Positions 1-64,000 of a stretch of DNA of 64,000 bases are shown here, piece after piece. The notes beneath the pieces were generated by a model. That model made no database searches and was not told the origin of the DNA. It saw nothing but the letters and a program-made list of their open reading frames with translations. The translations under genes were made by a program, and so were the position numbers. Every line of letters starts with the position of its first letter. The first letter of the stretch is position 1. The stretch covers positions 8,752 to 72,751 of the forward strand of contig JBIIMF010000001.1 in the NCBI GenBank assembly GCA_044338135.1, in the 5' to 3' direction. This DNA comes from Ilumatobacteraceae bacterium. GTDB lineage: Bacteria > Actinomycetota > Acidimicrobiia > Acidimicrobiales > Ilumatobacteraceae.

Positions 1-1
1 G

Positions 2-1735
2 ATATTTGGATCACCCAGCAGGCTTTTTGTCAGCCTGCTTCTATTCGTTGCGACTTTGGCAATGACGCAGGCTCCTCTTGCGCAAGAGGCATCGGCAGTC
101 GGTATGGAATGGATTCCGGGTGGACCTTCTTCAACTCGACTGGTCGGAGTTGATTCGTCGAATGATGGGATGATCGCCTACGCCACTGAAAACCCAACGA
201 ACGCGTCGCGGAAAATTTGGAAAACGATCGATGCAGGTTTGACCTGGACTGAATTGACCAATTCACCAAGCATGTATTGGGGAGCCGTGGCGACGAGCGG
301 AGATGGACAAATAGTTCTCGCCCTGGCAGTATCCCCGCCGAGCGCGGACCACTTTTTATATCGGTCGACTGACGCCGGCGCAAGCTGGAGTCTTATCCGT
401 ACAACTATCGAGCAACTCAACGATATTGCTGTTTCTGATTTAGGAGACATTGTTGTTCTTGCAACAAGCGTCGGAATCTTCAAATCAATCAATAGTGGTA
501 CTAGTTTTATGGCTCTACAAAATGTCCCCTACGCTACGACTATCGACATAAGTTCGGACGGACTCAAAATAGTCGCGGCGCATTATTACTCGAATATCAG
601 AAAATCAACAAACGGTGGCGATACATGGATTGATCTACAAAGTTCTGGGACGAACTGGAATCAGGTAGCGATATCAGACGATGGCCAAACCATCATGGGT
701 GTAGCGAAGGGGAATGCCGCCGGTGTGGTGTCATCGCGAGATGCTGGACAGACATTTACTAGCGCGAATATCGGGTCAACATTCGTAGGTGGCCAGGCCA
801 CATTTGCGGGAATGTCCGATGATGGATTGGTCCTGATTGCATCTTCATATGGCAGTATTCCGCAAATGTCCACTGACGGCGGCTTAACGTGGTCAAGTTC
901 TGGTTTGTCGGCCTTGGGTTGGACGGGTTTTGCGTTGAGCGACACCGGATCTCCGCATCGTCGAATCATTTCAATTACGGAAAATGCTCGAGTCTTTTCC
1001 AATCGCCCAATCCCGGTGCCAACGTTGACGACTATTTCGCCATCAACAGGATCAATTGAAGGTGGAATGCTTGTCACATTAACGGGCACTGAAATTCATG
1101 ATGTTATTTCAGTGACGATTGGTGGAGTACTCGTCGTAGATTTCGATGCAATATCGGATACAACGTTGAGTTTTATAGCCCCGGCTGGAAATGTCGGTGC
1201 GGTCGATATCGTCGTTACAACTGAAGATGGGGTTGCGACATTAAGCGGCGAATTCACGTATATCGAATCTGTATTTTCTGCAGTAGATAGTGCGGATGAG
1301 ATTTTGGCCCTTCCAGAATCCTTGGTCACCTCGAAGTCGGAAGTCATTGCTGGCGATTCACTCACGATTTCAGTTCCAGGTTTCGTGCCGGGTGAATATG
1401 TGCAAATTATTCTCGCATCTACCCCACAATTGTTGGCGAGCACAACTGCCGATTCCGGTGGAGTGGTGGCAACGACAATCGTATTTCCACGCGAAATAGA
1501 GGGAAGCCATACTTTGGCGCTATTTGCTCCTGTGAGTGGTCGTGGAATGCGGCAATCAATAGTGATCAACCGAATTGCTGCAGCGATCGACACAGGTACT
1601 TTGCCGACAGTTGTTGGTTCAGATACGTTGCCCAAGACTGGTTCGGAAATTCATTTGTGGTTGCCATCTGTCATAGCTTCTTTGGGCTTATTACTTGCTG
1701 CAATTTCGGGGATTCGTCGTCGCAAGATAGCGTGA
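2..1735 (+). CDS. LPXTG-anchored surface protein with BNR/Asp-box-like repeats and an IPT/TIG-like domain (5' end runs off the window)
   Basis: The frame is open from nt 2. The upstream residues ...RLFVSLLLFVATLAMTQAPLAQEASA look like a signal peptide, so the TTG at 56 is an ORF-finder artefact. Repeated S-x-D-x-G-x-(T/S)-W/F motifs (STDAGASW, STNGGDTW, SRDAGQTF, STDGGLTW). IPT/TIG-like block PTLTTISPSTGSIEGGMLVTLTG. C-terminal LPKTG, hydrophobic helix and RRRK sortase signal. Confidence 0.7.
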   Translation: MFGSPSRLFVSLLLFVATLAMTQAPLAQEASAVGMEWIPGGPSSTRLVGVDSSNDGMIAYATENPTNASRKIWKTIDAGLTWTELTNSPSMYWGAVATSGDGQIVLALAVSPPSADHFLYRSTDAGASWSLIRTTIEQLNDIAVSDLGDIVVLATSVGIFKSINSGTSFMALQNVPYATTIDISSDGLKIVAAHYYSNIRKSTNGGDTWIDLQSSGTNWNQVAISDDGQTIMGVAKGNAAGVVSSRDAGQTFTSANIGSTFVGGQATFAGMSDDGLVLIASSYGSIPQMSTDGGLTWSSSGLSALGWTGFALSDTGSPHRRIISITENARVFSNRPIPVPTLTTISPSTGSIEGGMLVTLTGTEIHDVISVTIGGVLVVDFDAISDTTLSFIAPAGNVGAVDIVVTTEDGVATLSGEFTYIESVFSAVDSADEILALPESLVTSKSEVIAGDSLTISVPGFVPGEYVQIILASTPQLLASTTADSGGVVATTIVFPREIEGSHTLALFAPVSGRGMRQSIVINRIAAAIDTGTLPTVVGSDTLPKTGSEIHLWLPSVIASLGLLLAAISGIRRRKIA

Positions 1736-1740
1736 GGGAC

Positions 1741-2448
1741 ATGAGTGAGCATGCCCCCGTAGCCGCACCCGCCGAAGATGGAACGATGAGCCCCAGTGTT
1801 GGTCTTTCTGTCATTCATCTTTTTGCTAAGCCGACACTGGTGTATGAAGCCGACGAATTTGTCGCAGCAGTGAAAGAAGCTGAAGCAGCTGGCGTTCAGG
1901 TTGTGTGCATTTCGATGCTTGGTCACAAAGCAGATGTGGCGATCATGGCACTCACCAAAGACTGGCGTTTGTTGCGCAAGTTTCAGACGGCACTTCAACA
2001 TGCTGGCCTGGACATCATTGACAGTTATGTATCGATGACCGAAGTCAGTGAGTACGCAGTAGGTATGCCCGAGGCAATGTTGACCCCACGCTTGTATCCG
2101 CAGCTTCCACCCGAAGGCAAGTTGGCCTGGTGTTTCTACCCAATGAGCAAGAGCCGCGTCACAGATGCAAACTGGTTCACCTTGCCGTACGACCGACGCA
2201 AAGAACTCATGCACGAACACGGAACCAGCGGTCGTAAGTTTGCTGGGCGCGTGATTCAGATTGTGACTGGCTCAACCGGAGTTGATGATTTCGAATGGGG
2301 AGTGACTTTGTTCGCGAATCGCCCCGATGATCTCAAAGAAGTTGTTTACACAATGCGCTTTGATGAAGCATCGGCTGTGTACGCCGAATTCGGAACTTTT
2401 TATGCAGGCACCGTCACCGATGTGAGTGAACTAGCCAACTTGATCTAA
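1741..2448 (+). CDS. hemQ: Chlorite dismutase-family coproheme decarboxylase (HemQ/ChdC)
   Basis: Motifs typical of actinobacterial HemQ: FYPMSKSR, NWFTLPYDRRKELMHEHG, GVDDFEWGVTLFA, VYTMRFDEASA. ATG at 1741 chosen over the upstream ORF start at 1657, which overlaps the previous gene. Confidence 0.75.
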   Translation: MSEHAPVAAPAEDGTMSPSVGLSVIHLFAKPTLVYEADEFVAAVKEAEAAGVQVVCISMLGHKADVAIMALTKDWRLLRKFQTALQHAGLDIIDSYVSMTEVSEYAVGMPEAMLTPRLYPQLPPEGKLAWCFYPMSKSRVTDANWFTLPYDRRKELMHEHGTSGRKFAGRVIQIVTGSTGVDDFEWGVTLFANRPDDLKEVVYTMRFDEASAVYAEFGTFYAGTVTDVSELANLI

Positions 2449-3734
2449 GGCGAAGCAACGACGCTGATGCGTCCTGTGAACTCGCTGTTTCCTTGGTTAT
2501 CAAATCCAAAAGTGACGAACTCGGCGCGTGATGGGTCGCCATTTGGATCAAGATCGAGCAACCCAGTCACGCCGTTGTAATCGATATTGAGCGATTGTTG
2601 CAATAAAGCCAAACAATCTTCAAACAAGTCGCAACCTGAACCACCACGACTGACGACCGGAACTTGAGTCATGAAAACTTCGGCGACGTCGGACTGACTG
2701 GCGATAGCAGCCAGGGCCAAAAGGTTGACGCAATCGGTGATGGCTGCCGAAAACGCAGGGACCGAGTTATTGCCCGCTGAATCGGCTCCGGCAAATGCAT
2801 CAATAGCGACGCCAACGATTTTGCGACGGAGTTCAGAATCAAGATTGGCGTTACTGGACAGATCGGCTTGAGAAATTGCGTCATTGACAACAATCTTGTT
2901 GAGTGACTTTGTATCGAGCAAACTATTCAAAAGACGACCACCGCTCACTTCATCTCCGATGAGTGTGATCACACTGTTCGGATTTGTGGTGAGTTGTGTG
3001 GCAATAGATGCAACATCGGACGTTGTTGTGTCGTAAGCAACTTCATTGACAACAGCGATACCTTGAACAGCGAGCGATCGACGAACTTCGGCAACAAATG
3101 CTCGCCCAAATGGATCATCGGGATAGGCGACAAGTGTTTCAAGGACACCAGTTTGTTCAATCAATTGGGCCATCGCCTCGCTCGCCAAAATATCTGAGGC
3201 CGTCGTACGGACAAACAGTCCGTTGTCGGGGAATGAAGCAAGTGAAACTGCTGTCGCGGTTGGCGAGCACGATCCTATTTTGTTTTCAACGAGACGAGGA
3301 AGTGCCGACAAGGCAATCGGCGATGACATCGGGCCAATGAGTGCATCAATGCGATCTTCACTGATGAAGTCGTCGACGGAGGAAAGCGCAGTTGCTGAGT
3401 CGGATCCTTCATCACGAACGACGAGTTCAATGTCTTGGCCAAGAACACCGCCAGAGGCATTGATGATATTGATGGCATCGGTGGCAACTTGAATGAGTGA
3501 TTCATTACCGTCATCAACTGGACCTGTTTGGGGAATGAGTAGTCCAATGCGAAAAACTCCGTCGCTTGCTAGAGGTGAGGCGGTAGTTGAAACTTGCGGA
3601 GTCCTGTCTGGCATTGAGTCTGTCGGTCCACTATTGCAAGCGACGAGGCCCGACAATGTTCCAAATAACAAAAATGACGCGACTGACGGGCGCCTGTGCA
3701 AGCTCATGAATTGAACTCTACGAGACAGAGTCAC
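2445..3734 (-). CDS. ABC transporter substrate-binding lipoprotein (type 1 periplasmic binding fold, branched-chain amino acid-like)
   Basis: N-terminal lipobox LSGLVAC. Leu/Ile/Val-binding-protein-like layout (FRIGLLIPQTGP..., ALIGPMSSP). The start may be the internal Met at 3707. Confidence 0.7.
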   Translation of the reverse strand: MTLSRRVQFMSLHRRPSVASFLLFGTLSGLVACNSGPTDSMPDRTPQVSTTASPLASDGVFRIGLLIPQTGPVDDGNESLIQVATDAINIINASGGVLGQDIELVVRDEGSDSATALSSVDDFISEDRIDALIGPMSSPIALSALPRLVENKIGSCSPTATAVSLASFPDNGLFVRTTASDILASEAMAQLIEQTGVLETLVAYPDDPFGRAFVAEVRRSLAVQGIAVVNEVAYDTTTSDVASIATQLTTNPNSVITLIGDEVSGGRLLNSLLDTKSLNKIVVNDAISQADLSSNANLDSELRRKIVGVAIDAFAGADSAGNNSVPAFSAAITDCVNLLALAAIASQSDVAEVFMTQVPVVSRGGSGCDLFEDCLALLQQSLNIDYNGVTGLLDLDPNGDPSRAEFVTFGFDNQGNSEFTGRISVVASP

Positions 3735-3740
3735 CGTTGG

Positions 3741-4517
3741 TCAGGTTGTTGGGGCAAGAGGTGGCGGGGGGAGTGGGCGATCGGCTTCAAGTTGCTTTTG
3801 TTCGGTGAGAAGTTCGGACTCGTAGCGATCGAGAGTGTCAAGAGCAATCGCTGACGCTAATTCGATACGGAACTGCACTTCGGTGGCAGCTTTTTTCCCG
3901 TATCTCACTCCTGTTGGTTGCTTGCCAGTCGTCATCGCGAAAATTGATGCACCGTCTGGTAAGTGTGAACAACTCATCATTTTGTCGAAGCGCCATTCTT
4001 GAGTTCGCTTTGTACCCGAGAACATGATCCGTTGATTTGTGATGAGGAGTGGTCCTTGGTCGGTCGCATTGATGGTCTCGGTTCCTTGGGTCATCTTGCC
4101 TCCGGCCTTGCCAGCATTAAGTCGGACCTTGCCGAAAATTGGGAAAGATACCCCGCCGTAACCTCCGTTGTATCGGGTTGGTTCCCGAACATTTTCAAGA
4201 AATTGGACCTGCAAAAATGCCACAGCGAATTCATCCTTTTTCAGCATGAAGCCGTAGTCGCTCGAATCGGTGAATTGTTCGGTCAGTTTGCCATTTCGGC
4301 AATCACGCACAATGACAAGCATTTCCTCGAGAGAATCGACATTGTGTTGCCAATCTTGCGCATCTTGGTGGAGTTGAGCCGTCAGTTTGGCTGCAGCCTG
4401 AGCCGCTCGGCGCTGTTTGCGTGCTTCAAAGAATCCCATGTCTTCACCATATAGAAGGGCTGTGGCATCTCGGGACAGTTCGTCATATTGGTTGGGGCAA
4501 TTTCTTATACCCACCAA
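3741..4517 (-). CDS. Hypothetical protein (N-terminal coiled coil, PH-like middle region, Pro-rich tail)
   Basis: Long ORF with no conflicting gene. GPLLITNQRIMFSG resembles bacterial PH (bPH/YokE-like) domains. C-terminal PLPPPPLAP. Function unknown; the start may be the internal MGFFEARK. Confidence 0.45.
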   Translation of the reverse strand: MVGIRNCPNQYDELSRDATALLYGEDMGFFEARKQRRAAQAAAKLTAQLHQDAQDWQHNVDSLEEMLVIVRDCRNGKLTEQFTDSSDYGFMLKKDEFAVAFLQVQFLENVREPTRYNGGYGGVSFPIFGKVRLNAGKAGGKMTQGTETINATDQGPLLITNQRIMFSGTKRTQEWRFDKMMSCSHLPDGASIFAMTTGKQPTGVRYGKKAATEVQFRIELASAIALDTLDRYESELLTEQKQLEADRPLPPPPLAPTT

Positions 4518-4595
4518 ACCTTGAGTACGGGCGAGGCGTGACTACTTCGTTCTGAGATGTCGCCCGCAACTCAGCAGACCGAGAAGTGAGTTGAC

Positions 4596-4841
4596 ATGAA
4601 CAAGCAGCGCCTAGCCCGACTGAGTGCCCTGTGCATCGCGGTATCAATACTGGCGAGCTGTGGATCGGGGAAATCAGATTCAGATCCGAGCCAACCAGCC
4701 CAGACTGAAACGTCGCTGACCCAAGGTGCGATCTCTGACGATGCCGAATTAGCCGGTGTTGAAAGCGAACTGGCCTCACTTGATGCCGATCTTGAAGTGA
4801 TCGATCAGGCACTTGCCGATCTCAACTCTGTTGCCCCCTAA
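4596..4841 (+). CDS. Small hypothetical lipoprotein
   Basis: Signal peptide with lipobox (ALCIAVSILASCGSG) followed by an acidic helical tail. Sits directly upstream of a co-oriented secreted-protein gene. Confidence 0.5.
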   Translation: MNKQRLARLSALCIAVSILASCGSGKSDSDPSQPAQTETSLTQGAISDDAELAGVESELASLDADLEVIDQALADLNSVAP

Positions 4842-4880
4842 ACGTCCAACCTCCCCTCAATCTGTACAAAGGAAAAAACC

Positions 4881-6218
4881 ATGAAGCGTCATTACATCCT
4901 TCCCGCACTCGCCATTTTGGTCATGCCGTTAGCTATTGGTTCAAGCCCACTGCTCGCATCTGGCGGTGGATCTCACGAAGATGAAACCGAAACCACAGAA
5001 GTGCCGCAGTCGTCAATTCCTCGTCGTGACAGAAACCGAAATAGCGTGCCTCCGACAACCATCGAAGTCGAATCAGAAGATTCTGATTCTGCAACACCGA
5101 CGACATCAGAACCACGTCGCCAACGGACGAATACTTCAACGACAACATCAATCCCAACAGATGTCATTGTCGGGTTACCAATTACTGAGTCTGACAATGA
5201 TTCTCACGATGGGTCAGAAGATGAATCTCACGATGATTCACATGATGAAAACAAATCAGAGACGCCAGAAGGCGAACACAACAATCGTGGAAATCGAATC
5301 GGAGACATTGCTCGTAATATTGCGCGCGCAACGACCGCTTTGAATTCTTTGCCCGCGAGCGAGGCGCGTGACGCTGCGCTCGAGGCACTGCTTGCGCTAC
5401 AAGCACGTGTTGATGCGGGTGAAGTTATTCCAGCCGCGGATGTTCAAGCAATTTTTGACAATGTGGCTGCATTGGTTTTTATCCGTATTGGTGGAGGAAA
5501 TCATCGCGGCGACTCCCCAGTAACCGGTGGAGTGCCAGATACTCAGAAGATTTCGCGTATGAGTGGCTCGGTGACCGAAGCTATACGACTTCTCGAAGGT
5601 AATACTTCTGATGCTGCAGTTGCGGCGATTACTGCATTGCAGTCTGTGAAGGCCTCACTCGATGCAGGAACACTTCCCGATCATGACGTTTTTGAAGAAG
5701 CAATGGATCTTGCCAAAGACGCACTAGCCGATATGCCAACAGCTCGCGCTTCAGTCACGTTGGCGGGTGTGATTGCTGCTGTCGAAGCATCGGATGCATC
5801 CGATGAAGTCAAGACCCAGTTGCTAGCGGTATTGCGTGCGGCTCAAGATCAAGTCCTTGCCGATCCCACTGCTGATGCTCAACAGATCGTGCGCGCTGCA
5901 TTGCAACAAGTTCGCGATGCCCGAATCGCCGCGGTGGTGCAGCGGATGATTGAGATTGTTGGACGCCTTGAAGTTGCTGCCAACACTCAAGGAAACTCCG
6001 ATGCGCTATTGCTTCTGGCTCAGGTGCGTTCGTTGCTCCAACCTGGTGATGGCTCATTGCCGGCTCGCGATCAATTGCACAACGCTCGTCGCATCTTGCT
6101 TGATGTGCTTGATCTCTTGACCCCTGTCACTGCGCCTACGACGACAATTCCTGACACGACGGTCCCAGACACGACAATTCCTGACACGACGACCCCTGAC
6201 ACAACGATTGCTCCTTAG
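4881..6218 (+). CDS. Secreted repetitive protein of unknown function
   Basis: Signal peptide MKRHYILPALAILVMPLAIGSSPLLASG. Acidic/His-rich block DNDSHDGSEDESHDDSHDE, an Ala-rich helical body, and C-terminal TTIPDTTVPDTTIPDTTTPDTT repeats encoded by 15-nt tandem repeats. Confidence 0.6.
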   Translation: MKRHYILPALAILVMPLAIGSSPLLASGGGSHEDETETTEVPQSSIPRRDRNRNSVPPTTIEVESEDSDSATPTTSEPRRQRTNTSTTTSIPTDVIVGLPITESDNDSHDGSEDESHDDSHDENKSETPEGEHNNRGNRIGDIARNIARATTALNSLPASEARDAALEALLALQARVDAGEVIPAADVQAIFDNVAALVFIRIGGGNHRGDSPVTGGVPDTQKISRMSGSVTEAIRLLEGNTSDAAVAAITALQSVKASLDAGTLPDHDVFEEAMDLAKDALADMPTARASVTLAGVIAAVEASDASDEVKTQLLAVLRAAQDQVLADPTADAQQIVRAALQQVRDARIAAVVQRMIEIVGRLEVAANTQGNSDALLLLAQVRSLLQPGDGSLPARDQLHNARRILLDVLDLLTPVTAPTTTIPDTTVPDTTIPDTTTPDTTIAP

Positions 6219-6262
6219 CCACGAGTGAGGGAACCGAGAAAAAGTCTGCTTGCATACTGCAG

Positions 6263-6703
6263 GTGGATCAGTATTCAACTCAATTGCTCGAGACATCAGA
6301 CCGAGTTGTGGCCAAGTGGGCCGAACGTTTGATCCGACGACATTGTGACGAACACAAGATCTCCGACCCTCAGGTCGGAGATCTTTGTATGTCCGTGATC
6401 GCTCAAGTATCGGCCGAGGTCCACGCCAATTTGGTTGACCTGTTATCTCGAGATGTCTTTGAACAACGAACCAACCCGTTGGCAGTATTTCGTCAAGCAA
6501 CACGACCTGTCACCGAGTTGTTGACCAATCTCGGGTGTGCGCCAGTTGTTCGTGACGAATTCGATGAACGTTCATTCCCCGACGATGTGTATGGATTGAG
6601 CCCGGCAACTTGGGTCGATATTGACGAAGCACTTGTTGAGCCAGGCATCGAATGGGGGGCCTGGAAAGCAGCCACCGTCATGATGCGTAAGAAGAACCAA
6701 TAA
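6263..6703 (+). CDS. Hypothetical protein
   Basis: 146-codon ORF with a GTG start and no conflicting gene. No motif recognised. Confidence 0.4.
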   Translation: MDQYSTQLLETSDRVVAKWAERLIRRHCDEHKISDPQVGDLCMSVIAQVSAEVHANLVDLLSRDVFEQRTNPLAVFRQATRPVTELLTNLGCAPVVRDEFDERSFPDDVYGLSPATWVDIDEALVEPGIEWGAWKAATVMMRKKNQ

Positions 6704-6755
6704 GAACTCCAGCCTGAAATGGTTTGTTGTCGCCGTTTTCGGTCAGACTGTATGA

Positions 6756-9038
6756 ATGGAACGCCGCCAACAGGTTCTCGCTGACACCAAGTTACGCGGG
6801 GTGCGTTTGACTCACGCTTTGTGTGAAGCGACCGACGAGTGGATCCGTGAGGTTTGGACAAGTGCTTTCGAAGCCGTCAAAGTTTCGAAGCGAGTCGCGC
6901 TTGTTGCTGTTGGTGGCTACGGCCGAGGTGAGTTAGCGCCGTACAGCGACTTGGACATCATGTTGATACATGACGGCGAAAAGAAAATTGACGACCTTGC
7001 TTCAAAGATTTGGTATCCGATTTGGGACTCGGGTCTCAAACTTGGTCACTCAGTTTGCACGGTGAAGCAAGCAACCGAACTTGCAAAGTCAGAACTCGAT
7101 GCGGCGACGGCGTTATTGAGCGTTCGTCTTTTAGCTGGTGATGAATCGCTAGCGAATGAACTCAGTGCTGAAGGCGTGAAGACATGGAAAGCGGGGGCGT
7201 CAAATCGACTACCTCAACTGATGCAACGTGTTCGTGACCGCCAACAAGACAACGGCGAAGTTGCGTTCTTACTTGAGCCCAACCTTAAAGAGGGTTACGG
7301 CGGGCTTCGAGATATTCATGCATTGATTTGGGCCGAGGCTGCCGGAGTCGCGATATCGCGTTCAGATCGTGATGCACTTGATGCGGGTCGCGATGTGTTG
7401 ATGGCCGTACGGGTTGCGTTGCATCGACACGTGGGACGTGCAGTTGAAGTCATGCACCTCGAAGATCAAGATGCAGTGGCAAGTCTGTGCGGATATCGAA
7501 ATGCTGACGCGCTTGTTGCCGCACTTTCAAATGCTGGTCGGTCAGTTTCGTGGGTCGGTGACGAAGTATGGGCACGAGTTGCAGCCGCAAAAACAAAGCC
7601 TGTTGCCGATCAACTGCTGGCGCCTGGAGTGATCTTGCATCTAGGTGAGATTCATCTTGAAGAAACAGTTGATCCTGCGACCGATCCAACACTGTTGTTA
7701 CGCGTTGCGGCTTCGGCAGCCCGTCACAAGGCCCGCATCGACCGTCCAACGCTCGATCGTTTGGCGCAATCATGTCCTCCGATGCCGAGCCCATGGCCAG
7801 TAGGCGCGATTGACGACTTCGTTGGTTTGTTGTTGACAGCACACGATGCGATTCCGGTTCTTGAGGCCCTTGATCAACGCGGCTTGTGGGTGAAGGTTTT
7901 GCCCGAATGGGCACCGAACCGCAGTAAGCCACAACGCAATGCGTATCACCGCTTTACTGTTGATCGACACCTATGGGAAGCAACCGCGAACGCTGCAACA
8001 TGGGCCGATCGTGTTGCCCGCCCAGACTTGTTGGTGCTTGGTGCGCTCTTTCATGACATCGGCAAGGGTTATCCGGGAGACCACACCGAAGTTGGCGTCG
8101 CCATGGTTGAAAAAATCGGACCACGTCTTGGCTTGAATGCCGATGACACTCAAATGATTTGTGCGATGGTCAAGCATCACTTGCTCTTGCCCGATGTTGC
8201 AACACGACGCGACCTAGCCGATAGCGCCACGATCATGATGGTCGCTGACGAAGTTAAAACTCCTTTGGTGCTAGACCTTTTGCACGGCTTAACCGAAGCC
8301 GACAGTTTGGCGACAGGTACAGCTGCATGGGGCACTTGGAAAGCCGAACTCGTGGGCGACCTCGTGCGTCGCGTGCATCTTGTACTCGGCGGCGCCGAAG
8401 TTGAAGAAGCGCAGTGGCGACTTTTCCCCGACGCCGAAGTACTCGAGATGATGGCGGGCGGCACTGTGACATTTGGTCTCAGTGATGATTCAGTAACGGT
8501 TGTGAGTCCTGACCGACCAGGAACATTTAGCCGTGTTGCCGGAGTGCTGGCATTGCACGGACTCGGAGTCCTTGGTGCTCAGGCACATTCTGATGAACAG
8601 GGAATGGCTGCTTCACAATTCAGAGTGATCGTGCCAAGTCATGGTCCGATTGAATGGCAACCAATTGTTCAGAATCTAACGAGAGCCCTCAATGGAGAAT
8701 TGGCGATTGAGGCACGAATGGCTGAGCGTGCGAAAACTTATCGCCGAAAGCGTCGTTCGGCCGGAGAACTAGCCCCACCGCGCGTGACGTTCTTTGATGA
8801 AGCTTCATCTAATGCGACAGTTATTGAAGTGCGGGCCCCAGACCAACATGGCATCTTGCATCGCGTGACAAAAGCAATGGCCGAAGTTGGTCTCGATATT
8901 CGTCATGCCACCGTACAAACCATTGGCGATGAAGTTGTTGACGCCTTTTATGTTCGTACATCAAGTGGTTCAAAACTGACCGACAAATTTCATCGTCAAG
9001 AAGTTGAACGAGCCATTCTCTTCTCATTGGCCTCGTGA
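6756..9038 (+). CDS. glnD: [Protein-PII] uridylyl/adenylyl-transferase GlnD
   Basis: Nucleotidyltransferase motif GGYGRGELAPYSDLDIML, HD domain (FHDIGKG) and two C-terminal ACT-like segments. The 760-aa length is typical. Confidence 0.9.
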   Translation: MERRQQVLADTKLRGVRLTHALCEATDEWIREVWTSAFEAVKVSKRVALVAVGGYGRGELAPYSDLDIMLIHDGEKKIDDLASKIWYPIWDSGLKLGHSVCTVKQATELAKSELDAATALLSVRLLAGDESLANELSAEGVKTWKAGASNRLPQLMQRVRDRQQDNGEVAFLLEPNLKEGYGGLRDIHALIWAEAAGVAISRSDRDALDAGRDVLMAVRVALHRHVGRAVEVMHLEDQDAVASLCGYRNADALVAALSNAGRSVSWVGDEVWARVAAAKTKPVADQLLAPGVILHLGEIHLEETVDPATDPTLLLRVAASAARHKARIDRPTLDRLAQSCPPMPSPWPVGAIDDFVGLLLTAHDAIPVLEALDQRGLWVKVLPEWAPNRSKPQRNAYHRFTVDRHLWEATANAATWADRVARPDLLVLGALFHDIGKGYPGDHTEVGVAMVEKIGPRLGLNADDTQMICAMVKHHLLLPDVATRRDLADSATIMMVADEVKTPLVLDLLHGLTEADSLATGTAAWGTWKAELVGDLVRRVHLVLGGAEVEEAQWRLFPDAEVLEMMAGGTVTFGLSDDSVTVVSPDRPGTFSRVAGVLALHGLGVLGAQAHSDEQGMAASQFRVIVPSHGPIEWQPIVQNLTRALNGELAIEARMAERAKTYRRKRRSAGELAPPRVTFFDEASSNATVIEVRAPDQHGILHRVTKAMAEVGLDIRHATVQTIGDEVVDAFYVRTSSGSKLTDKFHRQEVERAILFSLAS

Positions 9039-9055
9039 GAAGGTAACTTCGCAGT

Positions 9056-9754
9056 ATGAGTGACGCGACACCAGCAGACTTCACCCGAGATTTAGTGCGG
9101 TGGAGCGAAACACTCGCTGGCATTGCCCGCACCGGTATGGGTTTCACGCAGAATTTGTATGAGCGTGAACGATATGAAGAAGTACTTCATGTAGCCGCTG
9201 ATATTAAGGCAGCTGCCGATGAAGCTTTAGAAGTGCGTCGCGAACAAGATCACTTTGTCCAAGAATGGATGGAATCTGTTGGCGAAGGTATCCCTGGGTA
9301 CGTCACACCGAAAGTAGCGATTGGCGCAATTGTCGGTAACGACGATGGCGAGATACTGCTGATGCAGCGAGCCGATTCTGGTATCTGGTTGTATCCGACC
9401 GGTTGGGCCGACGTTGGATATTCGGCAAGTGAAGTTGCGGTGAAAGAAGTCTTTGAAGAAACTGGTATCGAATGTGAGCCCGTGCAGTTGCTCGGCGTCT
9501 TTGACGGCCAGCGGATGGGCTTTAGTCGTTTCGGTATGTACATGTTGTTATTCCACTGTCGAGCAACCGGAGGAAGCTTGCAAGGTCATCCACTAGAAAC
9601 AAGTGGCCTTGGTTGGTTTGCGCATGACGCATTGCCGAGTGCGACTGCAGGAATCGAGTGGTGGGGCCAGATGGCATTTGCTGCAATTAATGGCGAACAA
9701 TCAATTGCGACATTTGACTCGCCGCGCTCGGCTGTGTGGCGTCAAGCCGATTGA
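9056..9754 (+). CDS. NUDIX hydrolase with N-terminal helical NUDIX-associated domain
   Basis: Nudix box GWADVGYSASEVAVKEVFEETGI preceded by a helical region of about 80 aa. Confidence 0.85.
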   Translation: MSDATPADFTRDLVRWSETLAGIARTGMGFTQNLYERERYEEVLHVAADIKAAADEALEVRREQDHFVQEWMESVGEGIPGYVTPKVAIGAIVGNDDGEILLMQRADSGIWLYPTGWADVGYSASEVAVKEVFEETGIECEPVQLLGVFDGQRMGFSRFGMYMLLFHCRATGGSLQGHPLETSGLGWFAHDALPSATAGIEWWGQMAFAAINGEQSIATFDSPRSAVWRQAD

Positions 9755-9764
9755 TGTGTTGAAA

Positions 9765-10736
9765 TCAGTCGTCGTGTTGACTGCGTAAGAACTGCTCAAC
9801 TTCTTCCATGAGTGCGTCACTGTCGACTGGCTCATCGGGAAGTGGTCCGCTTAACGGCGGAGCATCATCCATTCCTTCGAAACTCAGTTGATCGGGTGAT
9901 ACGCCGTAGGACGGCATGTCATCGTCTTCGTCGTAATCGTCTTCGTCGTAATCATCGTCGTCATCGCTTCGGTTTTCGAGGCGATCGAGATAGCGCGCCA
10001 TTGATGGATCATTACTGATCAGATCATCAATTTGTTCTTCGTATAGTGCAGCTTGAGCATCGAGCATCATGGTTGGAGCATCGCAACCAACAATTTCGGA
10101 AAGTCGTTCAATGAGGGCCGACGCTGCTTTGGGCGAAGGGATTTGTGCGGCGTATGCGGGAACCGCGGCCCACAGTGATGCAGTTGAAAATCCGGCCGAG
10201 TGTGCAGTGTCATTGAGGACTCCAACAATTCCGGTTGGTCCTTCATAACGACTGCGTTGTAAATCGTGGGCGTCGATCAAGGCTTGATCGGTGGCAGTTC
10301 CGAGGACCTGTGTTTCGTGACGGTGGGGGACATCGGCCAAGAGTGCCCCGAGCGAGATGAAGGTCGATGCGTTGTATTCGCGTGCGACGCCAACTACTTG
10401 TTCACAAAAGAGTTTCCAACGCAACGCTGGTTCGGGCCCGAGCACAAGAATCAGATCGACGTCGTCACTAGTAACACTCCAGAGACTGACGGTGGGCCAC
10501 ACGATGTGCCGTGTTGAATCGCTGTTCAAACGAACATGTGGACGAATGGTTGCAAAGTCAGTGAATTCTTCAGGGTTGATTTCAGCGAGAGGTGCTGCGC
10601 CTAAATTCTCAACGAGGTGTTTAACAGCAGTGCTCGCGGCGTCGGCAGCATCGTTCCAGCCAGTGAAGGCGGCGATGACATGGGGCCGACGCAGTTCAGG
10701 TCGGCGGATCCATCGGACGTGCTCGAGATCAGCCAT
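9765..10736 (-). CDS. PAC2 (proteasome assembly chaperone 2-like) family protein with acidic tail
   Basis: N-terminal HVIAAFTGWNDAADAAS and overall similarity to actinobacterial PAC2-family proteins. C-terminal DDDDDYDEDDYDEDDD encoded by an 18-nt repeat. Confidence 0.7.
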   Translation of the reverse strand: MADLEHVRWIRRPELRRPHVIAAFTGWNDAADAASTAVKHLVENLGAAPLAEINPEEFTDFATIRPHVRLNSDSTRHIVWPTVSLWSVTSDDVDLILVLGPEPALRWKLFCEQVVGVAREYNASTFISLGALLADVPHRHETQVLGTATDQALIDAHDLQRSRYEGPTGIVGVLNDTAHSAGFSTASLWAAVPAYAAQIPSPKAASALIERLSEIVGCDAPTMMLDAQAALYEEQIDDLISNDPSMARYLDRLENRSDDDDDYDEDDYDEDDDMPSYGVSPDQLSFEGMDDAPPLSGPLPDEPVDSDALMEEVEQFLRSQHDD

Positions 10737-10814
10737 TGCCCCTAACGCTACCGTCCAAATGTGGGTCCGAAATGAGTTGGCTCACACCACTTTTGACCGA
10801 AATCCCCGTTGCTT

Positions 10815-11897
10815 TTAGAGGCGTGGTCGGATAATGAATTGACCAAATCCGCCCTCGCCAGTGACCTCATCAACGAGGTTGCTGTCGTACACCTCATTGG
10901 GTCCCTGCATGAGGTCGTACTCGGTTGCGCCAGCAGGCGTTGTCACCAAAGTCCAGGCTTGGCGCTTATAGGTCAAGTTCTGTGGGTGCAGTCGATGCGC
11001 TTCTTTCCACCACTTCACTGCCGTCTCGTTCTCGCCAGTGCGATGGAAGTATTCGCCAAGTTCGAAACATGCCGTGGCACGAGCCTCGTTATCAGATCGT
11101 GGTTGGCTGCGTGCGATGACTTCATCGGGAGTCAAGGCGAATGCGGAAGTCGAACCTTTTTGTACCCAGTCTAAAATGGCCTCACGGTAGGCCTCGCCGT
11201 CATCGGGAATCGCTTTAACGGCGTGCATCATTTTGTTGAGTTGTTCAGGAAGGCCCTCGGGTATTTCCATGTCGCGCAAAGGACTTCGTTCGATGGAAGC
11301 ACCTTCGGCTGGACGTACCAAGTTTCCGTCTTCATCAATCCAAGCAGCCATCGGGATATTGGTGAATCCAAAAAGCGAATTGGTGATGTGGAGAGTGTCA
11401 ACCAAACTTGGGTGATTTGGATTGGCGAGATCGTTCCAAGGTTTTGCTAAAGCAGGATCGATATCAAGGGCAACGGTGACAACAGTTGCGCCGAACTTGG
11501 CGATTTCTTCGTTAAGTGCTTGCCACCCGGGCAAGCTAGAGCGACAGCCTCAATAACTAGACCACGCGACAAGGACTACTTTCTTGCCGCGAAGTGATGA
11601 GAGCTTGAATGGTGTTCCGTCAAAAGTTTTTAACTCGGGGTCGGCTGCAACTGCAGTACTGAGCGACTTGCCCGACAAGGTTGCTGAGCCGAGCGCCCAT
11701 ACGCCATGTTCGATGTCTTGGACAATCGGCATGCCTAACTTTTGCGCTGCAACCGCGACATCAATCATTCCGTCAGATGACAACGCACCTGGGGCGGGGA
11801 CACAGACTTCGCCTCGGCAGAGTCCTTCGGGCTTTGGATACCAGTCGGTTGCATGGGCGAATGCTTCAGCGGTTGTGCGAAGTTCGGTCAAGATCAT
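10815..11897 (-). CDS. ResA/TlpA-like thioredoxin-fold protein with in-frame TGA (candidate selenocysteine) at the redox motif; alternatively a pseudogene
   Basis: ORFs 11550..11897 and 10815..11534 share a frame and are separated only by the TGA at 11550-11552. Read-through gives ...KKVVLVAWSSY-U-GCRSSLPGWQALNEE..., and the thioredoxin-fold continues downstream (VVTVALD, IPMAAWIDEDGNLVRP). The 'M' of the second ORF is an in-frame TTG. Confidence 0.55.
11518..11536 (-). promoter_or_regulatory. Candidate bacterial SECIS stem-loop
   Basis: The mRNA can fold GCUUGCC-CGGGU-GGCAAGC (7-bp stem, 5-nt loop containing G and U). The stem starts 13 nt and the loop 20 nt after the UGA at 11552-11550. 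Confidence 0.35.
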
Positions 11898-11935
11898 GAG
11901 TTCAGTATGTCACGACGTATGAGCGACGTGAGTAC

Positions 11936-13261
11936 TTAGCCAAGACTGCGTACTTTCAGGGCATGAGCCTTCTCGTGAAACTTGGCCCTGATCAGGTCTT
12001 CGTCGACGCCGAGCACCCGGCCGTTCTCCATAATGAATTGACCGTTCACGATGGTGTGTCGAACATCGTCAGCACGTGTCGAATACACCAGTGCCGACAT
12101 GGGGTCATACACGGGCTGGGCATGGGCAGTATCAAGATTGACCACGATCACATCGGCCTTCGCGCCAACTTCAAGTCGCCCAGTGTCGGGACGATTCATC
12201 GCGAGAGCACCTTGGTATGTGGACATTTCTAAAAGTTCGTTGATTTTCAAGAATTCAACATCGCCGGTATTGGTCTTATGGATCAACCCAGCGAATTTCA
12301 TTTCTTGGAACATGTCACTCGCATTGTGACTCGCTGGTCCATCGGTTGCGAGACCAACGGTGATGCCCGCTTCGCGAACTTGGCGGAGCGGCATGGTGCC
12401 CGAACCTAACTTGGCATTGCAGACGGGACAGTGGCCGATCTTTGTTCCGGTTTCGGCCAACAGTTTGATATCGGTGGCATCAAGTTGCGAGCAATGTCCA
12501 GCAGTGACATCGGGGCCAAGGAAACCAAGTGAGTGCAACCACTGGACCGGACGAAGACCGTAGGTCTCAAGGCAATATTCAACTTCTTGCATACCTTCGG
12601 ATAAGTGCGTGTGGATAGGTACTTGATGCGCGTCAGCAACTTCACGACAAAGTTTCCACATTTCGACTCCACATGAATAAACCGCATGAGGTGACAATGC
12701 TATTCGCAAAAGATCATCGCGGGTTTTGTGATGTTGGGCTGCAAGATTGCCAAAGTTGTTGATGGTTTTCCACGAGTAATCAGTAATTGATGCGTAGAGG
12801 CCACGATCGGCGAACCCGTATCCGAGTGTTGCGCGAAGTGGGATCTCTTTGAGTGCTTCAATTTGTGGTTCAACAGCGTACGCATCGAAATGTTCATTGA
12901 ACGAAGTAATACCCGAACGGGCCATCTCAACGAGACCACACATGCTTGCCCAGTAGAGGGTTTCTTCATCAAAGTTCTGTTTGAGCTTCCACATGGTTTG
13001 CAACCATTCGAAAAGCAAAACGTCTTCGAGTAAACCACGCAAGAGCAGATTTGAAGCAATGTGGGTATGGCTGTTGCAGAAGCCTGGCATGACTGCGCAG
13101 TTGCGAGCATCGATGACTTTTCTTGCTCCACTGATATCAACTTGATCGGCAGAACCAACTGCAGTGATGGCATTGCCCGACATGGTGATGACACCGTTGT
13201 TGATCACAGGCTTCCCCGCCATGGGGAGCACAGTTCCATTGATAATCGCGATATCAGTCAT
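11936..13261 (-). CDS. Amidohydrolase (ATZ/TRZ, MTA/SAH or guanine deaminase-like metal-dependent hydrolase)
   Basis: Metal ligand motifs NSHTHIASN, HTHLSEG, GHC and ATDG in the order typical of this superfamily. Confidence 0.8.
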   Translation of the reverse strand: MTDIAIINGTVLPMAGKPVINNGVITMSGNAITAVGSADQVDISGARKVIDARNCAVMPGFCNSHTHIASNLLLRGLLEDVLLFEWLQTMWKLKQNFDEETLYWASMCGLVEMARSGITSFNEHFDAYAVEPQIEALKEIPLRATLGYGFADRGLYASITDYSWKTINNFGNLAAQHHKTRDDLLRIALSPHAVYSCGVEMWKLCREVADAHQVPIHTHLSEGMQEVEYCLETYGLRPVQWLHSLGFLGPDVTAGHCSQLDATDIKLLAETGTKIGHCPVCNAKLGSGTMPLRQVREAGITVGLATDGPASHNASDMFQEMKFAGLIHKTNTGDVEFLKINELLEMSTYQGALAMNRPDTGRLEVGAKADVIVVNLDTAHAQPVYDPMSALVYSTRADDVRHTIVNGQFIMENGRVLGVDEDLIRAKFHEKAHALKVRSLG

Positions 13262-13288
13262 ACGAGCATTCTTACTGCTCGCACCGGT

Positions 13289-14191
13289 TCAACGACGGCT
13301 TGCAGCCTCGGCCAACTCGTGTGGTCCAGAACTTGGGTAGCCCTTGAAGTTTCGAACAAATTCTGACCAAGGTGACAGCGTGGCAATCAGCAAGTCAAAA
13401 TCTGCGCCGATCTTTGAGATGACGGTGCGCATCTGTTCGTCGGTATTGACCTCAACTTGCTCACGCAGATTTCGTCCAGCCTCGGTGAATGCTCCGTCGT
13501 TGATAAGTCCGCGCGATTCGAGGCGTTCGATAGCTGCTGCGTAATTATCCTCGCTCCATGCTCGCGTGCGACTATACGACTTGAGGGGGAGTCCCCAAAA
13601 GAGTTCAGTCAGCAAACCAATTTCGGTGGCATCAAGGCCAGCAGAAATCCACGCCGCGGTATGCGAGTCGCCGCGGTATTCGCGCAACATGTCGCCGAAG
13701 TGCCACACCGCGCCGAGGTCGGTATCGGGAATTGATTGGCTCAGTGCTCCTGCGAAAAGTGCTCGTCCTTCAGGTCGCAAAACTTCAACCGCGCGTTCAA
13801 GAATCGGGCGAATTCTGGTGACTCCACCAGGCTTGGCTCCGAGGATTCGTTCAAGTTGAGCGATAGCTCCGTTTCGACGAGCGGCGCAAACGGTTTTCGC
13901 ATCGGTAATCTGCCAACCCGCAGTAACTGCCGGGACAACGACAAGTGGATTAAAAACTGCGAACGCTGCTGCGACTACCTCGCCCGGAACTTGGCCCATC
14001 AACGAACCGCGGCTCGTGAAGTAAGCGACGGTTTCGGGAAGTGCAACACCGTTCATGTCGCCAGGGCTTGGTTGAAAGCCGAGGGCTACATAGTTGGCGT
14101 GACATTCGGGCGAAAAATAGACCTGTCCAATGACGGGTTCAAGCGCCCCGCCGAGTGCACGAGCCTTGTTTGAGAGTTCACGTGAATCCAT
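13289..14191 (-). CDS. Conserved actinobacterial hypothetical protein (possibly SCO6745-like)
   Basis: The N-terminal LEPVIGQVYFSPEC...YFTSRGSLMG pattern resembles what I recall of the SCO6745 family. Unverified. Confidence 0.4.
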   Translation of the reverse strand: MDSRELSNKARALGGALEPVIGQVYFSPECHANYVALGFQPSPGDMNGVALPETVAYFTSRGSLMGQVPGEVVAAAFAVFNPLVVVPAVTAGWQITDAKTVCAARRNGAIAQLERILGAKPGGVTRIRPILERAVEVLRPEGRALFAGALSQSIPDTDLGAVWHFGDMLREYRGDSHTAAWISAGLDATEIGLLTELFWGLPLKSYSRTRAWSEDNYAAAIERLESRGLINDGAFTEAGRNLREQVEVNTDEQMRTVISKIGADFDLLIATLSPWSEFVRNFKGYPSSGPHELAEAASRR

Positions 14192-14230
14192 GGGCTAACC
14201 GTAGAACGCAAGCAACCTAGACTCATTATC

Positions 14231-14665
14231 GTGAGCGTTCAGATTGAAATATGTGAAGTAGTTGACGAAGCGGTTGTGCAGGCTTTTGCGATGCTGATCC
14301 CGCAACTGTCGAAATCGAACCCTCCTCCGAGTCGTTCAGAATTAGAGGCATTGGTGAAGTCTGATGCTTCATCGTTGTTCTTGGCAAAACTCGAGGGCCG
14401 TATTGTTGGCTCGCTCACTCTTGCGATGTTCCGAATTCCAACTGGAGTTCGTGCCTGGATTGAAGATGTGGTCGTTGACGATTCGGCTCGCGGTCATGGT
14501 GCGGGTGAAGCCCTCAACCGAGCAGCGCTTGATTTCGCAAAAGCCAATGGAGCAATCACAGTTGATCTCACGTCGCGTCCATCTCGCGAGGCTGCAAATC
14601 GTTTGTACCAGCGCATGGGCTTTAAACTTCGTGAGTCAAACCTTTATCGCTACGAATTGGAATAA
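14231..14665 (+). CDS. GNAT family N-acetyltransferase
   Basis: Acetyl-CoA binding motif VVVDDSARGHGAGEAL...ANRLYQRMGF. Confidence 0.85.
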   Translation: MSVQIEICEVVDEAVVQAFAMLIPQLSKSNPPPSRSELEALVKSDASSLFLAKLEGRIVGSLTLAMFRIPTGVRAWIEDVVVDDSARGHGAGEALNRAALDFAKANGAITVDLTSRPSREAANRLYQRMGFKLRESNLYRYELE

Positions 14666-14876
14666 TGACTTGCCTGAGTTGCAGGTCGGCGGGGAACAAG
14701 CAAGCACTGGCTGTATGGAAGTTCAACAGACTCTGGCCAACTTTTGGGCGTAAAAACTGAGAACTGACCCTGTAGATAAGGTCCACATGGGAGCAAATTC
14801 TCTGTCGTAAGTTGGTAATTTCTCTCTACTCTTGCAAGGATAGACCTGCATTCAATCGAGATAGGGAAATCCAGCC

Positions 14877-16661
14877 ATGGGGAATAACAACGACAAAAAA
14901 CTTTCGTTGGAACAGGCGAGAGAAAAGTATCGCATCGAACGTGAAAAGCGCTTGCGTGCCGATGGCATCCGTCAATACAAAGAACTCAAAGGCGATTACG
15001 AAGAGTTTGACCGTGATCCCTACGTTGAACCCGGGTTTACGCGCGATGCCGTGACTGAAGATGTCGATGTTGTCATCGTTGGTGGTGGCTTTGGCGGAAT
15101 GATTGAAGCAGCCAACTTGACGAAAGCCGGAATTACCAATTTCCGCATCATCGAAAAAGCGGGCGACTTCGGCGGCACCTGGTATTGGAACAGGTATCCG
15201 AATGCTGCATGTGATGTTGAGTCATATGTGTATCTGCCTCTGCTCGAAGACACGGGATACATGCCAACCGAAAAGTACGCGAAGGCTCCTGAGATTTTTG
15301 CTTATTGCCAATTGCTTGGTCGCACCTTTGATTTGTATCGGGGCGCACTCTTCCAGACTGAAGTCGAAGACATGCGGTGGGACGAATCAAGGAAGCGATG
15401 GGACGTGATGACCTCACGTCAAGACGTACTCTCGGCCAAGTTCATCGTGATTGCTGGTGGAGTGCTTCATAAAGCGAAGTTGCCTGGCATCCCCGGCATC
15501 GAAACATATGCAGGACGTGCGTTCCATACCAGTCGCTGGGATTACAGCTACACCGGTGGAAGTTCGCAGACGTTGATGGAGAAGCTTGCTGATAAGCGAG
15601 TGGGCATTATCGGAACTGGTGCAACAGCAGTACAGGTTGTTCCGAAACTGGCTGAAGCCGCGAAAGAACTTTTCGTCTTCCAGCGCACTGCCGCATGTGT
15701 GGGTGTGCGAAACAACAAACCAACCGATTTCGAGTGGTTCAAGTCATTGAAGCCAGGCTGGCAAGCCGAGCGCATGCGTAACTTCACTCAAGCTGTAACT
15801 GGTGCACAACCTGCAGTCGACTTGATTGACGACGAGTGGACCAAGATGAACTGGGTTGACACTCGCAAGTTGCCTGAGAACGATGAAGAAGCGCTCGAAC
15901 TCGAACGTATCGACTTTGAAAATATGGAACGAGTTCGTCAACGTATTGCTGATGTGATTACCGATCCGGCTACTGCCGAATTGATGATGCCGTGGTACTC
16001 GCAAAGTTGTAAGCGTCCATGTTTCCATGATGAGTACTTGCCAGCTTTCAATCGCCCGAATGTTCATTTGATCGATACAGATGGAAAGGGCGTCAATGAA
16101 ATCAATGAAACTGGCGTCATTGTCAACGGCGTTGAGTACCCCGTTGACCTTTTGATCTTCGCATCAGGCTTTGAAGTCACGACCGACTACACGCATCGTT
16201 TGGGCTTTGATCCCAAGGGTCGCGATGGTGTGTCGTTGAGCAAGGCTTGGGCAGAAGGCCCAGCAACCTTGCACGGGGTGCTGTCAAATGGTTTCCCGAA
16301 TATGTTCATGATCTCGACAGTGCAAGGCGCACAGGCGACCAACTTTGTTCACTCAATTAGTGAAACCGCGCAGCATGTAGCGTTCTTGATCGAACAATGC
16401 GTCAAGGGCAATTACGCAACGATTGAACCAGAAACCTCAGCACAAGAAAATTGGTTCGAGACCTTGTTCGCTCAGCTATGGGGAATTGCTCGTTACAACG
16501 CGACCTGCACACCTGGCTATCTCAACAGCGAAGGTGGCGGAGACATGCGTTCGGCGCGTGCAATCGCATGGATGACGAGTGTGTTGGGATTCGCGGAGTA
16601 CGTGGAAAATTGGCGAAAGCAAGGCGACCTTGCTGGACTAGTGCTTACACCGAGCGCTTGA
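14877..16661 (+). CDS. Baeyer-Villiger (flavin-containing) monooxygenase
   Basis: FAD motif [25 protein letters not shown] fingerprint FHTSRWD and second Rossmann motif [11 protein letters not shown]. Confidence 0.85.
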
Positions 16662-16692
16662 CGCGCTAAGAAATTGTGTCTACAATGATTGC

Positions 16693-16968
16693 ATGAATGT
16701 AGCCACAATTGAAGTAGGGGTTCGAGACCTCAAAAATAATCTGAGCCGGTACTTGGAGAGAGTAAAACTGGGGGACTTGATAGTGGTCACCGATCACGGT
16801 CGGCCCGTCGCCCATTTAATTTCGGTTGACAAGGGCGTCGACAAAATGAGTGACTTGGTCGCAGCTGGAATCATCCATGCGCCAAAAAGTCGAGTTCGCG
16901 AACTTCCAAAGCGGAGAATTCAATCCAAAGGCAGTGTCAGCGAATTAGTCATTGCAGAACGTCGTTGA
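16693..16968 (+). CDS. Type II antitoxin (Phd/YefM-like)
   Basis: VGVRDLKNNLSRYLERV...VVTDHGRPVAHLIS. Overlaps the downstream PIN gene by 4 nt. Confidence 0.75.
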   Translation: MNVATIEVGVRDLKNNLSRYLERVKLGDLIVVTDHGRPVAHLISVDKGVDKMSDLVAAGIIHAPKSRVRELPKRRIQSKGSVSELVIAERR

Positions 16969-17375
16969 TTACGTATTTTGATACTTCGCTATTTGTCAAG
17001 TTGATCATTGAAGAAAATGGTTCAGAACAAGCTGAAGAAATCTGGGACGTCTCGTCAACCTTAGGTTCGTCGATGGTGTTGTACGTTGAGTCAAGGGCCG
17101 CATTGGCTGCTGCAAAAAGACGAGGGCGGATTAATGATGCAAACTTGGTGAAAGCAAAGTCAATACTTGAAGGCCTTCATTCTCAACTTTATGTAGTTGA
17201 GGTAACTTCAAAACTTGTCAAGATGGCATCCGAATTGGCTGAAGAGTTTTCCCTCCGCGGATATGACTCGGTCCACCTGGCCTCAGCCATATTCATGAAG
17301 GCTGATGTTTTTGCCAGTTCTGATGCGACCTTATGCGCAGCCGCGCAAGCAAATGGATTTCATATCATTTTATGA
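16965..17375 (+). CDS. vapC: Type II toxin VapC (PIN domain)
   Basis: N-terminal YFDTS acidic motif, SRAALAAA, YDSVHLASA and a C-terminal SSD. Paired with the upstream antitoxin. Confidence 0.8.
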   Translation: MITYFDTSLFVKLIIEENGSEQAEEIWDVSSTLGSSMVLYVESRAALAAAKRRGRINDANLVKAKSILEGLHSQLYVVEVTSKLVKMASELAEEFSLRGYDSVHLASAIFMKADVFASSDATLCAAAQANGFHIIL

Positions 17376-18640
17376 TCATTAGAATTTGCTGCTTTGGTGC
17401 CGATAAAAATTGCGATGGCACCGATTGAAATGAAAGTAAAGATGATGATTGCCAGCGGTCGGACGGTCCCGTCGAACTGACTTGTTGCAAGGCTGCCTAA
17501 GAGGGCTGCGCCAGCAGTCGAAATCGTTGCGATGATTGATGACGCCGTTCCAGCGATATGCGGTACGGGCATCATGGCTGCCGTGTTGCAATTGGGCACG
17601 AGACCTTGTGCAATCGGTACGACGAGTGCGAGAGCAATAAAGAAAAGCCAAAAATTTGGACGCCCTTGACTCGTCATTGAAATCACGACAAGCAACAATG
17701 ATGTACCCACGCCAACAAGCGCACTTTGGCGCACGAGCTTGTTGATTCCCATTCGCTGGACGATGCGAGCGTTATTCAACGAGTTGACGGCGAGCAAAAC
17801 GGCCAAGGTTCCGAAAATCAACGGGAACCACGAGCCATATCCGTAAACATCTTCGACGATGACTTCTGATCCAGATAGGTATGTCGTCATCACTGCGAAG
17901 AGAAAGGTCATGGCAACAATGAAACTCAGGGTTGCTCGATGGGTGAGAACTTCGCGGCCAGCTTGACCCACCGCGCTCCAAGTAAAGGGTCGACGCTTAT
18001 CAAGGGCCAACGTTTCGGGAAGCCGACGCGACCAAATCATCAATATCAACGCGACACCTGCGGGTACCCAGAAAACGATGCGCCACGGAGCAATGTTGAT
18101 TAAGCCGGCGCCAATGCTTGGCGCCAGAATCGGTACGAGCAAGAAGACAGCAACCATGCGCGACATCAACTGCGCCATCGCAGATCCTTCATAGCGATCA
18201 CGAATCATTGCTGTACTGAGAGCGCGGGGAGCGGCGGTACCGAGTCCCCAAATAAATCGTGCCGCAATGACCCAACCCCACGATGGCGCAACACTGGCAA
18301 GAAGCGCACCAACGATAAACAACGTGAGACCGGCGAAGAGTGGAGCACGTCGTCCATAGCGATCGGATGCTGGTCCGTACAGCCAAGGCCCAACTGCTAG
18401 CCCGAGAAAATAGGAAGTAACGATCCAACTCACTTGCGTGGAGTCGGGTGACATACCGAATTCTTGGCGCATTTCGGGGAATGCCGGAAGCATGAGGTCA
18501 ATTGATAAAGCAGCGCTCGCCATGAGGCAGGTAAGCAAGATGATGAACTCGCGTCCTGTGGCAACTTTGCGGTCAGGAGCACCCTGTTGTTTCATCATTC
18601 GTCGAAGAGAATTTTGCAGGGCTAGCAGAGGCACTGTCAC
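17360..18640 (-). CDS. MFS transporter (Bcr/CflA-type drug efflux-like)
   Basis: About 12 predicted TM helices and the MFS loop motif GPASDRYGRR. The start may be the internal MMKQQG (about 18598). Confidence 0.8.
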   Translation of the reverse strand: MTVPLLALQNSLRRMMKQQGAPDRKVATGREFIILLTCLMASAALSIDLMLPAFPEMRQEFGMSPDSTQVSWIVTSYFLGLAVGPWLYGPASDRYGRRAPLFAGLTLFIVGALLASVAPSWGWVIAARFIWGLGTAAPRALSTAMIRDRYEGSAMAQLMSRMVAVFLLVPILAPSIGAGLINIAPWRIVFWVPAGVALILMIWSRRLPETLALDKRRPFTWSAVGQAGREVLTHRATLSFIVAMTFLFAVMTTYLSGSEVIVEDVYGYGSWFPLIFGTLAVLLAVNSLNNARIVQRMGINKLVRQSALVGVGTSLLLVVISMTSQGRPNFWLFFIALALVVPIAQGLVPNCNTAAMMPVPHIAGTASSIIATISTAGAALLGSLATSQFDGTVRPLAIIIFTFISIGAIAIFIGTKAANSNDHKMI

Positions 18641-18800
18641 ACGATAGGTGACGTCACCCTACGAAAGCGTTAGGGGACACGTCGCGAAGTAGCGACAGCA
18701 CTTTGTCTAAGGACAGACTTCGTCCATATTGAGTGACGAGAGACCAAAGAAATTTTGATGATCAGGAATAATTGTTGCCGTTGTAAATGTTGAATGTGGC

Positions 18801-19751
18801 ATGCCCGCAATTACCGCCGACACTTTGACTTTGCCCCGTATCGCTGCTCCGACGACTGGCCATTCACGCCCAGTGATTTCAGTGACAACTGCCCCGAGTG
18901 GACACGAGGGTGAAGGGTTCCCGGTACGTCGAGCATTCGCAGGTGTGAGTCGCGAGATTCTTGATCCATTTATACATATGGACCAGATGGGTGAAGTGAA
19001 CTACGCACCATACGAGCCACGTGGGACTGACTGGCATCCTCACCGTGGGTTCGAAACGGTGACGTACATCATGGATGGAATTTTTGTTCATCAAGATTCA
19101 CACGGCGGCGGCGGAGTGATTGCCGATGGTGCAACACAATGGATGACCGCAGGTAGTGGAATCTTGCACATCGAAACTCCGCCAGAAAAACTAGTGATCG
19201 CGGGTGGACTTTTTCACGGCGTACAGTTGTGGGTCAATTTGCCAAGTCACAAAAAGATGATTTCGCCGGCCTACCAAAATCTCGAAGGTGACATGGTGAC
19301 TTTGGTGTCATCGCCCGATGGTGGTGCCCTCATTCGAATCATTGCTGGCTCCATCGGCGAATTTCATGGACCAGGGTCAACTCAAACTCCGATAGTCGTT
19401 TCTCACGTGACAGTGGCACCAGGGGCACGTGTTGAGTTGCCATGGAATCCTGAATTCAATGCGTTGGCTTATGTTTTGGCTGGCTCAGGTTCGGTGAGCG
19501 ATGAGCGTCGGCCGTTACGCCTCGGACAATTGGCAGTATTCGGAAGTGGCGACTCAATTTCTTTCCAAGCCGATGATGATTCAACTTTTGAAGTTCTTTT
19601 ACTGGGTGGTCAACCAATTCGCGAGCCGATTGTTGCATATGGTCCGTTCGTGATGAATACCGAAAATGAAATTCGTCAAGCTTTTGATGATTATCAGAGT
19701 GGTCGCCTCGGAACAGTTCCGGTTGGCGGCATACGTCCCTTTAGGGGCTAG
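18801..19751 (+). CDS. Pirin family protein
   Basis: Cupin metal motif HPHRGFETVTYIMDG and bicupin length. Confidence 0.9.
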   Translation: MPAITADTLTLPRIAAPTTGHSRPVISVTTAPSGHEGEGFPVRRAFAGVSREILDPFIHMDQMGEVNYAPYEPRGTDWHPHRGFETVTYIMDGIFVHQDSHGGGGVIADGATQWMTAGSGILHIETPPEKLVIAGGLFHGVQLWVNLPSHKKMISPAYQNLEGDMVTLVSSPDGGALIRIIAGSIGEFHGPGSTQTPIVVSHVTVAPGARVELPWNPEFNALAYVLAGSGSVSDERRPLRLGQLAVFGSGDSISFQADDDSTFEVLLLGGQPIREPIVAYGPFVMNTENEIRQAFDDYQSGRLGTVPVGGIRPFRG

Positions 19752-20279
19752 TTATTTGAGTGAGTCAATGAAACGCAGAGTTGCTTCGGCGATTTCACGA
19801 CGCCAGTTTTGCACTGTGTCATTTTTGCTCTCGTCATCAAGACTGCTCTCAATATTGCGTTGCAGTGTTTTGATGTTTTTGCGTTGAGTTTTCAACATGT
19901 CGGAGATATTGATGCCGCATTCGTCAGCTAACACCAGTTTGAGCAGCAACTCACTACGCATATCGCGCAGATGGACGACAGGCGTGTTGATCCACGTGCG
20001 AAGAATCGCACGACCAGGCTTGGTAATCGTGAGAAGAGTTCGATTGCCCCCGGCCAGTCCTACTTCTTCGCCCGATTCTTCGACGTATCCGTGAATCTGC
20101 AGTTGTTCAAGAGCGCGGTAGGTGAGTGGTCGAGTTAACGACCAAATACGACCGATGTCAGAACCGGGTTTGAGTCGTGCCGCGATGGCAAAACCATGCG
20201 ATGGCTTTTTGTATAACAAGCCAAGACATGCCCACTCGCCAAGAAGCAGATCGTGTGACTCGCGAGCCTGGCGACTCAC
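19752..20279 (-). CDS. PadR family transcriptional regulator
   Basis: Winged helix ACLGLLYKKPSHGFAIAARL...LTRPLTYRALEQL. The GTG start overlaps the modC stop (GTGA). Confidence 0.8.
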   Translation of the reverse strand: MSRQARESHDLLLGEWACLGLLYKKPSHGFAIAARLKPGSDIGRIWSLTRPLTYRALEQLQIHGYVEESGEEVGLAGGNRTLLTITKPGRAILRTWINTPVVHLRDMRSELLLKLVLADECGINISDMLKTQRKNIKTLQRNIESSLDDESKNDTVQNWRREIAEATLRFIDSLK

Positions 20280-20959
20280 AATTTTCCTCGATATTCAGAT
20301 GTCGGTCCGTCCCAGATAACTTTGCCGTGGTCAAGCTCGATGATTCGATCACTCATCGAAAGCGCATCATCTAAATCATGGGTCACAAGAATTCGATATC
20401 CGGCAAAGCCAGCGAGAACTTCGCGAAACTCGGCGCGCACGAGTTGTCGTGTTGCGGTGTCAAGACCAGACATCGGTTCATCAAGTAAGAGAACTTTAGG
20501 TTGGGTGATTAAAGCACGGGCGATCGCGACCCGTTGGGCCTGGCCGCCACTCAATTCTCGGGGCTGTCGTTCGAGTAAGCCGGAAAGGCCAAATTGACTG
20601 ATCAATGGTGCGGCTTGGGCTGCAGCAATGGATTGTTTGATCTTTCGGGCGCGAAGTCCGAAAACAATGTTCTCCAAAACATTCATCGTTTCGAAAAGGA
20701 GTCCACCCTGGAAAACTATTCCGACATTTCGTTGTGTGGGTTCAAGGAAAGCTTCTGTCGTCGCATCATCGAATGTTTCGCCGTTGAGCACCACCATTCC
20801 TGATGTAACGGGCAGCAAGCCAGCAATGGCGTGAAGGAAAGTTGATTTACCCGAGCCATTGGGCCCCATGATCGCGACAACTTCGCCCTCGTTAAATGTG
20901 AGGTCAACGTCGAGCGTGAAAGTGCCGCGCGACAACGTGAATCGAGTATCCAGAGTCAC
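20276..20959 (-). CDS. modC: Molybdate ABC transporter ATP-binding protein (short form, no TOBE/Mop domain)
   Basis: Walker A GPNGSGKST, signature LSGGQAQRVAIARAL and Walker B LLLDEP. A GTG at 20959 overlapping the modB stop (GTGA) is preferred over the longer ORF start at 20992. Confidence 0.8.
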   Translation of the reverse strand: MTLDTRFTLSRGTFTLDVDLTFNEGEVVAIMGPNGSGKSTFLHAIAGLLPVTSGMVVLNGETFDDATTEAFLEPTQRNVGIVFQGGLLFETMNVLENIVFGLRARKIKQSIAAAQAAPLISQFGLSGLLERQPRELSGGQAQRVAIARALITQPKVLLLDEPMSGLDTATRQLVRAEFREVLAGFAGYRILVTHDLDDALSMSDRIIELDHGKVIWDGPTSEYRGKL

Positions 20960-21774
20960 AGTGTGAGGCCTTGTTCGGTGCGGCCTAGCCAACGATCACG
21001 GAGGGCAATCAAAATTGAGAAGGCGATTGCGATCATCAGTAGCGAAAGAATGAGGGCCGACTCTGGGTTTGAATCAAGGGCAGCGTACGTCGCAAGTGGC
21101 ATCGTTTGGGTGGTGCCTGGCAAGTTGCCGGCAAAGGTAATAGTGGCGCCAAATTCTCCGAGTGCTCGTGCCCAAGCCAGTACTAGACCAGCAAAGAGAC
21201 TTGGTTTGATACTGGGCAAGGTGACACGACGAAAGACATACCAGCGAGAACCACCGAGGGTTCGTGCCACATCTTCAAATCGCGTATCCAGCTGTCGTAA
21301 AGCTGCCTCGACGGTGAGAACCAAAAAGGGCATTGCTACAAAACATTGTGCCATGACGACAGCGGTCGTTGTGAAGGGCAGACGAATTCCGAACCAACTA
21401 TCGAGGTATTGGCCGATGAGCCCCCGTCTTCCGAATGTGAAAAGCAGCGCGATGCCACCGATCACTGGAGGGAGAACCATTGAAAGAGTCATCAGGGCTC
21501 GAATGAATCGACGGCCCCGAAAGTCAACTCGCGCTAACAGCCATGCAAGTGGAACCCCGAAGACGAAACAGACAATTGAAGTAATTAATGAGGTTTGAAC
21601 CGACAACCACAATGCGTCGCGAATCTCTCGACGGGTCACGATGTCCGTGAATTTGCTCCACGGTGTGCGCCATAAGAGGCCAATGAAGGGTGAAAGAAAG
21701 AATGCAACTGCAGTTGATGCAATCAGAATGATTTGCCACGGGAGTTTTTGGCGGTGTCGACGGGCTTGATTCAT
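20956..21774 (-). CDS. modB: Molybdate ABC transporter permease
   Basis: ModB-type EAA loop (ARTLGGSRWYVFRRVTLP). 4-nt overlaps with modA and modC. Confidence 0.85.
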   Translation of the reverse strand: MNQARRHRQKLPWQIILIASTAVAFFLSPFIGLLWRTPWSKFTDIVTRREIRDALWLSVQTSLITSIVCFVFGVPLAWLLARVDFRGRRFIRALMTLSMVLPPVIGGIALLFTFGRRGLIGQYLDSWFGIRLPFTTTAVVMAQCFVAMPFLVLTVEAALRQLDTRFEDVARTLGGSRWYVFRRVTLPSIKPSLFAGLVLAWARALGEFGATITFAGNLPGTTQTMPLATYAALDSNPESALILSLLMIAIAFSILIALRDRWLGRTEQGLTL

Positions 21775-22565
21775 GGAAGACCAAACCCGTGTTGAGAGAG
21801 AATCGCCCGACCGTCTGGTGACAACAAGAAATCAATGAAATCGCGAGCGAGTTCTTTGTTATCTGAGGTACTGATGATTCCGATCGGATACTCCGCCAAG
21901 ATGTTGAACTCTGATGGGATCTCAACACCATCCACTTCGCCGTCGGCCGCTACGACCTCAGAGTGATACACAATTCCGGCATCGGCTTCGCCGCTAGCTA
22001 CCTTGAGCATGATGCTCTTGACATTGTTCTCCAAAGAATCAGGAGTAATGGTGACGCCTGCCTTCTTCATTACTTCGGTGGTATAACGGCCGATGGGTAC
22101 ATCGGGATTTGTGGTGATGAAAATCAGATCAGAGTTGGTGAGATCTTGCAACGACAAGATGTTGAGGGGATTGCCTCTTTCGACGACGATTTCAAGATAG
22201 TTAGTTGCGAAAATGACGGGCGATGAGTCAAGGAGACCTTCTGATTCAATCTTGTCCATATTCGTGACATCGGCAGAAGCGAAGATGTCGACGGGTGCGC
22301 CCTCTTGAACGAAGCGAGCGAGGTCAGATGATGCCCCTAAGTTGAATTGAACATTCACACCAGGATGGACTTTTTCAAAGGCAAGGCCGGCGAGCTCAAA
22401 GGGCGTAGCTAGTGACGAAGCTGCGTAGACATGAAGTGTTGTTGTCTCTTGGTTATTTGACTCTGATGTGCAGGCCGAGAAGAAGGCGATCGGTGCAAGG
22501 ACAACGGCGAAAGCACGACGACCAAACATGGGGTCACGATATCTGCCGATTGCAGAATTAGTCAA
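21771..22565 (-). CDS. modA: Molybdate ABC transporter substrate-binding lipoprotein
   Basis: Lipobox FFSAC. ModA-like motifs (YAASSL, DIFASAD, PIGRY). The start may be at 22529. Confidence 0.85.
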   Translation of the reverse strand: MTNSAIGRYRDPMFGRRAFAVVLAPIAFFSACTSESNNQETTTLHVYAASSLATPFELAGLAFEKVHPGVNVQFNLGASSDLARFVQEGAPVDIFASADVTNMDKIESEGLLDSSPVIFATNYLEIVVERGNPLNILSLQDLTNSDLIFITTNPDVPIGRYTTEVMKKAGVTITPDSLENNVKSIMLKVASGEADAGIVYHSEVVAADGEVDGVEIPSEFNILAEYPIGIISTSDNKELARDFIDFLLSPDGRAILSQHGFGLP

Positions 22566-22592
22566 TTATTGACTAATTCTGCGTTTGTCTTG

Positions 22593-23156
22593 TTACTGCC
22601 CCGAAAAAATTGACCTGATGAGGGGTTCAAAATACTCGAGTGACTCGCTTTTGTACTCCGGATCAAAGGCCACCTGGTCGTACTTCGCGCAAAATTCTTC
22701 GGTATATGCGTAATGCGGATTTTCAACAAATGCATCGCGTGTGTTGCGATCAAGACCAATGTGATGCCAGAAGTAGTAGCCCTGGAAAATTCCGTGGTGT
22801 TCAACCATCCAGTGATTGGCTTCACTCACGAATGGCTTCACGATTGCGGCAGCAATTGCAGGGTGGTTGTACGGCGACAAGGTGTCACCGATGTCATGGA
22901 TGAGTGCGCATGCGACGTACTCATCTTTTTCGCCACCACGCATCGCGCGAGTTGCTGTTTGTAATGAGTGCTCAAGTCGCGACACTGGGAACCCGCCATG
23001 ATCGCTCTCAAGATGACGGAGTTGTTCGAGAATGCGATCGGGCACCAACGACTGAGTGTGCTTCATGCATTGCATGATGTTGTCCCACTCTGGCTTTGTT
23101 GAATCTTCGAAACGAGTGAACGTGGCTCTCTCGGTTGGGTTTTCGCTGATGGTCAT
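22593..23156 (-). CDS. HD domain-containing protein
   Basis: H...HD...H...H pattern (LEHSLQ, ALIHDIGD, NHPAI, HWMVEHH). The spacing is reminiscent of HD-domain diiron oxygenases; unverified. Confidence 0.65.
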   Translation of the reverse strand: MTISENPTERATFTRFEDSTKPEWDNIMQCMKHTQSLVPDRILEQLRHLESDHGGFPVSRLEHSLQTATRAMRGGEKDEYVACALIHDIGDTLSPYNHPAIAAAIVKPFVSEANHWMVEHHGIFQGYYFWHHIGLDRNTRDAFVENPHYAYTEEFCAKYDQVAFDPEYKSESLEYFEPLIRSIFSGQ

Positions 23157-23206
23157 ACTTCCCCCTTGTTGCTCTCAACTGTACAAACTTGTAATCATTC
23201 TTGCTT

Positions 23207-23863
23207 CTAAATTTCAACAGCAGTGTGCGGGGGAATCAGGGGAGTGCCATTCAACAGCCCAGCGATTTCGGCCCCGTCAAGACCAAGTTGATTCATTTGA
23301 TCAATAGACCTTCGACCCGTCAGACTGCGCATCAGTTCGAAGCGCGATACTCCCGTATCCAGTATTTCTTGAGCACTTCCAGGAATCTTCACTTCAACCA
23401 TGTTGAGTAGCCAGCCGAGCGCGACATCAACAGCTAATGAATCTTGTGCACCAGCACGTCCGACTGCGTGACGTAGATCGTGTTCGTGCGTCACCGCATC
23501 CATCATCATTTGCGAATTTACGGGACTTGGGATGTGGGGTAAAACAACATCAAATTCAGTTGCGATTGCCAGCCAAGTATCGGCCAGTTGGGATAGTGAC
23601 TCGCCTTCATGGCGATCAACTTGGGCCTGCGTCCACGCATCGGTCGTGACACCTTCCATGCGTCCAGCCAGAATGTCTTCGGGCACGCCGACGATGTGAG
23701 AGATCAGACTGCTGACTTCCCAATTGGGGCAAAGCGGGACCGACAATGAGGCCTGAGATTCGGGAATATCCCGTATGAGGCCAACAACGCGCTCACGAAA
23801 TTGTAAGTAGGCCTGTACGACTTCAGCATCCGATAAAAGAAAGGTCATAGGGCAGTATGCCAT
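23207..23863 (-). CDS. DinB-like / maleylpyruvate isomerase family mycothiol-dependent enzyme
   Basis: N-terminal four-helix DinB_2-like region with SHIVGVPED and later His residues. Typical size of about 215 aa. Confidence 0.55.
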   Translation of the reverse strand: MAYCPMTFLLSDAEVVQAYLQFRERVVGLIRDIPESQASLSVPLCPNWEVSSLISHIVGVPEDILAGRMEGVTTDAWTQAQVDRHEGESLSQLADTWLAIATEFDVVLPHIPSPVNSQMMMDAVTHEHDLRHAVGRAGAQDSLAVDVALGWLLNMVEVKIPGSAQEILDTGVSRFELMRSLTGRRSIDQMNQLGLDGAEIAGLLNGTPLIPPHTAVEI

Positions 23864-23890
23864 CTCGTTTGAAGGTGATAAGAAATAGAT

Positions 23891-24319
23891 ATGCGTTTAC
23901 AACTTGCCCTCAATGTTGACAATCTCGAGGAAGCCATTGACTTCTACACAAAGTTGTTTAACACCGAACCTCTGAAGGTCAAATCCGGCTATGCCAATTG
24001 GGCAATCGTTGATCCGCCGTTGAAGCTTGTCATCTTTGAAAAAGGCGGCGAGCACGGCACGATTAATCATCTTGGCGTCGAGACAGACACCGCCGAAGAA
24101 GTAGTTGCGGCAGATCAGCGTTTGCGAGCTGCGGGATTAGAGACAACTGGTATTGATGACACTCAGTGTTGTTTTGCCGAAAAGACCGAAACTTGGGTTG
24201 ACGGAGTTGATGGGCATAAATGGGAGTTCTATGTGAAGCACTCTGATGTTGAACAGTTCGTCAATCTCCCACTTGGTCGCATGAACGAAGGTGGCAGCAA
24301 CGCTTGCTGTCCCTCGTGA
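23891..24319 (+). CDS. ArsI/CadI family VOC (glyoxalase-fold) metalloenzyme
   Basis: MRLQLALNVDNLEEAIDFYTKLF, NHLGVE, vicinal Cys (QCCFAEKTETWV) and HKWEFY. Confidence 0.75.
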   Translation: MRLQLALNVDNLEEAIDFYTKLFNTEPLKVKSGYANWAIVDPPLKLVIFEKGGEHGTINHLGVETDTAEEVVAADQRLRAAGLETTGIDDTQCCFAEKTETWVDGVDGHKWEFYVKHSDVEQFVNLPLGRMNEGGSNACCPS

Positions 24320-24320
24320 T

Positions 24321-25415
24321 TTAGTTACTGTCGGCGGCAAAAAATTGCTCAGCGACCATCTGCAAAGTCTGAATTGCATCTTGTGGTGATCGCAGGCCAC
24401 GGAGAGTTTCGTTAATCAACACCCATCCAGCATCTTCAACTTCGGGAAAACGAACATGTGATGGATAGGTAATCATCGCTTGATTGATTGTCTCGCGAGT
24501 AATGGCCAGACGCTCGTGGTCAATCTCATTGACAGGAGTGACTTGTGCAAGCGCTTCAACGTTGGCGCACATGTTTCCTCCACTCGCGTCAAGGCCATGC
24601 ACCTCGGCTGACATCAAACGGCGAAGGAGGGCGGTGGCCCCGTCGATATCGCCGCATGTCGTCGGTATTCCCCATGCATGACAACCCGCATAACTGACCC
24701 AACGTTTAGCCCCCGATGGATAGCGATGAGGACGCAGTGCACCAGCGAACTTTGATGAATTGATTGAACCCCATGCTCCCGGCCATGCGCCCGAAGCATC
24801 GGTGGTGCCATTCAAAAGTGCAGCGTCAACTTGGTCGTAATGCCAATTTGGTAAATCAGCGTCAGTTTTCTGCGCAAGCGCGATCAACATCTCGATTGCA
24901 TGAATTGATTCATCTGAATCAAAACAGGGTTGTTCGTCATCATCGAAAATTCGACCACCTGCACCGATCACCATTTCGAAGAAGGTCCCAAAGAGACCTG
25001 ATTCTTTTCCAGGGAAACCAAACTTCATGTCGCTCGCAATCAGATCGTCCCAAGAAGTTGGTGTTGTGGCGACTCGGTCCGAACGAAGCCACATAATGCG
25101 TACATCAATGAGGCGTGGAATTGTTAAGAGCTGTCCGTGATAACGACAGAGATCAACCGCGAGTGGAGCAAGTTCATGAATCGCAGAATGGTCAATGAGT
25201 GAATCGAGTGGTCGTAACCAATTCGCCTGTGACGGTGCATATTTTGAATGTGTTGAAAGAAGATCAATCCGTTCACCGGCAGTCAGCATCTCAGCAACCT
25301 TACGATTCAAAGTTGGATGATCAGCGTGGACTACTACCTCAACGCCGTACTCGTCAAAAATTGAATAGAGGTGGTCGTACATTGGGCCACCAACGAGCGC
25401 TATACGTAACGTCAC
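24321..25415 (-). CDS. Solute-binding-protein-like protein lacking a signal peptide
   Basis: Family-1 extracellular SBP-like sequence, but it begins MTLRIALVGGPMYDHLY with no signal or lipobox. Confidence 0.55.
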   Translation of the reverse strand: MTLRIALVGGPMYDHLYSIFDEYGVEVVVHADHPTLNRKVAEMLTAGERIDLLSTHSKYAPSQANWLRPLDSLIDHSAIHELAPLAVDLCRYHGQLLTIPRLIDVRIMWLRSDRVATTPTSWDDLIASDMKFGFPGKESGLFGTFFEMVIGAGGRIFDDDEQPCFDSDESIHAIEMLIALAQKTDADLPNWHYDQVDAALLNGTTDASGAWPGAWGSINSSKFAGALRPHRYPSGAKRWVSYAGCHAWGIPTTCGDIDGATALLRRLMSAEVHGLDASGGNMCANVEALAQVTPVNEIDHERLAITRETINQAMITYPSHVRFPEVEDAGWVLINETLRGLRSPQDAIQTLQMVAEQFFAADSN

Positions 25416-25423
25416 CTTGATAC

Positions 25424-26128
25424 CTATTGGACGATTCGTACGCCGGAAATTCCGCCGTCAATCAGGAGTTCCATACCTGTTGTGAAAGTACTCGGTGAGA
25501 CTAAATAGAAAACTGCGTCAGCAACTTCTTCACATTCGACAAGACGGCCCATCGGTTGACGCTTACGTAATGACTCCATTGTTTGACTCGGATCTGGAGT
25601 TGTCGCCACAAGTCGTTCAACCCACGGACTTGCAACTGTGCCTGGAGAAACACAATTGACACGAATGTTGTGAGCAATTTCATCAGCGGCCATCGCCTTG
25701 GTCAGTGAAAGTACGGCACCCTTTGAAGCTGAATACACGGCTCGCTCCACAAGACCAACAGTTGCTGCGATCGAACAAGTATTCACGATGAACCCCGAAC
25801 CCTGTTTGCGCATGTGGGGAAGTACTGCCCGTGACATATTGGCAATGCCGAAGACGTTGACCGCAAAAACACGCTGCCAGTCATCGAGAGTTGAATCAAC
25901 GACATCACCGACGCTGCTGATGCCGGCGTTATTGCACAAGACATCGATACGGCCATGTTCAGCAACGACTCTTTCAATCGTGTCGTGGCACTGTTGTGGT
26001 TGAGAGAGATCAAATCCGTCCGCGAGATCTAGACCAACAACGATGTCTCCATCTCGTGCGAAGCGAGAACTGATCGCGGTGCCGATGCCTCCTGCTGAAC
26101 CAGTAATAACAACAATGCGTTGCGTCAT
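25424..26128 (-). CDS. SDR family oxidoreductase
   Basis: TGSAGGIG, NNAG and YSASKGAV motifs. ATG at 26128 is preceded by AGGGGG at good spacing; the ORF-track start at 26191 is probably too long. Confidence 0.85.
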   Translation of the reverse strand: MTQRIVVITGSAGGIGTAISSRFARDGDIVVGLDLADGFDLSQPQQCHDTIERVVAEHGRIDVLCNNAGISSVGDVVDSTLDDWQRVFAVNVFGIANMSRAVLPHMRKQGSGFIVNTCSIAATVGLVERAVYSASKGAVLSLTKAMAADEIAHNIRVNCVSPGTVASPWVERLVATTPDPSQTMESLRKRQPMGRLVECEEVADAVFYLVSPSTFTTGMELLIDGGISGVRIVQ

Positions 26129-26209
26129 GATGCCCCCTTGGTCGCCATTGAAGTGGGCGAATGATCTAAGTATTGTCCATATTGTTGGCAATTGTTATGG
26201 TTAGCGGTA

Positions 26210-27502
26210 ATGACCCGCATCTTGTCAGCCTCAACCCATGACCTTCGAGCCCGAACTTCGCGGTCATTGGCAGGCTCTGACGCCAATCACCCAGATCCCG
26301 ACTATTCGGCTGCCTACGTGATTTTGCATACCGACTCTGCTCTCGAGGGACACGGCATGACATTTACGATCGGCCAAGGCAATGAACTGTGTTGCGCGGC
26401 GATCGAGGCGTTGGCGACATTGGTGGTCGGTCGCAATCTGTCCGACATCGTTGACAACATGGGTGCGTTTTGGCGACAAGTCACAAACCATTCGCAACTT
26501 CGCTGGCTAGGTCCCGACAAGGGTGTGATCCACCTAGCGACAGCCGCACTTGTCAACGCGGTGTGGGATTTGTGGGCCAAAGAACGTGGCGTGCCGGTTT
26601 GGAAATTGGTGACTGATATGGAACCAGCACAATTTGTTGACTGCATTGATTTTCGATATTTACGCGATGAGGTAGATGAAGTTCGCGCTTTAGACATGTT
26701 GACGAAAGCACGAGTTGGCCGACAACAGCGATTGGCGCATCTTGAACAAAATGGGTACCCGGCCTACATCACATCGGCTGGCTGGCTTGGCTATCCCGAA
26801 GACAAAGTGCGCGATTTGTGTCGTGGTGCGATCGCTGATGGTTGGAACAGTTTCAAGACCAAAGTCGGAATTGATGTGGCATCGGATATGCGCCGATGTG
26901 AAGTGATGCGCGAAGAAATTGGCGACAATCGCCAACTCATGGCTGATGCCAACCAAGTGTGGGATGTCAATCAGGCCATTGAATGGAGCAATCAACTTCA
27001 GCCGTATGGCTTACGCTGGATCGAGGAGCCCACTCACCCTGATGACATCTTGGGTCATGCTTCAATTAGGCGGGGCGTTAAACCGATTGGTGTTGCGACT
27101 GGTGAACATGCCGCCAACCGATTGATTTTCAAACAACTTCTTCAGGCTGAGGCGATTGATTATGCCCAGATTGATGCATGTCGCCTGGGTGGTCTCAACG
27201 AAGTGCTTGCAGTATTGCTATTGGCCGCCGCACGCAATATCCCGGTCTGTCCACACGCGGGTGGAATTGGTTTGTGCGAATACGTGCAACACATCTCGGT
27301 GATTGATTATTTGAGTGTGAGTACCTCGCTCGAAGATCGAACAACCGAGTATGCATCTCACCTTCATGAGCATTTTATTAATCCAATTCAAATGCGAAAT
27401 GGTCATTACCTATTGCCACAAGCTCCGGGCTATTCAATTGAAATGAAGCCAGAGTCAATTGAAATACTGAATTATCCCAATGGTGCTGAGTGGCGTGATT
27501 AA
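26210..27502 (+). CDS. fucD: L-fuconate dehydratase (enolase superfamily)
   Basis: GSDANHPDPDYSAAYVILHTDSALEGHGMTFTIGQGNE, KTKVG, ADANQVW, IEEP and ATGEH, matching the FucD subgroup of mandelate racemase-like enzymes. Confidence 0.8.
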   Translation: MTRILSASTHDLRARTSRSLAGSDANHPDPDYSAAYVILHTDSALEGHGMTFTIGQGNELCCAAIEALATLVVGRNLSDIVDNMGAFWRQVTNHSQLRWLGPDKGVIHLATAALVNAVWDLWAKERGVPVWKLVTDMEPAQFVDCIDFRYLRDEVDEVRALDMLTKARVGRQQRLAHLEQNGYPAYITSAGWLGYPEDKVRDLCRGAIADGWNSFKTKVGIDVASDMRRCEVMREEIGDNRQLMADANQVWDVNQAIEWSNQLQPYGLRWIEEPTHPDDILGHASIRRGVKPIGVATGEHAANRLIFKQLLQAEAIDYAQIDACRLGGLNEVLAVLLLAAARNIPVCPHAGGIGLCEYVQHISVIDYLSVSTSLEDRTTEYASHLHEHFINPIQMRNGHYLLPQAPGYSIEMKPESIEILNYPNGAEWRD

Positions 27503-27505
27503 TTC

Positions 27506-28456
27506 GTGATCCTTGAAACGCGAGGGCTTGGTCAAAGTGGACCATCGGTTTCACGGATTGGGCTTGGTTGCGCCCCGTTTGGAAATTTGTTTTCTGAAGT
27601 TTCGGATGAAGATGTTCAAGCAACAGTTGATGCTGCGTGGGACGGGGGAGTTCGTTTCTTTGATACTGCTCCGTTGTATGGCCACGGATTATCGGAGATT
27701 CGCTTGGGGAAAGCATTAGCGAAATATCCTCGTGAGCAATATGTGTTGGCAAGCAAAGTTGGTCGACTGTTACGTGAGCCGGTCAACAAGATCTCACCAA
27801 CAATATTCAAGAACGTTCCAGACCTTGAACCCATATTTGATTACGGCAGCAAAGCTGTGCTGACTTCAATTGACGAGAGCTTGGATCGACTGAACGTTGA
27901 TTACCTTGACATTGTTCATGTCCACGATCCTGATGATCATGAAGATTGGGCGATCACCGAAGCTTTTCCAAGACTCATACAACTGCGCGATGAAGGTGTA
28001 ATTAAAGCGGTTGGCTGTGGAATGAACCAGACGAAATCACTGACTAGGTTTGTTAACGAAGTTGATCTTGATTGTTTGTTGTTAGCTGGACGGTACACGG
28101 TGCTTGATCACGCATCTGGCGCTGATTTATTGCAGCTTTGTTGCGAGAAAAATGTCGGTGTCGTGCTTGGAGGAATATTTAATAGCGGGTTACTTGCAGA
28201 CCCAGACAAGAACAAAACTTTTGACTACGTTGATGCCACACCCGAGATACTCCAAAAAGCCAATGCCATAGCCGAACTTGCGCGGTCGCACGGATTTTCG
28301 TTGCCTCATGTTGCAGTGCAGTTCGGATTACGAAATGCATCTGTGGCATCAATCGTGATTGGAGCTCGAACAGCGAGAGAAATAAGCCAGGATCTTTTGT
28401 ACGCCACACAGGAGATCCCCACAACGTTTTGGGATGATCTGCAGTCACTGAGTTAG
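27506..28456 (+). CDS. Aldo/keto reductase (D-threo-aldose / L-fucose 1-dehydrogenase-like)
   Basis: GLGCAPFGN, FDTAPLYG, KVGR and DIVHVHDPD. 3 nt downstream of fucD. Confidence 0.85.
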   Translation: MILETRGLGQSGPSVSRIGLGCAPFGNLFSEVSDEDVQATVDAAWDGGVRFFDTAPLYGHGLSEIRLGKALAKYPREQYVLASKVGRLLREPVNKISPTIFKNVPDLEPIFDYGSKAVLTSIDESLDRLNVDYLDIVHVHDPDDHEDWAITEAFPRLIQLRDEGVIKAVGCGMNQTKSLTRFVNEVDLDCLLLAGRYTVLDHASGADLLQLCCEKNVGVVLGGIFNSGLLADPDKNKTFDYVDATPEILQKANAIAELARSHGFSLPHVAVQFGLRNASVASIVIGARTAREISQDLLYATQEIPTTFWDDLQSLS

Positions 28457-28467
28457 TCTCGCCTCGT

Positions 28468-29034
28468 ATGGTGTCGTCTTTCTTCTTGAGCTTTGGCGTA
28501 ATTTTTGTTGCCGAACTCGGTGACAAAAGTCAGCTGATGGCCATGGCGTTTGCGGCGCGTTACAAGGCACTTCCAGTTTTAATCGGAATTTCAATCGCCA
28601 CTGCAGTGACTCATGCAATGAGCGTTGCGCTTGGTGCAGTTGTCGGCTCGCGGCTACCTACTGACGCAATTGCGATTATCGTCGGTATAGCTTTCCTCAT
28701 TTTTGCTGCTTGGACTCTGCGAGGTGATGCACTCACCGAAGAAGAAGCTGAAGCCGCGCAAAAGAACACTCGCAACGCAGTTATCGCAGCAAGCATTGCG
28801 TTCTTCTTGGCCGAACTTGGCGATAAGACAATGTTGGCGACAATTACTTTGGCGGCCAAAGAGGACGTGTTTGGCACGTGGCTCGGTTCGACGCTCGGCA
28901 TGGTGTCAGCAGATGCTCTTGCGATTTTGGTTGGATATCACTTGGGATCACGTTTGCCCGAGAAAACTATTCGTTACGGCGCATCAACTCTTTTTGTGAT
29001 CTTCGGAATCTTGTTGATTGTGCAGGGCGTGTAA
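28468..29034 (+). CDS. TMEM165/GDT1 (UPF0016) family cation transporter
   Basis: Two copies of the E-x-G-D-K-(S/T) motif (ELGDKSQL, ELGDKTML) and about 6 TM helices. Confidence 0.85.
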   Translation: MVSSFFLSFGVIFVAELGDKSQLMAMAFAARYKALPVLIGISIATAVTHAMSVALGAVVGSRLPTDAIAIIVGIAFLIFAAWTLRGDALTEEEAEAAQKNTRNAVIAASIAFFLAELGDKTMLATITLAAKEDVFGTWLGSTLGMVSADALAILVGYHLGSRLPEKTIRYGASTLFVIFGILLIVQGV

Positions 29035-29045
29035 ACCAGTTTCTT

Positions 29046-29495
29046 CTAAATACGAATAATGTTGATGTCCCTACTGCTCAAACAATTTTCAAAATCGTCG
29101 GTATCACTGGTGATGAGCACAATGTCGCGTTTGTCGACGAGGGCTAATGCGGCGATGTGTGCATCTACTACTGAAAGAAACGGAAATTGTTGGCGCAAAG
29201 TTGCTGCGTGGTCGGCTGTCAAGTTGTCGAGTGAATGATCGTAGTTAGCGATCCGATTTACGAAAGATGCGGCGGGATCTTGGCGATTGATCAAAGCTTC
29301 GACACGGACTGTTGTTGGGACGATCAGTGTTGCTTGGAAGCCTCGCTGTAGGAGGCTTTGGAATCGTTCAATAATGGCCAGCATCCGACGATGTTTTGGA
29401 TGTGAATGGTGAGATAAGGCTTGGATTGCTTCGTTATCCAGAATCAGCAATGTTCCGCGGGACAAGATTGAACTCTTTGTTTTCTTCGAAGTCAT
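29046..29495 (-). CDS. PIN domain toxin-like protein
   Basis: LILDNEA, VVDAHIAALA and ITSDTDDF acidic residues in PIN order. The ATG at 29495 overlaps the upstream gene's stop (ATGA). Confidence 0.65.
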   Translation of the reverse strand: MTSKKTKSSILSRGTLLILDNEAIQALSHHSHPKHRRMLAIIERFQSLLQRGFQATLIVPTTVRVEALINRQDPAASFVNRIANYDHSLDNLTADHAATLRQQFPFLSVVDAHIAALALVDKRDIVLITSDTDDFENCLSSRDINIIRI

Positions 29496-29917
29496 GGTTG
29501 CGGCTGGTAGAAACCGAGCGAATCGGCCCATATGAGAACATCTGACGGAGATGGGTGTTGCATGACCTTTGTTATGTCTTGAGCAGCGCGAGTAATCAGG
29601 TCGCTTTGGTTCTTTAGACGATGATTCGAAAGATCGGCTTCGGCTTGTGCGAGTTCTGCCAGAGTTGGTCTGCTCCCGGGGTGATTGTCATAGTGCTCGT
29701 CAAGCGATGCCCGCATCAACAGGGAGCGCAATTGGTGCCGTAACGCTTCGACCGTCATGACCGTGGTGCTTTGGGCCATTTTGAGTTCATCAGTCGCAAT
29801 TGAAGCTGCATCGCGCAAGGCGACCGGAATTCTCATTGATGTATTGACTGTTTGAGATTGATCGGCGCGAAGAAGTTCGGCAATTCGATCTAGTGCGGAG
29901 GTTTTCTGCATGAACAC
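29492..29917 (-). CDS. Putative antitoxin (ribbon-helix-helix-like N-terminus)
   Basis: The TSMRIPVALRDAASIA segment resembles RHH antitoxins. Translationally coupled to the PIN gene. Confidence 0.45.
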   Translation of the reverse strand: MFMQKTSALDRIAELLRADQSQTVNTSMRIPVALRDAASIATDELKMAQSTTVMTVEALRHQLRSLLMRASLDEHYDNHPGSRPTLAELAQAEADLSNHRLKNQSDLITRAAQDITKVMQHPSPSDVLIWADSLGFYQPQP

Positions 29918-29962
29918 AATGTACCACTACTATGTGGTACAAAGAACAAGCCCGATAACTCT

Positions 29963-30565
29963 CTATCCGAGCAAGTCTTCGGCTGCCTGGCGCACTTGCC
30001 AGTCGCGATCTTCAAGAGCGGCTTTGAGGGCCAGTTCAACTTCTGGTGAATCAAATGGAGCAAGGGCAAGAACGGCTCGTCGACGAATTGCTGGTTTGTC
30101 TTGGCACGCACTCAAGATTGCGGGAAGGCCCGACTCGTCACCAATTGCACCCAGGGCTGCAACAGCTGCCTCACGAACCAATGCATCATCGTGGTGAAGA
30201 ACAAGTCGGATGAGCTCATCCATGATTTCTTTGCGTGCGCTTTCGTGTTCGCCACAAGCCCAAGCTGCCATCTCAACAACATGTGCATCTTTGTCGGTGA
30301 GTAATGGAACTAAATCAAAAATGTTGAACGTTGCGGCAAGTTCAGCAACCCGAATTCGCACTTGCGAATCAACATCACAGACAAATGTTTGCAGGACTTC
30401 GAGAGTGAGTTGTTCAAGTCGGGCAAGCGCACCTAATGCGGCCTCACGAATGGAACCATGTTCGTGCGATAGCGATTGTTGAATGAGTTGTGAGTTGCCA
30501 GCGTGTCCGGCGATCACGATCGCTCGCCGTAATTCGGCGATCTCGGGACCATCTGAAGCGCTCAC
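29963..30565 (-). CDS. HEAT repeat domain-containing protein
   Basis: Repeated ...VR.AA..ALG... helical hairpins (SIREAALGALARL, ALVREAAVAALGAIGD, WQVRQAAEDLLG). Confidence 0.7.
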   Translation of the reverse strand: MSASDGPEIAELRRAIVIAGHAGNSQLIQQSLSHEHGSIREAALGALARLEQLTLEVLQTFVCDVDSQVRIRVAELAATFNIFDLVPLLTDKDAHVVEMAAWACGEHESARKEIMDELIRLVLHHDDALVREAAVAALGAIGDESGLPAILSACQDKPAIRRRAVLALAPFDSPEVELALKAALEDRDWQVRQAAEDLLG

Positions 30566-30888
30566 AGTCGCGAGATCACATTTGTAACGATGAAGGACAG
30601 AGCAGTGGCGATCACGATGGCAGTCACAATTCCACTGATTACTGCAATTGCGCCAAGACTCGTTGCATCCAACACTTTTCTCGCCACGGTTTCAGTCAAT
30701 TCGGGTGCTTGTGCATTGAGCGGGTTCGATTGATCAAGGAGGCGTTGCGAGCTCTGGCCCACTTCGGCATTGGTGCGTGGCGAAGAGGGTAAATTTCTGG
30801 CAGGCTTGCGCCACCCGATGACAAGTAGTGCCAACATGGCTAAGCCAGCGATGAGGCCAAGGCGGGTGGAGATTTCAGTGAGTGACAC
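30562..30888 (-). CDS. Small hypothetical membrane protein
   Basis: Two hydrophobic helices and a 4-nt overlap with the HEAT-repeat gene. The 5' end conflicts with the 5' end of the divergent gene, so the starts are uncertain. Confidence 0.4.
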   Translation of the reverse strand: MSLTEISTRLGLIAGLAMLALLVIGWRKPARNLPSSPRTNAEVGQSSQRLLDQSNPLNAQAPELTETVARKVLDATSLGAIAVISGIVTAIVIATALSFIVTNVISRL

Positions 30889-32035
30889 GCAGACAGAAAA
30901 GGTACTCGCCCCACAGGTGGTTGCGCCGTCGTTACGCGCTCAAGTTGTGGCGATTCCATTTGTGACGGTCGCTTTCTTGTTGATTGTGACGGTGCTCGTA
31001 GCCATGGTTTGGCCGCTCCAACGGTACGAAACTGCACCTGGTCGCGCCGAACTCGTGGGTTCAAGGCTCAACATTGATGGTTCCCAGGTGGTGGTGTACT
31101 CGCCCGAGCGCGGAGTTCGTTTTGTGACTGCACTCGGGACCGAACTGAATCCGCTGCAGTCGTTTATGGGATGGATTGACCCATTTGTGAATATCTTGAC
31201 CTGCGAAGAACGTTTTGGCGATTGCAATCCGGCGCAAAGCCGCGAAGTGCAACTAGGGGCCATGGCCAACGCCAAAGAAATAGCTGCTTATATCGCTTTG
31301 TCCTACCTCGGTTTTGATGCGACTTTTGAAGAAGGTCCTGCTCAGGTGGCAGGCTTTGATGAATCAGTCTGCCCGAAAGACGCGCCGCCACAACGAGCAT
31401 GCAAGGTGCTTTCAGCTGGTGATGTCATTTCTTCAATCGATGTCGGCGACGGACCAACGGAGATCAAAGTTATTTCAGAGTTGTCTGAAGCGCTCAAAAA
31501 CGCCGAGCCCGGGGACATCGCGACACTGGAAGTGATTCCCGTAACGAGTGATGGTTCGGGAGTCGCGACGAAAGTAGAAGTTGAGTTGATTCAAAGTTCC
31601 GACGACCCCCAGCGGACTTTGATCGGATTTAGTGCCCGCGACACGCGGACTGTGCAACTGCCGTTTGACGTCAACTTTGATACCGATCAGATCGGGGGAC
31701 CGTCAGCAGGGTTGTCGTTCGTCTTGGCCTTGATCGACAATTTGACGATGGGCGAACTCGTTCCGCCCCAAGGGGTCGCGGTGACTGGCACCATCCAAGA
31801 CGATGGGACGGTCGGAGCAATTGGCGCCTTGGTCCAAAAGGCAGTTGCTGTCAAAAAATCAGGAGCCAAGGTCTTCTTAGTCCCCGCGGCCCAGAGCCCA
31901 GACGAGATCACGGCGGCTCAAGCGGCAGTCGGGGACAGCGTCACAATTGTTCCGGTGGCCGATCTCGACGAAGCCTTGGCCGCCCTTGTGAAATACGGCG
32001 GCGACAAGGTCGTGATGCCCGTCAAGCAGGGGTGA
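30836..32035 (+). CDS. PDZ domain / Lon-protease (S16) C-terminal domain membrane protein (YlbL-like)
   Basis: N-terminal TM helix, PDZ region and Lon_C motif GGPSAGLSFVLALID...GTIQDDGTVGAIG...KKSGAKVFLVP. The start is uncertain (candidates 30770, 30836, 30878, 30914). Confidence 0.8.
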   Translation: MAKPAMRPRRVEISVSDTQTEKVLAPQVVAPSLRAQVVAIPFVTVAFLLIVTVLVAMVWPLQRYETAPGRAELVGSRLNIDGSQVVVYSPERGVRFVTALGTELNPLQSFMGWIDPFVNILTCEERFGDCNPAQSREVQLGAMANAKEIAAYIALSYLGFDATFEEGPAQVAGFDESVCPKDAPPQRACKVLSAGDVISSIDVGDGPTEIKVISELSEALKNAEPGDIATLEVIPVTSDGSGVATKVEVELIQSSDDPQRTLIGFSARDTRTVQLPFDVNFDTDQIGGPSAGLSFVLALIDNLTMGELVPPQGVAVTGTIQDDGTVGAIGALVQKAVAVKKSGAKVFLVPAAQSPDEITAAQAAVGDSVTIVPVADLDEALAALVKYGGDKVVMPVKQG

Positions 32036-32106
32036 AGTGACAGGCAATTTGGGTAAAACCCCTGATTGCCACCCTTTATCCACAGATATTTCGTACTCTC
32101 TTCTAA

Positions 32107-33999
32107 ATGGCTATCTCTTTTTCGCGACCCGACCCCTCGTCGCCGACCGCCGTCGCCGGCGCAACCTTCCCCTCTTCACGTCGTGGTTTTGATCAAAACG
32201 AAGTCCGTGACTTTTTACGGATGGTTTCGGCTGAAATCTCGCGCCAACAAGAACGCATTACCTTTCTCGAGCGCGAATTACTGAATTCGCAGCAGGCCGA
32301 ACCAGCACCTCAGATCGAACTCAACGAAGAAACGATTACTGAACTTCTAGGCGAAGAGACCGCCCGTATTGTCCAAGCCGCTCGTGAAGCTGCGGGCAAG
32401 ATCAAGGTTCGATCTGAAGAAACTGCGACACGTCTGGTTCGTGAAGCTACCGATGAGGCCGCACGGGTTCGTGAAGATGCCGAACTCGAGGCCGCGCGAG
32501 TACGTCAAGATGCCGCGTCTGACGCTGAAGCCGAAGTGTTGATGGCCAAGCAACAAGGTCGTGACATGGTGAATGAAGCTCGCGCATATCGCGAACGCGT
32601 TCTTGCCGATGTTGCCCGACGTCGCGAGTTGGCTCGTGAGCAAATTGAAGACCTGATGCATGGCCGTGACCGCATCGTGCAGGTTTTTGATCGGGCACGT
32701 ATTGCCACCGAAGATGTGCTGCGCGAATTAGACGACGTTGCTGAAGAGCCCAGTGAATTCGTGAACTTGGCGCCAACCACTGGTCCAATTCCGATCATTG
32801 TTCAAGCTGATGAAATTGAAGCCCGCGAAGCGATGCGCCCCGCTGTCTCGTCGGCGCCAGCCTTTGTCCCGTACGACCAGGATGAAGACGTTGCAGTGAT
32901 GGCTGAAGAAGTGGTGATCGATCGCACCGCTTTGATCGAAGAAGTCGTTGCTATTGAAGAAAAAGTGGTCGAAGAGCAAACTCCAATAGCGCCAGTCGTC
33001 GAACTTGTCGTTGAGACACCGGTTTCAAACGTAGTTCCATTGTTTGCGCGTCAGGAAACACCAGCAGTTGTTGCTGATCTGGACGAAGATTTAGAAGAAG
33101 ATGACGAAGACGATGTCAATGATCCTCCGCTCGTCATCGTTGAGCAGAAGGTCAAAGTCGTCGTTCCTCCTGCTGATGATATTTTTGCCAAGTTGCGTCG
33201 TTCGGGTGCCGAATCGGTAGCCAAAGAGGTGGCGACGACCCAGGTCAAAAAGGTTGAACCAAAAAAGAAGCCAACAGAGAAAAAAGTTGAACAAGTAGTC
33301 GAAGAGATCATTGAAGCTCCAGTTGAAGAAGTGGCAACTGCGACAACTTTTGAACTGCGCGATGAGGAACTTTCACCAGTCATTGCTGCAATGTCGCGCA
33401 AGCTAAAGCGAGTACTGGCCGATGAACAGAATGAAGTTCTTGACATTTTGCGCGGCAAACTTCCGGTGAAAACGCTTGATGCAATTGTTGGGCCGAAAGC
33501 CGATCACTCGGCACGGATGATTGAAGCACTTGACGCATCGCTGAAGGCTGCTGCGTTGGCGGGTGCAAAGTCTTTATCGAAAGCCTCCGACAAAGATTTG
33601 CAAAAGATGGTCGCTTCGCAAATGGCTGCGATCAACGAATTTGTTGTTGCGACTGTGGTTGCCCCGCTACGTGAACGCCTCAGCCGAAGTATTTCACAAG
33701 CTGCTGGCGATAATGCCGAGCTGACATCGCTTGTCCGATTGGTCTATCGCGAGTGGAAAAATCAGCATGTTGATACTCAAGTCGACAACATTGCTCAGAC
33801 CTCTTTCGGACGAGGTGCATTTGCCGCACTGACTCCTGGTGCAAAAGTTTGTTGGAAGGTTGATCCCAACGGGCCCGCATGTGCTGATGCCGAAGATAAC
33901 TCTTTGGCTGGTTTCGTCAACGCCGGGGAAGCATTCCCTACAGGGCACACTCACGCGCCGGCGCATGCTGGTTGCCGCTGTGCACTCGCTCTGCAATAG
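32107..33999 (+). CDS. DivIVA domain-containing protein with long acidic coiled-coil region and Cys-containing C-terminal domain
   Basis: DivIVA N-terminal motif FPSSRRGFDQNEVRDFL. Coiled-coil and acidic low-complexity middle. C-terminal ...VCWKVDPNGPACADAE...PAHAGCRCAL. Confidence 0.7.
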   Translation: MAISFSRPDPSSPTAVAGATFPSSRRGFDQNEVRDFLRMVSAEISRQQERITFLERELLNSQQAEPAPQIELNEETITELLGEETARIVQAAREAAGKIKVRSEETATRLVREATDEAARVREDAELEAARVRQDAASDAEAEVLMAKQQGRDMVNEARAYRERVLADVARRRELAREQIEDLMHGRDRIVQVFDRARIATEDVLRELDDVAEEPSEFVNLAPTTGPIPIIVQADEIEAREAMRPAVSSAPAFVPYDQDEDVAVMAEEVVIDRTALIEEVVAIEEKVVEEQTPIAPVVELVVETPVSNVVPLFARQETPAVVADLDEDLEEDDEDDVNDPPLVIVEQKVKVVVPPADDIFAKLRRSGAESVAKEVATTQVKKVEPKKKPTEKKVEQVVEEIIEAPVEEVATATTFELRDEELSPVIAAMSRKLKRVLADEQNEVLDILRGKLPVKTLDAIVGPKADHSARMIEALDASLKAAALAGAKSLSKASDKDLQKMVASQMAAINEFVVATVVAPLRERLSRSISQAAGDNAELTSLVRLVYREWKNQHVDTQVDNIAQTSFGRGAFAALTPGAKVCWKVDPNGPACADAEDNSLAGFVNAGEAFPTGHTHAPAHAGCRCALALQ

Positions 34000-34014
34000 A
34001 ACTAGTCTTGGAGT

Positions 34015-37000
34015 GTGAAACCTCCTTCGGACTTGCCCGGTAGCCCTCGTCGCCCCAAAAACCCCAACCAACCTGCATGGATGTCAAAGGGTCGAATCGC
34101 TCTTTTCATCGTGGCGGCAATCGTCGTCATTCTCTTTTTGTCGGCACGCACGTTGGCAAATTTCTATGTTGACTTGCTGTGGTTCAGATCTGTTGAACGA
34201 GGGAATGTCTTTTGGACCAGCATTCAGTCAAAGATTTTTCTCGGCGCAATCTTCAGTGTTGCGTTCGCGATCGTCTCATTCATTAGCTTGACCCTCGCTG
34301 AACGTCTGTCTCCTAAAGAACTTCCGATCGGACCCGAGCGTGAAGTGGTTGAGCGATTCAAGATGATCGTAGGAGGACGCACTCGTTTGCTGCGCGTTGC
34401 AGTTTCGATCCTTTTTGGTTTGATGGTCGGTTTGCCGGCAATGGCGAAGTGGCAAGACTGGTTGCTATTCAGGAATTCGCAGTCGTTCGGGACAAGCGAC
34501 CCATTGTTTAGCGTCGATGTCGGGTTCTATGTTTTCAGACTTCCATTTTTGACATTCTTGGTTGACTGGGTATTTGCCGCCGCCGTCATGATCACACTTC
34601 TAACTGCCGTCATGCACTTCTTGAATGGTTCAATTCGTGTGCAAACTGCCGGAGATCGAATTTCTAAAGGCGCACGCATTCACTTGAGCGTTCTGTTCGC
34701 AATCCTTGCGGTCATCAAGGCGGCCGATTATTGGTTGCAGCGTTTTGAATTAACTGTGTCAAGCCGTGGAGTAGTCCAGGGTGCCACGTACACCGATGTC
34801 AATGCCCAACTGCCAGCGATCAATTTGTTGATCTTGGTGAGCTTGCTCGTTGCCGCACTCTTTTTGGCGGGCATTCGATTTGGTGGATGGCGTTTGCCGT
34901 TGTTGTCAATGGCGCTTTGGGCGGTCATTGCAGTCGTAGCTGGAACGGTTTACCCAGCACTCATCCAACGCTTTGTGGTTCAGCCAAACGTAACAACACG
35001 TGAGTACAGCTATATCGGACGCAATGTTGAAGCAACACGAGTGGCGATGGGCATTGACAAAGTCGAGACGATTTCGCTCGCTGCCGGAACAGTGACTGAC
35101 GCCGAAGTGGCCAAAGATACTGATCCTTTAAGAGATTCTCGATTGCTCGATGTTTCAGAAATGAGAGATCGCTATTCGCTAGACCAAGGGCTATTTGCTT
35201 TTTATGCAATTAACGACCTTGATGTTGACCGCTACGACATTGATGGCCGTTCACAACAGACGATGGTTGCGGCGCGTGAGCTCAACCCCGACGGCATCCC
35301 AAACAAAACATGGGTTTCAAAGCATTTGATTTACACGCACGGGTGCGGAGTTGTTGCGGCAAGCGCATCACAGATCACAGATGACGGACGTCCGATCTAC
35401 CAAGAGATTGCCACGGAGAGACCACAGCTTTATGTGGGAACGCGGCAACCCAGCTACGCAATCGTGAATACCAAGCAGGTTGAACAAGCGTGTCCGGATA
35501 CCGAAGCCACTCCCTATGAAGGCACCGGCGGGGTTGTCCTTGATTCCGCAGTCAAGAAATTGGCATTTGCTATTCACTTTGGCGAATTCAACTTGTTCGG
35601 GTCAAATTTGATTTCAGATCAATCACGTCTCATCGATGTTCGAGATGTGAGTGATCGAGTCTCAAAAGTTGCACCCTTCTTGCATCTAGATGCAGATCCA
35701 TATCCAGTTGTTGACGGCGGAAAAGTACTTTGGGTCATCGATGCATTCACGACGACCTCGCGTTACCCATATGCGCAAGAAGCCAATACCGATAATTTGA
35801 CTCCTGGTTCTGGCCTCAGGCACAGCTTCAATTACGTGCGCAATAGTGTGAAGGCAGTAGTTGATGCTTACGACGGCTCGGTTGTTTTGTATGTTGTCGA
35901 TCCGACCGATCCCATCGTTCGGGCGTGGTCGAAAGCGTTCCCAGGTCTCTTCACCTCGGCCGATCAAGTTCCAGCAAGTTTGCGCGAACACTTCCGTTAC
36001 CCCGAAGATCTTTTCCGAGTACAGACAAATCTGTATGGTCGTTACCAGTTCACTGATACTGATGCGTTCTTCAACCGCGACTCGGCTTGGAGCGTTGCTC
36101 AGGCAGCTCAACGCCAGCCCGAACTCACAGTGACGGCAGCTGGTGATGTTGCCATAACTACGGGGGCAACTTCACAAGCCGACACTGGCAATGTGGCCGA
36201 TGCGAACGTCGCACGTTTTGAGCCTTACTACACCTTGTTCCATAGCCCCGACACGGTTGATTCAACGGTTGCGCCGACATTCTCACTCATTCGTCCGTTC
36301 GTGCCATTCTCGGCCGATGACACTCGAAAAGAGCTACGCGCGTTCATGGTGGTCTCGAGTGATCCCGAAACGTATGGCCAGTTGAAGGTTTATAAATACG
36401 ATGGAGTTCTGCCGGCTGGTCCCGCAACCGTGTCAGCCGAATTGAGTAGTAACCCGAATATTTCGCCAGTGATCACGCTGTTGAACCAACAAGGCTCTCG
36501 AGTCATTCTTGGCCAGTTGCAAGTTGTGCCAATTGGTAAAGGTTTGATTTGGGTTCAGCCGTTGTATATACGTCCAGATGAGGCTGGTTCAAAGCAAGTA
36601 TTCGTCCGACGAGTGTTGGCTTGGCACGATGGCGAGGCAGTCATCGGTGACACTTTGACAGAAGCGATTAATCGACTTTTCCCGAGAGCCAAAGTCGATC
36701 TTGGTGAAGTTGTGAATGAGTTTGGTTCAAACACCGACACCGAAACAGACACCGAAACAGATACCGGAACAGACACCGAAACAGATACCGGAACAGACAC
36801 TGGTACCGAGACGGGAACGGATCCCGAAACGGGAACGGATCCCGAAACGGGAACAGATCCCGAAACGGGAACTGATTCTGGTTCAACATCAACTGATCCA
36901 GTGGCTTTGCTCGAAGAAGCCCAGACATTGTTCGACGAAGCCGATGTTGCCCTGCGTGATGGCGATCTAGGCACTTATCAGAGCAAGGTTGATGAAGCGC

Positions 37001-37041
37001 AGGCGTTAATCGCCAAGGCTTTATCTCAACTCAACGCGTAA
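34015..37041 (+). CDS. UPF0182 family membrane protein
   Basis: Seven N-terminal TM helices and a large C-terminal domain of the size and layout typical of UPF0182 (about 1000 aa). Carries a C-terminal TDTE/TGTDPE repeat. Confidence 0.85.
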   Translation: MKPPSDLPGSPRRPKNPNQPAWMSKGRIALFIVAAIVVILFLSARTLANFYVDLLWFRSVERGNVFWTSIQSKIFLGAIFSVAFAIVSFISLTLAERLSPKELPIGPEREVVERFKMIVGGRTRLLRVAVSILFGLMVGLPAMAKWQDWLLFRNSQSFGTSDPLFSVDVGFYVFRLPFLTFLVDWVFAAAVMITLLTAVMHFLNGSIRVQTAGDRISKGARIHLSVLFAILAVIKAADYWLQRFELTVSSRGVVQGATYTDVNAQLPAINLLILVSLLVAALFLAGIRFGGWRLPLLSMALWAVIAVVAGTVYPALIQRFVVQPNVTTREYSYIGRNVEATRVAMGIDKVETISLAAGTVTDAEVAKDTDPLRDSRLLDVSEMRDRYSLDQGLFAFYAINDLDVDRYDIDGRSQQTMVAARELNPDGIPNKTWVSKHLIYTHGCGVVAASASQITDDGRPIYQEIATERPQLYVGTRQPSYAIVNTKQVEQACPDTEATPYEGTGGVVLDSAVKKLAFAIHFGEFNLFGSNLISDQSRLIDVRDVSDRVSKVAPFLHLDADPYPVVDGGKVLWVIDAFTTTSRYPYAQEANTDNLTPGSGLRHSFNYVRNSVKAVVDAYDGSVVLYVVDPTDPIVRAWSKAFPGLFTSADQVPASLREHFRYPEDLFRVQTNLYGRYQFTDTDAFFNRDSAWSVAQAAQRQPELTVTAAGDVAITTGATSQADTGNVADANVARFEPYYTLFHSPDTVDSTVAPTFSLIRPFVPFSADDTRKELRAFMVVSSDPETYGQLKVYKYDGVLPAGPATVSAELSSNPNISPVITLLNQQGSRVILGQLQVVPIGKGLIWVQPLYIRPDEAGSKQVFVRRVLAWHDGEAVIGDTLTEAINRLFPRAKVDLGEVVNEFGSNTDTETDTETDTGTDTETDTGTDTGTETGTDPETGTDPETGTDPETGTDSGSTSTDPVALLEEAQTLFDEADVALRDGDLGTYQSKVDEAQALIAKALSQLNA
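36733..36882 (+). repeat. In-frame tandem repeats (12-nt GACACCGAAACA-like units, then 18-nt GATCCCGAAACGGGAACG units)
   Basis: Encodes TDTETDTETDTGTDTETDTGTDTGTETGTDPETGTDPETGTDPETGTDSG inside the UPF0182 gene. Confidence 0.9.
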
Positions 37042-37046
37042 AGAAA

Positions 37047-37095
37047 GAAGTGACTGAGTTGATCAACGCTTTTTGTTGATCAACTCAGTCACTTC
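37047..37095. terminator. Perfect 21-bp inverted repeat (7-nt loop) between convergent genes
   Basis: GAAGTGACTGAGTTGATCAAC-gcttttt-GTTGATCAACTCAGTCACTTC. Starts 6 nt after the UPF0182 stop. The loop and right arm encode the last residues (AEVTELINKKR) of the minus-strand gene. Confidence 0.6.
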
Positions 37096-37428
37096 GGCCA
37101 AGTCTTGTCGGAAAGCGATTTGATAGCGCGCTTGTTCAGTGGCAAGTCGAATTTGGTCAACATTGGCAGCATCGGTGCGCTGACCTAATGAATCAATATC
37201 GTTTGATAATTCGCCAAGTTGATGCGTCACTTCGGTTCCTACCTGAGTCACGCGGGCGTTCAGGCTGATGATCTTTCCATCGACTTCTTCAAGACGACGC
37301 GCCTGTTCAGTATCAGTCGCGCTCACCGCTGCTAGTTGAGCGCGTAATTCATCTAACTGGCGACGAAGCTCGGCAACCTCGGCTGGATCAACCGGCGGAG
37401 TCTTCGGTGAGCGCTTAAATAATCCCAT
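37063..37428 (-). CDS. Hypothetical coiled-coil protein
   Basis: 121-aa heptad-rich sequence (LRRQLDELRAQLAAV...). No conflicting gene. Confidence 0.45.
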   Translation of the reverse strand: MGLFKRSPKTPPVDPAEVAELRRQLDELRAQLAAVSATDTEQARRLEEVDGKIISLNARVTQVGTEVTHQLGELSNDIDSLGQRTDAANVDQIRLATEQARYQIAFRQDLAEVTELINKKR

Positions 37429-37547
37429 GCGCCACTTACCGTAGTTCTCTGACGTGGTTCATGAGGTGATTTTCGTTCAGTTAGTAATTTAGTGATTGAC
37501 CTGTTCTTTGCTCTGTTGCCCAAGCGACTAGCACCTACTATCAAATC

Positions 37548-38273
37548 ATGAAATGCATCGCAGTGGTCATGGCTATGGCTTCGGAGGCCTCGCCGATTCT
37601 GACGCAACTTGGTGCCCAGGCAATACCCGCTATTCCATTAATGCCATTTAAATTTTTTGAGGCGAATCGCAACGGATGCCGAGTCATCGTTTCTGTCAAT
37701 GGTCGAGATAGGCGCTATGGAGTCGACTCAATCGGTACCGAAGCTGCTGCACTCAACACGTATTTTGTCAATGATCGCTACAACCCTGATCTTTTGATTA
37801 CAGCCGGGACAGCTGGCGGGTGGATGCATCGTGGTGCAGAAATTGGCGACGTCTACGTGAGTGATCAGAAGTTTGTTCATCACGATCGCCGAATTGCGAT
37901 TCCGAGTTTTGACGAATATGGAATCGGTTCGTATCCGGCGGTGCCCGCGGCAGGTCTTGCCCAGGCGTTGAATCTCAAAATGGGCATCGTGACAACTAGC
38001 AACTCTCTCGATGAGAACGATGACGATCGCCGTTTGATTGCCGCATCTGGGGGAGAAGTCAAAGAGATGGAAGCCGCAGCTGTGGCTTATGTGTGTGAAA
38101 TGATGGCGATTCCTGTTATGGCGTTGAAGGCGATTACCGATCTTGTTGACCATCACACTGCGACCGCTGATCAGTTCAATGCGAACCTTCTGATGGCATC
38201 GCGTCGTTTGGCTGAAAAGCTCTTGCAAGTGATCGATTTCTGCGCCTCACGGTCGGTTGCCGACCTGGCATAG
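37548..38273 (+). CDS. Nucleosidase of the PNP/UDP-1 fold (MTA/SAH nucleosidase-like)
   Basis: IAVVMAMASEA, ITAGTAGG and VKEMEAAAVAYV, matching the MTAN family layout. Confidence 0.7.
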   Translation: MKCIAVVMAMASEASPILTQLGAQAIPAIPLMPFKFFEANRNGCRVIVSVNGRDRRYGVDSIGTEAAALNTYFVNDRYNPDLLITAGTAGGWMHRGAEIGDVYVSDQKFVHHDRRIAIPSFDEYGIGSYPAVPAAGLAQALNLKMGIVTTSNSLDENDDDRRLIAASGGEVKEMEAAAVAYVCEMMAIPVMALKAITDLVDHHTATADQFNANLLMASRRLAEKLLQVIDFCASRSVADLA

Positions 38274-38292
38274 GGCTGAATGAACTTGGGCG

Positions 38293-38321
38293 TTGCCGAT
38301 GGTGCCATATGCCCGTACACT
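38293..38321 (+). promoter_or_regulatory. Putative sigma-A type promoter of the tRNA gene
   Basis: TTGCCG, a 17-nt spacer, then TACACT, ending 12 nt before the mature tRNA 5' end. Confidence 0.4.
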
Positions 38322-38333
38322 TCTCATTTCCGC

Positions 38334-38410
<77 letters not shown>

Positions 38411-38450
38411 AATAAAAATTGGCCGCCCCTTGGGGCGGTCAATTTTTATT
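38411..38450. terminator. Bidirectional Rho-independent terminator
   Basis: AATAAAAATTGGCCGCCCC-TT-GGGGCGGTCAATTTTTATT. GC-rich stem flanked by an A-tract and a T-tract. Lies between the tRNA (+) and the convergent esterase gene (-). Confidence 0.75.
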
Positions 38451-38530
38451 TGATTGGGGTTCGCGATTTGGGAGGAGCGAAGCGACGGTTCCTCTCCCCG
38501 AATTTAATATTTGTGCGAAGCGACGGTTAC

Positions 38531-39691
38531 TTACTGAGCGCAGTCGACGCAGTAGTTGTCGGCCTCAGGCTTGCCGTTGACAAATGCGGTGAGCCAATCA
38601 ATAAATCGCACGCCGTTCATCTCTTCGGTGTACAACTCATCGCGAACTGCGATGGTGTGCTCGGCGCCAGGCGAAATCCAGTTCGCAACATTCGCGCCAG
38701 TTGCTTCAATCTTTGACTCATTCGTGCGCATGACTGAAACCAAGTTGTCGGGCGATAGCCCAGCCATTTGTGCAAACTGAGAAAGCACGGGGTCAAATGC
38801 ATAGTCGTGACGAAGAAACGTGATCTTTGGGTTGTGCTCGGCAGCTTTAATGAACGTGTACGCCGGTGTGAATTGATCAACGGTGAGGCCTTCAATTTCG
38901 GGCCAATCGGGAAGTGTTTCGAGAGTTCCCCAATTACCAACAACAAAGCCCATGGCATCTGGCACCGCACCAGAACTATCGGCAAAGACTTTGAGATCAG
39001 CGTTTGGTAACTGATCGCCGGCCATGGCAGCGAAGACCGGAGTAGGGAATGAGCCAGCGCTTGATCCGGCAACGACCAACTGTGTGGTGTCGGGAAAGCG
39101 CTTGATCATGGTGTCAAGAGCATTGGATGCATTGACGAATCCCTTGTGTTGAACGACAACTCCGTTGCCGTAGTCCTTCGTGATGTTTCCTGAATGAACA
39201 TCGCCAGTGCAATAGGGGACGTATACAACTGAATAGTCAGCAAATGGATTCTCGGGATTTTCAAAGTCAAGAATCCCAGGTGCATCAGTCAGTTGTGAAA
39301 CCGGGGCGATGTTCTCGCTGTACGTGCCACTACCGGGTTTGCACATCTCGCCACTGAAACAGGCACCGCCACCTTCGAGGTAAAACAAGACTTTGGTGGG
39401 ACTCGCCTCACGAACATAGAAATGGAACGCGCTTCCGTCGGCGCACATGCAGTCGCTGGGGGCGTCAACAGTTTCCCATGTAGTTGAGTAAACAGGTTGC
39501 TCGGTCGGATTCGGAACTGACGTATCTGCAATGGGTGCTTCGGTGGATGCAATCGTTTCAGTAGTTGGAGTTGAGGTATCGGTCGAACCCGACGACTCGT
39601 CACCACCACACGAGGCCAACGCGATTAACCCAGCAACAGCAAGTGTCGCGCCGACGCGGAAAGAAGTACTTGAAAATTGACGTGATGTCAT
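38531..39691 (-). CDS. Pectin acetylesterase-family (PAE/Notum-like) hydrolase, lipoprotein
   Basis: Lipobox LIALASC, FYLEGGGACFSGEMC and the nucleophile motif VVAGSSAGS. Confidence 0.6.
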   Translation of the reverse strand: MTSRQFSSTSFRVGATLAVAGLIALASCGGDESSGSTDTSTPTTETIASTEAPIADTSVPNPTEQPVYSTTWETVDAPSDCMCADGSAFHFYVREASPTKVLFYLEGGGACFSGEMCKPGSGTYSENIAPVSQLTDAPGILDFENPENPFADYSVVYVPYCTGDVHSGNITKDYGNGVVVQHKGFVNASNALDTMIKRFPDTTQLVVAGSSAGSFPTPVFAAMAGDQLPNADLKVFADSSGAVPDAMGFVVGNWGTLETLPDWPEIEGLTVDQFTPAYTFIKAAEHNPKITFLRHDYAFDPVLSQFAQMAGLSPDNLVSVMRTNESKIEATGANVANWISPGAEHTIAVRDELYTEEMNGVRFIDWLTAFVNGKPEADNYCVDCAQ

Positions 39692-39836
39692 TGTTTACCC
39701 CCCCTAGTAGTTGTGTCAGATTACAAAGAGCAGTTGGTGTCTGCATGGCTATTAGTCCAAAGGGAAGGGCCCTTTGAGGGAACTTCCATTCATCCTCTGG
39801 GAAAGATTCAGGCATCAATATGTCCGAGGAGGCGTT

Positions 39837-40016
39837 ATGTCAGATAGTGGATTGTGTCCAAGTTGCAATGCGTACATTGGTACTGAGTCGCGAAGATCAT
39901 GTCCGAATTGCGGGCACGATTTTGAGTCTGGGGACGGAGATGGCTCGTATTTTGATGATGAATTAGATGACGATGATCTAGACGATGACGATCGTGATGA
40001 TGACGACGATCTGTGA
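39837..40016 (+). CDS. Small zinc-ribbon protein with poly-acidic tail
   Basis: ATG at 39837 is preceded by GAGGAGG. CPSC...CPNC zinc ribbon followed by DDELDDDDLDDDDRDDDDDL (59 aa). Confidence 0.5.
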   Translation: MSDSGLCPSCNAYIGTESRRSCPNCGHDFESGDGDGSYFDDELDDDDLDDDDRDDDDDL

Positions 40017-40031
40017 GATACCGTTACATGA

Positions 40032-41309
40032 GTGTCTGAAGTTGAAGATCGAGCCCCAGGTTTCATTGATGCCTCGGTTCTTCCTCAACCGTCTGATGCC
40101 CGTATCGCCGTTCGGGTGAGTCGCCCCGGGCTTCGCGCGATTCGCTCGGGTAGTCCGTGGTTGTTTGATCAAGCTGTCGAGTCACATAAGCCATCAGGCA
40201 ATAGTGGCGATTTAGCAGTGGTTTTTGACGACAACCGACGCTTTGCCGCGATTGGTTTGTGGGATCCTGAATCGCCGATCCGAGTCAAAGTGCTTCATGT
40301 TGGTAAGCCAGTCACGATTGATGACGACTGGTGGCGAACCAAAATGCAACAGGCGCTAGATGTGCGCCGTGAGTTGTTAAGCAATGGATTGACGACAGGC
40401 TTTCGTTGGGTTCACGGAGAGAACGATGGTCTGCCCGGATTAATCGTCGACCAGTATGCGTCGACTGTGGTGATCAAGTTGTATACGGGCGCATGGTTCG
40501 TTCATTTGCGTTCAATCATGAAGGCGCTCATCGAAGTTGGCTCGGTTGAACGCGTGGTCATTCGTTTTTCACGTCTCGTGCGTGATGGCGAAACATATGG
40601 GTTGGTCGACGGCGACACTTTGTACGGTGAACCGCCATCAGGTCCGATTATGTTTTTAGAGAACGGTCTGACTCTTGAAGCTGATGTTGTTTTTGGCCAC
40701 AAGACCGGTCACTTCTTAGATCAACGCGACAACCGAGCAACTGTACGCAACTTGGCAAGTGGCCTTCGAGTGCTCGATGTGTTCTCGAGCACTGGTGGAT
40801 TCACCTTGTCGGCCGCAGCCGGTGGGGCGAAGTCTGTCCACATGGTGGATGTCAGCGCGCCCGCTCTTGCAACGGCTCATCGCAATCTTGAACACAACAA
40901 AGAGATTAGTTCAATTGCTACGTGCAAGGTAACTGATGTTCGTGGAGATGCCTTTGCAGTTCTTGAAGACATGGTTGAACGGGGCGAGCAATTCGACATT
41001 GTTATTTTGGACCCGCCGTCATTTGCTCAGAATCAAGCCTCAATTCTGCGCGCCTTGAGTTCGTACGAACGACTCGCTCGTCTTGGATTGCGGCTCACTG
41101 CACCTGGTGGAACTTTGTTGCAAGCGTCGTGCTCAAGTCGTGTCACGATTGATGAGCTTGCCGACGCCGCATATCTTGCAGCACGAACAGCCCAAGTAAA
41201 CATTGACGAATTCAAACGTACCGAACACGCGGCTGACCACCCAATTGGTTTTGAATTCGGTGCTTATTTGAAAGCGATTTATTACACGGTCACGCCGTAT
41301 CGCGACTAG
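40032..41309 (+). CDS. Class I SAM-dependent rRNA methyltransferase (RlmI/RlmK-like, PUA-like N-terminus)
   Basis: GLIVDQY, SAM motif VLDVFSSTGGFTLSAA and catalytic-region motif DIVILDPPSFA. Confidence 0.8.
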   Translation: MSEVEDRAPGFIDASVLPQPSDARIAVRVSRPGLRAIRSGSPWLFDQAVESHKPSGNSGDLAVVFDDNRRFAAIGLWDPESPIRVKVLHVGKPVTIDDDWWRTKMQQALDVRRELLSNGLTTGFRWVHGENDGLPGLIVDQYASTVVIKLYTGAWFVHLRSIMKALIEVGSVERVVIRFSRLVRDGETYGLVDGDTLYGEPPSGPIMFLENGLTLEADVVFGHKTGHFLDQRDNRATVRNLASGLRVLDVFSSTGGFTLSAAAGGAKSVHMVDVSAPALATAHRNLEHNKEISSIATCKVTDVRGDAFAVLEDMVERGEQFDIVILDPPSFAQNQASILRALSSYERLARLGLRLTAPGGTLLQASCSSRVTIDELADAAYLAARTAQVNIDEFKRTEHAADHPIGFEFGAYLKAIYYTVTPYRD

Positions 41310-42451
41310 CCGTTGACTTTAAGGAACTTGCTGAACTTCTTGCGCGGCTTGTTGTCGGCAGCAATCATGCGGGCCATGTCGTGGAAGATTTTTCCGGCTT
41401 CGCTTTCGGGAGCAATGGCCGCGATCGGATGACCATCGTCGCCACCTTCACGTAATTGCTGGATGAGTGGCAACTGTCCAAGCAATGGCACATTCAATTC
41501 GGTTGCGAGTTCTTGACCGCCGCCACTGCCAAACAATTCGTACTTCTTGCCATCATCGCCAGTGAACCACGACATGTTTTCGATGACTCCCTTGACCGGC
41601 AACCCAACTTTGGTTGCCATTGCCGCTGACAAGCGTGCGACTTTTTGTGCAGCTTGCTGTGGTGTCGTGACGACATACACCTCGCCCTTGGGCAAGTACT
41701 GGCTGAGGCTCAATGCAATATCGCCAGTGCCCGGCGGCATGTCGATCAGCAAGAAGTCGGGTTCATCCCAAAAGACATCAGTCAAGAATTGTTCGAGAGC
41801 CTTGTGCAACATTGGTCCGCGCCAGACAACTGCTTGCCCTTCGGGAACGAAGTAACCAATTGAAATGCAACGAACTCCGTATGCCTCTGACGGCAACAGC
41901 ATGCGGTCGATTGCAACCGGATCGGCGTTCGCGCCAAGCATGCGCGGGATGGAGTAGCCGTAAATATCGGCGTCAAGTACGCCGACAGTGTGACCTTGTG
42001 CGGCTAGAGCAACTGCGAGGTTGGTGGTGACGCTGCTTTTGCCGACGCCACCCTTGCCCGATGAAATCAAAAGTGGACGCGTCTTGTTATCGGGATTGGC
42101 AAATGGAATCGCCCGACCTTCGGCGTGTCCATGGGCCTGACCTTGACCAGCAGTAGAACCTGGATCGCCGTGCAACTTCATGCGCAACTCTTCACGTTCT
42201 TGATCGGTCATGACGGTGAAATCAAGATTGACGTTGTCGACTCCGGCGAGAGGTGCGACGGCACCTTTGACGCGGTTGGTGATCTCGTTGCGCAATGGGC
42301 AACCAGCAATCGTGAGAGCAATCAGAATCGAGATGTTTCCGCCATCAATCTGCACATCACGCACCATGTCGAGGTCGACAATCGAGCGATGTAGCTCGGG
42401 GTCTTCGACAGGGCGAAGGGCTTCAACGACTTGTTCACGGGTCACAGACAC
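41306..42451 (-). CDS. mrp: Mrp/NBP35 family Fe-S cluster carrier ATPase (ApbC) with N-terminal DUF59/MIP18 domain
   Basis: DUF59 (VEDPELHRSIVDLDMV, CPL), deviant Walker A SGKGGVGKSS and CxxC-like region typical of Mrp. Confidence 0.9.
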   Translation of the reverse strand: MSVTREQVVEALRPVEDPELHRSIVDLDMVRDVQIDGGNISILIALTIAGCPLRNEITNRVKGAVAPLAGVDNVNLDFTVMTDQEREELRMKLHGDPGSTAGQGQAHGHAEGRAIPFANPDNKTRPLLISSGKGGVGKSSVTTNLAVALAAQGHTVGVLDADIYGYSIPRMLGANADPVAIDRMLLPSEAYGVRCISIGYFVPEGQAVVWRGPMLHKALEQFLTDVFWDEPDFLLIDMPPGTGDIALSLSQYLPKGEVYVVTTPQQAAQKVARLSAAMATKVGLPVKGVIENMSWFTGDDGKKYELFGSGGGQELATELNVPLLGQLPLIQQLREGGDDGHPIAAIAPESEAGKIFHDMARMIAADNKPRKKFSKFLKVNG

Positions 42452-42487
42452 GGGTGGGGGCTCCCTACTTCAGAATTTGCACGATCA

Positions 42488-43285
42488 ATGTGCACGACTA
42501 ATTTGCACTATGCAGATAGGTATAATACCCATGTGCCATCTGTTCGCCCTCCTCAGACATCAGGTCACGGGTCACCGTCAACAGCGACCGGTGGATTTGC
42601 GGCGTCAGTAACGGCCATCACCAACGCTTTTGGCGATCCGACCCGACGAGCCATCTATTTGTTCGTCCGAGGTGTTGACGAGGGTGTCACGGCTGCTGAA
42701 GTGGCCTCTGAGTTCGACCTACACCCCAACGTCGCACGACATCATCTCGACAAGTTGGCGGCCGGAAGTTATGTCGATGTTGCAGTCGTACGCCCCCCAG
42801 GTGGCGGAGCCGGTCGGCCCTCGAAGCGCTATTCGGCAGCTGCCGAATTGCCGATGAGCGAGTTCCCGGTTCGAAGTGACGATCTAGTGCTCAGTTTGTT
42901 GGGGAAAACCCTGGCACTTCTGCCGACCGATCAGGCCGAAATCATCGCCGAACAAGTTGGCCAAGAATATGGCCGAGCTATGGCGGCAGCATTAACTGGC
43001 ACCGACCTTGAGGCGGGTCAGCGCAGTCTTCGCTCGGCTATGCAGGCCGTGGCCGACGCGCTGACAGCGCACGGATTCGCTGCGCATACCGAAAAGCGCA
43101 ATAACAAGTTGCAAATCATCAATAATCATTGTCCTTTTGGCGATGTAGCTATTGAACATCCGGTGATTTGTGCTGTCGACCGCGGCATGGTGAAGGGGAT
43201 GTTGAGCACGCTGTACGGCGATGCCGACGTGTCAACTATGGAGTCGCTGGCACAAGGCAATACTTTTTGCGCCACTGCCGTCTGA
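42488..43285 (+). CDS. Winged-helix (ArsR-like) transcriptional regulator with C-terminal Cys cluster
   Basis: FGDPTRRAIYLFV...VTAAEVASEFDLHPNVARHHLDKL wHTH. C-terminal C-x12-C-x32-C. The start is uncertain (42431, 42488 or 42533). Confidence 0.6.
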   Translation: MCTTNLHYADRYNTHVPSVRPPQTSGHGSPSTATGGFAASVTAITNAFGDPTRRAIYLFVRGVDEGVTAAEVASEFDLHPNVARHHLDKLAAGSYVDVAVVRPPGGGAGRPSKRYSAAAELPMSEFPVRSDDLVLSLLGKTLALLPTDQAEIIAEQVGQEYGRAMAAALTGTDLEAGQRSLRSAMQAVADALTAHGFAAHTEKRNNKLQIINNHCPFGDVAIEHPVICAVDRGMVKGMLSTLYGDADVSTMESLAQGNTFCATAV

Positions 43286-43369
43286 GTTCGAACCCGTTGG
43301 GGCTGTAGCGTCTCATCTACGTAGTTGGCAGGAGACCTCCGTCAACTTCGCTTTAACAGGAGGCATATC

Positions 43370-43600
43370 GTGGACATTCGAATCGGCGTTACTCAAGCAG
43401 CTCGAGAGATTTCGTTGGAGCAGGCCGATGAAGAGCGCGATGCCACGAAAGCCAAGGTCGAAGCCGCCTTGTCAGGAGCAGTTGATGTGTTGTGGCTGGT
43501 TGACAAAAAAGGACGCACAGTCGGCGTACCCGCAGCCAAAATTGCATACGTCGAAATTGGTTCAGTTGAAGGAGACCGCCGCATCGGCTTTGGCGGATGA
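43370..43600 (+). CDS. DUF3107 domain-containing protein
   Basis: GTG at 43370 lies 7 nt after AGGAGG. VDIRIGVTQAAREISLE...LWLVDKKGRTVGVPAAKIAYVEIG matches the DUF3107 pattern. Confidence 0.7.
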   Translation: MDIRIGVTQAAREISLEQADEERDATKAKVEAALSGAVDVLWLVDKKGRTVGVPAAKIAYVEIGSVEGDRRIGFGG

Positions 43601-43668
43601 GGCACTTCTCAGTTTGCAATCGTCGGGGATGACTCGGCACAGGTCGATTTTCGGGCAGACTCGTAGTT

Positions 43669-45150
43669 ATGGCAACACTTGCCGAACTACTTCGCCAACA
43701 CACTGAACTTTCCAAAGACGACAGCGCTCATTTACAGCAGCTGATCGGTGAATGGGGCATGCTCGCCGACCTGTGTTTCGCCGACATGATCTTGTATTTG
43801 CGCAATCTTGAGGGTGAATGGGTCGTTGGTGCGCAGGTGAGGCCTGCAACGGGGCAAACCATCTATCGAACAGACCTCGTTGAGTCTTTGGCTAATCCAG
43901 CCGAGTCTGAACTACTGAATCAAGCTATGTCGACTGGGACCATCAGCGAAGGCGAACTGCATAAGCACGAAATGTTTGATTCGGTGCATGTCTTGGCGAT
44001 TCCGGTGCGCGGTGCTGATGGGGCCATTGCCGTCTTGACCCGTGAGTGGTCGTCAAAGACCAGTCGTCAACCGGGCGAACTTGAACGTACGTATCTGTCA
44101 ATCTTTCAGCGCATTGCCGAGATGATCACCGAAGGTGCATTCCCGTTCCCAGGTCGCGCGGCCGACCTGAGCGCTGCTCCTCGAGTGGGCGACGGTGCCG
44201 TTGTACTTGATGAGAATGCCATCATTCGTTATGCATCACCGAACGCAGTATCGGCGCTTCACCGAGTTGGAATTACCGCCAATGTTGTTGGCCAATCGTT
44301 AAGTGAACTTGGTTTTGCCGATAGTCCGGTGCGCCAGGCTTTTGAGCGCTTTGAACCAGTGATTGAAGAATTTGATCAAACAGCTGATGTGACACTGCTT
44401 GTTCGTTGTATCCCGATCATTTCAACCGAAGTGATTACCGGTGGAATGTTGTTAATTCGCGACGTCACCGAAGTGCGCCGTCGCGACCGAATGTTGTTAT
44501 CAAAAGATGCAACGATTCGCGAGATTCACCACCGAGTGAAAAACAATCTGCAAACAATTTCGTCACTATTGCGTTTGCAGGCTCGACGACTTGAGTCACC
44601 AGAAGCAAAAGCTGCGGTGCAAGAAAGCGTACGACGCATTCGTACCATCGCATTGGTGCATGAAACTCTCTCGCGCGAAACGGGTGAAGATGTGGCGTTC
44701 ATTGAAATTGTGCGACCACTCATGCGGTTGGCTGAAGAGGGTTTGCAGTCGCCAGATCGACCGGTGCGATTCATCGTGCAGGGTGACGGCGGCCGTTTGC
44801 CAGCAACAATCGCCACACCGCTTTCTGTCGTGCTCACCGAACTGCTACAAAATGCCGTCGATCATGGTTTCCCTGAGGGCAGCGATGGTGGAACTGTTGT
44901 TGTTGAGTTGGGTGGCGACGATGACGAAATTGAAATCAAGGTCATCAACGATGGCCGAGGACTCGATCCGGCATTTGATCTCAATGGTGCGACCGGGCTG
45001 GGGTTGTCAATCGTGCGAACACTTGTGACGACCGAACTGAACGGTTCAATTTCAATTCGTGCGGGTGCGCCAGAGGATTTTGTCGCTGTCGGAATTGAAG
45101 CCCATCGTCGTGGCGATGGAACCGTGGTTGATCTGCGCTTACCGCGCTAG
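43669..45150 (+). CDS. pdtaS: Sensor histidine kinase, PdtaS-like (GAF-PAS-HisKA_2-HATPase)
   Basis: H-box EIHHRVKNNLQTISSLLRLQ and ATPase motifs (ELLQNAVDHG, DDGRG, GLGLSIV). Adjacent to whiB, as I recall for mycobacterial pdtaS-whiB1. Confidence 0.8.
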   Translation: MATLAELLRQHTELSKDDSAHLQQLIGEWGMLADLCFADMILYLRNLEGEWVVGAQVRPATGQTIYRTDLVESLANPAESELLNQAMSTGTISEGELHKHEMFDSVHVLAIPVRGADGAIAVLTREWSSKTSRQPGELERTYLSIFQRIAEMITEGAFPFPGRAADLSAAPRVGDGAVVLDENAIIRYASPNAVSALHRVGITANVVGQSLSELGFADSPVRQAFERFEPVIEEFDQTADVTLLVRCIPIISTEVITGGMLLIRDVTEVRRRDRMLLSKDATIREIHHRVKNNLQTISSLLRLQARRLESPEAKAAVQESVRRIRTIALVHETLSRETGEDVAFIEIVRPLMRLAEEGLQSPDRPVRFIVQGDGGRLPATIATPLSVVLTELLQNAVDHGFPEGSDGGTVVVELGGDDDEIEIKVINDGRGLDPAFDLNGATGLGLSIVRTLVTTELNGSISIRAGAPEDFVAVGIEAHRRGDGTVVDLRLPR

Positions 45151-45159
45151 TTCAAAAGT

Positions 45160-45477
45160 TCAGGAAGCAAACGAACGAGCTGCTAATTGAGCGGCGCGGT
45201 TTCGGGCAGCAATCTTGCGACGGATGTCGCGACGCTCTTCTTCTGAAGTTCCGCCCCAGACACCAGAGTCTTGGTTGGTCTCGAGTGCGAACTCAAGACA
45301 GCTCACTTGAACTGTGCATTCGTTACAAACTTGCTTAGCACGATCAATTTGAAGAAGTGCTTGGCCGGTCGTGCCGATTGGGAAAAACAAATCGGGATCG
45401 GTGTCACGGCAGACAGCTTCGTCGCGCCATGAATAATCGGCGGAACCAAGGGCAAGTGAAGAGGCAAGGATTGACAC
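45160..45477 (-). CDS. whiB: WhiB family transcriptional regulator (WhiB1-like)
   Basis: Four Cys (C-x22-C-x2-C-x5-C), GVWGGTSEEERR turn and a basic tail. GTG at 45477 lies 8 nt after GGAG. Confidence 0.9.
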   Translation of the reverse strand: MSILASSLALGSADYSWRDEAVCRDTDPDLFFPIGTTGQALLQIDRAKQVCNECTVQVSCLEFALETNQDSGVWGGTSEEERRDIRRKIAARNRAAQLAARSFAS

Positions 45478-45685
45478 GGTGTGCTCCAGGCGAGTTAGGG
45501 GGTTGAGGGGTTGATTACTGAACACGAACTTTGGTTGTCCGAATTAACTGACTGTTCAAGGTTGGCAAACAACTGGTGAACACGCAAGGGGTCAGCCCAA
45601 AGTTTTTCGTCACAGGACAGATTTTTTCTTTGTATAAAGAAAAATAAATGTGCTTGTTGGTGTGTATTCAGAGTTAACTCAAGGT

Positions 45686-46393
45686 ATGGGAATTCAGGTA
45701 CTGGCTCATCGTGGTGCTTCGGCAGCCGAAAAGGAAAATACAATTTCCGCCTTTAAACGGGCAGTTTCAATGGGTTCTGACGCGGCCGAACTTGATGTTC
45801 GCCGAACTCTCGATGATGTTTTAGTGGTGCATCACAATGCGACACTTGATGACGGGCGAATCATTTCGCAAGTGAATTATTCGGAATTACCTAACGATGT
45901 ATGCACCCTTGATGAGGCACTTGACGCTTGTGTCCCGATGTGGGTCAATGTCGAAATCAAAAATGATCCAGATGAACCAGACTTTGATGAGAGCGAATCA
46001 ATTGCCGATGAGACGATTGCATGTTTATCTCGGCGTCCCGAAGGCGACAAACGTTGGCTGATTTCTTCGTTCCGCCGCGAGACGATTGATCGTTGTCAGC
46101 AGCTTCGTCCTTCAATTGCGACAGCATGGCTAACTGTTGGTGTTCGTCCTGAAGAATTTGATGTGGTGTTGCCCGGTTTAGTTAAGAGTGGCCACAGTGC
46201 GGTGCATCCTTGGGTCACCTTTGTGACTCAAGAATCAATCGAGGCCTGTCATCAACACGGGCTGGCAGTCAACACCTGGACGTGCGACGATCCGTCCCGT
46301 ATGGCCGAACTCATTTCGTGGGGTATCGACGGAATCTGCACCAATGTTCCCGATGTTGCCTTACAAGTACGAGATCAGGCCTCGCCTAGTTGA
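45686..46393 (+). CDS. Glycerophosphodiester phosphodiesterase
   Basis: HRGAS..ENT..AF, ELDV and VHHN motifs. Start alternatives are 45650 (GTG) and 45686 (ATG). Confidence 0.85.
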   Translation: MGIQVLAHRGASAAEKENTISAFKRAVSMGSDAAELDVRRTLDDVLVVHHNATLDDGRIISQVNYSELPNDVCTLDEALDACVPMWVNVEIKNDPDEPDFDESESIADETIACLSRRPEGDKRWLISSFRRETIDRCQQLRPSIATAWLTVGVRPEEFDVVLPGLVKSGHSAVHPWVTFVTQESIEACHQHGLAVNTWTCDDPSRMAELISWGIDGICTNVPDVALQVRDQASPS

Positions 46394-47406
46394 CCAGGGG
46401 GTTGAACTGGGAACAATAATTTGACTGCTTCGGGTACATGCCTGAAATGTAAACGCGTTGATTCGCCCAAGTAATCGCCATCAACTTGATAGGGGAATGG
46501 TTGCGCGTTCTCAACAATGAGTTCATGGACGTCGTTGAAGCATGCGACGTGTTTGCTTGGTGTGACGCCTCCGCCTTTGAGCGCACCTGCGAGAGTGCGA
46601 ATAATTGCGACTGCCGACATCGTGCGGAACGTGACTGCAACAAGTGGTTTGTCAAGACCCGCAGCAGGAGACAAATCGAGTGGGCGGTTTCCTAAGAATG
46701 AATACGGATTGGTATTCAGAACAATGGTGAAATATCCATCGTCAACAAATCGTGATGGGTCGTAATTGAGATTTTCAAAACTCGAAAGTCCACCCGGACC
46801 ACCAATGGCCGAATCAGCGGCAACGCTGAAGTGAGGATGGTGGCGATCGTATTTATTCAGCCATGTGTGAAGGGCCGCATAAATGAAAAGTGGATGGCCC
46901 GCCCAACGCTTGAGCGAGGCACGAGTTTCAACTGTGCGCACGACCGCGGCGTCGTAACCGATACCGGTGTGGAAACAAAAGAAGCGACCGTTGACGCGAC
47001 CAAGCCCGATGGGCCGGATATTCGCATCGGGATTTTCGAGGCCTGCGACCAAAAGTGACGATGCAGCAACGGGGTCGTTGGGCAGTCCGATTGTGCGGGC
47101 AAAGACATTGGTGCTTCCACCCGGCAAAACGCCAAGAGCCGTATCTGAGCCAGCGACTCCGGTCGCGACCTCATTGAGGGTTCCGTCTCCGCCAAACGAA
47201 ATCACAAGATCGATGCCTCGGTGGGCAGCATCTTGAGCAAATCGGGTGGCGTGCCCGCGGCGGTTGGTCTCGACAATCTGGACGTCGTGTTGCCGGGACA
47301 AAGCCCGATGCACGATGACCGTATTGCGCGCCGTGACCGACGAGGCAAAGGAGTTGACGACCAGCAGAATCCGCACCGTCTGAGACGGTACCAGCCCATT
47401 TGGCAA
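46375..47406 (-). CDS. Diacylglycerol/lipid kinase family protein (DAGK catalytic domain)
   Basis: GGDGTLNEV and LGVLPGGSTNVFAR motifs. Confidence 0.8.
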   Translation of the reverse strand: MPNGLVPSQTVRILLVVNSFASSVTARNTVIVHRALSRQHDVQIVETNRRGHATRFAQDAAHRGIDLVISFGGDGTLNEVATGVAGSDTALGVLPGGSTNVFARTIGLPNDPVAASSLLVAGLENPDANIRPIGLGRVNGRFFCFHTGIGYDAAVVRTVETRASLKRWAGHPLFIYAALHTWLNKYDRHHPHFSVAADSAIGGPGGLSSFENLNYDPSRFVDDGYFTIVLNTNPYSFLGNRPLDLSPAAGLDKPLVAVTFRTMSAVAIIRTLAGALKGGGVTPSKHVACFNDVHELIVENAQPFPYQVDGDYLGESTRLHFRHVPEAVKLLFPVQPPGQLGEA

Positions 47407-47505
47407 GGAACTGAGACGATGCCCCGTCAGGTAGGTCGGGAGTCACTTATTTAGATGTCCGATGGGTTGTGTGAAACGGCGCACAAGCCGCAAGAATGAC
47501 GAACT

Positions 47506-48282
47506 ATGAACGTAATCGTCTGTGTGAAACAGATCCCCGACCCCGCCAACCCCGGAGCCCTTGACGCCACGTCAAACACGCTCAAGCGCGAAGGCAAATT
47601 GATCCTTGACGAATCCGACAGCTATGGCGTTGAAATGGCCTTGCAGTTGGTCGACGCAGCAGGCGGCGGTGAAGTCAGCTTGGTGTCGATGGCACCTAAT
47701 AGTGAGACCGCCGGACTTCGTACTGCGCTAGCGATGGGTGCTGCAAAAGCAGTGCTCGTTTCTGATCCGGCATTGCAGGGTTCGGACGCACTCACGACGG
47801 CAAAGATTTTGGCCGCAGCAATTCAGCGTTTGGGTGGAGCCGATTTGATTATCGCCGCAACCGAATCAAGCGATGGCTACACCGGTACTGTTCCTGAGCA
47901 GATCGCCGAAGTACTCGGATTGCCATCAGTGACATTTGCGAAAAAAGTTTCGATCGAAGGCGGAGTCTTGAAGGCCGATCGTCAGACCGAAGAAGGTTAT
48001 GACGAAGTGACCTGTCCATTGCCAGCACTCATCTCGGTGACTGCAGGTGTTGTCGAGCCCCGTTACCCAAGCTTCAAGGGCATCATGGCTGCAAAGTCAA
48101 AGCCCGTTGATGAAGTTACTGCTGCCGATCTTGGCGTGACTCCAGTCGGCTGGGCTGGTGCGGGCCAGCAGATCAGCAGCGTGACGCAAGCTGAAGCACG
48201 TGCCGCTGGTGAAGTCATCGAAGATGACGGCGAAACATTCGGCAAGATCGTGACCTTCCTTGAAGGCCTCAAGGTCATCTGA
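47506..48282 (+). CDS. etfB: Electron transfer flavoprotein subunit beta
   Basis: MNVIVCVKQIPD start and typical length and motifs. Followed by etfA. Confidence 0.9.
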   Translation: MNVIVCVKQIPDPANPGALDATSNTLKREGKLILDESDSYGVEMALQLVDAAGGGEVSLVSMAPNSETAGLRTALAMGAAKAVLVSDPALQGSDALTTAKILAAAIQRLGGADLIIAATESSDGYTGTVPEQIAEVLGLPSVTFAKKVSIEGGVLKADRQTEEGYDEVTCPLPALISVTAGVVEPRYPSFKGIMAAKSKPVDEVTAADLGVTPVGWAGAGQQISSVTQAEARAAGEVIEDDGETFGKIVTFLEGLKVI

Positions 48283-48351
48283 GTAGCGCATTCGCTTTCA
48301 CAGATCACTCACAACTAACAAACGACGAAAAGAACGAGAACGGACAGAACA

Positions 48352-49314
48352 ATGGGAATTAGCAACATTTGGGTATTCGCTCAAGTCGCCAATGGCGCAC
48401 CAACATCGGGTTCACTCGAATTGGTGACCAAGGCACGCACCTTTGGTGGAACAGTCAGCGTGTGGGTTGCCGGTGACGGCACCGCTGTTGCTGGTGCACT
48501 TGGTGAATACGGCGCAAGCAAAGTGTTCGCAGTTGACTACGGCCAGAACTTGGCTGGAGTTTCAGTTGCATCCGCGATGAAGGCAACAATTGATGGCGGC
48601 GAATCGCCCGACCTGATCATGTTCCCGCAGTCATACGAAGGTCGTGACGTGATGTCGCGCTTGTCAGTAAAGCTTGGTCGCACCGTGCTGACTAACAACG
48701 TCGAAATCGAAGCATCTGGTGATTCAGTTGCAGTGACGACGCCAATATTTGGTGGCAACACGTTGGTGACGACAACCTTCACTGGTGGTGCTCCGTACTT
48801 GGCAGCTTTCCGCCCGAAGTCGTTTAACCCCGAAGCATCGGGCGGAGCCGCAGCTGCTGTCCAAGCAGTCAGCGTGCCTGACCTTGGTGCAACCGGAACT
48901 GCAAAGGTCACCGCAGTACATGTTGAAGAGACAACTGGTCCCAAGCTCGACGAAGCAAACGTCGTTGTGTCGGGTGGACGCGGACTTGGCGAAAGCACCA
49001 ACTACGCCATGATCGAAACCTTGGCCAAGTTGCTCAAGGGTGCACCTGGCGCATCACGTGCCATTGTTGACGCCGGCTGGGTTCCGTACAGCTACCAAGT
49101 CGGTCAGACCGGCAAGGTTGTGAAGCCGAGCGTGTACATCGCTGCTGGTATTTCTGGCGCAACTCAGCACATGGTGGGTATGAAGGGTTCAAAGAACATC
49201 ATCGCCATCAACAAGGACAAGGAAGCGCCGATCTTCGGAATTGCCGACCTCGGAATTGTTGGAGACGTGCACAAGGTTCTGCCCAAGCTCATCGAAGCCT
49301 TGCAAGCCCGCTAA
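48352..49314 (+). CDS. etfA: Electron transfer flavoprotein subunit alpha
   Basis: C-terminal FAD-binding motifs VVSGGRG, SRAIVDAGW, VGQTGK, YIAAGISGATQH and IIAINKD. Confidence 0.9.
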   Translation: MGISNIWVFAQVANGAPTSGSLELVTKARTFGGTVSVWVAGDGTAVAGALGEYGASKVFAVDYGQNLAGVSVASAMKATIDGGESPDLIMFPQSYEGRDVMSRLSVKLGRTVLTNNVEIEASGDSVAVTTPIFGGNTLVTTTFTGGAPYLAAFRPKSFNPEASGGAAAAVQAVSVPDLGATGTAKVTAVHVEETTGPKLDEANVVVSGGRGLGESTNYAMIETLAKLLKGAPGASRAIVDAGWVPYSYQVGQTGKVVKPSVYIAAGISGATQHMVGMKGSKNIIAINKDKEAPIFGIADLGIVGDVHKVLPKLIEALQAR

Positions 49315-49340
49315 TTCACCTTTCAAACTGACTCATTCCA

Positions 49341-49399
49341 GCCACTTTGGAGTTTCGTTGCCGCCTAGCGGTAGCCAAATTCCAAAGTGGCTGTTTTTT
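49341..49399 (+). terminator. Rho-independent terminator downstream of etfA
   Basis: GCCACTTTGGA...TCCAAAGTGGC (11 perfect bp, extendable, with an inner CCGC-cta-GCGG) followed by a T6 run at 49394-49399. Confidence 0.6.
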
Positions 49400-49400
49400 A

Positions 49401-49449
49401 CCACTCTGTACTTTTGGTTCCGACAGTTGGAACTAAAAGTACAGAGTGG
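49401..49449. repeat. Second long hairpin (21-bp stem with one G-U pair) sharing end motifs with the preceding hairpin
   Basis: CCACTCTGTACTTTTGGTTCC-gacagtt-GGAACTAAAAGTACAGAGTGG. Both hairpins start CCACT(T/C)TG and end CA(A/G)AGTGGCTG. Confidence 0.55.
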
Positions 49450-49463
49450 CTGAATTTGGCGGG

Positions 49464-50498
49464 TTAGTGGGTTTCGGTTTGGGTTGTGCGGTCGTGGGCG
49501 AGGAGGGCGATGGTGATGTCGTTATCGGGATCCTCAGCCACCAAGTTCAGCTCAAAAGGATGACGACTGTCCGTGTCAACCCGGAACCAGTGCAATGCTT
49601 GAGCCGTATCGCCTACCTCATGACTCAATGCCCCTGTATCTCGTAACTCATCCCACTCTTCGGTGAACCCGCCGATCGCGGCCAGTAACCACCACACTCC
49701 GAAGCGACCGAGAGCGGCCCCACGACGACGTCCGTGTGCTCCACCTGACGACCCACACCATGCGAGCCACTGCAATGCCTGCTCGCTTGTGAGTGGAGTC
49801 AGTCGAAACGAATGATGACCGAGAGCGCTCATTGCATCGTTGATGGTCCCGTCGACCACGACCGAAGTGGCTTGTCCGCCCGATGAAGATGTCCACGGCT
49901 CAACAAGTGAACGCAATGCGTCACGTACAAACGGATCGTCGACAATCATGTCGTCGGAGATTTCGTCGGCTTCAATACTGGTCCAGTCGTGGCGCCAGAT
50001 ATCGCTCGGTGACGGCGCATCAATTCCGCTATCAGAATATGTTGCGATTGGGTATGACGGCTCCCATGTCTGCAACTCAAGAGGAAGATCGAGAACATCA
50101 AGTACATCCCCAACATCGGAACGCTTGATTGCTTCGCCACGGATGATGCGCTCGTGCGCGATGAACGCTGATCGGGGTCCGTCGGTCAACAATTCCTTTA
50201 AGTCAGACCACGAATGGTTCTGCGCGACTACTTCAGTTAATGGACCAATCGTGAATCGACCGCCATCTTCTTGCAACACTTGAGCGGCCCACTTGGTATC
50301 GGCGTGTAAGGCCAATCGATATTCGGCCAATGTTGTAGCGGGCCACACTTGACGGCCAGTTTCTGTGGCGAGACGGGCACGTTCGCGAATACGAAAGAGA
50401 CCTTCCCAATCACGTGTCTCACAACGCGCATCAATAAGTCGAACCAACCCATCAAGGTCGGCACGATCAATCAAAGGATCAAGGTCTTCGTCATTCAT
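49464..50498 (-). CDS. Hypothetical protein
   Basis: 344-aa ORF, 18 nt downstream of and co-oriented with the SCO1664-family gene. No motif recognised. Confidence 0.5.
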   Translation of the reverse strand: MNDEDLDPLIDRADLDGLVRLIDARCETRDWEGLFRIRERARLATETGRQVWPATTLAEYRLALHADTKWAAQVLQEDGGRFTIGPLTEVVAQNHSWSDLKELLTDGPRSAFIAHERIIRGEAIKRSDVGDVLDVLDLPLELQTWEPSYPIATYSDSGIDAPSPSDIWRHDWTSIEADEISDDMIVDDPFVRDALRSLVEPWTSSSGGQATSVVVDGTINDAMSALGHHSFRLTPLTSEQALQWLAWCGSSGGAHGRRRGAALGRFGVWWLLAAIGGFTEEWDELRDTGALSHEVGDTAQALHWFRVDTDSRHPFELNLVAEDPDNDITIALLAHDRTTQTETH

Positions 50499-50516
50499 CC
50501 GAATTCAACAGAATTT

Positions 50517-51209
50517 TCAGACCATGGGCCAGGGGTAGCGTTGGCCAGATGCATCAATGGGGAACATACCACCTTGAGCGAGCATAGAAGCGCGTTCGAT
50601 CATCGCGTCAATCTCGTCGGCATCGAGTAATGCAGCAACCTCGAGTGGCGGACGATCAACAACTCGTTGAATCTTTGCAATCAGTTCTGGTGTTAATGAT
50701 TCGCCCCCGAACTCCCAAATGACGGTACGCAATTTGAATTCAGCAGAGAAACACAATCCTTGGTCGATACCCCAAATACGATCGTCATTGTCAATGAGGC
50801 AATGTCCACTCTTGCGATCGGTGTTATTGGCAACGATGTCAAAAGCAGCCATCTTGCGAAACTGGTCGTGTAAATCTTCGCGAGCTTCGTACAGCGTGAA
50901 GTAGTGCTCTTCAAAGCGTGCATCAATGAACCACTGCAACGATCCAATTCCAAAAGGGCCTTCGCGTTCGACCGTCGGAGGTATGACATGCAGATCCATT
51001 GCCTCTGACAAGAGGTATGCCGCAACTTCACGTTGATATAACCCGGCCGGAAAATCCCATAGGGGTCGTTCGCCGCGCAATGGCTTGTAAATTCCTTTGC
51101 CGACTTGATCGCCGAGCGTCAAGTTGACGAGGAAAGTCGCATTGCTGCTGTAGGGCATACGACCTTCAACTTCGATCTCGCCATATTGCAGTACTTCTAA
51201 GATATTCAT
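50517..51209 (-). CDS. SCO1664 family protein (PI3/PI4-kinase-like fold)
   Basis: The kinase-like catalytic loop NNTDRKSGHCL and IDQGLCF. The start at MNILEVLQ (51209) avoids overlap with the upstream gene. Confidence 0.7.
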   Translation of the reverse strand: MNILEVLQYGEIEVEGRMPYSSNATFLVNLTLGDQVGKGIYKPLRGERPLWDFPAGLYQREVAAYLLSEAMDLHVIPPTVEREGPFGIGSLQWFIDARFEEHYFTLYEAREDLHDQFRKMAAFDIVANNTDRKSGHCLIDNDDRIWGIDQGLCFSAEFKLRTVIWEFGGESLTPELIAKIQRVVDRPPLEVAALLDADEIDAMIERASMLAQGGMFPIDASGQRYPWPMV

Positions 51210-51241
51210 GAGGGGACGCTCATTAGGACAGATCGAAGTAA

Positions 51242-51778
51242 TTAGTTCATGCGAGGGCAGAAATGGCCATCGGGGTTGATAGGAAGTTCGCAATACTCGC
51301 AATCGGGCCGCCCCGCCGAAACGATGCGATCGGCATTGTCACAAAAAGCCATTGCTTGTGCACGGGTCATGCTGACACGGGCACGGGCGCCTGACGTGTT
51401 CTCGAGATCGTCTTCGTCTTCTTCTTCAAGGTCGTCTTCGTCATCATCTTGCGATAGTGGGGCAAATTCTTTGAGGTGCAAAACAAATTCATCATTTGAG
51501 CGATTGAACTCGAGAGCAATCGCCCCAAGAACAAAGGCTTCTTGAACTGGTTCGGCCAGTTGCATCACTGATCGAGGCGGTTGGCCCTCTGGCACTGGCA
51601 AGTGGGCGAGGGCTCGACGAAGGTATTTGCCGATTGCGGCGACTTGTTGCTTTTCTGACCTGATAGTCACCGTGCGTACACCGGCACGGGCTTGAATATA
51701 AAAAGTGCGTCGTCCGGGTTCGCCAACAGCACCTGCAGTGATGACATCAACGAAATCAAAATCGGCAAAGAAATCCAT
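51242..51778 (-). CDS. DUF3090 domain-containing protein
   Basis: N-terminal FDFVDVITAGAVGEPGRRTFYIQA, an acidic run, and C-terminal CEYC...FCPRMN zinc-ribbon-like motif. Confidence 0.75.
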   Translation of the reverse strand: MDFFADFDFVDVITAGAVGEPGRRTFYIQARAGVRTVTIRSEKQQVAAIGKYLRRALAHLPVPEGQPPRSVMQLAEPVQEAFVLGAIALEFNRSNDEFVLHLKEFAPLSQDDDEDDLEEEDEDDLENTSGARARVSMTRAQAMAFCDNADRIVSAGRPDCEYCELPINPDGHFCPRMN

Positions 51779-51786
51779 TGCCTACC

Positions 51787-52446
51787 TCACGAAGGGCGGA
51801 GATCGCCAAGCGATCCGCCAGTCGAATTGACGTTGAGAACAATGGGCCCACCAGCGGTGTACGCGATTGCCGAAACCGAACATGTACTAATCACGATGCG
51901 CTGGAAAAGATCGATGTGTGTTCCCATGGCGTGAGCTACGGCGGCCTTGATGGGGTCGGCATGTGAAACACACACAATAACTCCGCCGCGATGTTGCGCG
52001 ACTAATCGATCAATCGCTGAAACCATGCGAGTTTGCATTTCGGTGAAACTCTCGCCATTCGGAAAACGAAATGTTGACGGCGCACGTTGAACTGTGGACC
52101 ATTCGGGAAGTTTCATCAGTTTGCTGAGCTCTGCGCCAGTCCAGTCGCCAAACTCACATTCAAGTAAACCCTTATCGATCTTGGTACGTAAACCCAAAGA
52201 GCGTGCGATAGGTGCAGCAGTTTCGCGAGCACGTTCAAGCGGTGAGGCGTAAATGGCATCAACTTTTTTCAACCCAGCAAAGCGCTCGGCAGCGGCCTCG
52301 GCCTGTTTGATTCCGGCTTCGGCAAGATGCAAGCCGGGAGCGCGACCTGGCAAAAGCTTGCCAGTTGTTGGTGTCTGTCCATGACGAACGAGCAGTACCA
52401 AAGTTGATGAAGGTGGGGCTGACTTCATGGCTTTTTTCGCAGTCAT
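51787..52446 (-). CDS. Histidine phosphatase family protein (MSMEG_4193-type putative phosphomutase)
   Basis: RHG motif LLVRHGQT and a second catalytic His (CVSHADPIKA). The start at MTAKKAM (52446) avoids overlap with the upstream esterase gene. Confidence 0.8.
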   Translation of the reverse strand: MTAKKAMKSAPPSSTLVLLVRHGQTPTTGKLLPGRAPGLHLAEAGIKQAEAAAERFAGLKKVDAIYASPLERARETAAPIARSLGLRTKIDKGLLECEFGDWTGAELSKLMKLPEWSTVQRAPSTFRFPNGESFTEMQTRMVSAIDRLVAQHRGGVIVCVSHADPIKAAVAHAMGTHIDLFQRIVISTCSVSAIAYTAGGPIVLNVNSTGGSLGDLRPS

Positions 52447-52487
52447 AACACGTGCCAACCTAGTGGCAAATTGACTACTTTGCCTTG

Positions 52488-53399
52488 TCAGCGTTCGAGA
52501 GCAATACGAGTCGCAGCAGCAGCTTGGGCAATTGCACATGCTCCGTCGTCGACGAATTGACTCATTGAAAAGAATCCATGCACCTGCCCGTAATAACGGG
52601 TGACCGAACACGCGACGCCTGCTTCAATGAGTCGTTGCGCGTATTGTTCGCCTTCGTCGCGGAGCGGATCGTATTCGGCTGTAATCACGATCGCGGGTGG
52701 GGCTGAGGCAAGAGTGGTTGCATCGGCGAACAAAGGCGAAACTCGCGGATCGGTTGGTGTACCAATTGAACCACTGAGGTAGTGATCGCAGAACCATTTC
52801 ATTCCCGCAGCCGTCAAGCGATAACCGTCACCATTGTCTTTGTAGCTTTGCGAGCTACGTGTTGCGTCTGTGACTGGATAAATGAGCATCTGAAACTTGA
52901 GTGGTACTGGCTGCAGATTGGCGACGACAGCCGCCAAGTTTCCTCCTGCAGAATCTCCACCGACTGCAATGCGGGTTGCATCAATGCCGAGTTCTGCGGC
53001 ATTCGCATATGCCCAGCGCAACGCCACGATGCAATCGTTAAGCGGTTCGGGGAACGCGAACTCGGGAGCCAATCGGTACTCGACTGACAACACTGCATGT
53101 CCCATCGCCAGCGCAAGTTTGCGACAGACATCGTCGTGTGTATTGATACTTCCGAGTACCCAACCGCCACCGTGGTAGAACACCAAGAGTCCGAGGCCTT
53201 TGCGGTCATTCGGGCGATACAGGCGAGCCGAGACACCATCGGCATTGACTTCTCGAATCTCATGTAGTTCAACAGTTGATGGCGCAGTCATCATTTCCAT
53301 ACCTGCACGAGCAACGGATGGTTCTTGGGTTTCGAGTGCAGGAGCATTCATCTGCTCCATAACGACTAACAGTGCTGCGGTTTGTGGGTGAAGTGCCAT
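52488..53399 (-). CDS. Alpha/beta hydrolase (hormone-sensitive-lipase-type esterase)
   Basis: Oxyanion HGGGW, nucleophile GDSAGG, and a C-terminal DPLRDE...HGF catalytic Asp/His. Confidence 0.85.
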   Translation of the reverse strand: MALHPQTAALLVVMEQMNAPALETQEPSVARAGMEMMTAPSTVELHEIREVNADGVSARLYRPNDRKGLGLLVFYHGGGWVLGSINTHDDVCRKLALAMGHAVLSVEYRLAPEFAFPEPLNDCIVALRWAYANAAELGIDATRIAVGGDSAGGNLAAVVANLQPVPLKFQMLIYPVTDATRSSQSYKDNGDGYRLTAAGMKWFCDHYLSGSIGTPTDPRVSPLFADATTLASAPPAIVITAEYDPLRDEGEQYAQRLIEAGVACSVTRYYGQVHGFFSMSQFVDDGACAIAQAAAATRIALER

Positions 53400-53426
53400 G
53401 GCAATATCTTGCCATTGACGACAGCG

Positions 53427-54020
53427 TTACTTCGTCTTGAGATTGGTTTCGTTGCCAGCAAGTAGTCGCTTGAGATTTGGGACATGACGCCACACAACAA
53501 AAGCACAGAGTCCGACACCAGTCAGTACTTCGCCGGCCGGGCGGCCAATGATGATCTGTGAAACCGGAAGGCCGATGGCGATCGCCAATGAACCAAGGGA
53601 TGCTTTCTTGGTGACTTTGGCGGTAACGAGCCACAGCAATGTCATGGCAATGCCGAGCAGGGGATAGAGGGCGATCATTCCGCCGCCGGCTGTAGCGACG
53701 CCTTTGCCACCTTTGAACTTACGCGTGACTGGAAAAACATGGCCAACGACCGCAGCACAAGCCAAGGCCAATGCTCCGGCGTAACCCGCGATCAAAAAGC
53801 CCACGCCCACGGAGATTGCACCTTTGAGTCCATCAAGAACAAAAACAAGAACACCAAGTTTGCGGCCCAAGAGCCGGCCCACATTTGAAGCGCCCGGATT
53901 TCCTGAACCATTGGTTGTGATGTCGATACCGCGGCCGCGCGCGATGATGACCGCACTGGGGAAGGTGCCGAGCATGTAGGCGACGGGTATAAGCAACAAA
54001 ATGGGAATCACTGCGTCCAT
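53427..54020 (-). CDS. plsY: Glycerol-3-phosphate acyltransferase PlsY
   Basis: GSGNPGASNV, FKGGKGVAT and a multi-TM protein of about 200 aa. Confidence 0.9.
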   Translation of the reverse strand: MDAVIPILLLIPVAYMLGTFPSAVIIARGRGIDITTNGSGNPGASNVGRLLGRKLGVLVFVLDGLKGAISVGVGFLIAGYAGALALACAAVVGHVFPVTRKFKGGKGVATAGGGMIALYPLLGIAMTLLWLVTAKVTKKASLGSLAIAIGLPVSQIIIGRPAGEVLTGVGLCAFVVWRHVPNLKRLLAGNETNLKTK

Positions 54021-54122
54021 CTTTATGGCTCGCGCTGAGTGAATGGGGGACTATCTCAGAAGGGCCTCTTTTACCAGTGGGTATCGCGCGGGCGCGCGCG
54101 TCAGGTCGGTACTCTGCCTTCA

Positions 54123-55490
54123 ATGTCTGACGAGTCAAAATATGGTGAAAGCGCGCCTCGAGTTCGACGCAGCACCGCCACGTCAGCCTTTGGTGCATCG
54201 AAACGCGAGGGCCACGATGCATCGGCTTTTTACGCCCGTTTTCGCACGCCCGATATATCGTCAGATGACACGTTGGCCGATCCGGGGTTAGTCGACCCCA
54301 TTCGAAATCAGATCTTCGTCGGCGATTCTCGCGATATGTCGCGAGTCCCCAACAACTCAGTCGGGTTGGTGGTGACGTCACCTCCTTATTTCGCCGGCAA
54401 GGCCTACGAAGAGGCTCTGGGTGAGGGTCATATTCCGGCCGACTATGTCGAATATCTAGAAATGCTGACCGAGGTTTTCGCCGAATGCCAGCGGGTACTT
54501 GAGCCGGGTGGACGCATTGTCGTGAACGTGGCCAACTTGGGTCGCCGACCCTTCCGTTCATTGGCTTCTGACATCACGACAATCTTGCAAGATGAACTTG
54601 GTTTCTTGTTGCGAGGCGAAGTGGTGTGGCTCAAGCAGCGCGGGTCGTCGGGGAGTTGTGCTTGGGGTTCGTTTAGGTCGCCAACGAATCCAGTTTTACG
54701 CGATACGACTGAACGATTGATCATGGCCAGCAAGGGCCGCTTTGATCGGGCAATGGTGCCGGCCAAGCGCGCGAAACGTGGGCTGCCATCGGTTTCAACA
54801 TCGACATCAGATGAATTCATTGAAGCAACGATTGATGTGTGGGAGATCCAACCCGAAAGTGCGACGCGGGTGAATCATCCAGCACCATTCCCAGTCACAC
54901 TTGCGGAGCGTTGTATTGATCTGTATTCATTTAAGGGTGATCTCATCCTTGATCCGTTCATGGGATCGGGTTCAACAGCGATCGCAGCCTCACGCTTGTC
55001 GCGATCGTTCGTGGGATTTGATACTGATGAGAATTACGTAGAGCGTGCGATGCAACGCGTTGTCGACGATGGACAGCCTCGAGTTAATGAAGAACAACGC
55101 TCAATCCGCGATGTGGTTGAGGAGATTTTGATACTCAACAATTTCCACAAAATCGTGTGGGGGCAAAAGGTTCTGACCGGATTTGAAATCGCGGGTAAGG
55201 CAACACGTCCCGATGGTCGAACGATCTTGTTTGATATTGCTGGTGGCCTCACGAATGTGCGACCAGGTTTATCACGCGGTGATTTGTTGTGGCGAGCCAT
55301 CGGCCGAGCAGCAGTGGTCACCGAAGTATTTCCCGGCGAAAGGCTCGTGGTTTTCACTTCTGCACTTCCCGAAAAGTTGAGTGGTGGGAATGCTCTGGCA
55401 GTCGTCGTTGGGCCAGGAATGCCGATCACGGCCGTGATTGATGTCAGCGATTTTGAATCGGCGCGTCATCATCCGGTGTTGGGCGATTAG
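54123..55490 (+). CDS. Site-specific DNA methyltransferase (N6-adenine/N4-cytosine, beta-class motif order) with extra C-terminal domain
   Basis: Catalytic SPPY (VVTSPPYFAGKAYE) lies upstream of the SAM motif DPFMGSGST. The last 140 aa or so carry no recognisable motif. ATG at 54123 chosen. Confidence 0.8.
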   Translation: MSDESKYGESAPRVRRSTATSAFGASKREGHDASAFYARFRTPDISSDDTLADPGLVDPIRNQIFVGDSRDMSRVPNNSVGLVVTSPPYFAGKAYEEALGEGHIPADYVEYLEMLTEVFAECQRVLEPGGRIVVNVANLGRRPFRSLASDITTILQDELGFLLRGEVVWLKQRGSSGSCAWGSFRSPTNPVLRDTTERLIMASKGRFDRAMVPAKRAKRGLPSVSTSTSDEFIEATIDVWEIQPESATRVNHPAPFPVTLAERCIDLYSFKGDLILDPFMGSGSTAIAASRLSRSFVGFDTDENYVERAMQRVVDDGQPRVNEEQRSIRDVVEEILILNNFHKIVWGQKVLTGFEIAGKATRPDGRTILFDIAGGLTNVRPGLSRGDLLWRAIGRAAVVTEVFPGERLVVFTSALPEKLSGGNALAVVVGPGMPITAVIDVSDFESARHHPVLGD

Positions 55491-55525
55491 ACCCTCGTTT
55501 CCGGGGTGTTTTCGCGCCCAATGAA

Positions 55526-57421
55526 CTAGATCTTGAGGGCAGCGCGACGGGCTTCGAGAACTGCTTCAAGGATTGTGCGCGGCGCAACACAGTCGCCAAT
55601 TTGAAGCGCACCATCTATCGGGTCTGTGGGCAATCTGAAGCCAGCATCAACCACAGCCGCACATTCGAGCTCGGTCAGTTCACCCGAAAAGCGATCTTGG
55701 ACACGTACAACAAAATTCATGGCTCGCTTTTCAACTGCACGAACAACACTGCGTCGTTGAACGCGAGCGCCACGTTGAGCAAGTCGAACGTTGGCTGGTG
55801 CAAGATCGCCTGTACGAGATAATTCGTTACCTGCAATATTGTCGGGTGTCACCAAGATTGCTCGTTCGCCAAGTTCTTCAGCGAGCGAAACGCCAATGGG
55901 TCCGCCGATCGGATCAAGAATGATGACGACCCCAGATTCGGGAAGCGACAATTTGCCGCAACGAACGTCGGCGATATCGAGCACTTCTGCCCCGACACCA
56001 ACCTCGTATTCAGCAAACCCACGCTGAGCTCCTGTGGCTTGAACGACAACCTGCGATGGGTTGGTAGAAGCATTCTTAAATTCGCTATTAAGTTCAACCG
56101 TGACACCAAGGCGTTCAATTTCTGACTTCAACCATGAGATCAGCGGTTGCCCAGGTCCGGCGACGGCAGCAATGCCGCCGATGTTTGACGCCTTTTCAAC
56201 GATGGTGACTACGTGACCTCGTAATGTCGCGACTCGTGCAGTTTCAAGTCCGGCGATACCGGCACCTATGACAGTGATTGTTCGCGGCGACTTTGACGAC
56301 GCATACCAATCGGGATCTTGTAACTCGTGGCCCGATGTTGGTTCGCTGACACAAGTCACGATTGGGTTGCGAGCATCGCGCACTTGGCAGGTTTGATTAC
56401 AGCGGATACACGGACGAATCTGTGCTTGCTGATCATTTTTGATTTTGTGTACGAGTTCAGGGTCGGCGATTTGTGCGCGAGTCATTTCAACTGCGTCGCA
56501 CACGCCGTCGCTCATTGCCCATTCGGCTTGACCTACTTCAACTATTGAACCTTGCAAGAAAACTGCGACATGAGCAGGCAGTGCCGAGCGGATAGAACGA
56601 CACACATCAATGTTGAAGCCAGTTGGTTCATGAAAATCTGGACGTGTCTTTTCTACGGAGAAAATTGACCCACGAACCACAACGACATAATCAATTCCGA
56701 GTCCGCATAATTCGCGAGCGATTTCTGGCGCCATCTCGGGTGTGATACCAGCCCACGGTGCAAGTTCGTCACACGACAATCGCAAACCAATCACAGCATC
56801 TGCACGTACTGCAAGTGCCGCGCTCTTAACCGCATGAACTACTTGTCGCGCGAAAAGCAGACGATCGGCATATTCGTCACCACGTTGGTTAGTGAGTCCA
56901 GATAAAAACTGCCGAACCAAACTGTGTTGTCCAGCGTTGATTTCGACGCCGTCGCACCCAGCGCTGATGGCGATGCGAGTGGCAGCGCCAAAACCTTCGA
57001 TGACTGCAACGATGTCTTCGTGTTCCATCCATTTGGGAACTTCACGAGAGTTGACTTCAGGTACGCGCGACGGAGCCCACAGCGGTTGTTGCGAGTAAGC
57101 CGACGAACCTTGTCCTCCGGCATGATTGAGCGAAGCAATGACAAGCGCACCATGGCGATGGCACGCCTCGGCAATATCGGCCCATCCATCGGCACAACGA
57201 CTTGCGAGAGGAGCGCGTTCGTAAGGCCAGTCACTGTCGTGAACACTTGCACCTTCGATAACGATGGTGCCGCAGCCACCTTTGGCGCGACGTTCGTAGT
57301 AGGCGACATGGTCGGGCGAGAATGAACGTTCGTCGTTGCCTAAGTTCGTGACATGAGGTCCGAACATCACTCGATTAGGAGTGGTTCGCGAACCGAGCGA
57401 CAGCGGCTGAACTAGTGACAT
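55526..57421 (-). CDS. FadH/OYE family NADH:flavin oxidoreductase (2,4-dienoyl-CoA reductase-like; mycofactocin-system associated type)
   Basis: N-terminal OYE TIM barrel, 4Fe-4S motif CIRCNQTCQVRD...C, and C-terminal Rossmann VIGAGIAGLE. Immediately downstream of mftC. Confidence 0.8.
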   Translation of the reverse strand: MSLVQPLSLGSRTTPNRVMFGPHVTNLGNDERSFSPDHVAYYERRAKGGCGTIVIEGASVHDSDWPYERAPLASRCADGWADIAEACHRHGALVIASLNHAGGQGSSAYSQQPLWAPSRVPEVNSREVPKWMEHEDIVAVIEGFGAATRIAISAGCDGVEINAGQHSLVRQFLSGLTNQRGDEYADRLLFARQVVHAVKSAALAVRADAVIGLRLSCDELAPWAGITPEMAPEIARELCGLGIDYVVVVRGSIFSVEKTRPDFHEPTGFNIDVCRSIRSALPAHVAVFLQGSIVEVGQAEWAMSDGVCDAVEMTRAQIADPELVHKIKNDQQAQIRPCIRCNQTCQVRDARNPIVTCVSEPTSGHELQDPDWYASSKSPRTITVIGAGIAGLETARVATLRGHVVTIVEKASNIGGIAAVAGPGQPLISWLKSEIERLGVTVELNSEFKNASTNPSQVVVQATGAQRGFAEYEVGVGAEVLDIADVRCGKLSLPESGVVIILDPIGGPIGVSLAEELGERAILVTPDNIAGNELSRTGDLAPANVRLAQRGARVQRRSVVRAVEKRAMNFVVRVQDRFSGELTELECAAVVDAGFRLPTDPIDGALQIGDCVAPRTILEAVLEARRAALKI

Positions 57422-57486
57422 CGCCTACAGTCTCGCTGATTTTCGGCAAAATCGGAAACTATTCGCCGAGGTATTTTCGGAGAGTT

Positions 57487-58623
57487 CTAACGAGCCGCCG
57501 AAACAGGAAGCTTCTTGCGCGTCAGAGTGACAGGCTTTGAATGATCCATGCTTGGCTTGGGTTCAGAACCTCGCGAAATCACTGAAAGTGCTTCGTCGGC
57601 ATCGCCGCCGACACATTCGGGGTCGGGGCCGTCGAGCGGCAAACCCGTAAAGAACTTGGCAGCCATGCAGCCACCTTGACACGCGTCAAAGGCACCGCAC
57701 GACGCGCATGCGCCAGCTGATTGCGGTTCACGAAGCGACAAGAAGAGATCGCTTTGCTTCCAGACTCGTGAGAATCCGCCCTCATCGCGCACATTGCCCG
57801 CTTTGAATTCATCATGAATGACGAACGGGCAGGCATACACATCGCCAATGGGGTCTATCAGACACACCACTCGACCAGCACCGCACATATTGAGGCCAGG
57901 TAGTGATTCGCCTAGTGCATTGAGGTGAAAGAACGAGTCGCCTGTTAAGACATTTTCGCCGTGCTTCAACAGCCAGTTGTAAATCTCGCGTTGCTGCGCA
58001 TTGGTCGGGTGGAGTTCATGCCACGTATCAGCACCACGTCCGGCTGGGCGTAAACGAGTGATACGCAACTGTGCACCGTAGTGATCGGCAAGGGCTTTGA
58101 ACTGATCAAGTTGCGAAACGTTATGGCGAGTTACGACCACTGAAATTTTGAATTGGCCGAAGTTGGCAGCTTTCAAATTTTCCATGGCGCGAATCGCCAT
58201 GTCGTACGAACCTTCGCCACGCACAGCATCGTTTGTCGCGGCGTCAACACCGTCAAGGCTGATTTGAATGTCGAGGTAGTCCATGGCGGCTAGGCGTTGT
58301 GCCTTCTCTTCATCAATGAATGCGCCGTTGGTACTGAACTTCACTCCGATGCCGTTTGCCACCGAGTACTCGAGTAGTTCAAAAAAGTCGCGACGTACCA
58401 TTGGTTCGCCGCCACCAATGTTGATGTAGAACACCTGTAGGTCACGAAGATCATCAAGGATCTTTTTTGCTTCGGCGGTCGAGAGTTCGCGTTCGTCGCG
58501 TTGACCACTTGATGATAAGCAATGCACACATTGCAAGTTGCACGCATAGGTAAGTTCCCAAGTAAGACAGATAGGGGCATCAAGGCCCCGCTTCATTTCT
58601 TCAACTAGCGATTTGGCGCTCAC
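57487..58623 (-). CDS. mftC: Mycofactocin radical SAM maturase MftC
   Basis: RGLDAPICLTWELTYACNLQCVHCLSSSG (CxxxCxxC) and a C-terminal SPASM Cys cluster. The GTG at 58623 gives an N-terminus of about the length I recall for the mycobacterial protein and overlaps the mftB end. Confidence 0.9.
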   Translation of the reverse strand: MSAKSLVEEMKRGLDAPICLTWELTYACNLQCVHCLSSSGQRDERELSTAEAKKILDDLRDLQVFYINIGGGEPMVRRDFFELLEYSVANGIGVKFSTNGAFIDEEKAQRLAAMDYLDIQISLDGVDAATNDAVRGEGSYDMAIRAMENLKAANFGQFKISVVVTRHNVSQLDQFKALADHYGAQLRITRLRPAGRGADTWHELHPTNAQQREIYNWLLKHGENVLTGDSFFHLNALGESLPGLNMCGAGRVVCLIDPIGDVYACPFVIHDEFKAGNVRDEGGFSRVWKQSDLFLSLREPQSAGACASCGAFDACQGGCMAAKFFTGLPLDGPDPECVGGDADEALSVISRGSEPKPSMDHSKPVTLTRKKLPVSAAR

Positions 58624-58879
58624 GCACGACCTCCGATGTTTCGAGCGATGACAAGGCTGCAACAAATGACGGCCAACGCTCTGGGGCTACTCCGCATGCA
58701 GTCAATGTTGACTGCACGTCGGGATGTGAATTAAGTGATTGCACCACGGTGACGACGTCGGGGTGCTTCAAAAAGATGAGGCGGCGATTGCCGTAGTGAT
58801 ACGCCAGCGCACCGAAAGTTTCTGGACGAACCGCTACTTGTGGATGGATTTCGAGAACTGACTCGAGAACGACAGACAT
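58601..58879 (-). CDS. mftB: Mycofactocin biosynthesis chaperone MftB (RRE/PqqD-like)
   Basis: HPQVAVRPETFGALAYHYGNRRLIFLK matches the MftB signature. The start at MSVVLES (58879) avoids overlap with mftA. Confidence 0.85.
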   Translation of the reverse strand: MSVVLESVLEIHPQVAVRPETFGALAYHYGNRRLIFLKHPDVVTVVQSLNSHPDVQSTLTACGVAPERWPSFVAALSSLETSEVVRERQIAS

Positions 58880-58908
58880 GGCGGTCTCGTTTGCCGTAAA
58901 CGCGAGGC

Positions 58909-59049
58909 TCAGTAGACGCCGCACATGCCGTCGATGGAAATTTCCTCGATGAGCAGTTCGGCTTCAATGGCGGGGGCGTCCCCATCTACATGGGCGACGG
59001 GGGAGTCTTCGATGACAGAAGTATCTGCGGTGACAATCGGGCTTTCCAT
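58909..59049 (-). CDS. mftA: Mycofactocin precursor peptide MftA (46 aa; absent from the ORF track)
   Basis: Hand translation of the minus strand: MESPIVTADTSVIEDSPVAHVDGDAPAIEAELLIEEISIDGMCGVY*. The canonical C-terminal IDGMCGVY is present. Lies 29 nt upstream of mftB. Confidence 0.85.
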   Translation of the reverse strand: MESPIVTADTSVIEDSPVAHVDGDAPAIEAELLIEEISIDGMCGVY

Positions 59050-59120
59050 GTCTTGAAGCGTACAACGCGCCGACTCACGAGCGACTACCGTTCGCCTGAT
59101 CTAATATGAATATCAATTCG

Positions 59121-59139
59121 GGTCATCGACACGATGACC
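59121..59139. promoter_or_regulatory. Perfect 8-bp inverted repeat in the mftA/adh divergent intergenic region (candidate operator)
   Basis: GGTCATCG-aca-CGATGACC, 21 nt upstream of the adh ATG (59160) and 72 nt upstream of the mftA start. Confidence 0.3.
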
Positions 59140-59159
59140 ACCTAGTCACGGGGGTGCAC

Positions 59160-60272
59160 ATGAAATCTAAGGCCGCAATTTTGTGGGAGACCAACAAGCC
59201 CTGGAGCGTTGAAGAGATCGAACTCGACGAGCCAAAAGCTGGTGAAGTACTTGTTGAAATGAAGGCATCAGGAATGTGCCATAGCGATGAGCACCTGATG
59301 ACGGGTGATCTTCCTTTTGCCCTGCCCATCATCGGTGGCCACGAAGGTGCTGGCATCGTTCGCAAAGTTGGCGAAGGCGTCAGCTGGCTAGCCCCGGGCG
59401 ACCACGTGGTTTTCGGTTTCATCCCGTCGTGCGGACGTTGCCCGAGCTGTTCAACAGGTCATCAAAACTTGTGTGATCTCGGTGCGTTGATGGGTGGCGG
59501 ACGTCAGATCACTGATGGCGGTTCACGTCACCACGCTCGTGGTCAAGAACTGGGCTTGATGTGCCTGCTCGGAACTTTTGCCCACCACACCGTGGTGAAT
59601 GAAGCCAGTTGTATCAAGGTCGATAACGATCTACCGTTCGACAAGGTGTGCCTCTTGGGCTGCGGAGTTGTGACAGGTTGGGGCTCAGCGGTTTATGCGG
59701 CCGAAGTCAAGCCTGGCGACACCGTTGCAGTTGTCGGCGTCGGCGGTATTGGCGCCAATGCGATTCAGGGTGCTCGTTTGGCAGGTGCCAAGCGCATCAT
59801 TGCTATTGATCCCGTTGAGTTCAAGCGCGAAAAGGCAATGGAGTTTGGGGCAACCCACACCGCGGCCTCAATGACCGATGCCGTGGCACTCCTTCAAGAG
59901 GTCACTTGGGGCACCATGGCCAACAAGGTCATTTTGACCATGGGCGTCGGTTCGGGCGCCCTCATGGCTGAAGCAATGGCTTTGGCCTCAAAACGGGGTC
60001 GTGTGGTTGTCACCAACATCCACCCCGCCATGGAAATGGGCGTCACGATGAACCTGCTCGACGTCACCTTGATGGAAAAGCAAGTCGTCGGTTCGCTGTT
60101 TGGTTCGGGGAACCCCCGTGCCGACATTCCGAAGTTGGCTGGTCTGTACCGCGAAGGTCAGCTTGATCTCGACGGTCTCGTGACCCGCACCTACTCGCTC
60201 GAAGGCGTCAACGACGGCTACGAAGCCATGCGCGCCGGCGAAAACATTCGTGGAGTTCTCGTTTACGAGTGA
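59160..60272 (+). CDS. Zn-dependent alcohol dehydrogenase, NDMA-dependent (nicotinoprotein) type, paralog 1
   Basis: GMCHSDEH, GHEGAG, structural Zn motif CGRCPSCSTGHQNLC and Rossmann VVGVGGIGANA. Divergent from mftA. Confidence 0.85.
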   Translation: MKSKAAILWETNKPWSVEEIELDEPKAGEVLVEMKASGMCHSDEHLMTGDLPFALPIIGGHEGAGIVRKVGEGVSWLAPGDHVVFGFIPSCGRCPSCSTGHQNLCDLGALMGGGRQITDGGSRHHARGQELGLMCLLGTFAHHTVVNEASCIKVDNDLPFDKVCLLGCGVVTGWGSAVYAAEVKPGDTVAVVGVGGIGANAIQGARLAGAKRIIAIDPVEFKREKAMEFGATHTAASMTDAVALLQEVTWGTMANKVILTMGVGSGALMAEAMALASKRGRVVVTNIHPAMEMGVTMNLLDVTLMEKQVVGSLFGSGNPRADIPKLAGLYREGQLDLDGLVTRTYSLEGVNDGYEAMRAGENIRGVLVYE

Positions 60273-60364
60273 GATCTGACGTGACTCGCCTAGAGCCGTG
60301 AGGTTCTAGGCGAGTAGCGTTCTCCTTGTAGGTGCGAAGGACGTGCCACGAAGGGGAGACCGCC

Positions 60365-61525
60365 ATGTCTGGAATCCGTAAGTCAAAGGCCGCCGTATTG
60401 TGGGGCTTGAATCAGCAGTGGAAGATCGAGGAAATCGAAATCCACCCACCGAAGACCGGTGAAGTGATTGTTCACTGGCGCGCTGCAGGTTTGTGCCACA
60501 GCGATGAGCACTTGGTCACTGGCGACATGGTTCCGCCCGAAGAGTTCTGGCCCCTCATGGGAATTGAAAGTTTCTTCCCGATCATCGGTGGCCACGAAGG
60601 TGCTGGCGTTGTTGTTGAAGTTGGTCCCGGAGTCACGAGCGTCGCAGTTGGCGATCACGTGTCCGCATCTTTCGTTCCGTCGTGTGGACGTTGCCGTTAC
60701 TGCAGCACCGGTCGTCAGAACTTGTGTGACAACGGTGCCAAGACATTTGTTGGCGGCATGATCACTGATGACACTCACCGTCACTTCGTTAATGGTCAGC
60801 CCGTCACGTTGATGGCCAAGGTCGGCACCTTCTCTGAGTACGCATGCGTGAGCGAGCAGTCAATCATCAAGGTTGAAAAGGACATCCCGCTTGAGTGTGT
60901 TGCGCTCGTGTCATGTGGTGTGGCCACTGGTTGGGGATCGGCCGCAAATCGCGCCGGCACGCAGCCTGGAGACACCGTTGTTGTCGTCGGTATCGGTGGC
61001 ATTGGTATGAACGCAGTGCAAGGTGCGCGCATGGCTGGAGCCAAGCGCATCATTGCTATCGACCCGATCGAGTTCAAGCGCGAAAAGGCCATGGAGTTCG
61101 GTGCAACTCACACATTCCCCTCAATGGCTGACGCCATGATGTCGGTGATGGAAATGACATACGGTCAGATGGCCGATCGCGTCATCATGACCCCTGGTGT
61201 TTTGCACGGCGAAATGATGGGTGAGGCCATGAACTTGGCTGGCAAGGGAAGCACCGTTGTGATTACCGCTATTTCGCCGATGACGAGCGAAACAGCAAAC
61301 ATCAACTTGTTCAACTTGGCGATGTGGAACAAGGAAATCAAGGGAACCATCTTTGGTTCGTTGAATCCTCGTGCCGACATTCCTGCGTTGCTCGATATGT
61401 ACCGCGCTGGTCAACTGAAGCTTGACGAACTCATCACCAAGACCTACAAGCTTGAAGACATCAACGAGGGCTATGAAGCCATGCGTGACGGCACGAACCT
61501 TCGTGGCGTTATTGTCAACGCCTGA
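60365..61525 (+). CDS. Zn-dependent alcohol dehydrogenase, NDMA-dependent (nicotinoprotein) type, paralog 2
   Basis: Same motif set (GLCHSDEH, GHEGAG, CGRCRYCSTGRQNLC, VVGIGGIGMNA). Carries an insertion of about 11 residues after the first Zn ligand relative to paralog 1. Confidence 0.85.
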   Translation: MSGIRKSKAAVLWGLNQQWKIEEIEIHPPKTGEVIVHWRAAGLCHSDEHLVTGDMVPPEEFWPLMGIESFFPIIGGHEGAGVVVEVGPGVTSVAVGDHVSASFVPSCGRCRYCSTGRQNLCDNGAKTFVGGMITDDTHRHFVNGQPVTLMAKVGTFSEYACVSEQSIIKVEKDIPLECVALVSCGVATGWGSAANRAGTQPGDTVVVVGIGGIGMNAVQGARMAGAKRIIAIDPIEFKREKAMEFGATHTFPSMADAMMSVMEMTYGQMADRVIMTPGVLHGEMMGEAMNLAGKGSTVVITAISPMTSETANINLFNLAMWNKEIKGTIFGSLNPRADIPALLDMYRAGQLKLDELITKTYKLEDINEGYEAMRDGTNLRGVIVNA

Positions 61526-61539
61526 TTGTTGACACATCA

Positions 61540-62457
61540 ATGACTCAGTCGTCGCGCAGTTCTCTGATCGCGTCGCTCGATGACACTGTCATCGGGCGAC
61601 GTCGTGAAGTTGAACTAGTAGTCGCAGCACTTGATGCTGATCGGCATGTGTTGCTTGAAGGACCACCCGGAACTGGCAAGAGCACGCTGTTGCGTGCTGT
61701 CGCCGAAGGATTGGGTATCGGTTTTGTTTTCGTTGAAGGTAATGCCGAACTGACTCCCGCGCGACTTGTTGGTCACTTCGATCCGGCTCGAGTACTCACT
61801 GATGGTTATGACCCTGATGTGTTTGTTGACGGTCCTTTGGTGACCGCAATGCGTGATGGCTCGTTGTTGTATGTCGAAGAAATCAATCGTATTCCCGAAG
61901 AAACTTTGAACGTTCTCATCACGGTCATGAGCGAGGGCGAACTCAATGTGCCACGCTATGGTCGAGTGGCGGCTTCGTCGGGTTTCCGTTTAGTCGCAGC
62001 GATGAATCCGTTTGATGCTGTCGGCACTGCGCGTATTTCTGGTGCGGTATACGACCGCGTATGTCGTGTGTCAGTTGGCTATCAAAATGCTGAAGTTGAA
62101 CAGCGCATCGCTGGACGCGGTATGAAGAACCTTCCTGATGGTTGGCTCGACAAGGTTGTTGAGTTGGTGCGTCGCACGCGTACCCACAGTGATCTTCGCG
62201 TTGGTTCTTCAGTGCGTGGAGCAATTGACATGGCTGCTGTGACAGTGTCGCTTGCGAGCGTGCGCTCACTCACAGTTCTTGATGCGGGTGTCGGACTTGA
62301 TGCAGCACTCGTTGCGTTGTCGGGTCGTGTGCGGGTACGTGAAGGAAGTATGCGCACCGCCGAAGACATCATCACTGAATTGTGGAATGAGGTGTTTGCC
62401 CCCGCTCCGCAAGGCGAATCGGGAAAAGCGAGCGCCCCAGTGGGGGCGACCCACTAG
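61540..62457 (+). CDS. MoxR family AAA+ ATPase
   Basis: Walker A LLEGPPGTGKS, Walker B LLYVEEINR and the typical MoxR length. 14 nt after adh paralog 2. Confidence 0.85.
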   Translation: MTQSSRSSLIASLDDTVIGRRREVELVVAALDADRHVLLEGPPGTGKSTLLRAVAEGLGIGFVFVEGNAELTPARLVGHFDPARVLTDGYDPDVFVDGPLVTAMRDGSLLYVEEINRIPEETLNVLITVMSEGELNVPRYGRVAASSGFRLVAAMNPFDAVGTARISGAVYDRVCRVSVGYQNAEVEQRIAGRGMKNLPDGWLDKVVELVRRTRTHSDLRVGSSVRGAIDMAAVTVSLASVRSLTVLDAGVGLDAALVALSGRVRVREGSMRTAEDIITELWNEVFAPAPQGESGKASAPVGATH

Positions 62458-62486
62458 CCAAAGAGGGTGCTGCTGCCGATGACGCA

Positions 62487-63380
62487 GTGAATGAAGCATC
62501 AAAGAAAACTTTGTCGCGACGTGAGTTGTCACGTAATCCACAATTTGAACAAGTGTCGCCCGAAGTTGGTGAACTTGATGAAACTGCCGTTGAAGAAGGT
62601 CTTGAAGAAGACCCCGATGCGATGCTCGCGCTACTGGCCGATCTCACGGGTGCGACTGATCAGAAGTTACGTGATCTTGCGAAGCGACTGGCTGGACGTT
62701 TGTTTTTAGATGTGTCTAAACGTGGCCCAGTGTCACCACGCGGAATTGGCAAGATGGCAACTCGTCCGTATCGCCCAGATGCTGGAGACATTGACCTTGA
62801 TGCCTCAATGGATGCAATCCTCGAGGCACGTGCTTCACGACGAGCCATAGATCCCGAAGGTTTAAAGGTTCGAAGTTGGGTGAAGCCAGGGACGGCAATT
62901 TCGCTCTTAGTTGATCGCAGCGGATCAATGGGTGGGAAGCCGCTCGCGACATCAGCGATGGCTGCTGCCGCCGTTGCGTGGCGCAGCCCCGAGGACTACA
63001 GCGTGATTGCATTCGGAAAAGATGTTGTTGTCGCAAAGGGCCAAACATCAACAAAGTCGGGCGAACAAGTAGTCAACGACGTGTTGGCATTGCGTGGTTT
63101 TGGCACCACCGATTTGGCGGGAGCATTACTCGCTGCCGGTGATCAGTTGTCGCGCACTCGAGCTGGGCGACGAATCACCGTGATATTGAGTGATTGTCGA
63201 GCAACCGTAGAAGGCGATGTGCACGCTGCAGCGAGGGCACTCGACGAGGTAGTCATTTTGGCGCCGCTGGGCGATGACGCCGAGGCTCGAGTGTTGGCTT
63301 CGCAAGTTGGCGCACGTATTGCTTGCATTGACGGACCAAGTGATATTCCATCGGCATTGCAGACCGTTCTCGGGGACTAA
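62487..63380 (+). CDS. VWA domain-containing protein (MoxR partner)
   Basis: MIDAS motif LVDRSGSMGG...GTTD in the C-terminal half. Acidic N-terminal linker. Confidence 0.8.
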   Translation: MNEASKKTLSRRELSRNPQFEQVSPEVGELDETAVEEGLEEDPDAMLALLADLTGATDQKLRDLAKRLAGRLFLDVSKRGPVSPRGIGKMATRPYRPDAGDIDLDASMDAILEARASRRAIDPEGLKVRSWVKPGTAISLLVDRSGSMGGKPLATSAMAAAAVAWRSPEDYSVIAFGKDVVVAKGQTSTKSGEQVVNDVLALRGFGTTDLAGALLAAGDQLSRTRAGRRITVILSDCRATVEGDVHAAARALDEVVILAPLGDDAEARVLASQVGARIACIDGPSDIPSALQTVLGD

Positions 63381-63423
63381 AACTTGATGTTGAGTGTGTA
63401 GCACTAAGTGCTACACTTGCCAA

Positions 63424-63678
63424 ATGGCACAAGTAATTTCTCAAAGAGAGTTCAGGAATGATTCCGCTGAAATCATGCGTCGGCTTGATCTGGGCGAAAG
63501 TTTCATCATCACTCGTAATGGTCAAAGTGTTGGAGAACTGACGCCACTTCGCCGACAACGATTTGTGTCAGTCGATCATTTTCTTGCAACGATGCAAAAT
63601 GCTCCCGTGATTGATTCCGCAAGATTTCGCTCTGATCTTGATTCAGTGCTTGACCAAGACCTGATGCCTCTTGCCTGA
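63424..63678 (+). CDS. Type II antitoxin (Phd/YefM-like)
   Basis: MAQVISQREFRNDSAEIMRRLDLGESFIITRNGQSVGELTPL. The downstream PIN gene overlaps its end. Confidence 0.75.
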   Translation: MAQVISQREFRNDSAEIMRRLDLGESFIITRNGQSVGELTPLRRQRFVSVDHFLATMQNAPVIDSARFRSDLDSVLDQDLMPLA

Positions 63679-64000
63679 TCAGCAACCCCGGACAGGAGTT
63701 CTAGATACTTCTGTCATCATCGATCTCGCTCAAATACAACGCGAGTTGTTACCGAACGAATTTGCGGTAAGCGCAGTCACGATGGCGGAACTGGCTGCAG
63801 GGCCACATGCAACATCGGATTCGCAGGAGCGTGCTCGGCGCCAGGATTTACTCCAGAGAGTTGAAGCATCGTTGGACCCATTGCCGTTTGATGCCGAGGC
63901 GGCACGCGCATTTGGTCGGCTCTATGCGAGCGTTTATCACGAAGGGACGAAGGCCCGTGGATCCAGGGCACTAGACCTAATGATCGCAGCAACAGCTATG
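63671..64000 (+). CDS. vapC: Type II toxin VapC (PIN domain), 3' end runs off the window; absent from the ORF track
   Basis: Hand translation: (L)PDQQPRTGVLDTSVIIDLAQIQRELLPNEFAVSAVTMAELAAGPHATSDSQERARRQDLLQRVEASLDPLPFDAEAARAFGRLYASVYHEGTKARGSRALDLMIAATAM... Shows PIN acidic residues (LDTS, MAEL, DLMIAATA). The TTG start at 63671 is tentative. Confidence 0.7.
   Translation, partial: MPDQQPRTGVLDTSVIIDLAQIQRELLPNEFAVSAVTMAELAAGPHATSDSQERARRQDLLQRVEASLDPLPFDAEAARAFGRLYASVYHEGTKARGSRALDLMIAATAM

Follow-up and report, generated by a model that had tools for sequence, protein, structure and literature searches.

The minus strand at 10815-11897 of the window, the 64-kb stretch of DNA that was analyzed, very probably carries one genuine Sec-decoded gene for a soluble three-domain selenoprotein of 360 residues, belonging to the WAxxUGC or UGC-containing TlpA-ResA-like family. 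Its host is a freshwater bacterium of Ilumatobacteraceae type within the Acidimicrobiia. The features of the gene are listed below.

10815-11897, minus strand, predicted selenoprotein coding sequence of 360 residues and a TAA stop with one in-frame UGA, recognized by its single frame, the NF041054 match, and dN/dS

11550-11552, minus strand, UGA codon, predicted Sec residue 116, recognized by the conserved TGA, the TGC in Cys forms, and the profile alignment to 3kcm

11518-11536, minus strand, bSECIS-type hairpin with the 7-bp stem GCUUGCC/GGCAAGC (11530-11536 and 11518-11524) and the apical loop CGGGU (11525-11529)

The ORF and translation check returned one minus-strand frame of 360 codons over 10815-11897, whose 360-residue translation has a single internal stop, the TGA at 11550-11552, as its sole interruption (...GKKVVLVAWSSY-stop-GCRSSLPGWQALNEE...), and read-through across this codon gives ...VVLVAWSSY-U-GCRSSLPGWQ.... 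The sequence-only reading of this DNA had described two same-frame minus-strand ORFs, 11550..11897 (115 aa) and 10815..11534 (239 aa), split by the lone TGA and with a TTG 15 nt further on; these coordinates were confirmed, and the TTG at 11532-11534 is the apparent start of the 239-aa ORF. Automated callers do split the gene, as that reading had expected, and in each contig examined, the public JGI calls list a 115-aa and a 239-aa ORF, neither with a domain hit. The dN/dS ratio (Nei-Gojobori) was 0.17 for the part before the TGA, 0.11 for the part after it, and 0.13 for the first five codons past the TGA, values that point to purifying selection on both halves of 10815-11897.

Whether homologues hold Cys or TGA at this column was a check proposed in the sequence-only reading. 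The TGA was kept at the Sec column in all 112 loci that cover it (33/33 from genomes and 79/79 from metagenomes, 49 to 100% identity), with no other frame disruption in any of them. The genome loci were collected in a one-genome-per-species scan, which gave 33 loci with 59 to 100% identity, all from freshwater Acidimicrobiia or Ilumatobacteraceae-type MAGs, and one of these encodes exactly the window protein. Another 80 loci, with identity down to 49%, came from a metagenome scan, and the same TGA was present in more than 20 further JGI metagenome contigs. In full-length database homologues with 45 to 56% identity, the column is occupied by Cys (WAS[WY]CGC); 25 such Cys-form homologues were found, none with Trp or Gly in this position, and the codon was TGC in all three that were checked on DNA (L114, L115, and L116).

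The motif in the relatives is W-[A/S]-x-[Y/W/F]-U-G-C, with W-S-S-Y-[TGA]-G-C in the window, Ser replacing Ala in its clade. The U/C-x-C spacing was found in every aligned family member, x being G except for S in L105. In a midpoint-rooted neighbor-joining tree of 91 Sec and 25 Cys forms, which is indicative only as the sampling favored relatives of the Sec-type query, the Cys forms were nested within Sec clades with at least four changes, and the root state was inferred as Sec. In this gathered sample, Sec looks like the ancestral state, from which Cys seems to have arisen at least three to four times.

The hairpin GCUUGCC-CGGGU-GGCAAGC was located at 11536-11518, where the sequence-only reading had placed a 7-bp hairpin, its stem starting 13 nt and its loop 20 nt past the UGA; the stem is a perfect 7 bp. 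The published bSECIS criteria are a loop of 3 to 9 nt, a stem of 4 to 16 bp, and a G in the first two loop positions (PMC13188914), together with a distance of 16 to 37 nt from the UGA and an energy of ≤ -7.5 kcal/mol (PMC13188914, 2026 review). All of them describe the window hairpin, with its 5-nt loop CGGGU, G at loop position 2, 7-bp stem, 20-nt spacing, and -11.8 kcal/mol for the core. As a background rate, 17 of 2971 window TGA triplets (0.57%) precede a perfect stem with 7 bp or more whose loop and spacing obey the bSECIS rules, and only the one described here has long open frames on either side (119 and 244 codons). Neither the read-through ORF scan nor the hairpin-after-TGA scan returned a credible candidate for another selenoprotein gene in the window.

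The MFE fold of a 71-nt single sequence was no better than shuffles (z = 0.14) and chose other pairing. This single-sequence fold is uninformative, and the hairpin was therefore judged by comparison across homologues, with 94 distinct segments aligned without gaps, each comprising the UGA and 51 nt. The 7-bp helix was paired in 96% of cells, compared to 29 to 68% with the 3' arm slid by 1 to 3 columns. Compensatory changes were present at three pairs (C-G/U-A, C-G/G-C, and G-C/C-G; 16 cells in total), the observed covariation score was reached by none of 500 column shuffles, and RNAalifold gave the identical helix with no structure supplied. In all Sec-form variants, the 21-nt core had an energy between -8.2 and -15.3 kcal/mol, while the homologous segment in three Cys-form genes had only -1.5 to -5.6 kcal/mol. 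Judged from these predicted pairings and energies, the hairpin is kept in all TGA loci and degraded in the three Cys-form genes checked; its conservation in TGA homologues, which the sequence-only reading had also proposed to check, was found together with covariation. Synonymous variability was 0.26 to 0.31 over the hairpin codons compared to the gene mean of 0.49, and Pro123 was CCC and Gly124 was GGG in 29 of 30 sequences. The compensatory changes are mostly clade-inherited, with few independent events.

As in the Escherichia coli fdhF-type SECIS, the hairpin is part of the coding region and closely follows the UGA on its 3' side, and it shares with the bSECIS consensus the small apical loop with G then G and the 20 nt from the UGA to the loop. 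Its sequence does not resemble that of the E. coli elements, as is usual for bSECIS, and no bulged U was recognized in it. The Rfam search at gathering and permissive thresholds gave no match to a SECIS family. Rfam covers bacterial SECIS elements poorly, and a non-match is expected. The same limitation of Rfam for bacterial SECIS is reported in an Actinomarina preprint (10.64898/2026.04.03.716425).

The search for the Sec-decoding genes spanned the 64-kb window and ~0.8 Mb of homologous flanks rather than a whole genome. ARAGORN detected no tRNA-Sec in the window or in the 33 genome-collection loci, and selA, selB, and selD were detected neither in the window by NCBIfam scans of 20 window ORFs nor in the window and all loci by tblastn with E. 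coli SelA, SelB, and SelD. The genes selA, selB, selC, and selD are reported to be present in all 84 complete genomes of Actinomarinales, which is another order within Acidimicrobiia (preprint 10.64898/2026.04.03.716425). Since the Actinomarinales have the machinery and the family is curated as a selenoprotein, both of which are indirect indications, we infer Sec-decoding capacity for the organism.

If the TGA were a real stop, the 115-aa product would be made alone and the downstream part would be untranslated or started at the TTG, i.e., there would be two genes or a pseudogene. Two ORFs are indeed annotated by gene callers, and the TTG is available in the window 15 nt past the TGA; however, it is CTG in 22 of 30 relatives, and the first in-frame ATG, GTG, or TTG past the TGA varies between loci from +4 to +72 codons, so the downstream half has no conserved start of its own. 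The G-C-R directly 3' of the TGA, between it and any start, is nearly invariant as protein sequence with synonymous variation present, the dN/dS downstream is as low as 0.11, and in each of the Cys-form homologues the protein is encoded by one continuous ORF. Across 112 loci, a pseudogene would not have retained the identical stop while staying free of further lesions, and this explanation is extremely unlikely. An assembly or sequencing error that changed TGC or TGT to TGA has a negligible chance; a single base separates TGA from a Cys codon and nothing specific speaks for the error, which is already refuted by the identical TGA in 112 independent assemblies from many projects and in the JGI metagenome contigs.

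Read-through of the UGA could also proceed without Sec, by near-cognate insertion of Trp or Cys or under a lineage-wide reassignment of UGA, and the failure to find Sec machinery in the window and the homologous flanks would agree with this. Yet TGA is more frequent than either other stop codon at ordinary ORF ends in the window, where it terminates 20 of 50 greedy ORFs, and this excludes a reassigned code. The column holds Cys in homologues and never Trp or Gly, a hairpin that is conserved, covaries, and lies at the canonical distance of a SECIS has no role in leakiness, and the family is curated as a selenoprotein (NF041054; PMC13188914), leaving read-through without Sec very unlikely. Decoding of the UGA as Sec, proposed for this gene as a candidate in the sequence-only reading, is supported by the TGA in 112/112 loci, the TGC of the Cys forms, dN/dS, and the covarying hairpin.

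The protein, scored with U replaced by C, matched the NCBIfam model NF041054.1 "WAxxUGC_long" (ResA-like WAxxUGC motif-containing protein) with 455.5 bits compared to the cutoff of 300 (E = 1.3e-136), its residues 1-350 aligning to positions 1-345 of the 354 in the profile. The name "ResA-like WAxxUGC motif-containing protein," which the sequence-only reading had given, is thus real. Its suggestion that the local motif fits the name held for the U-G-C part and failed for the Ala, since the window protein and its close relatives have W-S-x-x-U-G-C and not W-A-x-x-U-G-C. Shared with NF041054 are the Sec position, the three-part architecture of ~355 residues, and the organism class, one named NCBI member being from Acidimicrobiia. 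The model also names Cys-form proteins, e.g., P0066 with the codon TGC. The family is curated as a selenoprotein in a review that gives MDE0950781.1 as the example sequence of the UGC family (PMC13188914). The gene is a member of this already catalogued selenoprotein family and is not new.

A 2008 GOS paper on the ocean-sampling selenoproteome described a "Prx-like (UGC-containing)" family (pfam00578) with 46 Sec sequences and 855 Cys homologues, which was more abundant in non-marine samples. The UGC motif with one Sec, the pfam00578 (AhpC-TSA) match, and the many Cys homologues are shared with the family described here, and the non-marine enrichment agrees with the relatives found, all of which are from freshwater. 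Judged from motif, domain, and habitat, the NF041054 family is probably the 2008 "Prx-like (UGC-containing)" family. A literature search for "WAxxUGC" found no paper. To our knowledge, the family has never been studied biochemically.

Three domains were delimited in the protein.

11673-11897, minus strand, N-terminal alpha/beta domain, residues 1-75, with the invariant C27-x4-C32 and an AF2 pLDDT of ~90

11289-11648, minus strand, thioredoxin-fold (ResA/TlpA-like) domain, residues 84-203, with the site U116-G-C118-R119, from Pfam, the PDB profile, and Foldseek

10923-11246, minus strand, C-terminal helical domain, residues ~218-325, from weak TPR hits, invariant columns, and AF2 helices

The central domain was matched by Pfam Redoxin and AhpC-TSA over residues 84-203. 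The N-terminal domain had no Pfam hit, and a fold search of the PDB with it gave nothing significant (best E = 1.0). In the C-terminal domain, one TPR-like unit was delimited at ~residues 274-311, with a weak Pfam TPR hit near 274-307, and the motif T-Y-K-R-Q-A-W at residues 309-315 (window 10953-10973) is invariant. Structures were modelled for the Cys homologue P0006, which is 55% identical (AlphaFold2 pLDDT 86.7, pTM 0.84), and for the exact N-terminal ORF of the window. In Foldseek against the PDB, the central domain alone matched ResA, DsbE/CcmG, and TlpA with a target-normalized TM of 0.70 to 0.78 (0.72 to 0.78 for ResA), ~20% identity, an rmsd of ~2 Å, and a query-normalized TM of ~0.3. 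The PDB sequence profile hit ResA, TlpA, and DsbE with E values of 1e-13 to 1e-17 (best 2.9e-17), and WaswcG.cR was placed opposite WATWCPpCR in the alignment to 3kcm. As WASW-[U/C]-G-·-C-R is thus aligned with WATW-C-P-P-C-R, Sec would take the place of the nucleophilic Cys on the N-terminal side, with its partner Cys one residue closer than in C-x-x-C.

The central thioredoxin fold and the W-x-x-W-C context of the nucleophilic residue are shared with ResA, TlpA, and CcmG (DsbE), from which the window protein differs by U-x-C in place of C-x-x-C, i.e., a one-residue deletion, and by the N-terminal CxxxxC and C-terminal TPR-like domains that are absent from them. No transmembrane or signal segment was predicted, the maximum 19-residue Kyte-Doolittle hydropathy being 1.31 compared to the usual threshold of 1.6. 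Whereas ResA, TlpA, and CcmG are extracytoplasmic, the window protein has a folded alpha/beta domain at its N terminus and neither membrane anchor nor signal peptide; from its sequence it is, unlike them, most likely cytoplasmic.

Two other thioredoxin-fold assignments were set aside. The score of PF00578 (AhpC/TSA) was 36.5 bits compared to a gathering threshold of 26, and the peroxiredoxin motif P-x-x-x-T/S-x-x-C(U) is missing, position -7 being Leu and not Pro and position -3 Ala in most members. For glutathione peroxidase, PF00255 reached 17.6 bits compared to a cutoff of 27, and the best structural matches were ResA and TlpA, not GPx.

By the mechanism that is standard in bacteria, the UGA codon (11550-11552) would be read as selenocysteine and not as a stop, with the hairpin acting as a bacterial SECIS. 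By analogy with the established pathway, the hairpin would bind SelB-GTP-Sec-tRNASec and deliver selenocysteine to the ribosome for selenium insertion. Homology to ResA and TlpA suggests that Sec116, at the site of their nucleophilic Cys, would attack its substrate, a disulfide or an oxidant, and that Cys118 would then resolve the Se-S or Se-OH intermediate, the chemistry yielding an intramolecular selenenylsulfide across the U-G-C turn, which would be one residue shorter than C-x-x-C. Candidate roles of the C27/C32 pair and the C-terminal TPR-like domain are the relay of electrons and the binding of a partner.

It is possible, though rather doubtful, that the family is a distinct cytoplasmic selenoenzyme and not a ResA-like disulfide reductase. 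This is suggested because the selenenylsulfide centre at U-G-C, with one residue fewer than C-x-x-C, would be strained, because the N-terminal domain with the invariant CxxxxC has no solved structural relative, and because a TPR-like, putatively partner-binding domain with TYKRQAW is combined with a conserved linkage to a PAC2-family gene.

For annotation, the gene is a clear example of one redox selenoenzyme that appears in standard gene calls as two hypothetical ORFs lacking domain hits. The host belongs to an abundant lineage of freshwater actinobacteria, so the use of selenium in this lineage is under-reported. Little is added to the catalogue by the gene as such, and the interest lies in the role of a widespread, Sec-dominated family, the points of functional interest being the shortened U-x-C centre, the two uncharacterized accessory domains, the PAC2 linkage, and the apparent Sec ancestry.

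The neighbors of the gene were PAC2-family, SCO6745-family, Nudix, GlnD, and amidohydrolase genes, of which the following two were delimited in the window.

9765-10736, minus strand, PAC2 (proteasome-assembly-chaperone family) gene, 78 nt downstream, from TIGR00162 and PF09754

13289-14191, minus strand, SCO6745-family (HTH_67) gene, upstream, from NF047719 (231.7 bits compared to the cutoff of 120)

The PAC2-family gene was the most conserved neighbor, located directly downstream on the same strand in 61 of the 77 loci with room for it, and is probably co-transcribed with the selenoprotein gene. In 50 loci, the SCO6745-family gene was located upstream of the selenoprotein gene in the same orientation, and an amidohydrolase gene (11936-13261) separates the two only in close relatives of the window (14 loci). 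Unlike the context of ResA, TlpA, and CcmG, the window locus has no cytochrome c maturation or Sco/CoxB genes nearby. Two more distant Cys-form genes (L114 and L116) were found in another context, between Polyketide_cyc2 and PhyH genes.

Synonymous variability in the selenoprotein gene falls to a second low of 0.25-0.30, compared to a mean of 0.49, at window positions ~10866-10898 on the minus strand, spanning residues 334-344 (NEVYDSNLVDE). The dip is close to the 3' end of the gene, with the PAC2 start codon following ~130-160 nt downstream, and could mark an RNA element or a promoter within the gene. Among the database homologues, P0025 (526 aa) joins a Cys-form member and a PAC2 domain, and the sequence between the two contains frame-scrambled stretches. 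The fusion itself appears to be an artefact of assembly or frameshifting; the protein shows that the PAC2 linkage reaches as far as the nearest Cys forms.

At the Sec column, the gene for the homologue P0066 (L114:1314-2384, GCA_035996165.1) carries TGC, encoding Cys. The NCBI product name of this protein is 'ResA-like WAxxUGC motif-containing protein', and the WAxxUGC family name is spreading onto Cys forms. Another homologue, P0020, has Ser in the same column (WASYSGC) and a scrambled C-terminus, so this copy has probably been mutated or frameshifted. Further active-site variants were U-S-C in locus L105 and, in the clade of locus L081, U-G-C-S in place of U-G-C-R.

Seven of the homologous loci (L009, L013, L014, L029, L030, L032, and L033) bear the GenBank label 'uncultured Bifidobacterium sp.' or 'Bifidobacterium breve'. 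Each of these contigs carries the Acidimicrobiia-type selenoprotein gene together with its syntenic neighbours, and they almost certainly belong to freshwater MAGs that were given the wrong taxonomic name.

Other features of the window were as follows.

Window features outside the selenoprotein and PAC2 genes
~6340-6372, read on the minus strand: perfect 13-bp inverted repeat AAGATCTCCGACC-TGAG-GGTCGGAGATCTT, intergenic, between genes 4881-6218 and 6756-9038
6756-9038, plus strand: GlnD-type uridylyltransferase with HD and ACT domains (PF08335)
9056-9754, plus strand: Nudix hydrolase
55526-57421, minus strand: mycofactocin-system FadH/OYE family oxidoreductase 1 (TIGR03996, 689.7 bits against a cutoff of 627.9)
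63394-63675, plus strand: Phd/YefM-type antitoxin-like ORF

The GlnD-type and Nudix genes lie downstream of the selenoprotein gene on the opposite strand, with homologues at that place in 35 and 47 loci, respectively, and the inverted repeat looks like a terminator-type hairpin. The TIGR03996 match at 55526-57421 suggests the presence of a mycofactocin system in the organism. In related contigs, L119 (2143-2825) among them, a PhdYeFM antitoxin and PIN toxin pair was found, with an MFS transporter gene on one side and a flavin-monooxygenase-like gene (PF00743) on the other.
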